Assembly (NCBI GenBank): GCA_002269645.1
Contig: NIVC01000093.1
Span: 969,891-1,033,890, forward strand
Length of the DNA: 64,000 bases
DNA from: Macrostomum lignano
Lineage: Eukaryota
Reading direction: 5' to 3'
In this document: positions 1 through 64,000 of the stretch, in pieces
Layout: each line of letters opens with the position of its first letter
Numbering within the stretch: position 1 is the stretch's first letter
Translations under genes and position numbers: made by a program
Notes under the pieces: model-generated
Database searches by the model: none
The model's input: the letters and a program-made list of their open reading frames with translations, nothing else
What the model was told of the DNA's origin: nothing

Positions 1-423
1 ACGCGCACCGTCTGGAGTTCGAATCGCCAGGTAAAGCAACTGCTCTTGCTTGCTAGCTAATTGTTTCTGTGCTTGTTTTTTATGCGATGTTGGGTGCTGC
101 TCTCTATGAATGTTTTGTTCTTTCTGTTGCGCAATATCCGGCAGTACATTGTACTTTTGAGCCGACAAAGGTCGTTCAGGCCGCGACTGGTCCAAGCTGG
201 ACCGTCGCCTCATCGGCTGAGCCAGCGGCAGAGGCGAGGTCGGGGCGGCTCTGGGCGACGGGTGGGACGGTTGAGGAACCCGCGATCTGGACGGCTTCTT
301 TGTCGCCGCAATGGGAATAATGCCGAAGCGATCGAACCTATTGGGAAGAGACTGCATCGCCAAGGCTGAGGTCCGACTGGCCCGTCCGCTTCGCAGCTGC
401 AAATCGCGGGAAGCGGCCGACAT
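1..423 (-). CDS. UBXN10: UBX domain-containing protein 10-like (5' part; CDS runs off the window edge)
   Basis: Not in the ORF track. Manual translation from ATG at 423 is open to position 1: MSAASRDLQLRSGRASRTSALAMQSLPNRF...PLSAQKYNVLPDIAQQ...KQEQLLYLAIRTPDGAR. KYNVLPDI and LLYLAIRTPDGAR resemble, from memory, the UBXN10 motifs KYPVLPSI and LLLAVRSPTGQR (start of the UBX domain). Confidence 0.72.
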   Translation of the reverse strand, partial: MSAASRDLQLRSGRASRTSALAMQSLPNRFDRFGIIPIAATKKPSRSRVPQPSHPSPRAAPTSPLPLAQPMRRRSSLDQSRPERPLSAQKYNVLPDIAQQKEQNIHREQHPTSHKKQAQKQLASKQEQLLYLAIRTPDGAR

Positions 424-544
424 TGCATCAAAAACTTTGTGACAATTTCTTCTGGGTCGCTTTTAAAAGCTCGAAACTTTACAAGCTGAAATATTATGTT
501 GTTGAAATCGCTTTCTAATTGTTGAGTCAGCAGAACTGACTCAG

Positions 545-1226
545 TTCAGGAGTCATTCTCTCAGGTGGTTCAGGCGTGATTCTATTAGGCGGTTCAGGTG
601 TGCTTTCTCAGTTTGTTCAGGATTCATTCTCTCGGGTGGTTTAGGGAGGATTCTCTCAGGTGGTTTAGGGGTGATTCTCTCAGGTGGTTCAGGGGTGACT
701 CTCTCAGGTGGTTCAGGATTCATTCTCTCAGGTGGTTCAGGGGTGATTCTCTCAGGTGGTTTAGGGGTGATTCTCTCAGGTGGTTCAGGGGTGACTCTCT
801 CAGGTGGTTCAGGATTCATTCTCTCAGGTGGTTCAGGGGTGATTCTCTCAGGTGGTTCAGGGGTGATTCTCTCAGGTGGTTTAGGGGGGTTCTCTCAGGC
901 GGTTCAATGGTGCTTCTCTCATGTGGTTCAGGGGTGATTCTCTCAGGTGGTTTAGGAGTCATTCTCTCAGGTGGTTTAGGAGTCATTCTCTCAGGTGGTT
1001 CAGGGTCATTCTCTCAGGTGGTTCAGGGGTCATTCTCTCAGGTGGTTCAGGGGTCATTCTCTCAGGTGGTTCAGGGGTGATTCTCTCAGGTGGTTTAGGA
1101 GTCATTCTCTCAGGTGGTTTAGGAGTCATTCTCTCAGGTGGTTCAGGGTCATTCTCTCAGGTGGTTCAGGGGTCATTCTCTCAGGTGGTTCAGGGGTCAT
1201 TCTCTCAGGTGGTTCAGGGGTGATTC
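545..1226. repeat. 24-bp minisatellite (ATTCTCTCAGGTGGTTCAGGGGTG), about 28 copies
   Basis: Direct tandem units visible; source of the PEPPER and GGSGVILS pseudo-ORFs. Confidence 0.95.
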
Positions 1227-1712
1227 ATGGATAATCTACTGCTGAAGGCTCTGCACTATTCCTAAGACACGGAGAGCTATACGGAGCTAAGCTGGGCTGT
1301 GAGTAAAAATTACAAATCAACAAGTAATTATAAATTACAGCCAGGAAACTACACAGGGTAACACATACTTTAGTTGAATAAAAAAAATTCATTTAACGTA
1401 ATTTATGGTTTATTTTAATTATTAAATTTTCGAAGCTAATTCATCACTGAGCGGATTTATCTACTAAAAGTAGAAAACTGGCACACAAGCAGAGTGATTA
1501 TAAGCAAGACATTTCAAAGTTAAATTTCATTTTATGTCCAATAATAAAGACAGCCCCGTCAGATAAAAACTTACGCATAAAAATGAAGCGAATCGTTTAT
1601 AGTAAAATAAAATTATTATTTTCAAATCAGGCTACTAACAGTAGTTAGCAACAAGCAGTCAGGTTGGAATTCCTATCGCTGTCAGGAAAAATTGTTAAAT
1701 TTTTTTGCGAAG

Positions 1713-4106
1713 TCAGTCCCGATTGGCTCGGCTGTTGCCGCCAGCAGCACCGCCAGCAGCCGCGGCGGGCCCGAGTGCCTGGCCCTCCCGTTTCACCAGG
1801 GTGAGCAGAGTCTGCGAGCTCTCCAGAATCTTACTGTAGGCAGCCTCAGTCTCAGCTATGGTCCGATCGTATTGAGCCCTGTGGGCGAGTTTCTTGCTCA
1901 GGCTTTCGTTCACTTTGGCCAACTCGTCGCTCAACAATTTGAGATCGCGCTGAAGTTTTGTCTTCTCGGCCTCCTCCTTGTCGATCTCTTTTTGTAGCAG
2001 GTCCCGTCTGGAGCACAGTTCCTCAATGCCTGAGATGGGTTCAATAAATTATTGTTAAACCACTTGACAACAGTCCAAGAACTTTCTAGGTATAATAACA
2101 AAATAAATGCCTCAATATGAACAAGTATTCGCAAGTATATCATCTATGATTACTATAAAATATATTGGGACATAATTACTTTCGACTAAAGCTCTTAGCT
2201 TCTTGTGTTGTTTAAAATGGCATCTAAACTGAAAAAATTTACCATAGTAAACATTTTTTGAGATTTGACTAAATCTAATTAACCTTTGTAGTTATTTTAT
2301 AGAAAAGAAATTCTATTGGTATACACTATGTATATCAAAGATTAGAAGCTTGATTAAAATGTAAAACTAATAGAATAAATAAATAGGATATGAACATGTC
2401 TATATTTCTTTTAAATTTTTAATTTGCAATAATTAAATTACTTTACTTACAGGGACTTTATGTTGATTGAAATATTTTTAAATGAAAATATATATAAAAA
2501 TTGTTTTCTAAATAGCTTTTGACTTTTTGGAATGGTTAAATGAAATAGTATTTGTGTACAAATATTTCAACATTTCTGACAAACATCATTAATTTTGAAA
2601 TGTGAACTTTAAAAATAAGATTTGCTTTTTAATCATTTTTTGATAATTTTATTTTTTAATTACAAACAAGAATTAACTATAAATAAGGAGCAAAACTTAT
2701 ATATGAGCAACTGTGTTTGTGTTGGACCTTATCTACCTGCATGAAGTTGACTAATTTTTGCAAATCTAGCTCATTCTAGTTCAATGAGTTTGTTAATTAG
2801 AAAAGGAACAATGAAGATATAGATATTAAAGACAATGCTGAAAAATATAAATAAGAAACAGGATCTAGATAGTCAAAGATGAAATATATACTAAAGGTAT
2901 ATTACAATATACTATGAGGGGCAACCCAAAAGTCCATTCAGTAACCTTATAGTAGTTCTAGAATCACACTGCTGTTGAACAACACTTGAATAACTGTGCT
3001 GAAAAGCTCATTCATGCAGTAACAGCAATGGCTTACATTTAGATTTTTTTAACTTAGGAAAAGATAAAAGTTGCAGGGACTTATAATAGTATCAGAAGAA
3101 TATAGGACCTCTATTAAATGTGACAGAGCAAGCAGTAGTCATAAAGTATGTTTTATTTAAGTTTTAGCTGAAAATGTATAGTTTATTTTTATTAAATTGA
3201 CAGCCGGTTTACAATCCAAAGGGGCAGTAGTTCTATAATGGTCAACTGCAATATATAATGAAGGGCCTTCAGTCTAGCATATAATAGATTGAGTTTGATT
3301 GGTTACAAGACCATGCTAGAGCCCATGCAGGAAAATGCAGCCAAAAATAGACAAAATTAATACACTTCAAAATAATTCATTTTGAGATACAATTAAAACA
3401 AACTTAAGTATTGATTACATTAGATTTATATATATCAAGTTAATTAATCAATATTACATTTAAAAAATCACAAATGTTATGCTCAAATAATTCAAAGTAT
3501 TTGAATGAATTTGACACCGTCACACTAGGTATAGCAATATTTCTCAGCTATAGTTCTCCAATAGCCCTATCAAATTTATAGCTATATGAGAATTTATATT
3601 GTCATGAAGCAGCATATGTGTTTTGTGTGCTTATCCCTTAAGTGAGCCTACAATTTGTAAACTGCTTGCTTAGTGAAGCAGTGGTGCAGCTAGGTGATGG
3701 CTCTGTATTTTGGTAAAGATGTGCTTGATCAACCCTGTGATTTTTTCAGGCTTTTGGCTAAGGGGGGCAACTACTTCCCACCACTAGTTGCACCACTGCA
3801 GTGAAAGCATGTTACTAAAATGACTTTGTGCATATATCAAATGTCTAATACAGAATAATAGAAACAGCCAGGGATAAAAAAGGTAACAAAAATTATGGAA
3901 TAGATTCTTACTGCTTATTAAATATTAGACTTTTATGTAAACCATACATGCATGATGCATATATTACTTTTTTGCTAATGACTATATCTCAACTAACAAA
4001 ATACGATCAAACACACAGTATGGCCTTATTAAAGTTCAGTCTAGTATCACTTACATTTAACAAGCTCGTTGTTATACCCCTGAAGCGCAGCGCCTTGTTG
4101 TGTCAT
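1713..4106 (-). CDS. SSNA1: Sjogren syndrome nuclear autoantigen 1 / DIP13 homologue, 122 aa, 2 exons: complement(join(1713..2029,4055..4106))
   Basis: Exon 1 [17 protein letters not shown], phase-1 GTAAGT donor; AG acceptor at 2031-2030; exon 2 [76 protein letters not shown]. Closely matches the SSNA1 family sequence. Confidence 0.95.
3679..3798. mobile_element. 120-bp hAT-like MITE in the SSNA1 intron
   Basis: 15-bp TIRs CAGTGGTGCAGCTAG / CTAGTTGCACCACTG (1 mismatch); flanking 8-mers TAGTGAAG / CAGTGAAA match 6 of 8, like a decayed 8-bp TSD. Confidence 0.7.
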
Positions 4107-4831
4107 TTTCCGCTGAATATTAGTAAAAATTCAGATTTTTTAGGTTAGGTTACAGATAAGTCAAAGGCTTTAAAGTCAAATTATTGAAGTAAAATAGTAA
4201 ACAATGATATTAAATACTCAAATAAGCAAAAACTAGAGTAAATACTCAACAGTCTAGCTAAGTGAATGACTATTTCGTACGGTTATAGTTTTAAGTTTCA
4301 ACTACTAACTTTCTGAAGGGAATCTCATCCAAATCGAAATATTCAAAGACAAATATATTTGCCGACGCTATTTTTTTACTAATAAAAGTGCCCAATCCTT
4401 AATTTTTTTAACGATAAAAACATTATGTACAAGAAAAACTTTAGTCAGTTGTTTTCTTGGCTAAAATATCTGTCGTTATAGCATACATTGTTTTACTTGT
4501 TGCTCCTATGTAAAGAGTAAAGCGCACTGTTTAACTTTATGATTTTCGTACCATTATTTTTTGGTCGATTCATAAATGGCTTCAAAGAGGATTCAGTTGC
4601 AGCAAACTCATTAGTCAATAAATCAAAGCTACAAAAATTTTATGAGCCTTAGGTTTCTAACCGTGTGGTGCATCAAACATACAGAATCATAAATTTGGCA
4701 TATTTTAATTTATCAGCCTTTGAAAACTCGCTTTTTTGCTGGCTGAGTCTGCTAAAAAGTCTAAATTTGTGTGGATTTACTTTTTACTCTATCTGGATGC
4801 GTAAATTGAGAATCAGAGCAATACATGAAGC

Positions 4832-5061
4832 CAGTGGCGGCGCACGCGGGGCAGAGGGGGCTGCTCCCCCCGGGTGACCACCCTCCCATCCGCCATCCCT
4901 CGTGGAGTGACCCCCATAAATGTTTAGTACTAGCTCGTTATGTTTTTGTGAGATTTTCGCGTAATGTGCTGTATGCTCTAATTCTAAAAATTCGCTGGGG
5001 GAGGGAGTGACCACCCCACCACCGCCCCCCTCCCCTAATCGGAGGTGCTGCGCCGTCACTG
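4832..5061. mobile_element. 230-bp MITE-like element with CAGTGG termini between SSNA1 and DNHD1
   Basis: 13-bp TIRs CAGTGGCGGCGCA / TGCGCCGTCACTG (1 mismatch), GC-rich subterminal sequence in an AT-rich background; no clear TSD. Confidence 0.6.
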
Positions 5062-5600
5062 CTTATAAAGACATTTATTTTATTAGTTAATTCAAAATAT
5101 GTTGTTAACTTTCTGTCTCAGTCATAGGGTAAGGATGCTTAGTGAAGTTCTTAGGCCAGCAAGTATTGAATATAATGTGTGCTACGATGGAGTACTTATA
5201 TCGTATCTGACAGCAAGTCCACAGCTTAAAGCAGCATTTATTAATGCAATGTAAAAAATATATTAAAAATATATTGATATGACAAAAGATAAGGTCTGTA
5301 TCTTGATGGTCGACTCATATTTGGCATTAGTCTTTTAATAATTTATAATAATAATTAATTCAAAAATCACCGTGAAAAAAATTTAGTTATAGCTGTACTG
5401 TTGTAATACTCCTGTAATCTTGTGTTGCTTAATGAGCTAAAATTATAGGGTATTTAAACTAATTAATTTTTTCTTCTTTTTGTCAATTCGTCAATTTTAT
5501 TTTCGTTTATTCAGTTCGAAAAGGTGTGAACCGCTATAAACATTGCATGAATAGAAGCATTGCAAAGTTGTAAGCAGCTTAACTTTAAAGTTGTTACAGA

Positions 5601-37984
<32,384 letters not shown>

Positions 37985-37986
<2 letters not shown>

Positions 37987-37990
37987 TAAA
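37985..37990 (+). terminator. AATAAA polyadenylation signal overlapping the DNHD1 stop codon
   Basis: CTC TAA TAAA at 37981-37990. Confidence 0.5.
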
Positions 37991-38329
37991 TATGCACCAA
38001 TCGACCAATCAAGTTTGTGGCGAACTTCTCTATGCTTATCTGTAGTTAACTGTAGCCTTTGTAACTAAGTAAGCTGTGACTCATTGACCACCTGTGAGCT
38101 AAAAGCATGTTGTGATTTTTTACTCCTTGATGATGAAGATGCTAAGAACCGTTTTAATAGCGGTCAATGTTGTTTCGATTCTACAAAATTAAATACATAT
38201 CGGAGCTGGAATTGTCTCCATTCTTTTATTCAATAAATACGAGTACCCCAGATCAGGCGAGCTGCCGCGCCTTTTGATTTTCAAAGCAAGTGTTTCTGCT
38301 GAATCAGACTTGTTGATTTCTTTTTACGG

Positions 38330-38335
38330 CCTGCC

Positions 38336-38370
<35 letters not shown>

Positions 38371-38387
38371 ATGTATGTCTGCCTGTG

Positions 38388-38430
<43 letters not shown>

Positions 38431-38467
38431 ATGTCTGTCTGTCTGTCTGTCTGTCTGTCTGCCTGCC

Positions 38468-38551
<84 letters not shown>

Positions 38552-38552
38552 C

Positions 38553-38634
<82 letters not shown>

Positions 38635-38651
38635 ATGTATGTCTGCCTGTG

Positions 38652-38690
<39 letters not shown>

Positions 38691-38691
38691 A

Positions 38692-38724
<33 letters not shown>

Positions 38725-38727
38725 GCC

Positions 38728-38815
<88 letters not shown>

Positions 38816-38816
38816 C

Positions 38817-38914
<98 letters not shown>

Positions 38915-38960
38915 ATGTATGTCTGCCTGTGTGTCTGTCTGTCTGTCTGTCTGTCTCTCC

Positions 38961-39016
<56 letters not shown>

Positions 39017-39035
39017 GTCTGTCTGTCTGTCTTAG

Positions 39036-39084
<49 letters not shown>

Positions 39085-39088
39085 TAGC

Positions 39089-39120
<32 letters not shown>

Positions 39121-39135
39121 GTGTGTCTGTCTGTG

Positions 39136-39186
<51 letters not shown>

Positions 39187-39203
39187 GTGTCTGTCTGTCT
39201 GCC

Positions 39204-39286
<83 letters not shown>

Positions 39287-39291
39287 GTGTG

Positions 39292-39390
<99 letters not shown>

Positions 39391-39491
39391 GTCTGCCTGC
39401 CTGTGTGTCTGTCTGTCTGTCTGTCTGTCTGTGTGTCTCTATCTGTCTGCCTGTCTGTCTGTGTGTCTATGTCTGTCTGTCTGTTTATCTA

Positions 39492-39552
<61 letters not shown>

Positions 39553-39728
39553 GTCTGCCTGCCTGTCTGTCTGTGTGTCTATGTCTGTCTGTCTGTTTAT
39601 CTATCTGTCTGTCTGTCTGTCTGTCTGTGTGTCTCTGTCTGTCTGTCTGTCTCTGTCTGTCTTAGTGTCTCTGTCTGTCTTAGTGTCTCTGTCTGTCTGT
39701 CTGTCTCTGCTCTGTCTGCCTGCCTGTG

Positions 39729-39775
<47 letters not shown>

Positions 39776-39812
39776 ATGTCTGTCTGTCTGTCTGTCTGTC
39801 TGTCTGCCTGCC

Positions 39813-39873
<61 letters not shown>

Positions 39874-39876
39874 GCC

Positions 39877-39933
<57 letters not shown>

Positions 39934-39940
39934 GCCTGCC

Positions 39941-39997
<57 letters not shown>

Positions 39998-40045
39998 GCC
40001 TGCCTGTCTGTCTGTCTGTCTGTCTGCCTGTCTGTCTGTCTGTTT

Positions 40046-40088
<43 letters not shown>

Positions 40089-40182
40089 GCCTGCCTGTCT
40101 GTCTGTTTTTTGTCTGTCTGTCTGTCTGTCTGTATGTCTGTCTGTCTGTCTGTCTGTCTGTCTGCCTGCCTGCCTGCCTGCC
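38330..40182. repeat. 1.85-kb (TCTG)n compound microsatellite, intergenic
   Basis: Visible run with TGCC/TATG/TGTG variants; source of the 633-aa CLSV pseudo-ORF. Confidence 0.97.
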
Positions 40183-40553
40183 TTTGTCAGTTATCTGTGC
40201 ATTCATAATTGCGTTATTCTCACAGAGAGCACCGCGGCAATTAACTAATTCTACATGCAATTATATAAATTTTTAAATTTTCCAAGCTTTTGTAATGAGC
40301 CGTGCTACATGAATGTACTAAAAGAAATAATAATACTAAGCTAAAGACACTCAAAAGTCCCTGTTCTCGCACACCGAGACCAACTGTCTATGGCTAAAAT
40401 CTCAGGACCCGAATTCGCAATTCTCGAGAGGTTTAAGGAGCTGGGCGGGGCCCTCAGCTGCTTAAGAGACAGATCTGCCTTTCGCTCTCTTACTCGGTGG
40501 TTTCTGCCTACTCGAGTCCAAGTTTCGGCAAACTGACACAGTGGAAAAGCACC

Positions 40554-41021
40554 ATGCAGGCGATTCAATTAATAATTATTGCAAGCTTGCTGCTTAGCAT
40601 GACCTCCATGGTTGCCGAGGCATGCCTGCCGCTCATCATCCCGGCGGTTGCCATGGCAGCTTCGGGCATTGGCGTCTTCGCCGCCGGCAGAAACGTCGGC
40701 TCCAAAAAGAACAAAGGTCACCCGCCGACAAAGAACATGGGCTGCTTCGCTGACAGTCCGAACAAGCGCGACATGAACGAGCTGGTGCACCAGAGCGGCA
40801 ACATGACGCAGGTGCTGTGCACGGACTTCTGCCGCCAGGCCAGCACCACCTACATGGGCCTGCAGAACGGCGACCAGTGCTACTGTGCCAACGAATACGG
40901 CAATTTCGCCGAAATTCCGACGTCGAAATGCGACAAACCGTGCGCCGGAAATCCCAAGGAGAACTGCGGAGGCTACCTGTCCAACTATGTAATTAAATTG
41001 GCGCCACTGGAAACTAGCTGA
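40554..41021 (+). CDS. Small secreted WSC-domain protein, 155 aa, apparently intronless
   Basis: Signal-peptide-like MQAIQLIIIASLLLSMTSMVAEA; WSC pattern GCFAD...MTQVLCTDFC...YMGLQNGDQCYC...CDKPCAGNPKENCGG; AATAAA near 41147. Confidence 0.88.
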   Translation: MQAIQLIIIASLLLSMTSMVAEACLPLIIPAVAMAASGIGVFAAGRNVGSKKNKGHPPTKNMGCFADSPNKRDMNELVHQSGNMTQVLCTDFCRQASTTYMGLQNGDQCYCANEYGNFAEIPTSKCDKPCAGNPKENCGGYLSNYVIKLAPLETS

Positions 41022-41384
41022 ACAAAAATTATTTCCAAGAAAGCCAACTACTGTGTAACTACTGACTACTACTAAATAGTACTATATGAGGTTTTTTAGT
41101 GTCGCCTTCCTGTCTAGTTCAAGAAATTCAGTTTTGTCGAACGAGTAATAAACAAAAAATTATTCTTAGCCTCAGAAGTTTGAACCCAACCCATCCTTAC
41201 TTTTTTATTATTAAATATATTTATAAACTGACTTGTTTAGCAACCATCTCTTCAGTTACTCTTTCTTGCTCAGTGTAGCATACAAAATGCGTTATTTGCC
41301 TCTTGAATAAGATTTATTGGCTCTGAAGGCTCAAAAATTGTGAAGTTTGTACTTTTACGTGCGCAATTTTCAGTGTTTCCGGGT

Positions 41385-41570
41385 GTCCATAGCAACAAAC
41401 TTAGTGCCCCTAGCAACAAACTTAATGCCCCTAGCAAAAAGCCTGGAGCCCCAAGTAATCGACCTGGAGGCCCTAGCAACAAACTTGGAAAGCATAGCAG
41501 CAACCATGGCGTCCCTAGCAACAAGACGAGGCGTATCAAAAGCATCAAACCTTCAAGCCCTAGCAAAAAC
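41385..41570 (+). repeat. Diverged 21-bp (7-codon) repeat, possibly coding (APSNKL.)
   Basis: Units such as AACAAACTTAGTGCCCCTAGC; frame kept open in ORF 41340-41630. Confidence 0.55.
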
Positions 41571-41922
41571 ACTTTCATCGCAGAATGCATCAGCGAGATA
41601 GGGAAGAAAAACGTTTTTTTGTGCTCATAAAAAGTGTATTTATTGCTAGATTACAAATAGCTACACATGCATGCCAGCTCACAAAAACTCCTTTTCAATA
41701 TCGGAGTCCCTTAAAAACAGTAGCGTTGTGTCAGGATTCATTGCGCGGTGCCAAGTTATAACGCGCTCTAGTTAAATAATTCAGATAGCTATTGGCGGAC
41801 AATGACCAATTAAAAGCTAGGTGCTGAACTGCCACTTAAAATTTCGAATTCAATCGTTAATATTGTCTACTAGGCAGTCTAGATAATTTTAGAAAGAGTT
41901 TAACAACCCGCAGGCTGCAGGT

Positions 41923-44900
41923 TCACCCTTGTTTGAGCACCGGCTTCAGTAAAATCTCGAACGGGCACTTAACAAACAGTTGCCCGGCCTCAACCTTGCA
42001 CTCGAATGTTTCTTGCTGAAATTCGAGAGAAGTTAAACAAAAACTGGGGTAGATTTTGAAGTCAGCTGATTAGAGCCGGAGGAATGAGGTGGCTGTCAGC
42101 TGATAAGAGCCGGAGGAATGAGGTGGCTGTCAGCTGATAAGAGCCGGAGGAATGGGGTGGCTGTCAGCTGATAAGAGCCGGAGGAATGAGGTGGCTGTCA
42201 GCTGATAAGAGCCGGAGGAATGGGGTGGCTGTCAGCTGATAAGAGCCGGAGGAATGAGGTGGCTGTCAGCTGATAAGAGCCGGAGGAATGGGGTGGCTGT
42301 CAGCTGATAAGAGCCGGAGGAATGGGGTGGCTGTCAGCTGATAAGAGCCGGAGGAATGGGGTGGCTGTCAGCTGATAAGAGCCGGAGGAATGGGGTGGCT
42401 GTCAGCTGATAAGAGCCAGAGGAATGGGGTGGCTGTCAGCTGATAAGAGCCGGAGGAATGAGGTGGCTGTCAGCTGATAAGAGCCGGAGGAATGGGGTGG
42501 CTGTCAGCTGATAAGAGCCGGAGGAATGGGGTGGCTGTCAGCTGATAAGAGCCGGAGGAGTGAGGTGGCTGTCAGCTGATAAGAGCCGGAGGAATGGGGT
42601 GGCTGTCAGCTGATAAGAGCCAGAGGAATGAGGTGGCTGTTAGCTGATCAGAGCCGGAGGAGTGAGGTGGCTGTCAGTTGATAAGAGCCGGAGGAATGAG
42701 GTGGCTGTCAGTTGATAAGAGCCAGAGGAATGAGGTGGCTGTCAGTTGATAAGAGCCGAAGATGTTGATCAGGAATGTAGGAAAATTTTAGAAATTGTCA
42801 AAGTGAACCACTCATGCTACTAACCTGCAGACCGTAAGTAGTTGAGCCGTCTTGCAGGCAGATAGCGTAGCCGTGCCATGGGCACACGATGGAGCACTTG
42901 CCTCTGTACTCTTCGATGTATCCGTGGAACAGAGGGCCGCCTGTGTAAAAAATAGGAATTTTATCCGAGCAAAAGGGTGACAGCATTTCGATCGAGTGGA
43001 TTAGGTTTAAGAAGACTTATCTCCTAGTAGGATCTAAAGATTTATGGGAAGCCAAATACTCTGTGAGTTGATCCTTTCTGCTATTCATGAGAAAGTTTTT
43101 CCATTAAGGATATTGGCGTTGCAAGTTTACAGTGACCCGCCGCCACGTGACTCTTGAGCTAGAATCGGAGAAAAAAATTTCCATGCTGCTATACTGATCT
43201 TGTGACACACGATGTGACTCAATATGTGACACAGGATGTGACACAGGATGTGACACAGGATGTGAATCAATATGTGAAACAGGATGTGACTCAATATGTG
43301 ACACAGGATGTGAATCAATATGTGACACAGGATGTGACTCAATATTTGACACAGGGTGTGACTCAATATGTGACACACGATGTGAATCAATATGTGACAC
43401 AGGATGTGACTCAATATGTGACACAGGATGTGAATCAATATGTGGCACAGGATGTGAATCAATATGTGAAACAGGATGTGACTCAATATGTGACACAGGA
43501 TGTGAATCAATATGTGACACAGGATGTGACTCAATATTTGACACAGGATGTGAATCAATATGTGGCACAGGATGTGAATCAATATGTGAAACAGGATGTG
43601 ACTCAATATGTGACACAGGATGTGAATCAATATGTGACACAGGATGTGACTCAATATGTGACACAGGATGTGAATCAATATGTGACACAGGATGTGAATC
43701 AATATGTGACACAGGATGCGACTCAATATGTGACACAGGATGTGACTCAATATGTGACACAGGATGTGACTCAATATGTGACACAGGATGTGACTCAATA
43801 TGTGACACAGGATGTGACTCAATATGTGACACAGGATGTGACTCAATATGTGACACAGGATGTGACTCAATATGTGACACAGGATGTGACTCAATATGTG
43901 ACACAGGATGTGACTCAATATGTGACACAGGATGTGACTCAATATGTGACACAGGATGTGACTCAATATGTGACACAGGATGTGACTTAATATATGACAT
44001 AAAATGATGCATGTGACCTAATACGTGACACAGGTTTTGACACATGATGAGACTCAAAATGCAACACATATGACTCAATATGTGACACAGGATGAGACAT
44101 GATATGTGACATACGATATGGCACAATACACAACACAAAAGTACGCAATGCACCAACTCTGATGAGGGCACCAGGCGTTCATAGCGTAGAAATTGTTCTT
44201 GTAGTGCACCAGCACCAAATCGTTCGCCGTCTCCTTGGTGTACAGCCGTCTGCAGCGTGTCGCTGCCAGCTCATGGACAGGGCCGACCTTCTGCCAGAGT
44301 GTTGAGTCTTCGCCACCTGTTTTTGCGTTTCATAGACAATTTGTTGGGGTTTTAATTGTGCTCTCTGCCGGGTCTGTGTAGCATCTGATCTGCTAGAACA
44401 GTCAGTTGATCTGCTAGAACAGTCAGCTGATCTACTAGAACAGTCAGCTGATCTACTAGAACAGTCAGCTGATCTACTAGAACAGTCAGCTGATCTACTA
44501 GAACAGTCAGCTGATCTGCTAGAACAGTCAGCTGATCTACTAGAACAGTCAGCTGATCTACTAGAACAGTCAGCTGATCTACTAGAACAGTCAGCTGATC
44601 TACTAGAACAGTCAGCTGATCTACTAGAACAGTCAGCTGATCTGCTAGAACAGTCAGCTGATCTACTAGAACAGTCAGCTGATCTACTAGAACAGTCAGC
44701 TGATCTACTAGAACAGTCAGCTGATCTACTAGAACAGTCAGCTGATCTGCTAGAACAGTCAGCTGATCTACTAGAACAGTCAGCTGATCTACTAGAACAG
44801 TCAGCTGATCTACTAGAACAGTCAGCTGATCTACTAGAACAGTCAGCTGATCTACTAGAACAGTCAGCTGATCTACTAGAACAGTCAGCTGATCTACTAG

Positions 44901-44969
44901 AACAGTCAGCTGATCTACTAGAATGTTATGCAATACTATTTATAACAAAACAGACTCACCAGTAGACAT
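41923..44969 (-). CDS. Small Rieske [2Fe-2S] ferredoxin-like protein (RFESD-like), 125 aa: complement(join(41923..42015,42825..42940,44158..44316,44960..44969))
   Basis: Spliced product MSTGGEDSTLWQKVGPVHELAATRCRRLYTKETANDLVLVHYKNNFYAMNAWCPHQSGPLFHGYIEEYRGKCSIVCPWHGYAICLQDGSTTYGLQQETFECKVEAGQLFVKCPFEILLKPVLKQG*. Both Rieske ligand boxes (CPH, CPWH) are present; all introns are GT-AG and phase-consistent. Confidence 0.88.
42061..42758. repeat. 34-bp minisatellite (GTCAGCTGATAAGAGCCGGAGGAATGAGGTGGCT), Rieske intron 3
   Basis: About 20 tandem units. Confidence 0.95.
43201..44110. repeat. 12/24-bp array (TGTGACACAGGA + TGTGACTCAATA), Rieske intron 2
   Basis: Direct tandem units. Confidence 0.95.
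44385..44922. repeat. 21-bp array (CAGTCAGCTGATCTACTAGAA), Rieske intron 1
   Basis: About 25 tandem units. Confidence 0.95.
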
Positions 44970-45841
44970 TCTTGAGCTCAATCAATAATTGATCGTAGAA
45001 TAAAATCTTTTTTTCAATCAACTATATAAAGACACGACTATTGCAGATTGCGGCAAGATCTTTGCACAGCAATGCAATGCAAATAGGGGGGGGGCTAAGA
45101 CTTAAGTAAGTTGCAGTTTGTTCACTGTGTAGGAGCGTAGGACCAAGTTGAGGTGGGATGGACGGCGCGAGGATGAGAGATAAGGGAGGTGGACGGGATT
45201 AGGGCAGTGCGTAGGACAGGACTCGAAGAGTCTCTTCCCAGTCGCTTACCCTTTCAACACTCTAGTCAAGATTCGACGCAAGGGGGGAATGAGCTCGGAA
45301 CGGAAACTGGGGAATTTTCGGGAATGAGTGTACAGTACACTGAAGCCCCATCGCCCATAGCAACTGACAGTACAGCATCTTGTCCAGTAAGCCATAGCTC
45401 GCAGGCATTTGTTGCTTGGTCTATATACTAGCATAGAAGTTCAGAGACTTTTTTCTATCTATTCTATTTCGTATCTTGTTTACGCGTAGACGCACTATAA
45501 AAATGTTTGCTTTTTTGCTTAGTCTAATTTAGTCGGTAGCAATTTTTGTCTCAAATGAGCACACTTTGCTGTCGAATTTCTGTGCTCTGCACCGTCTCTT
45601 ATGCCCCGAGCAAGAGTCAGAGATGCGGCAGAGCCTTGGCTGCTGTGCCAAGTTGAGCTATACCAGAACAATAGAAAGTTGGATAGGTTTTATGGGGTAA
45701 CTCACGACTCGTGCTTTTTATGGCTGTCTTTTTCGATGACATGAATATAAATGAGTCAAAAAGAGAAAAAACGAGTTACGAAAAAAGCCAAGCACACTCG
45801 CGGAATTTGTAATTGTAATTTGTAGAGTTCTGGCCAGAAAA

Positions 45842-48800
45842 ATGTCTGAGAAGCTGCAGAAAATTCTGGGTAAGTTTATACTCAAACTTTTATTAGGATT
45901 TGATCCTATTCACTGCGTGTATTATGGTTTTTTAATGTACAAGTAGAGGGTCTTAATGAGTGTCAGTGAGTCTCGGTGAGTCTCTGTGAGTATCTGTGAG
46001 TCTCTGTGAGTCTCTGTGAGTCTCTGTGAGTCTCAGTGAGTCTCTGTGAGTCTCTGTGAGTCTCTGTGATTCTCAACGATTCTCAGTGAGTCTCAGTTGT
46101 TCTCAGTGGTTCTCTGTGATTCTCGATCAGTGATACTCAGTGATTCCCTGTGAATTTTAACGATCATAAATGGTTCTATATAAGTGATTCTACGAAGTAA
46201 ATTGTTTAAAATGATTTTTATGGAACTAGTGACCGGCTTCTAAACTGAAACTGAAAATGATCTATTTTTAGAAAATATATTAAACCTTTTAGATACTCAT
46301 GAAACTGCATACCTACTAACTGCACTACTCATTGCAAGTAGTACGCTAAAGGAGTACTAGTAGAAAACTTTTTTGAATATTTCAGCCCACTCTAAGGATC
46401 TAATCAGCTCGCTGCAGGTGCTAATTTACGCCGAGAAGAAGGCCGACTCGAATGTGATCGAGGAAGCAAAGGCGATGATCGAGGAAGCAAAGGCGATGAT
46501 CGAGGAAGCAAAGGCGAAGGCTGTCGAGAACTTAAAAAACTATGACGCAACCGATGATTTGACCGACGAGAACGGCGACACGCCGCTGATTCTGGCGATC
46601 AGTTCGGGTCATCTGGACTTGGTCGAAACCTTGACGCAGAAGATCAAAGGCAGTCTGGCTGGGTTAGACGCGGACTCTGCCAGTAAGCAGTGCCGGAGAC
46701 TACTGAGCAGATGCAACAAGCAGAGAGAGAATGCTCTGCTTCGAGCGGCAGGCATGTGCAACGCAAAGTTCTGCCAACAGGAACAAACGACCGAGTGCCT
46801 CCTGGAGAGACGAACTGAGAAAATATTCCTCCACTTGCTTTACTTCCTGCTCGATAACTGTTCCAAGACTCATTGCGAAGACATTTTAAATCACAAGAGC
46901 GAGAACAGACAGAATTTACTTCACCTGATGTGTTCAACCGAGTACTGCGGGAAATGTCAGAAATTCTGCTTAGCCGAAACTGCTCTAAAGAGGCTGAGGG
47001 ATGACAAGATTCGAGTGGATGCCCAGCTTGAGGACTTCAAGTACAATACACCGCTCTTCTTGTTAATCAAATCGATTGCTCAACACTGGACTTCCGAGAC
47101 AGCAGAACCGGACGTTAAAGCTGCCGAGACTATTCTAGATGAACTGCGCTTCTATTGCGAAATGTTTGGTATCAAGTTCCGGTCGCTACTAAAAAACTCA
47201 TACGGCATGGACGTTGCTCACATCTGTGCCAGGCTTGGCTGCATCAGCAGCGCCAGTGACAGCCTTTACAATTACCTTGCGCAGTACGCCCAGAGACAAG
47301 GCTGCATCCTGGAGCTGTACAAATACAAGCGGACCACCTTCGCGTCGCAGACAATACTCGGCGGTCCCATCGACGGTCCGGATGCTCCTCGCAGTTCGCG
47401 CCAGAGACCGTTTCCCTACGGCCTGTGGACGGCTTTGCACTTTGCTTGCAAAGGTGGACACGTAGATAGTGTCGCCTACCTGCTGAAAGAGCGGTTCAGC
47501 CTGCTAGACTGTACCAAGTGAGACTTTTGTTTGATCTACTGATTTTTCAGACGGTACGAATAAAGTGAGAACTGGCCCAGACTTGGCCCAGATTCACAAC
47601 GAGTAAAATAAAATTAATTACGCGTACAGAGCTTCTATTTGACTTTTTAGGCGTCATGCGTCCTTCTCTACCAGTGTATACTCAGCAACATTGAAAGGTC
47701 GCCACCCTTCACCTGGCCAACCATTTTGTTATTAAAAATGCTTTAAAAAACAATGAAAACCGGGCGAGGCTTCAATCTATCCAGTCTTCGCCCTCTGCTC
47801 TTCCCAATCCCTCCTCACCCAGCTCAACTCTGCGTCGCGTGGCGCAAGTTGCGTCACTCAAAAGTCAATACTGAGCTGGAATTTACTGCGCACTCTCAAT
47901 TGGTGGCGACTTTTTAATGTTGTTGAGCATACATGAATGTAGCTTGTACTGTCGCAAACTGCAATTTGTGATGCAACTCCTACTAAAAACGTATACACCT
48001 ACCAATTGTAAATAAATCCATCGTTCCTATTATTCTTTGGCCTCTTGCTCAAAGAGTTTTCTTTATTGCAATCAGAAACGCAGAATTTAAGCAGCCGATG
48101 CTCTTAATAAGCAAATTCTCACTTTATTTACACGGCCTGTAATCGATTTCTTAGCCAATAAAATAATATGCTAACTAAATAATCGGCTATTTTTAGGGAC
48201 GGCAAGACGTGCACTGATCTGGCATTTGAACGACCCCAAAGTCGAGATGCAATCTTGCAAGCCTACAAGCAGATTGGCTCCGCAAACGATGGCTTGGGAC
48301 CTAACGGTATGTCGTGGGTGCTAGAGTATGCCAGGAGTGTGGATAGTGTAAAATGTGCTCTGGACTTCTGCGACGGCGACTGCGAAAATCACCAAGACGC
48401 TCTCACAGAGCGGGAGGCTGACGAAGAGCTCCTGGCGGCGTGGCGCCTGTTCAAGAACAAAGAAAAAACATTTCTAAAGCAATGCGACCAGCTGAAAAAG
48501 ATGACAGTGAAAGCAGTCATGTATATGTGCTTTGAAAACGATAGCGCTACTCAGTACAGAGCTCTGCTGCACTCCTCATTGCTGCGCAAGGAGCTGCGTA
48601 AGCCGAGTGAAAATAGGAAAAGAAATCTGGGAGAGCTATTGTCCGACACTGAAATTGTCAAGTTTTTCCGCAAAATTGCCAAGCAAAAGATTCACAAAGG
48701 CTTTCTAAGACCACGGAAAGACCGTTGGCAGATTTTAAAAGGGGACTTTTCCATTGTATTAGATCCATGCTGCTCTCCGAAAAAAGAATACTGCGACACG

Positions 48801-51029
48801 CCATTGTTCTCCTATCTCGACAATGGTAGAATTTTTCAATGCAAACTAGGCAAGCCCACCAAGTACTTTAAAGAGCTGTCGCTGGTTGCCGTAGCCATCA
48901 GCACAGGTCGGCCCTGCATGGCTAAAGCGCTGCTGATCACCCGTCAGTTTGACATGATCCCAATGTCCCTTGCCGCCATTGTTCGCTGCAATCGTATGAT
49001 AGAACAGGAGAGCCTCATTAACTACTACCCGATACGGGACACCAATGCCGAGTTGAAGGGCATTAAGGCGTTTGCATCGAAGATCGCCCTAAATGCCATC
49101 GATGCCCTGATCCGTGGCTCCACTGACAGCGAAGCGGACTTAGTCTTTACGTACATGCTTGGCAAGATGATTGGCGTCGACAGTACCGGAACTAGTGGAC
49201 GGCTGCCAAGCTCAAGACATCTGATACCTAAAAGTACGACTAAGCAAAATGGGAGTAAAAACGATTCGAGGTGGCGAAAGTTTTCCACACTCGAGCTGAT
49301 CAGGAAGTCCGAAAGGGAGAGTCTGTACGGAGCAGAATGCATCCAGGAACTGGTGCAAAAGATCTGGCGTCAGCGACCGCAATACTCGAGCGCCAAGAAA
49401 GCCGATATTTTCGAAGAAAAGCTTGATTATCTTCGTTCAAATTCTTCACCGGATTCCGCAAGCGAAAGTGACAAAGGGTGTGGCATGAACTTCCTAAGAT
49501 ACGTCACCTGCCCGAAGCGTACCCTGTTGTGCTACGCCACGACCACCCTTCTCTACATATCACTGCTCATAGCTTCTCTTGTAATGCCATCGGTCAACTG
49601 GAGCTCGTTAGACTTTATTCTTGTGGTTTACCTGATCTCGTTCATTCTACAGGAATTTCACGAATGGCGAATCCGATACACAACACCTGGAGAAGGGCAC
49701 AGGTCGTACTTTTTTGATGCCTGGAATATTTACGATCAGCTGAATATCATCTTCTTGCTCGCAGCCTTTTTTGTAAAGTTTTTTAGTGGCCGCGAGAGAG
49801 GCACCATGTATGACGACGATGCGACAATAGTCGGCAATCAGTCCGGCATCTACGGTCACTTCCTCTTCAAGATGCTCATGTCAGTCGCGCTCCTGTTGGC
49901 CAGTGCCAAATTTATGAAAACTCTGCGCTACTCGCGTCCAATAGGCACCAACGTGGTCATTATGCCTCAGATTTTCTATCGCGACTTGCTGCCGTTTGTC
50001 ATCATACTGACCATACTAATCCTCTCTTTTGGCGCAGTCTTCATAGCCACCTTGACAGTCGGTCAGTACAGCTTTGAAGACGCATTCGGTGGCAAAACGA
50101 AGCACAGAAGCTTGGAGACATTGTTTGAAATTTACACGAGGCCGCTGCTGACAGCATTTGGTGAGCTACAGCTGGAGAAGCTGTACGAATGCGAGCCAAA
50201 GGACGGTGAACGAACCATTGACGGCTGCTACTATCCACTCGGCATAACAATCTTTGCTAGATACCTGCTGCCGGTTTTCTTACTCATAGTTAATCTCGTC
50301 ATGTTCAACATGCTGATTGCCAAGTTCAGCAACTCGGTCAGCCGATTCGAGCGCCGCTCGCAGCTGATTTGGCTGGCCATGCGGCACGAACTGCTGCTCG
50401 ACTTCTGCCGCCTCAATCCATTGCCTCCACCGTTCAACATCCTTGGCATCATTTCAAATTTATACTTTTACTTTTCGCGTCATTTTGAAGCAAAACGGAT
50501 AAAGCCACTTGTGTTAGACGTGGATCACCAGTACAATAGCTGCTCTGCCTGCAAGCACTGCAGACAGTACAAGGAGACTCAAAAGGAGGCCAAAGACCAC
50601 GTGAAATGCTTTGATATTAACAGATGCTCGAAGTGCAATCCAGCTAAGGATCCCAAAAGAAGCTGCTCTAAATGCCAGCTGTGCCGCAATGTCCAGGTAT
50701 CGCGAAGCCTGGGCAAGGATCACGAAGATTTTCTAATTAGACAGGCGAATCAGTTTCGACAGAAGCGCCATCTGATCCGCAGCCAGAGAGTCGAGACAAT
50801 CGAAGACGACATCGAGGAGGAGCTGCTCGGCAGCGCCAGCCTCGTCAACTCCGAGATCGCCGGCATCCGGTTTGACAGTTCGGCTCGAAACAGCGCCTCG
50901 GAGAAGATGGACGCCGCCCAGAGGAAGCTGAGCAAAGTGCTTCGCTGGGCCAGACGCAGCATGCGACAGCGGAATGGGGATCCGGGTTCCACAGGCGCGA
51001 ATCATGACGAGTCGCAGCGGGGTGACTAG
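45842..51029 (+). CDS. Ankyrin-repeat-containing TRPM/TRPS-like cation channel, 1,330 aa: join(45842..45869,46386..47517,48197..51029)
   Basis: Phase-consistent GT-AG introns. About 6 ankyrin-like repeats (GDTPLILAISSGHLDLVETL; WTALHFACKGGHVDSVAYLL). MHR4-like LVAVAISTGRPCMAKALL and pre-S1 IQELVQKIW. Six hydrophobic segments, pore RPLLTAFGE with two loop cysteines, S6 LVMFNMLIAKFS, TRP-helix IW...RHELL and LPPPFNIL. Confidence 0.85.
45955..46150. repeat. 10-bp array (GTGAGTCTCT), TRP intron 1
   Basis: Tandem units decaying toward the 3' end. Confidence 0.85.
46455..46517 (+). repeat. In-frame 21-bp triplication encoding (IEEAKAM)x3
   Basis: TGATCGAGGAAGCAAAGGCGA three times, identical at DNA level. 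Confidence 0.95.
47675..47933. mobile_element. 259-bp MITE with ~32-bp TIRs, TRP intron 2
   Basis: TGTATACTCAGCAACATTGAAAGGTCGCCACC versus the reverse complement of the right end, TGTATGCTCAACAACATTAAAAAGTCGCCACC (4 mismatches). Confidence 0.75.
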
Positions 51030-52540
51030 CTAAAACTGTGCACTTGACTGAACATACTTCAGTAGACTTTTTTATTTATTTTTCAAAAGGCTACAATTAT
51101 GCTTCCTACCAAGCGTATTGGTCAAGGTCTGCAACATTTAGATGACGAACAGACCTTTCGACGTCCTAAAAACAATAAAGCTAATAGACTCGCAGTAAGA
51201 TGGGGAGTAGATACATGTACTGCCTACGTCTCAACTAGTGCTTAGCAGAAATAGGGGACCCATCTAGGAAGGTCAAAGTGTTCTTCGCAAGTTCGCAACC
51301 GAAAGTTACAAAAATCGACGCTAATTTGTCGTTAAACTCTAGCGTTCAGTGCTTATGATCAGGGACTATTTCCCCCTGTTGTGTGCATGGTGCCTGCGAT
51401 AGACTGATATACATGTAGAATTCAATACACATTGGGATAGCTGCCGCTGTTTTGTCATTCGCTTAAATTAGATCTAGGAATGAAATCAAAGCAAATGAAA
51501 TAGAGTCATGGTTTCATTCGATATGTTTACGCTACATTAAAAATCTTAAATAATTTTTGCTTTGTTTTGTACTATCAAATTTTGTTAGATTTTTTGCCAG
51601 TATTTATGAAAATAATTTATTCATTTGTTTAGTTTTCAGTAACTGTACTTTTATTTTTTTGTTTATCTGCGATGCTTTTTCTATATTTTGATTAGCTAAC
51701 ATGAGAGTTGGTGTGATTTCAGAATAAATAATGTTTAACTAATCTAAAAACTATTTTAAGATTTTTATCGTCATTAATTTTAACTTCTTTACTTTTCATA
51801 CTTTCTATCTAAGCTTAGTTGATTTCTTACTATGAAATATTCAACTGCGATCGTATATATTCAACTTTCGATTATCACTAATCATCACGAAGCCTGCGAA
51901 AGCTAACTGGTAAAGTTTTCAATATTTTCAATTTTGCGATAAAGTGAACCAAATCAATATTCTTTTTTATACTCTCGAGTACGCACTTTACGCTCGTAAT
52001 TTTTTTACTAAAACTGACTGTGATCTGCTGATCAGCCATTATAGTGATAACCCAATTTATTTAGTATTTTAACATTTGCCTCCAGAAATAAACTGCTAAC
52101 ATATATCACCCAATCATATATTGCTGTTTATTTGTATTTTTAAGAAAGCTATTACCCATTAAAATATCAATGAGAGATTAAGCGGACTTTTCTAACAACA
52201 TTTTGTCATTCTAAATCCGTCCAAAGTCCTTTCACAGCACATCCCAAAACAAGTGAGTGAAAATTCAAAAGCCACATTCATTTGGGGCTTTTGGTACATT
52301 AAAATTGGCCGGTGGGTTATCGTGTGATTCGCCCCCATGAGGGCCAAACCCCTAAGGCATAGAGATTGTACATGCCTGGCGATTAGAAAGTCTTTGTTTC
52401 GTTAATTATTCGCACTGGCAGGCGACGGTTCCGGATGGCCGTACAGAATTCTGGACATTTGGTTTTCATGTGAGCTCACGTCAATATAGGCCCTATCTGC
52501 TCTTTCACTAATCCGACCGGTCTTTGTACTAGCAATCTCT

Positions 52541-52855
52541 TTGCTGGTCCCTCCGTCGACTAGCCTTGTTTTGCATGTTCGTTACAAACTACGACCTACG
52601 ACCAGCGTCAATGGTGGCAGGGCCTACTTTTTTGGCGGTTACAGGACCGGCACCTTCTACTCCGGCACCTGGTACTGGCAGGCCTGCGGCGTCCCCTTCA
52701 TGCCGGAGCTGAGGAAGGCCGGGCAGCCGAATAGCGGCGACGACTACAACAAAGCCGACATGTGGACCGACTTTACGGACTCTATGGACGACTCTACAGA
52801 CTCTTATCCAGGAATTGACCAGTCTCTGTGCGAGTGCGTTAATCCGTTTGTGTGA
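52541..52855 (+). CDS. C-type lectin-like domain, probable terminal exon (upstream exons unresolved)
   Basis: YFFGGYR...WYWQACGVPF...GQPN...MDD...LCE echoes the CTLD pattern WIG...W.W..G.P...GQPN...WND...CE. Candidate small upstream exons near 52231-52255 and 52422-52469 could not be phased unambiguously. Confidence 0.45.
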   Translation: MLVPPSTSLVLHVRYKLRPTTSVNGGRAYFFGGYRTGTFYSGTWYWQACGVPFMPELRKAGQPNSGDDYNKADMWTDFTDSMDDSTDSYPGIDQSLCECVNPFV

Positions 52856-52866
52856 ACTTGAGTAAA

Positions 52867-54218
52867 GAACCGGATGGGAACCGGATGGGAACCGGATGGG
52901 AACCGGATGGGAACCGGATGGGAACCGGATGGGAACCGGATGGGAACCGGATGGGAACCGGATGGGAACCGGATGGGAACCGGATGGGAACCGGATGGGA
53001 ACCGGATGGGAACCGGATGGGAACCGGATGGGAACCGGATGGGAACCGGATGGGAACCGGATGGGAACCGGATGGGAACCGGATGGGAACCGGATGGGAA
53101 CCGGATGGGAACCGGATGGGAACCGGATGGGAACCGGATGGGAACCGGATGGGAACCGGATGGGAACCGGATGGGAACCGGATGGGAACCGGATGGGAAC
53201 CGGATGGGAACCGGATGGGAACCGGATGGGAACCGGATGGGAACCGGATGGGAACCGGATGGGAACCGGATGGGAACCGGATGGGAACCGGATGGGAACC
53301 GGATGGGAACCGGATGGGAACCGGATGGGAACCGGATGGGAACCGGATGGGAACCGGATGGGAACCGGATGGGAACCGGATGGGAACCGGATGGGAACCG
53401 GATGGGAACCGGATGGGAACCGGATGGGAACCGGATGGGAACCGGATGGGAACCGGATGGGAACCGGATGGGAACCGGATGGGAACCGGATGGGAACCGG
53501 ATGGGAACCGGATGGGAACCGGATGGGAACCGGATGGGAACCGGATGGGAACCGGATGGGAACCGGATGGGAACCGGATGGGAACCGGATGGGAACCGGA
53601 TGGGAACCGGATGGGAACCGGATGGGAACCGGATGGGAACCGGATGGGAACCGGATGGGAACCGGATGGGAACCGGATGGGAACCGGATGGGAACCGGAT
53701 GGGAACCGGATGGGAACCGGATGGGAACCGGATGGGAACCGGATGGGAACCGGATGGGAACCGGATGGGAACCGGATGGGAACCGGATGGGAACCGGATG
53801 GGAACCGGATGGGAACCGGATGGGAACCGGATGGGAACCGGATGGGAACCGGATGGGAACCGGATGGGAACCGGATGGGAACCGGATGGGAACCGGATGG
53901 GAACCGGATGGGAACCGGATGGGAACCGGATGGGAACCGGATGGGAACCGGATGGGAACCGGATGGGAACCGGATGGGAACCGGATGGGAACCGGATGGG
54001 AACCGGATGGGAACCGGATGGGAACCGGATGGGAACCGGATGGGAACCGGATGGGAACCGGATGGGAACCGGATGGGAACCGGATGGGAACCGGATGGGA
54101 ACCGGATGGGAACCGGATGGGAACCGGATGGGAACCGGATGGGAACCGGATGGGAACCGGATGGGAACCGGATGGGAACCGGATGGGAACCGGATGGGAA
54201 CCGGATGGGAACCGGATG
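52867..54218. repeat. Perfect 11-bp array (GGGAACCGGAT), about 122 copies
   Basis: No variant unit seen over 1.35 kb. Confidence 0.98.
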
Positions 54219-54720
54219 CTTATTATGTGGCTCATTATATCATATACATAAACTTCATTTAATTCATCATAGTCTACATAGTCTATGGTGTATATCTGTC
54301 GCATCGATAGTGTAAATATAACGTTATATGCTTTCTAGAGCACACATAGCGTTAAATGTGGTTCGCCATTGACAATTCCGATCAGAAAAACTAGTCTAGA
54401 AAAAAGGATTTGCTCTCCGGTTAGCTTTTCGTGTGAGCATAGCCTGATAAACTTGTCAATCAACCTGGGGAACAAACGCATAGTTGCTGTATTTTAAGGT
54501 GCAAAATATGGTTTGTGTGTTTAACAAATCGTAAAAACAAATAAACATTGGTTGACTTTAAAATAAAACAGTTTACTAAGGAAGGCAATGTTTTTTTAAG
54601 GCAATTCAAAACGATTATTGCCATGAAACTCAATTTAGCACAGCATGCAATTTGAACTACTGCAAGTAGAGGAAAAAGGATGCGTCAGACGCACACAAAC
54701 GCTTTAAAGACGGTTTACTA

Positions 54721-54960
54721 AGTCACGTGGCCCCATGCCGCGTGTTTGGTCCCCTTCTCTTATCAGCAGGCCGCTCCCTCTCGCCACCAATTCGCGACAG
54801 CCAATGGGCGCGTGCCGCCCCGCCTGGGGCAAGCCCTCCCAACTGGGCCGGACCCTCCCCCACCCAACTCCCCGCGGGGCGTCATCTTGGGTTGGCCTAC
54901 AAAAAGGCCGCCACTGCCCCGCCCAAGAAAGCCGTGACCCCTTGCCGGCAAAATCGCACC
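54721..54960 (+). promoter_or_regulatory. GC-rich proximal promoter of the CDK-inhibitor-like gene
   Basis: CACGTG at 54724, CCAAT at 54787 and 54801, several CCCGCC GC-boxes, directly upstream of ATG 55006. Confidence 0.55.
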
Positions 54961-55005
54961 GAATTGACCCTGCAAGCCTTACAATAAGATCCGGTAGCCT
55001 AAGCC

Positions 55006-56010
55006 ATGCTCCACCTCCAGCCCTGGTACCCGAGCGCCGAGCGCAGCGAAGCCCGAACCGAATGCCTGCTGCACTCGCTGCTAGCCCAGATCGAGGCTGA
55101 TAAGCGACGAGCGCTGAGCACTTTCGGCTTGCGATTCGTTGACCCTAGCAATAACGACGTCGAAGATGTCGAAATGACGACCGACGGCGACGAAGGAGCC
55201 TTTGAATGGCGACCGGCCTCGCAGTTGCCGTCGTTCTATTCGCGCCGTCAACGCCCGGCCGCCGCTACTGCCGCCTCTGCTCTGACTTCGTCCGTGTCTA
55301 CGTTCCGCTTGAGCAGGCGAGGCGCTTCCGTTGCCGCGTTTCGCAGCGTTGCCGCTCTGCGACGCAGCCGCCGGTCCGAGCTCGACGAGACGCCCAAACG
55401 AAGTCGGCTTCGACTGCATCAACAGAAGCCGCCATCGCCGCCGACGCCGCCATCGCCGCCGACCCACCAACGGCGTCGTCATCCGGCGGGCCAACCGGAG
55501 CAACCGGAGAAGCCGAAAAACAAGCCGACCGCGTCGCCTCCACCGGCGGCTTCGTCGAATTTCGCTGGCCGACTTCGCCAGAGGCTGCTGCAGCCGATCA
55601 TTAAGCGCTGCCTCAGCTCAAGTCGGCTTGGCAACTCCGGCGGCGTCGGTAGCGGCTCAACAACGCCTCGACTGATTCGACTGCGACCGCGCAAGTCGAC
55701 GTCGTCTGTACAGCTGCGCGTGTCTGGTTAGTATCAAAATGATTTGTAGACTTGTATAGGCGTCTTAATTTTCAGTCAAATTGATTGATTCAGTCCTTGT
55801 TCATTGGTCGATAGGCCAATCGGTTGATCTACGAGAACACAATCCGACCCTAAAGTGTATTTAATTTAGCAACATGGTAATAGATTTTGTGCACGTTTAA
55901 CACCTACATATTTGCATTGTTTCTTGTATTAAACTTCAGACATGTTTAATCAGCAGAAGAAACAGTCGCCCAAAGCGCTGACAGAACGTGGAAAATCGAT
56001 GCGTTATTGA
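55006..56010 (+). CDS. Cip/Kip-family cyclin-dependent kinase inhibitor-like protein, 263 aa: join(55006..55726,55940..56010)
   Basis: CDI-like helix plus GAFEWRPASQLPSFYSRRQRP (compare p27 GKYEW...LPEFYYRPPRP); CDK sites TPKR, TPR, SPK; G|GTTAGT donor and TTCAG acceptor give ...QLRVSDMFNQQKK..., a PIP-box/degron pattern. Confidence 0.72.
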
Positions 56011-57682
56011 TGTACAATGGACTTCTCCCGGTCCCGAGCATGACTCCGGGACTGCTATATCTCTGTGTATGCCGAATATACTACACTGTGTAAGTAAGAT
56101 TTTACTGACTCTTAGTAAGCCTTAATTGAGCAGCTTATGTGCACTGTGTTTGCTCAAAGTTGTTGACCCCCCCCCCCAATGACGAACGCGCGCTGGAAAC
56201 TTCTGGTCTGCATGGCAGTCTTTGTTATTCAAGTGTCTCTTATCTTCACGTTCGTGTTTTTTGCAAAGTTTGTAAACAACTTTACACACACATACAAGGG
56301 ATCGGGATAAGGGATACATAATGTGGATAGCTTTAATTGCCATATATACTTAGAGAGTAATCCTCCTTAAAAAACTTGGTCAACTCATACGACGCCCACA
56401 GACCAATAAGTGTATAAGTTATACTTATTGGTCTGTGACGACGCCTTTTAAAGCTTTTTTCTCGGTATAATAGCGCATTATCGACAAACAAAGACTATAA
56501 AGAGGGTCCATAAGTGTTTGAAGTTGCCTCCCACGTCTCAGCAGCACCTGCTCTCCTCGCATCCCCACCCCGCGGCTATAACAGGCATCAAAGTTTTCCC
56601 TTATTAATTTAACAACCCCACACTTGAGCCCAGCGGGTGGCACACACCATCTTTCGAGTCCTATAAGACTGAGAGCTGCTCTCTTTATAAGTAATCTTTA
56701 ATTTGATTACTAATAGAGTCTCAAAATACAGTTATAATCCCTTGTGTTGATGAATGATGACGCAACCAAATCTCATATAAATTTGACATCAAAACCATCT
56801 ATCTAAGAGCAGCTGTAGGAGGGGCCACTGCAGAGGTGGGAGCACGTGACAGCTCCCAGCCCAGTTTAAACTGACCCCCCGCTGCGGAGCTGCTCAAACG
56901 AACCGAGAGACCGAACCGAATGGAAAGCCCCCAGGGGGTTGCGAGGAGTATATTGGGCCCGATTATATACCCTAGTTAATGTTTAATCCTGTGACTTTGT
57001 TATATTATAGCCTGACAATATATAATATTACTTGAAGGCAATAAGAACAAAGATTCTAACTGATTATATGGACAGATAGATGGATGTAGGCGGGGTCCCC
57101 ATGTAGGCCCAAACCGACAGGCAGACAGACAGGCAGGGAGACACGAGAGAAGTCTGCTGCAGCTGCTGCTCCGTTCCGTGTTTGATCTGACCTTAAGTGT
57201 CCCTCCCGGCTCATTCAAACCCCATCATTTGAGCTCAGACTCACAGGCTACTCAGCGGCCACTGACACTTCAAATTAAATATTGAACAAAGACCAGCAAA
57301 GGCTGTTTGACTCACTGTTTTATATGCTAAAGATTAAGCCTGCTCATCTTATTATAATAAATTTGAAGCAGCTTACATTGAGTGAAATATGAGAATAAGA
57401 TTTGGGCAAACGGTCTTGCTCAGGTCTAACAAAGAGGACTAACAGGTTTATATTTATAACAAAGACCCATCATTGCCTTCTATAGACGCATAAGTTGATT
57501 ACAAAAAGGGCACGAATTTAAATTCTATTTGTTTCTTTAACTTTCTCTCTTCCTTTCAATTTCAGCTTTCTGGTCACGCCCCGGTAAGAACCGAAACGGA
57601 AGAAGGACTTAACTTCGCTACCGCCGCCTCCCCGTGGCCGAAGGAAAATAGCGAAAACAATTTCTTTTTTTCTCCGCTACCC

Positions 57683-57696
57683 GTGACCATGGCAAC
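57683..57696. promoter_or_regulatory. RFX X-box motif GTGACCATGGCAAC
   Basis: Matches the consensus GTNRCC-N(0-3)-RGYAAC. Confidence 0.5.
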
Positions 57697-58312
57697 AAGT
57701 TGAACTTTGTTACAATTTAAACTCTGCCTGCTAAAGCAGACAAAATAAAGTTGTATGAATTAATTATGAATTTTTTCTAATCAGTTTTCACTCTCTAAAA
57801 ACCAATTAGACTGTGCTTTTACTTATTATCATTACGACAAATAATTTTTGTTTGAATGCGTGTAAAAAATTGTACACTAAACTATTTTTTCATCATAGTT
57901 GAATACCAAGACTCAAGTCCTGTACAGTTTACTCTCATAATTGTTATTCTTTTTTCTATTTATTTTTGCTATTGAAACATTTTTCGTTAGTTCAGTAACT
58001 TCAATTTTCAAAATACTGACAAATTTATTAGGCATTGTATTGTTAACCCAGTTGCAGTAAAAGTTATTCATTATGAATGAATTATTTTTGTAGTCCATTT
58101 CATATTGCATTACATTTTTTCTTTTGTGCATTAAAAATAAACTTTAATAATTCGTAAACAAACAATTAAGAAGGTTTTTCTAGCGCAATGTAGACAGCAT
58201 ATTTTGTATAAAATTGTGTTGCTAATGTTGGCTTCTATCATTCGATATAAAATTCAACTGTAAAAAATGACTCACGACTGTGGTGTGAAACGGTGAAAAT
58301 TGAATAGAAAAT

Positions 58313-59052
58313 AGAGGGAGAGAGGGAAGGGGAGAACGGAGAGGAGAGGAGAGTGGAGAGAGGAGAGGACTGGGGAGAGGAAAGAGAGAGGAGAGAGGAG
58401 AGAGGAGAGAGGAGAGGACAGGGGAGAGAAGAGATGAGAGGAGAGAGTAGAGAGGAGAGAGGAGAGAGGAGAGAGGAGAGAGGAAAGGAGAGGACAGGGG
58501 AGAGAAGAGAGGAGAGGAGAGAGGAGTGAGGAGAGAGGAGAGAGGAGAGAGGAGAGAGGAGAGAGGAGAGAGGAGAGGACAGGGGAGATAAGAGAGGAGA
58601 GGAGAGAGTAGAGAGGAGAGGACTGGGGAGAGGAAAGAGAGAGGAGAGAGGAGAGAGGAGAGGACAGGGGAGAGAAGAGAGGAGAGGAGAGTGGAGAGAG
58701 GAGAGGACAGGGGAGAGAAGAGAGGAGAGGAGAGTGGAGAGAGGAGAGGACAGGGGAGAGAAGAGAGGAGAGGAGAGAGGAGTGAGGGGAGGGAGAGAGG
58801 AGAGAGGAGAGCGGAGAGAGGAGAGAGGAGAGAGGAGAGGACAGGGGAGAGAGGAGAGGACAGAGGAGAGTAAAGAGGAGAGGACAGGGAAGAGAAGAGA
58901 AGAGAGGAGAGAGGAGTGAGGAGTGAGGAGAGAGGAGAGGACTGGGGAGAGGAAAGAGAGAGGAGAGAGGAGAGAGGAGAGAGGAGAGAGGAGAGAGGAG
59001 CCAGGAAAGAGAGAGGAGAGAGGAGAGAGGAAAGAGGAGAGAGGAGAGGGAA
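58313..59052. repeat. ~740-bp polypurine (GAGAG)n tract
   Basis: Almost purely A/G on the + strand. Confidence 0.95.
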
Positions 59053-59178
59053 GGATTAGGGAAGCGAGTAGAGGTGATGGCAGTAGTGAAATTGCGCACT
59101 TGCTTCAGGGCGCGTCAAGGTGCTCCCGTGTTTATTAGAGTTGTATACAGTGTATTGTAACAAACTGCGCGCTTTTAC

Positions 59179-59180
<2 letters not shown>

Positions 59181-59247
<67 letters not shown>
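59181..59247. repeat. (CT)n microsatellite ending in CAGCAG
   Basis: Visible run. Confidence 0.95.
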
Positions 59248-59251
<4 letters not shown>

Positions 59252-59769
59252 GGTGCAAACGTTACAGTCTCGTCTGCAAACAGCCACTTATAAATATTTT
59301 TTGCTATTGAAAGTTGAAAAAAATTAAAAAATATAAAGAACAGAAACCGCGTCCATAAAAGAATTGCGGCAAGAATGTATCCAGTTTGGTAAGGTTCTGC
59401 TGCTGCTGGCGCCACTGCTGAATGGGCCTCCAAACCAAAATACACTTGTAAATGCTGCATGGCCAAATTATAGTTAACCAGACTTTTTGACACAGAAATT
59501 CGACACCGCCGACAATGAGGCAGAAAGAAGTATTAAAAACCCCAATTTGATACACAATATTTCACTCTCTATTGCAGGGATCTACAAATGGGAGAAATCT
59601 GCAGGTGCTGCTTGTACTCAATTATAACTTACCTTTTTAATTCTGACTCTATAATTCAGCAATTGGTAGCTCTTTCAATTGCTACAAACACTTTCAGAGC
59701 GCACTGTGACATTGTGTATATCTGTGAGCTGACTGGAGTAGCTGATTTAGGTAGATTTAGAAGCTAGTC

Positions 59770-60378
59770 TCTATGACCCGTGTGGTACAGTGTCTATGAC
59801 CCGTGTGGTACAGTGTCTATGACCCGTGTGGTACAGTGTCTATGACCCGTGTGGTACAGTCTCTATGACCCGTGTGGTACAGTCTCTATGACCCGTGTGG
59901 TACAGTGTCTATGACCCGTGTGGTACAGTGTCTATGACCCGTGTGGTACAGTGTCTATGACCCGTGTGGTACAGTGTCTATGACCCGTGTGGTACAGTGT
60001 TTATGACCCGTGCGGTACAGGTACTATGACCCGTGCAGTACAGTTTCTATGACCCGTGTAGTATAGTCTCTATGACCCGTGCGGTACAGTGTCTATAACT
60101 CGTGCGGTACAGGGACTATGACCCGTGCAGTACAGTCTCTATGACCTGTGCAGTACAGTCTCTATGACCTGTGCAGTACAGTCTCTATGACCTGTGCAGT
60201 ACAGTCTCTATGACCTGTGCAGTACAGTCTCTATGACCTGTGCAGTACATTCTCTATGACCTGTGCAGTACAGTCTCTATGACCCGTGCAATACAGTCTT
60301 TATGACCCATGCAATACAGTCTCTATGACCCGTGCAATAGTCTCTATGACCCGTGCAATATAGTATTTATGACCTGTG
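59770..60378. repeat. 23-bp array (TCTATGACCCGTGTGGTACAGTG)
   Basis: About 26 units with a gradient of variants. Confidence 0.95.
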
Positions 60379-61283
60379 CAAACATATGCTGGCAGAAAAT
60401 TTTTCCAGGTGTTGAGCCATGCGAAAATTTTTAGAGAAGCAGCTCCTCTATTCACTATAAGCTCTCCAAATTCACGGCTCTCCCACCGAGCGTGTGCAGA
60501 TTGAATTACAAAAATCCCAGTAGCTATATATAGGTAGTTAGTGGGAGGCTTGATAATTTTGAATTACAAAATTGTTGCTAAGCACGCTCCTTATTAAACA
60601 TGCACCTCAACCCCTCCAGGGCCCGGTACAGTACGAAAGCAGACTGAAGTATATCTGATTTAACTATCAGGTTTCAATATTCTGCTTTGCAAATATACGC
60701 ATAGCCTTTGGAAGTATTCCTGCATGAATTCAAAATTATGCATTATGGTTCTCGCGCTCGCTCTCTCAGGCGCAGGGACGGGCGGGCAAGACAAAGACCA
60801 CCCCCGACAGGTGAATCGGAAGCACCGTGACGAGTTCTGACTGACTGACAAAGACCGCGTCCAGTGGAGTGGAGGTGAAGAGAAATTCTTTTTTGGCACG
60901 TGGTTTTCAATTCTATTGTCTACTTTGAGAAGGAGGGGTATTGAGGCACCCCGTTAGCAAACAGCTATCTCTCTCTCTCTCTCTCTCGCTCTCCGCAGAT
61001 TTTTGGCACAGTTCCAGGGACAAGTGGGCGACGAGATCTGGAGCGCTGGTCACTCACCGCAACACGCGACGCCAGTTGCTTAAGGGAGAATCTTGCTGCC
61101 CGCATGCAGCACCGCCCCAGCAACTTGAAGTTCGCTTCGCTGACGCTGGCAGAGTTAACAGGCATAAGTTGGGATTTTATTAAGCATGAAATAGTGGTTT
61201 GATTTGTCAAATTATTATCATTATTATGCTATACACGGTTTGTATCTTCCTTGTAGCATTGCGCAACAGTCTGTGGTATAGTT

Positions 61284-62022
61284 GCGCCAAAGTTCGATGC
61301 TTAGGGGCGCCAAAGTTTGATGCTTAGGGGCGCCAAAGTTCGATGCTTAGGGGCGCCAAAGTTCGATGCTTAGTGGCGCCAAATTTCAATGCTTAGGGCG
61401 CCAAATTTCGATGCTTAGGGCGCCAAATTTCGATGCTTAGGGGCGCCAAATTTTGATGCTTAGGGCGCCAAATTTTGATGCTTAGGGCGCCAAAATTCGA
61501 TGCTTAGGGCGCCAAAGTTCGATGCTTAAAGGCGCCAAATTTCGATGCTTAGGGGCGCCAAATTTTGATGCTTAGGGCGCCAAAATTCGATGCTTAGGGC
61601 ACAAAAGTTCGATGCTTAGGGGCGCCAAAGTTCGATGCTTAGGGGCGCCAACGTTCGATGCTTAGGGGCGCCAAAGTTCGATGCTTAGGGGCGCCAAAGT
61701 TCGATGCTTAGGGGCGCCAAAGTTCGATGCTTAGGGGCGCCAAAGTTCGATGCTTAGGGGCGCCAAAATTCGATGCTAAAAGGCGCCAAAATTCAATGCT
61801 TAAAGGCGCCAAAGTTCGATGCTTAGGGGCGCCAAAGTTCGATGCTTAGGAGCACAAAAGTTCGATGCTTAGGGGCGCCAAAGTTCGATGCTTAGGGGCG
61901 CCAAAGTTCGATGCTTAGGGGCGCCAAAGTTCGATGCTTAGGGCGCCAAAGTTCGATGCTTAGGGGCGCCAAAGTTCGATGCTTAGGGGCGCCAAAGTTC
62001 GATGCTTAGGGACGCCAAAGTT
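61284..62022. repeat. 22-23-bp array (GCGCCAAAGTTCGATGCTTAGGG)
   Basis: About 32 tandem units. Confidence 0.95.
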
Positions 62023-62667
62023 GGTATCGGATACGCCAGCAACCTACACTCGTATGCAAGACATCAGCAGAACATGGCGCAGTCACGCACCTGCTTCCTA
62101 GCTAAGAAAGGTGTTGAAAAATAGTCCCAATTGGATGACAAAGACTCTTAAAAGAAGTTATAGATAGGCTACTCTTTGTTGACTGATTGATACGAGCTTA
62201 AGGAGGCGGGCGGACCTGTCGAGGAGAAGCGGTTACAGCAGAACCTCTACAGTCAACTTCAAGTGTTACCTCAGTCGCGTGGCTCACTTAAACAGGTTTT
62301 TCTCCCAGTTACTTTACAGATTACGTGTGACGCAGAATGGGGCTCAACGCCCAATTTCCTGACTAAAATAAATGGAGGCGATAAAAATATCCCAAATGTC
62401 GACACCTTTTTTCCGTTGGTTTAATCGACCATATGGAGCTGAAAACTCCCTGGATAAAATAATAACAGTTGTGAGAGTTATCATTACACATATGCCCTCG
62501 GAGTTGAGTTAACTTGATTTCGTGAGATCAATCAATCAACAAGGATTGTGAAAGCGGCAAGATATGGTGGCCATTATCACCGCAGTTTCATATTCTGTAT
62601 AAATTTTGGCACTCAAAACTTTGGTTTAAGCTTTTTGTATGCAAAATTCACCAACTGAATAAGGTAA

Positions 62668-64000
62668 AGAATGAAGTAGATTCGCCAGTGAAATGAGGTA
62701 GAGAATGAAGTAGATTCGTCAGTTGAATGAGGTAGAGAATGAAGTAGATTCGCCAGTGAAATGAGGTAGAGAATGAAGTAGATTCGTCAGTTGAATGAGG
62801 TAGAGAATGAAGTAGATTCGCCAGCTGAATGAGGTAGAGAATGAAGTAGATTCGTCAGTTGAATAAGGTAGAGAATGAAGTAGATTCGCCAGCTGAATGA
62901 GGTAGAGAATGAAGTAGATTCGTCAGTTGAATAAGGTAGAGAATGAAGTAGATTCGCCAGTTGAATGAGGTAGAGAATGAAGTAGATTCACCAGTGGAAT
63001 GAGGTAGAGAATGAAGTAGATTCGCCAGCTGAATGAGGTAGAGAATGAAGTAGATTCGCCAGCTGAATGAGGTAGAGAATGAAGTAGATTCGTCAGTTGA
63101 ATAAGGTAGAGAATGAAGTAGATTCGCCAGCTGAATGAGGTAGAGAATGAAGTAGATTCGCCAATTGAATGAGGTAGAGAATGAAGTAGATTCGCCAGCT
63201 GAATGAGGTAGAGAATGAAGTAGATTCGTCAGTTGAATAAGGTAGAGAATGAAGTAGATTCGCCAGTTGAATGAGGTAGAGAATGAAGTAGATTCGCCAG
63301 CTGAATGAGGTAGAGAATGAAGTAGATTCGCCAGTGGAATGAGGTAGAGAATGAAGTAGATTCGTCAGTTGAATAAGGTAGAGAATGAAGTAGATTCGCC
63401 AGCTGAATGAGGTAGAGAATGAAGTAGATTCGCCAATTGAATGAGGTAGAGAATGAAGTAGATTCGCCAGCTGAATGAGGTAGAGAATGAAGTAGATTCG
63501 TCAGTTGAATAAGGTAGAGAATGAAGTAGATTCGCCAGTTGAATGAGGTAGAGAATGAAGTAGATTCGCCAGCTGAATGAGGTAGAGAATGAAGTAGATT
63601 CGCCAATTGAATGAGGTAGAGAATGAAGTAGATTCGTCAGTTGAATAAGGTAGAGAATGAAGTAGATTCGCCAGCTGAATGAGGTAGAGAATGAAGTAGA
63701 TTCGCCAATTGAATGAGGTAGAGAATGAAGTAGATTCGCCAGTGGAATGAGGTAGAGAATGAAGTAGATTCGCCAGCTGAATGAGGTAGAGAATGAAGTA
63801 GATTCGCCAGTGGAATGAGGTAGAGAATGAAGTAGATTCGCCAGTTGAATGAGGTAGAGAATGAAGTAGATTCGCCAGCTGAATGAGGTAGAGAATGAAG
63901 TAGATTCAGTTCGCCAGTGGAATGAGGTAGAGAATGAAGTAGATTCGTCAGTTGAATAAGTAGAGAATGAAGTAGATTCGCCAGCTGAATGAGGTAGAGA
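62668..64000. repeat. 34-bp array (GAATGAGGTAGAGAATGAAGTAGATTCGCCAGCT), continues past the window end
   Basis: About 39 tandem units visible. Confidence 0.95.

What the first reader, a model, noticed from the sequence alone, without database searches (positions are those of the whole stretch)
45842..51029. Hybrid TRP channel: ankyrin array fused to a TRPM-type core
Seen: about 6 ankyrin-like repeats, then MHR4-like, 6TM, a pore loop with paired Cys and a TRP helix with LPPPF. I could not recognise a SLOG/MHR1-2 or NUDT9H domain. The whole channel region is in one 2.8-kb exon. Established: canonical TRPMs lack ankyrin repeats; TRPA/C/V/N have them but lack MHRs; some TRPS (soromelastatin) members carry ankyrins; flatworm TRPM-type channels include anthelmintic targets. 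Inference: a lineage-specific or poorly described TRP subfamily, possibly from domain shuffling.
Basis: partly seen in the sequence, partly recalled or inferred. Interest (0 to 1): 0.7.

Follow-up and report, generated by a model that had tools for sequence, protein, structure and literature searches.

The report
Ankyrin-bearing TRPM-like channel of a flatworm
This is an intact three-exon gene of the free-living flatworm Macrostomum lignano for a cation channel that joins ankyrin repeats to a melastatin-type (TRPM) pore; it is a very divergent member of a flatworm-only channel family already known from parasites, where one member is the target of the worm-killing drug meclonazepam.

Summary
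A three-exon gene (45842-45869, 46386-47517, 48197-51029, + strand) has canonical GT-AG introns. Its spliced CDS translates exactly to the Macrostomum lignano hypothetical protein BOX15_Mlig021177g3 (1330 aa).

The protein has:
- N-terminal ankyrin repeats;
- a helical pre-TM block that links by profile to TRPM MHR3/4;
- a TRPM-type S1-S6 core with an FGE filter, a pore-loop Cys pair (C1052/C1064), and a TRP helix with LPPPF.

It has no SLOG (MHR1/2) and no NUDT9H domain.

The architecture is real but not new in kind. Flatworm "TRPM-like" channels with ankyrin repeats in place of SLOG were described in 2023-2026 as TRPM_MCLZ (Smp_333650), the meclonazepam target.

This gene is not the ortholog, because the conserved drug-pocket residues H831 and R943 are T837 and K958 here. 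It belongs to a large, strongly divergent expansion known so far only from M. lignano, about 25% identical to anything outside its near-identical copy. I found no description of that expansion.

Most likely it forms a Ca2+-permeable, Ca2+-sensitised tetrameric cation channel with a ligand pocket of its own. That function is inferred, not shown.

Verdict: new member of a known kind; moderate interest.

The parts
45842..45869 (+). Exon 1: ATG plus 9 codons (MSEKLQKIL, first base of Ala10)
   Evidence: Read directly; donor GTAAGT at 45870; spliced CDS equals P0001
45870..46385 (+). Intron 1 (516 bp), contains a 10-bp tandem repeat at 45957-46124
46386..47517 (+). Exon 2: N-terminal cytosolic ankyrin/helical-repeat region (aa 10-387)
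   Evidence: Acceptor TTCAG, donor GTGAGA; Pfam ankyrin families
46499..46642 (+). Ankyrin block A (aa 48-95; NGDTPLILAISSGHLDLVETL)
   Evidence: Pfam Ank_2 E=7.5e-11, Ank E=1.6e-4 on the fragment
46643..47419 (+). Degenerate helical repeats (aa 96-354) with ankyrin-like motif remnants. Not statistically ankyrin.
   Evidence: No Pfam hit at E<=10. All-helical but low-confidence AF2 model. P222/L225/L226 are invariant with an ankyrin repeat of relatives.
47420..47517 (+). Ankyrin block B, first part (aa 355-387; GLWTALHFACKGGHVDSVAYLL)
   Evidence: Pfam Ank E=5e-10; Ank_5 hit 358-396 spans the exon junction
47518..48196 (+). Intron 2 (679 bp), phase 2
48197..51029 (+). Exon 3 (2833 bp): last ankyrin repeat, linker, MHR4-like block, S1-S6, TRP helix, C-terminus, TAG stop
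48198..48281 (+). Ankyrin block B, second part (aa 388-415; DGKTCTDLAFERPQSRDAILQAY)
   Evidence: Ank_5/Ank_2 hits
48840..49373 (+). Conserved pre-TM helical block (aa ~602-779), a divergent MHR4-type region. Includes the RQFD..P and CIQELVQKIW motifs.
   Evidence: phmmer and iterated HMM hits to paralogs, overlapping their PF25508 hits; hhalign 95.2%
49512..49925 (+). S1-S4 voltage-sensor-like domain (aa 826-963) with E873, E876, N897, D900 at the TRPM Ca2+-site positions
   Evidence: Alignments to TRPM2; AF2 pLDDT 70-86
49965..50333 (+). S5, pore helix, filter FGE (50157-50165), pore-loop Cys pair C1052 (50190-50192) and C1064 (50226-50228), S6
50334..50435 (+). TRP helix (IWLAMRHELLLDF, D1122-F1123) and TRP box 2 (LPPPF)
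50541..50684 (+). Cys-rich insertion (9 Cys: CxxCxxC ... CxxxxxCxxC ... CxxCxxC), found only in this gene and its near-identical copy
50718..50969 (+). Two long C-terminal helices (aa 1228-1270 and 1287-1311). The first carries the conserved FLxxQAxxFR motif and is rib/pole-helix-like.
   Evidence: AF2 secondary structure at low confidence; F845/Q849/R857 columns >=90% conserved

Best explanation
The locus encodes a functional-looking subunit of a tetrameric, non-selective, divalent-permeable cation channel. It belongs to the flatworm 'TRPM-like' family, whose founding member is TRPM_MCLZ.

In this family the nucleotide-binding SLOG domain (MHR1/2) of TRPM and TRPS channels is replaced by ankyrin repeats. 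The MHR3/4-type helical region, the TRPM-type S1-S6 core, the TRP helix and the C-terminal helices are kept.

This gene is a paralog, not the ortholog, of TRPM_MCLZ. It sits in a strongly divergent clade that has expanded in Macrostomum lignano.

Inferred working:
- The ankyrin and MHR-like domains form the cytosolic ring.
- Intracellular Ca2+ binds the conserved S2/S3/TRP site (E873, E876, N897, D900, D1122) and sensitises gating.
- An unknown ligand or physical cue acts through the S1-S4/TRP-helix pocket. This pocket is lined differently from those of TRPM_MCLZ and TRPM8.
- Cations, including Ca2+, pass a filter with a Glu (FGE), stabilised by a pore-loop disulfide (C1052-C1064).
- It is not gated by ADP-ribose, since it has neither SLOG nor NUDT9H.

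What is shown: gene structure, domain content, homology.

What is inferred: tetramer, permeability, Ca2+ dependence, ligand pocket.
For: **One gene, intact.** The exact spliced CDS has canonical sites, and an ankyrin repeat spans the exon 2/3 junction. A relative (P0007, 1537 aa) has ankyrins, the pre-TM block and the TM core in a single uninterrupted ORF on a 5.1-kb contig.

**TRPM-type core.**
- PDB phmmer ranks TRPM2/4/5/7/3 at 1e-10 to 1e-3, NOMPC at 2.5e-4 and TRPC at ~1e-2.
- A TM-domain HMM built from 61 TRPM-type and ankyrin-type sequences does not detect a TRPA1 even at E<=10.
- The Foldseek top 50 are all TRPM, at E~1e-11.

**Family.**
- The closest relatives are M. lignano paralogs and neodermatan proteins with ankyrins, PF25508 and Ion_trans but no SLOG.
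- The ankyrin/pre-TM type and the SLOG type are mutually exclusive among 200 sequences.
- A bipartition separating the two types appears in 79.5% of 200 NJ bootstraps. The query's subclade has 94.5% support.
- For the pre-TM region, hhalign gives 95.2% to the TRPM_MCLZ-type profile against 18.7% to true TRPMs.

**Identity of the family.** The Schistosoma member P0207 carries H827, H831, Y864, E868, R943, H946, Y1038 and Y1117 at exactly the numbering published for Sm.TRPM_MCLZ (PMC10788528, PMC12861061). The papers describe ankyrin repeats in place of MHR1/2.

**Mechanistic residues.** E873/E876/N897/D900 align with zebrafish TRPM2 E857/Q860/N883/D886. The FGE filter and Cys pair are seen. Sm.TRPM_MCLZ conducts Ca2+ when expressed in HEK293 cells.
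Against: - The TM domain alone does not place the query closer to TRPM_MCLZ-type than to SLOG-type TRPMs (142.5 versus 139.5 bits).
- With a single TRPA1 outgroup, the NJ tree puts the query's long-branched subclade outside both. Family membership therefore rests on the N-terminal architecture, the pre-TM block and an unrooted 80% bipartition.
- Intron positions are not shared with Schistosoma TRPM_MCLZ. Its exon 2/3 junction aligns to aa ~672, which lies inside our exon 3.
- No PF25508 hit in the protein itself.
- Both AF2 models are low-confidence (pLDDT 45.8 and 48.7).
- No expression or functional data were available here.
- The near-identical copy P0002 is modelled with a frame-shifted S1-S2, so some copies may be decaying.
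- The Ca2+-site and filter readings are inferences from alignment.
Confidence: 0.72

Rival explanations
1. The query's clade is a separate, deep-branching TRP subfamily (ankyrins, MHR4-like block, TRPM-like core). It is not a subgroup of the TRPM_MCLZ family. It may descend from an ankyrin-bearing stem of TRPM/TRPS, or it may have replaced SLOG with ankyrins independently.
For: - Only ~25% identity to any non-identical protein among 1.84 billion representatives.
- TM HMM scores are equal for the ankyrin-type and SLOG-type profiles.
- The TRPA1-rooted NJ tree places the clade outside TRPM_MCLZ plus TRPM.
- Intron positions differ from TRPM_MCLZ.
- The residues conserved in all TRPM_MCLZ orthologs are not kept.
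Against: - The pre-TM block is clearly homologous to that of TRPM_MCLZ-type proteins (95.2%) and not detectably to true TRPMs.
- The unrooted bipartition of ankyrin-type versus SLOG-type has 79.5% support.
- Long branches with one distant outgroup make the rooted position suspect.
- The same overall architecture in the same phylum is more simply explained by one origin.
Confidence: 0.15
2. It is an ordinary member of a classical ankyrin-bearing TRP family (TRPN/NOMPC, TRPA, TRPC or TRPV) whose pore merely looks TRPM-like.
For: - Ankyrin repeats followed by a helical linker, 6TM and a TRP helix is the standard TRPC/TRPN layout.
- NOMPC and TRPC do appear as weak PDB hits (2.5e-4 and 1e-2).
Against: - TRPM hits are 6-8 orders of magnitude better.
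- The TM-domain HMM built from TRPM-type and ankyrin-type sequences fails to find TRPA1.
- All of the Foldseek top 50 are TRPM.
- Relatives carry Pfam PF25508, a TRPM-specific domain.
- The published tree places TRPM_MCLZ next to TRPMs.
Confidence: 0.03
3. The gene is a decaying or non-functional copy in a recently expanded, repeat-rich genome. The ankyrin-channel reading frame is intact only by recency.
For: - M. lignano holds many near-identical and divergent copies.
- The sister model P0002 reads an alternative frame through S1-S2.
- The ankyrin region is strongly degenerate.
- No expression data were examined.
Against: - The CDS is 3990 nt, uninterrupted, with canonical splice sites.
- The functionally critical positions are kept despite ~75% divergence from relatives, which implies long purifying selection: Ca2+-site residues, WN..D, the GE filter, the Cys pair, S6 N/A/F, the TRP W and LPPPF.
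Confidence: 0.1

Closest known systems
TRPM_MCLZ (Schistosoma mansoni Smp_333650 and its orthologs in all parasitic flatworms), the meclonazepam-activated 'TRPM-like' channel
   Same: - N-terminal ankyrin repeats in place of SLOG/MHR1-2.
- A homologous pre-TM helical block.
- A TRPM-type S1-S6 core, a TRP helix with LPPPF/LPPPL, and the conserved C-terminal FLxxQ helix.
- No NUDT9H.
- Three exons, with the channel in the last large exon.
- Flatworm-restricted.
   Different: - Only ~24% identity in the core.
- Drug-pocket residues differ: H827, H831, Y864, R943, H946 and Y1117 become Y833, T837, F869, K958, K961 and F1123.
- The filter region differs: FGE here, versus FEV/SIVLEE in the orthologs.
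- The exon 2/3 junction is not at the homologous position.
- There is an extra Cys-rich insertion.
- It belongs to a multi-copy M. lignano clade, whereas the Neodermata have a single ortholog.
Canonical TRPM channels (closest solved: choanoflagellate TRPM2 chanzyme 8srj; also TRPM2, 4, 5, 7, 3, 8)
   Same: - S1-S6 and TRP-helix sequence similarity.
- The Ca2+-site positions in S2/S3/TRP.
- The pore-loop Cys pair.
- A G-E filter, as in the TRPM2 chanzyme and TRPM6/7.
- An MHR3/4-type region, detected by transitive profile match.
   Different: - No SLOG/MHR1-2, no NUDT9H or kinase domain, and no Pfam TRPM_tetra.
- Carries ankyrin repeats, which canonical TRPMs lack.
TRPS (soromelastatin; C. elegans CED-11)
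   Same: Belongs to the same TRPM/TRPS-type superclade, judged by core similarity.
   Different: TRPS has SLOG and NUDT9H and no detectable ankyrin repeats (PMC7306681). This protein is the reverse on all three counts.
TRPN (NOMPC) and TRPC
   Same: The overall layout: ankyrin repeats, helical linker, 6TM, TRP helix.
   Different: Core similarity is far weaker (E=2.5e-4 and ~1e-2, versus 1e-10 for TRPM). The linker of relatives matches the TRPM-specific PF25508.

Membership tests
TRPM (canonical) | N-terminal MHR1/2 (SLOG, Pfam LSDAT_euk) | tested here: not met
   No LSDAT_euk at E<=1. My own SLOG HMM hits 30 other proteins but not this one.
TRPM (canonical) | MHR3/MHR4 helical region (Pfam PF25508) | tested here: inconclusive
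   No direct PF25508 hit. The direct hhalign to TRPMs is 18.7%. The transitive link through relatives is strong (95.2%, then 99.6%).
TRPM (canonical) | TRPM-type S1-S6 core and TRP domain | tested here: met
   PDB phmmer E=1e-10 to TRPM2; Foldseek top 50 all TRPM
TRPM (canonical) | Absence of N-terminal ankyrin repeats | tested here: not met
   Pfam Ank_2 E=2e-12, Ank E=5e-10
TRPS | SLOG plus C-terminal NUDT9H, no ankyrins | tested here: not met
   No SLOG and no NUDIX. Only 197 aa lie after LPPPF. Ankyrins are present.
Flatworm TRPM-like family (TRPM_MCLZ type) | Ankyrin repeats at the N-terminus, no MHR1/2 | tested here: met
   family description in PMC11731825 and PMC12861061
Flatworm TRPM-like family (TRPM_MCLZ type) | Homologous pre-TM (MHR3/4-type) block | tested here: met
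   hhalign 95.2%, E=2.5e-8, 131 columns. The iterated HMM reaches TRPM_MCLZ orthologs and M. lignano PF25508-positive paralogs.
Flatworm TRPM-like family (TRPM_MCLZ type) | TM core groups with the family rather than with SLOG-bearing TRPMs | tested here: inconclusive
   The unrooted NJ bipartition has 79.5% support. HMM scores are 142.5 versus 139.5 bits. The rooted NJ tree places the subclade outside.
Flatworm TRPM-like family (TRPM_MCLZ type) | Three exons, with exon 3 encoding the whole channel domain | tested here: met
   Three exons, and exon 3 holds the channel. However, the exon 2/3 junction is not at the homologous residue.
TRPM_MCLZ orthologs (strict) | Pocket residues H831 (S1) and R943 (S4), invariant in 63 orthologs; Y1117 in the TRP helix | tested here: not met
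   T837, K958 and F1123 at the aligned positions (PMC12861061)
TRPM_MCLZ orthologs (strict) | Activation by meclonazepam | not testable with these tools
   Needs heterologous expression
TRPN / TRPA / TRPC / TRPV | TM core most similar to that family | tested here: not met
   NOMPC 2.5e-4 and TRPC ~1e-2, with no TRPA or TRPV among the 60 PDB hits listed of 85. TRPA1 (P0252) is not found by the TM HMM.

The most novel reading that the evidence does not exclude
The query's clade may be an undescribed TRP subfamily in its own right. This clade has roughly twenty 50%-identity clusters in Macrostomum lignano, plus one environmental contig. On this reading it is an ankyrin-bearing lineage branching at or below the TRPM/TRPM_MCLZ split, whose massive expansion in a free-living flatworm reflects a sensory (chemo- or thermo-receptive) radiation.

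If the ankyrin array were ancestral rather than a replacement, this would overturn the view that ankyrins were lost before the TRPM-TRPS split.
Probability: 0.15. Interest if true: 0.6.

Novelty: new member of a known kind. Interest (0 to 1): 0.35.

Why it matters
TRPM_MCLZ and TRPM_PZQ are the two validated anthelmintic targets among flatworm TRP channels. Published work states that TRPM_MCLZ occurs in all parasitic flatworms, but in the papers I could search it does not treat free-living species.

This locus and its relatives show three things:
- The ankyrin-for-SLOG architecture predates parasitism, since it is present in Macrostomorpha.
- Parasites kept one copy, while a free-living worm has dozens of divergent ones.
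- The S1-S4 ligand pocket is the part that varies.

That gives a natural series of pocket variants in a tractable laboratory animal, usable for asking what these channels sense and how the pocket tunes ligand choice. For TRP evolution, it documents a clean case of an N-terminal sensor domain being exchanged on a conserved TRPM-type core.

Tried and rejected
1. **Word-indexed homolog search.** The search with the protein itself found only itself and a near-identical copy. The search with a 22-sequence TM profile found five proteins. The exhaustive representative search was what opened up the family.
2. **phmmer of the pre-TM region alone against PDB.** Nothing at E<=10.
3. **Pfam on the middle of the ankyrin region.** Nothing at E<=10. 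My crude single-repeat HMM found only two repeats.
4. **AF2.** The exon-2 model (pLDDT 45.8) is unusable, so I ran no fold search on it. The exon-3 model (48.7) is usable only for the TM part. Only the window's own sequence and word-indexed hits could be supplied as the alignment, so the close M. lignano paralogs could not be used.
5. **Shared intron positions with Schistosoma TRPM_MCLZ.** Rejected: the junction aligns about 285 residues downstream of ours.
6. **Rooting with the single TRPA1 in hand.** The result depends on long branches and I do not trust it.
7. **TM-only HMM scoring to assign the subclade.** No discrimination.
8. **Reference sequences from paper supplements.** None held as text for the TRPS paper.
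Contradicted by the source.
10. **A second TRP gene or an alternative exon 3 in the window.** None found by tblastn.

Full report
**What is there.** The window is genomic DNA of the free-living flatworm Macrostomum lignano. The long open frame at 48183-51026 is 100% identical to NCBI protein BOX15_Mlig021177g3, a 1330-aa 'hypothetical protein'.

Reading the junctions directly and splicing 45842-45869 + 46386-47517 + 48197-51029 gives a 3993-nt CDS that translates exactly to that protein. The introns are 516 and 679 bp, with GTAAGT...TTCAG and GTGAGA...TTTTAG ends. Exon 3 is 2833 bp.

**One gene or two.** Three independent points say one.
- The last ankyrin repeats run across the exon 2/3 junction: Pfam Ank_5 matches aa 358-396 of the spliced protein.
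- A relative, P0007 (1537 aa on a 5.1-kb metagenome contig), has ankyrins, the pre-TM block and the channel in one uninterrupted ORF.
- The founding member of the family in Schistosoma was cloned as cDNA with the same layout (PMC10788528).

**Domains: ankyrin repeats.** Ankyrin families score E=2e-12 to 5e-7, but support is concentrated in aa ~48-95 and ~355-415. The 255 residues between give no Pfam match at E<=10. The AF2 model of exon 2 is all-helical but unreliable (pLDDT 45.8). By eye that stretch holds three or four degenerate repeat motifs.

**Domains: channel core.**
- Pfam finds Ion_trans (E=5e-9).
- PDB phmmer ranks TRPM2 chanzyme (1e-10), TRPM2, TRPM4, TRPM5, TRPM7 and TRPM3 ahead of NOMPC (2.5e-4) and TRPC (~1e-2).
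- Foldseek on the partly confident exon-3 model (TM part pLDDT 70-86) returns only TRPMs in the top 50, at E~1e-11 and low TM-scores of 0.28.
- There is no SLOG, NUDIX or TRPM_tetra match.
- The pore shows FGE (aa 1041-1043) and C1052/C1064, in columns conserved in >=90% of an alignment with relatives. The TRP helix is followed by LPPPF.

**The 'MHR4-like' claim.** Taken alone, the pre-TM region hits nothing in the PDB or in Pfam. In the exhaustive search, several hits align in one stretch from exon-3 residue ~225 through the TRP helix.

An iterated HMM seeded on aa 388-830 converges on 84 domains, all in ankyrin-type relatives. It overlaps their Pfam PF25508 ('TRPM2-like domain') matches.

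Profile-profile comparison gives:

| Comparison | Probability | E-value |
|---|---|---|
| Query's clade vs TRPM_MCLZ-type pre-TM | 95.2% | 2.5e-8 |
| TRPM_MCLZ-type vs MHR3/4 of SLOG-bearing TRPMs | 99.6% | 8e-24 |
| Query's clade vs TRPMs directly | 18.7% | 1.3e-3 |

The claim holds by transitive homology only.

**Relatives.** Apart from a near-identical copy (P0002), the best of 1.84 billion representatives is E=1e-36 at 25% identity.

The named relatives are all flatworms. They include many M. lignano paralogs, plus Opisthorchis, Dicrocoelium, Schistocephalus and Cichlidogyrus. A search from the Dicrocoelium protein found one ortholog of ~1380 aa in each of Schistosoma, Trichobilharzia, Fasciola, Calicophoron, Taenia, Echinococcus and others. 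Several of these are auto-named 'TRPM7'.

Pfam shows ankyrins + PF25508 + Ion_trans without SLOG in these proteins. True TRPMs in the same hit list have SLOG + PF25508 + Ion_trans, with or without NUDIX. Across 200 sequences the two N-terminal types never co-occur, apart from one weak single-repeat hit.

**Identity of the family.** The literature search found it. Sm.TRPM_MCLZ (Smp_333650) is the channel activated by the anthelmintic meclonazepam.
- It 'lacks the NH2-terminal MHR1/2 or SLOG domain'.
- It has 'modules reminiscent of ankyrin-repeats'.
- It is 'typically encoded by 3 exons', with 'exon 3 encod[ing] the entire channel domain'.
- It occurs in all parasitic flatworms.

These statements come from PMC10788528, PMC11731825 and PMC12861061.

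The Schistosoma protein P0207 carries H827, H831, Y864, E868, R943, H946, Y1038 and Y1117 at exactly the published positions. The S. mekongi protein P0204 has Tyr at the position (944) where the paper reports Y944 in S. japonicum. The neodermatan clade is therefore TRPM_MCLZ.

**Where the query sits.** An NJ tree of 61 TM domains (301 columns) puts all ankyrin-type sequences on one side of a bipartition. This appears in 79.5% of 200 bootstraps.

Three subclades are supported:

| Subclade | Bootstrap support |
|---|---|
| The query's M. lignano clade | 94.5% |
| TRPM_MCLZ orthologs | 100% |
| A second M. lignano clade | 99.5% |

Caveats:
- The query's TM domain scores equally against ankyrin-type and SLOG-type HMMs (142.5 vs 139.5 bits).
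- Rooting on the one TRPA1 available pulls the long-branched query clade outward.
- The Schistosoma exon 2/3 junction aligns to aa ~672, inside our exon 3. The three-exon likeness is therefore not a shared intron position.

The pocket residues reported as invariant in 63 TRPM_MCLZ orthologs (H831, R943) are T837 and K958 here. The gene is a divergent paralog, not the ortholog.

**How it probably works (inferred).**
- E873, E876, N897 and D900 align with zebrafish TRPM2 E857, Q860, N883 and D886. These residue numbers are from my knowledge of the TRPM2 cryo-EM work, and the count along the printed alignment matches them. D1122 sits at the acidic TRP-helix position.
- All five positions of the TRPM Ca2+ site therefore keep oxygen donors, which suggests Ca2+-sensitised gating.
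- The FGE filter resembles that of the TRPM2 chanzyme. From established knowledge, a Glu at this position underlies divalent permeation in TRPM6/7.
- Sm.TRPM_MCLZ conducts Ca2+.
- Without SLOG and NUDT9H, ADP-ribose gating is not expected.
- The S1-S4/TRP pocket, which binds menthol, praziquantel and meclonazepam in relatives, is lined differently here. This implies a different ligand or cue.

**Novelty and verdict.** The hybrid architecture is real, but it has been published for parasitic flatworms since late 2023.

Two things appear not to be described. One is the presence of the family in a free-living flatworm. The other is its large expansion there, to which this gene belongs. The meclonazepam papers do not mention free-living species. 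The 2026 TRPM survey had no flatworms and states that all TRPM/TRPS have MHR1-4.

I rate it a new member of a known kind, interest 0.35. I give a 15% chance that the query's clade is a subfamily of its own.

Noticed in passing
window 15958-37620 (+): A dynein heavy chain gene lies upstream. Separate ORFs match DHC_N2 (E=1e-35), AAA_6, AAA_7, Dynein_AAA_lid, AAA_lid_11 and Dynein_C, in the order expected along the protein. The exons are separated by GC-rich and tandem-repeat-filled introns.
   Followed up: partly
whole window, e.g. 52867-54218, 29896-30722, 38331-40180, 21394-22746: The window is crowded with minisatellite and microsatellite arrays (41 TRF rows at score >=200). Examples are an 11-bp unit x123 and a 14-bp unit x59, both 100% identical, and a 1.85-kb (CTGT)n. 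Many long 'ORFs' in the list are just these repeats read in frame.
   Followed up: no
window 50541-50684 (aa 1169-1216): A Cys-rich insertion lies between the post-TRP helix and the conserved C-terminal helix. It has 9 Cys in the pattern CxxCxxC-x15-C-x5-CxxC-x9-CxxCxxC. It is present only in this protein and its near-identical copy, not in other paralogs, TRPM_MCLZ orthologs or TRPMs. It is cytosolic, so a zinc-binding module is one possibility; this is untested.
   Followed up: partly
window 49478-49717 (+2 frame relative to the gene) and protein P0002: The database model of the near-identical copy (P0002) contains the stretch KIRHLPEAYPVVLRHDHPSLHITAHSFSCNAIGQLEL. This is the out-of-frame translation of the S1-S2 region in this window. 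The other copy, or its assembly, therefore has a frameshift there.
   Followed up: no
window 50398-50403 (aa 1122-1123): The acidic 'gatekeeper' position of the TRP helix is Asp (D1122). According to PMC9910428, Asp is the variant that permits potent praziquantel action in TRPM_PZQ, whereas all other schistosome TRPMs have Glu. The rest of the pocket differs, so no sensitivity is implied.
   Followed up: no
protein P0007 / P0163 (5106-bp contig, binned as a Kangiellaceae MAG): A 1537-aa ankyrin plus TRPM-like channel of the query's clade is annotated in a gammaproteobacterial metagenome bin. It is almost certainly eukaryotic DNA, probably from a meiofaunal flatworm, that was mis-binned. It does show the whole architecture in one intronless ORF.
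   Followed up: partly
proteins P0003 / P0152 (Opisthorchis viverrini): These models contain two channel domains in tandem (TM hits at 719-992 and 1350-1677). This matches the duplicated alternative exon 3a/3b reported for Opisthorchiida TRPM_MCLZ in PMC12861061. The two alternatives were probably read through as one protein.
   Followed up: partly
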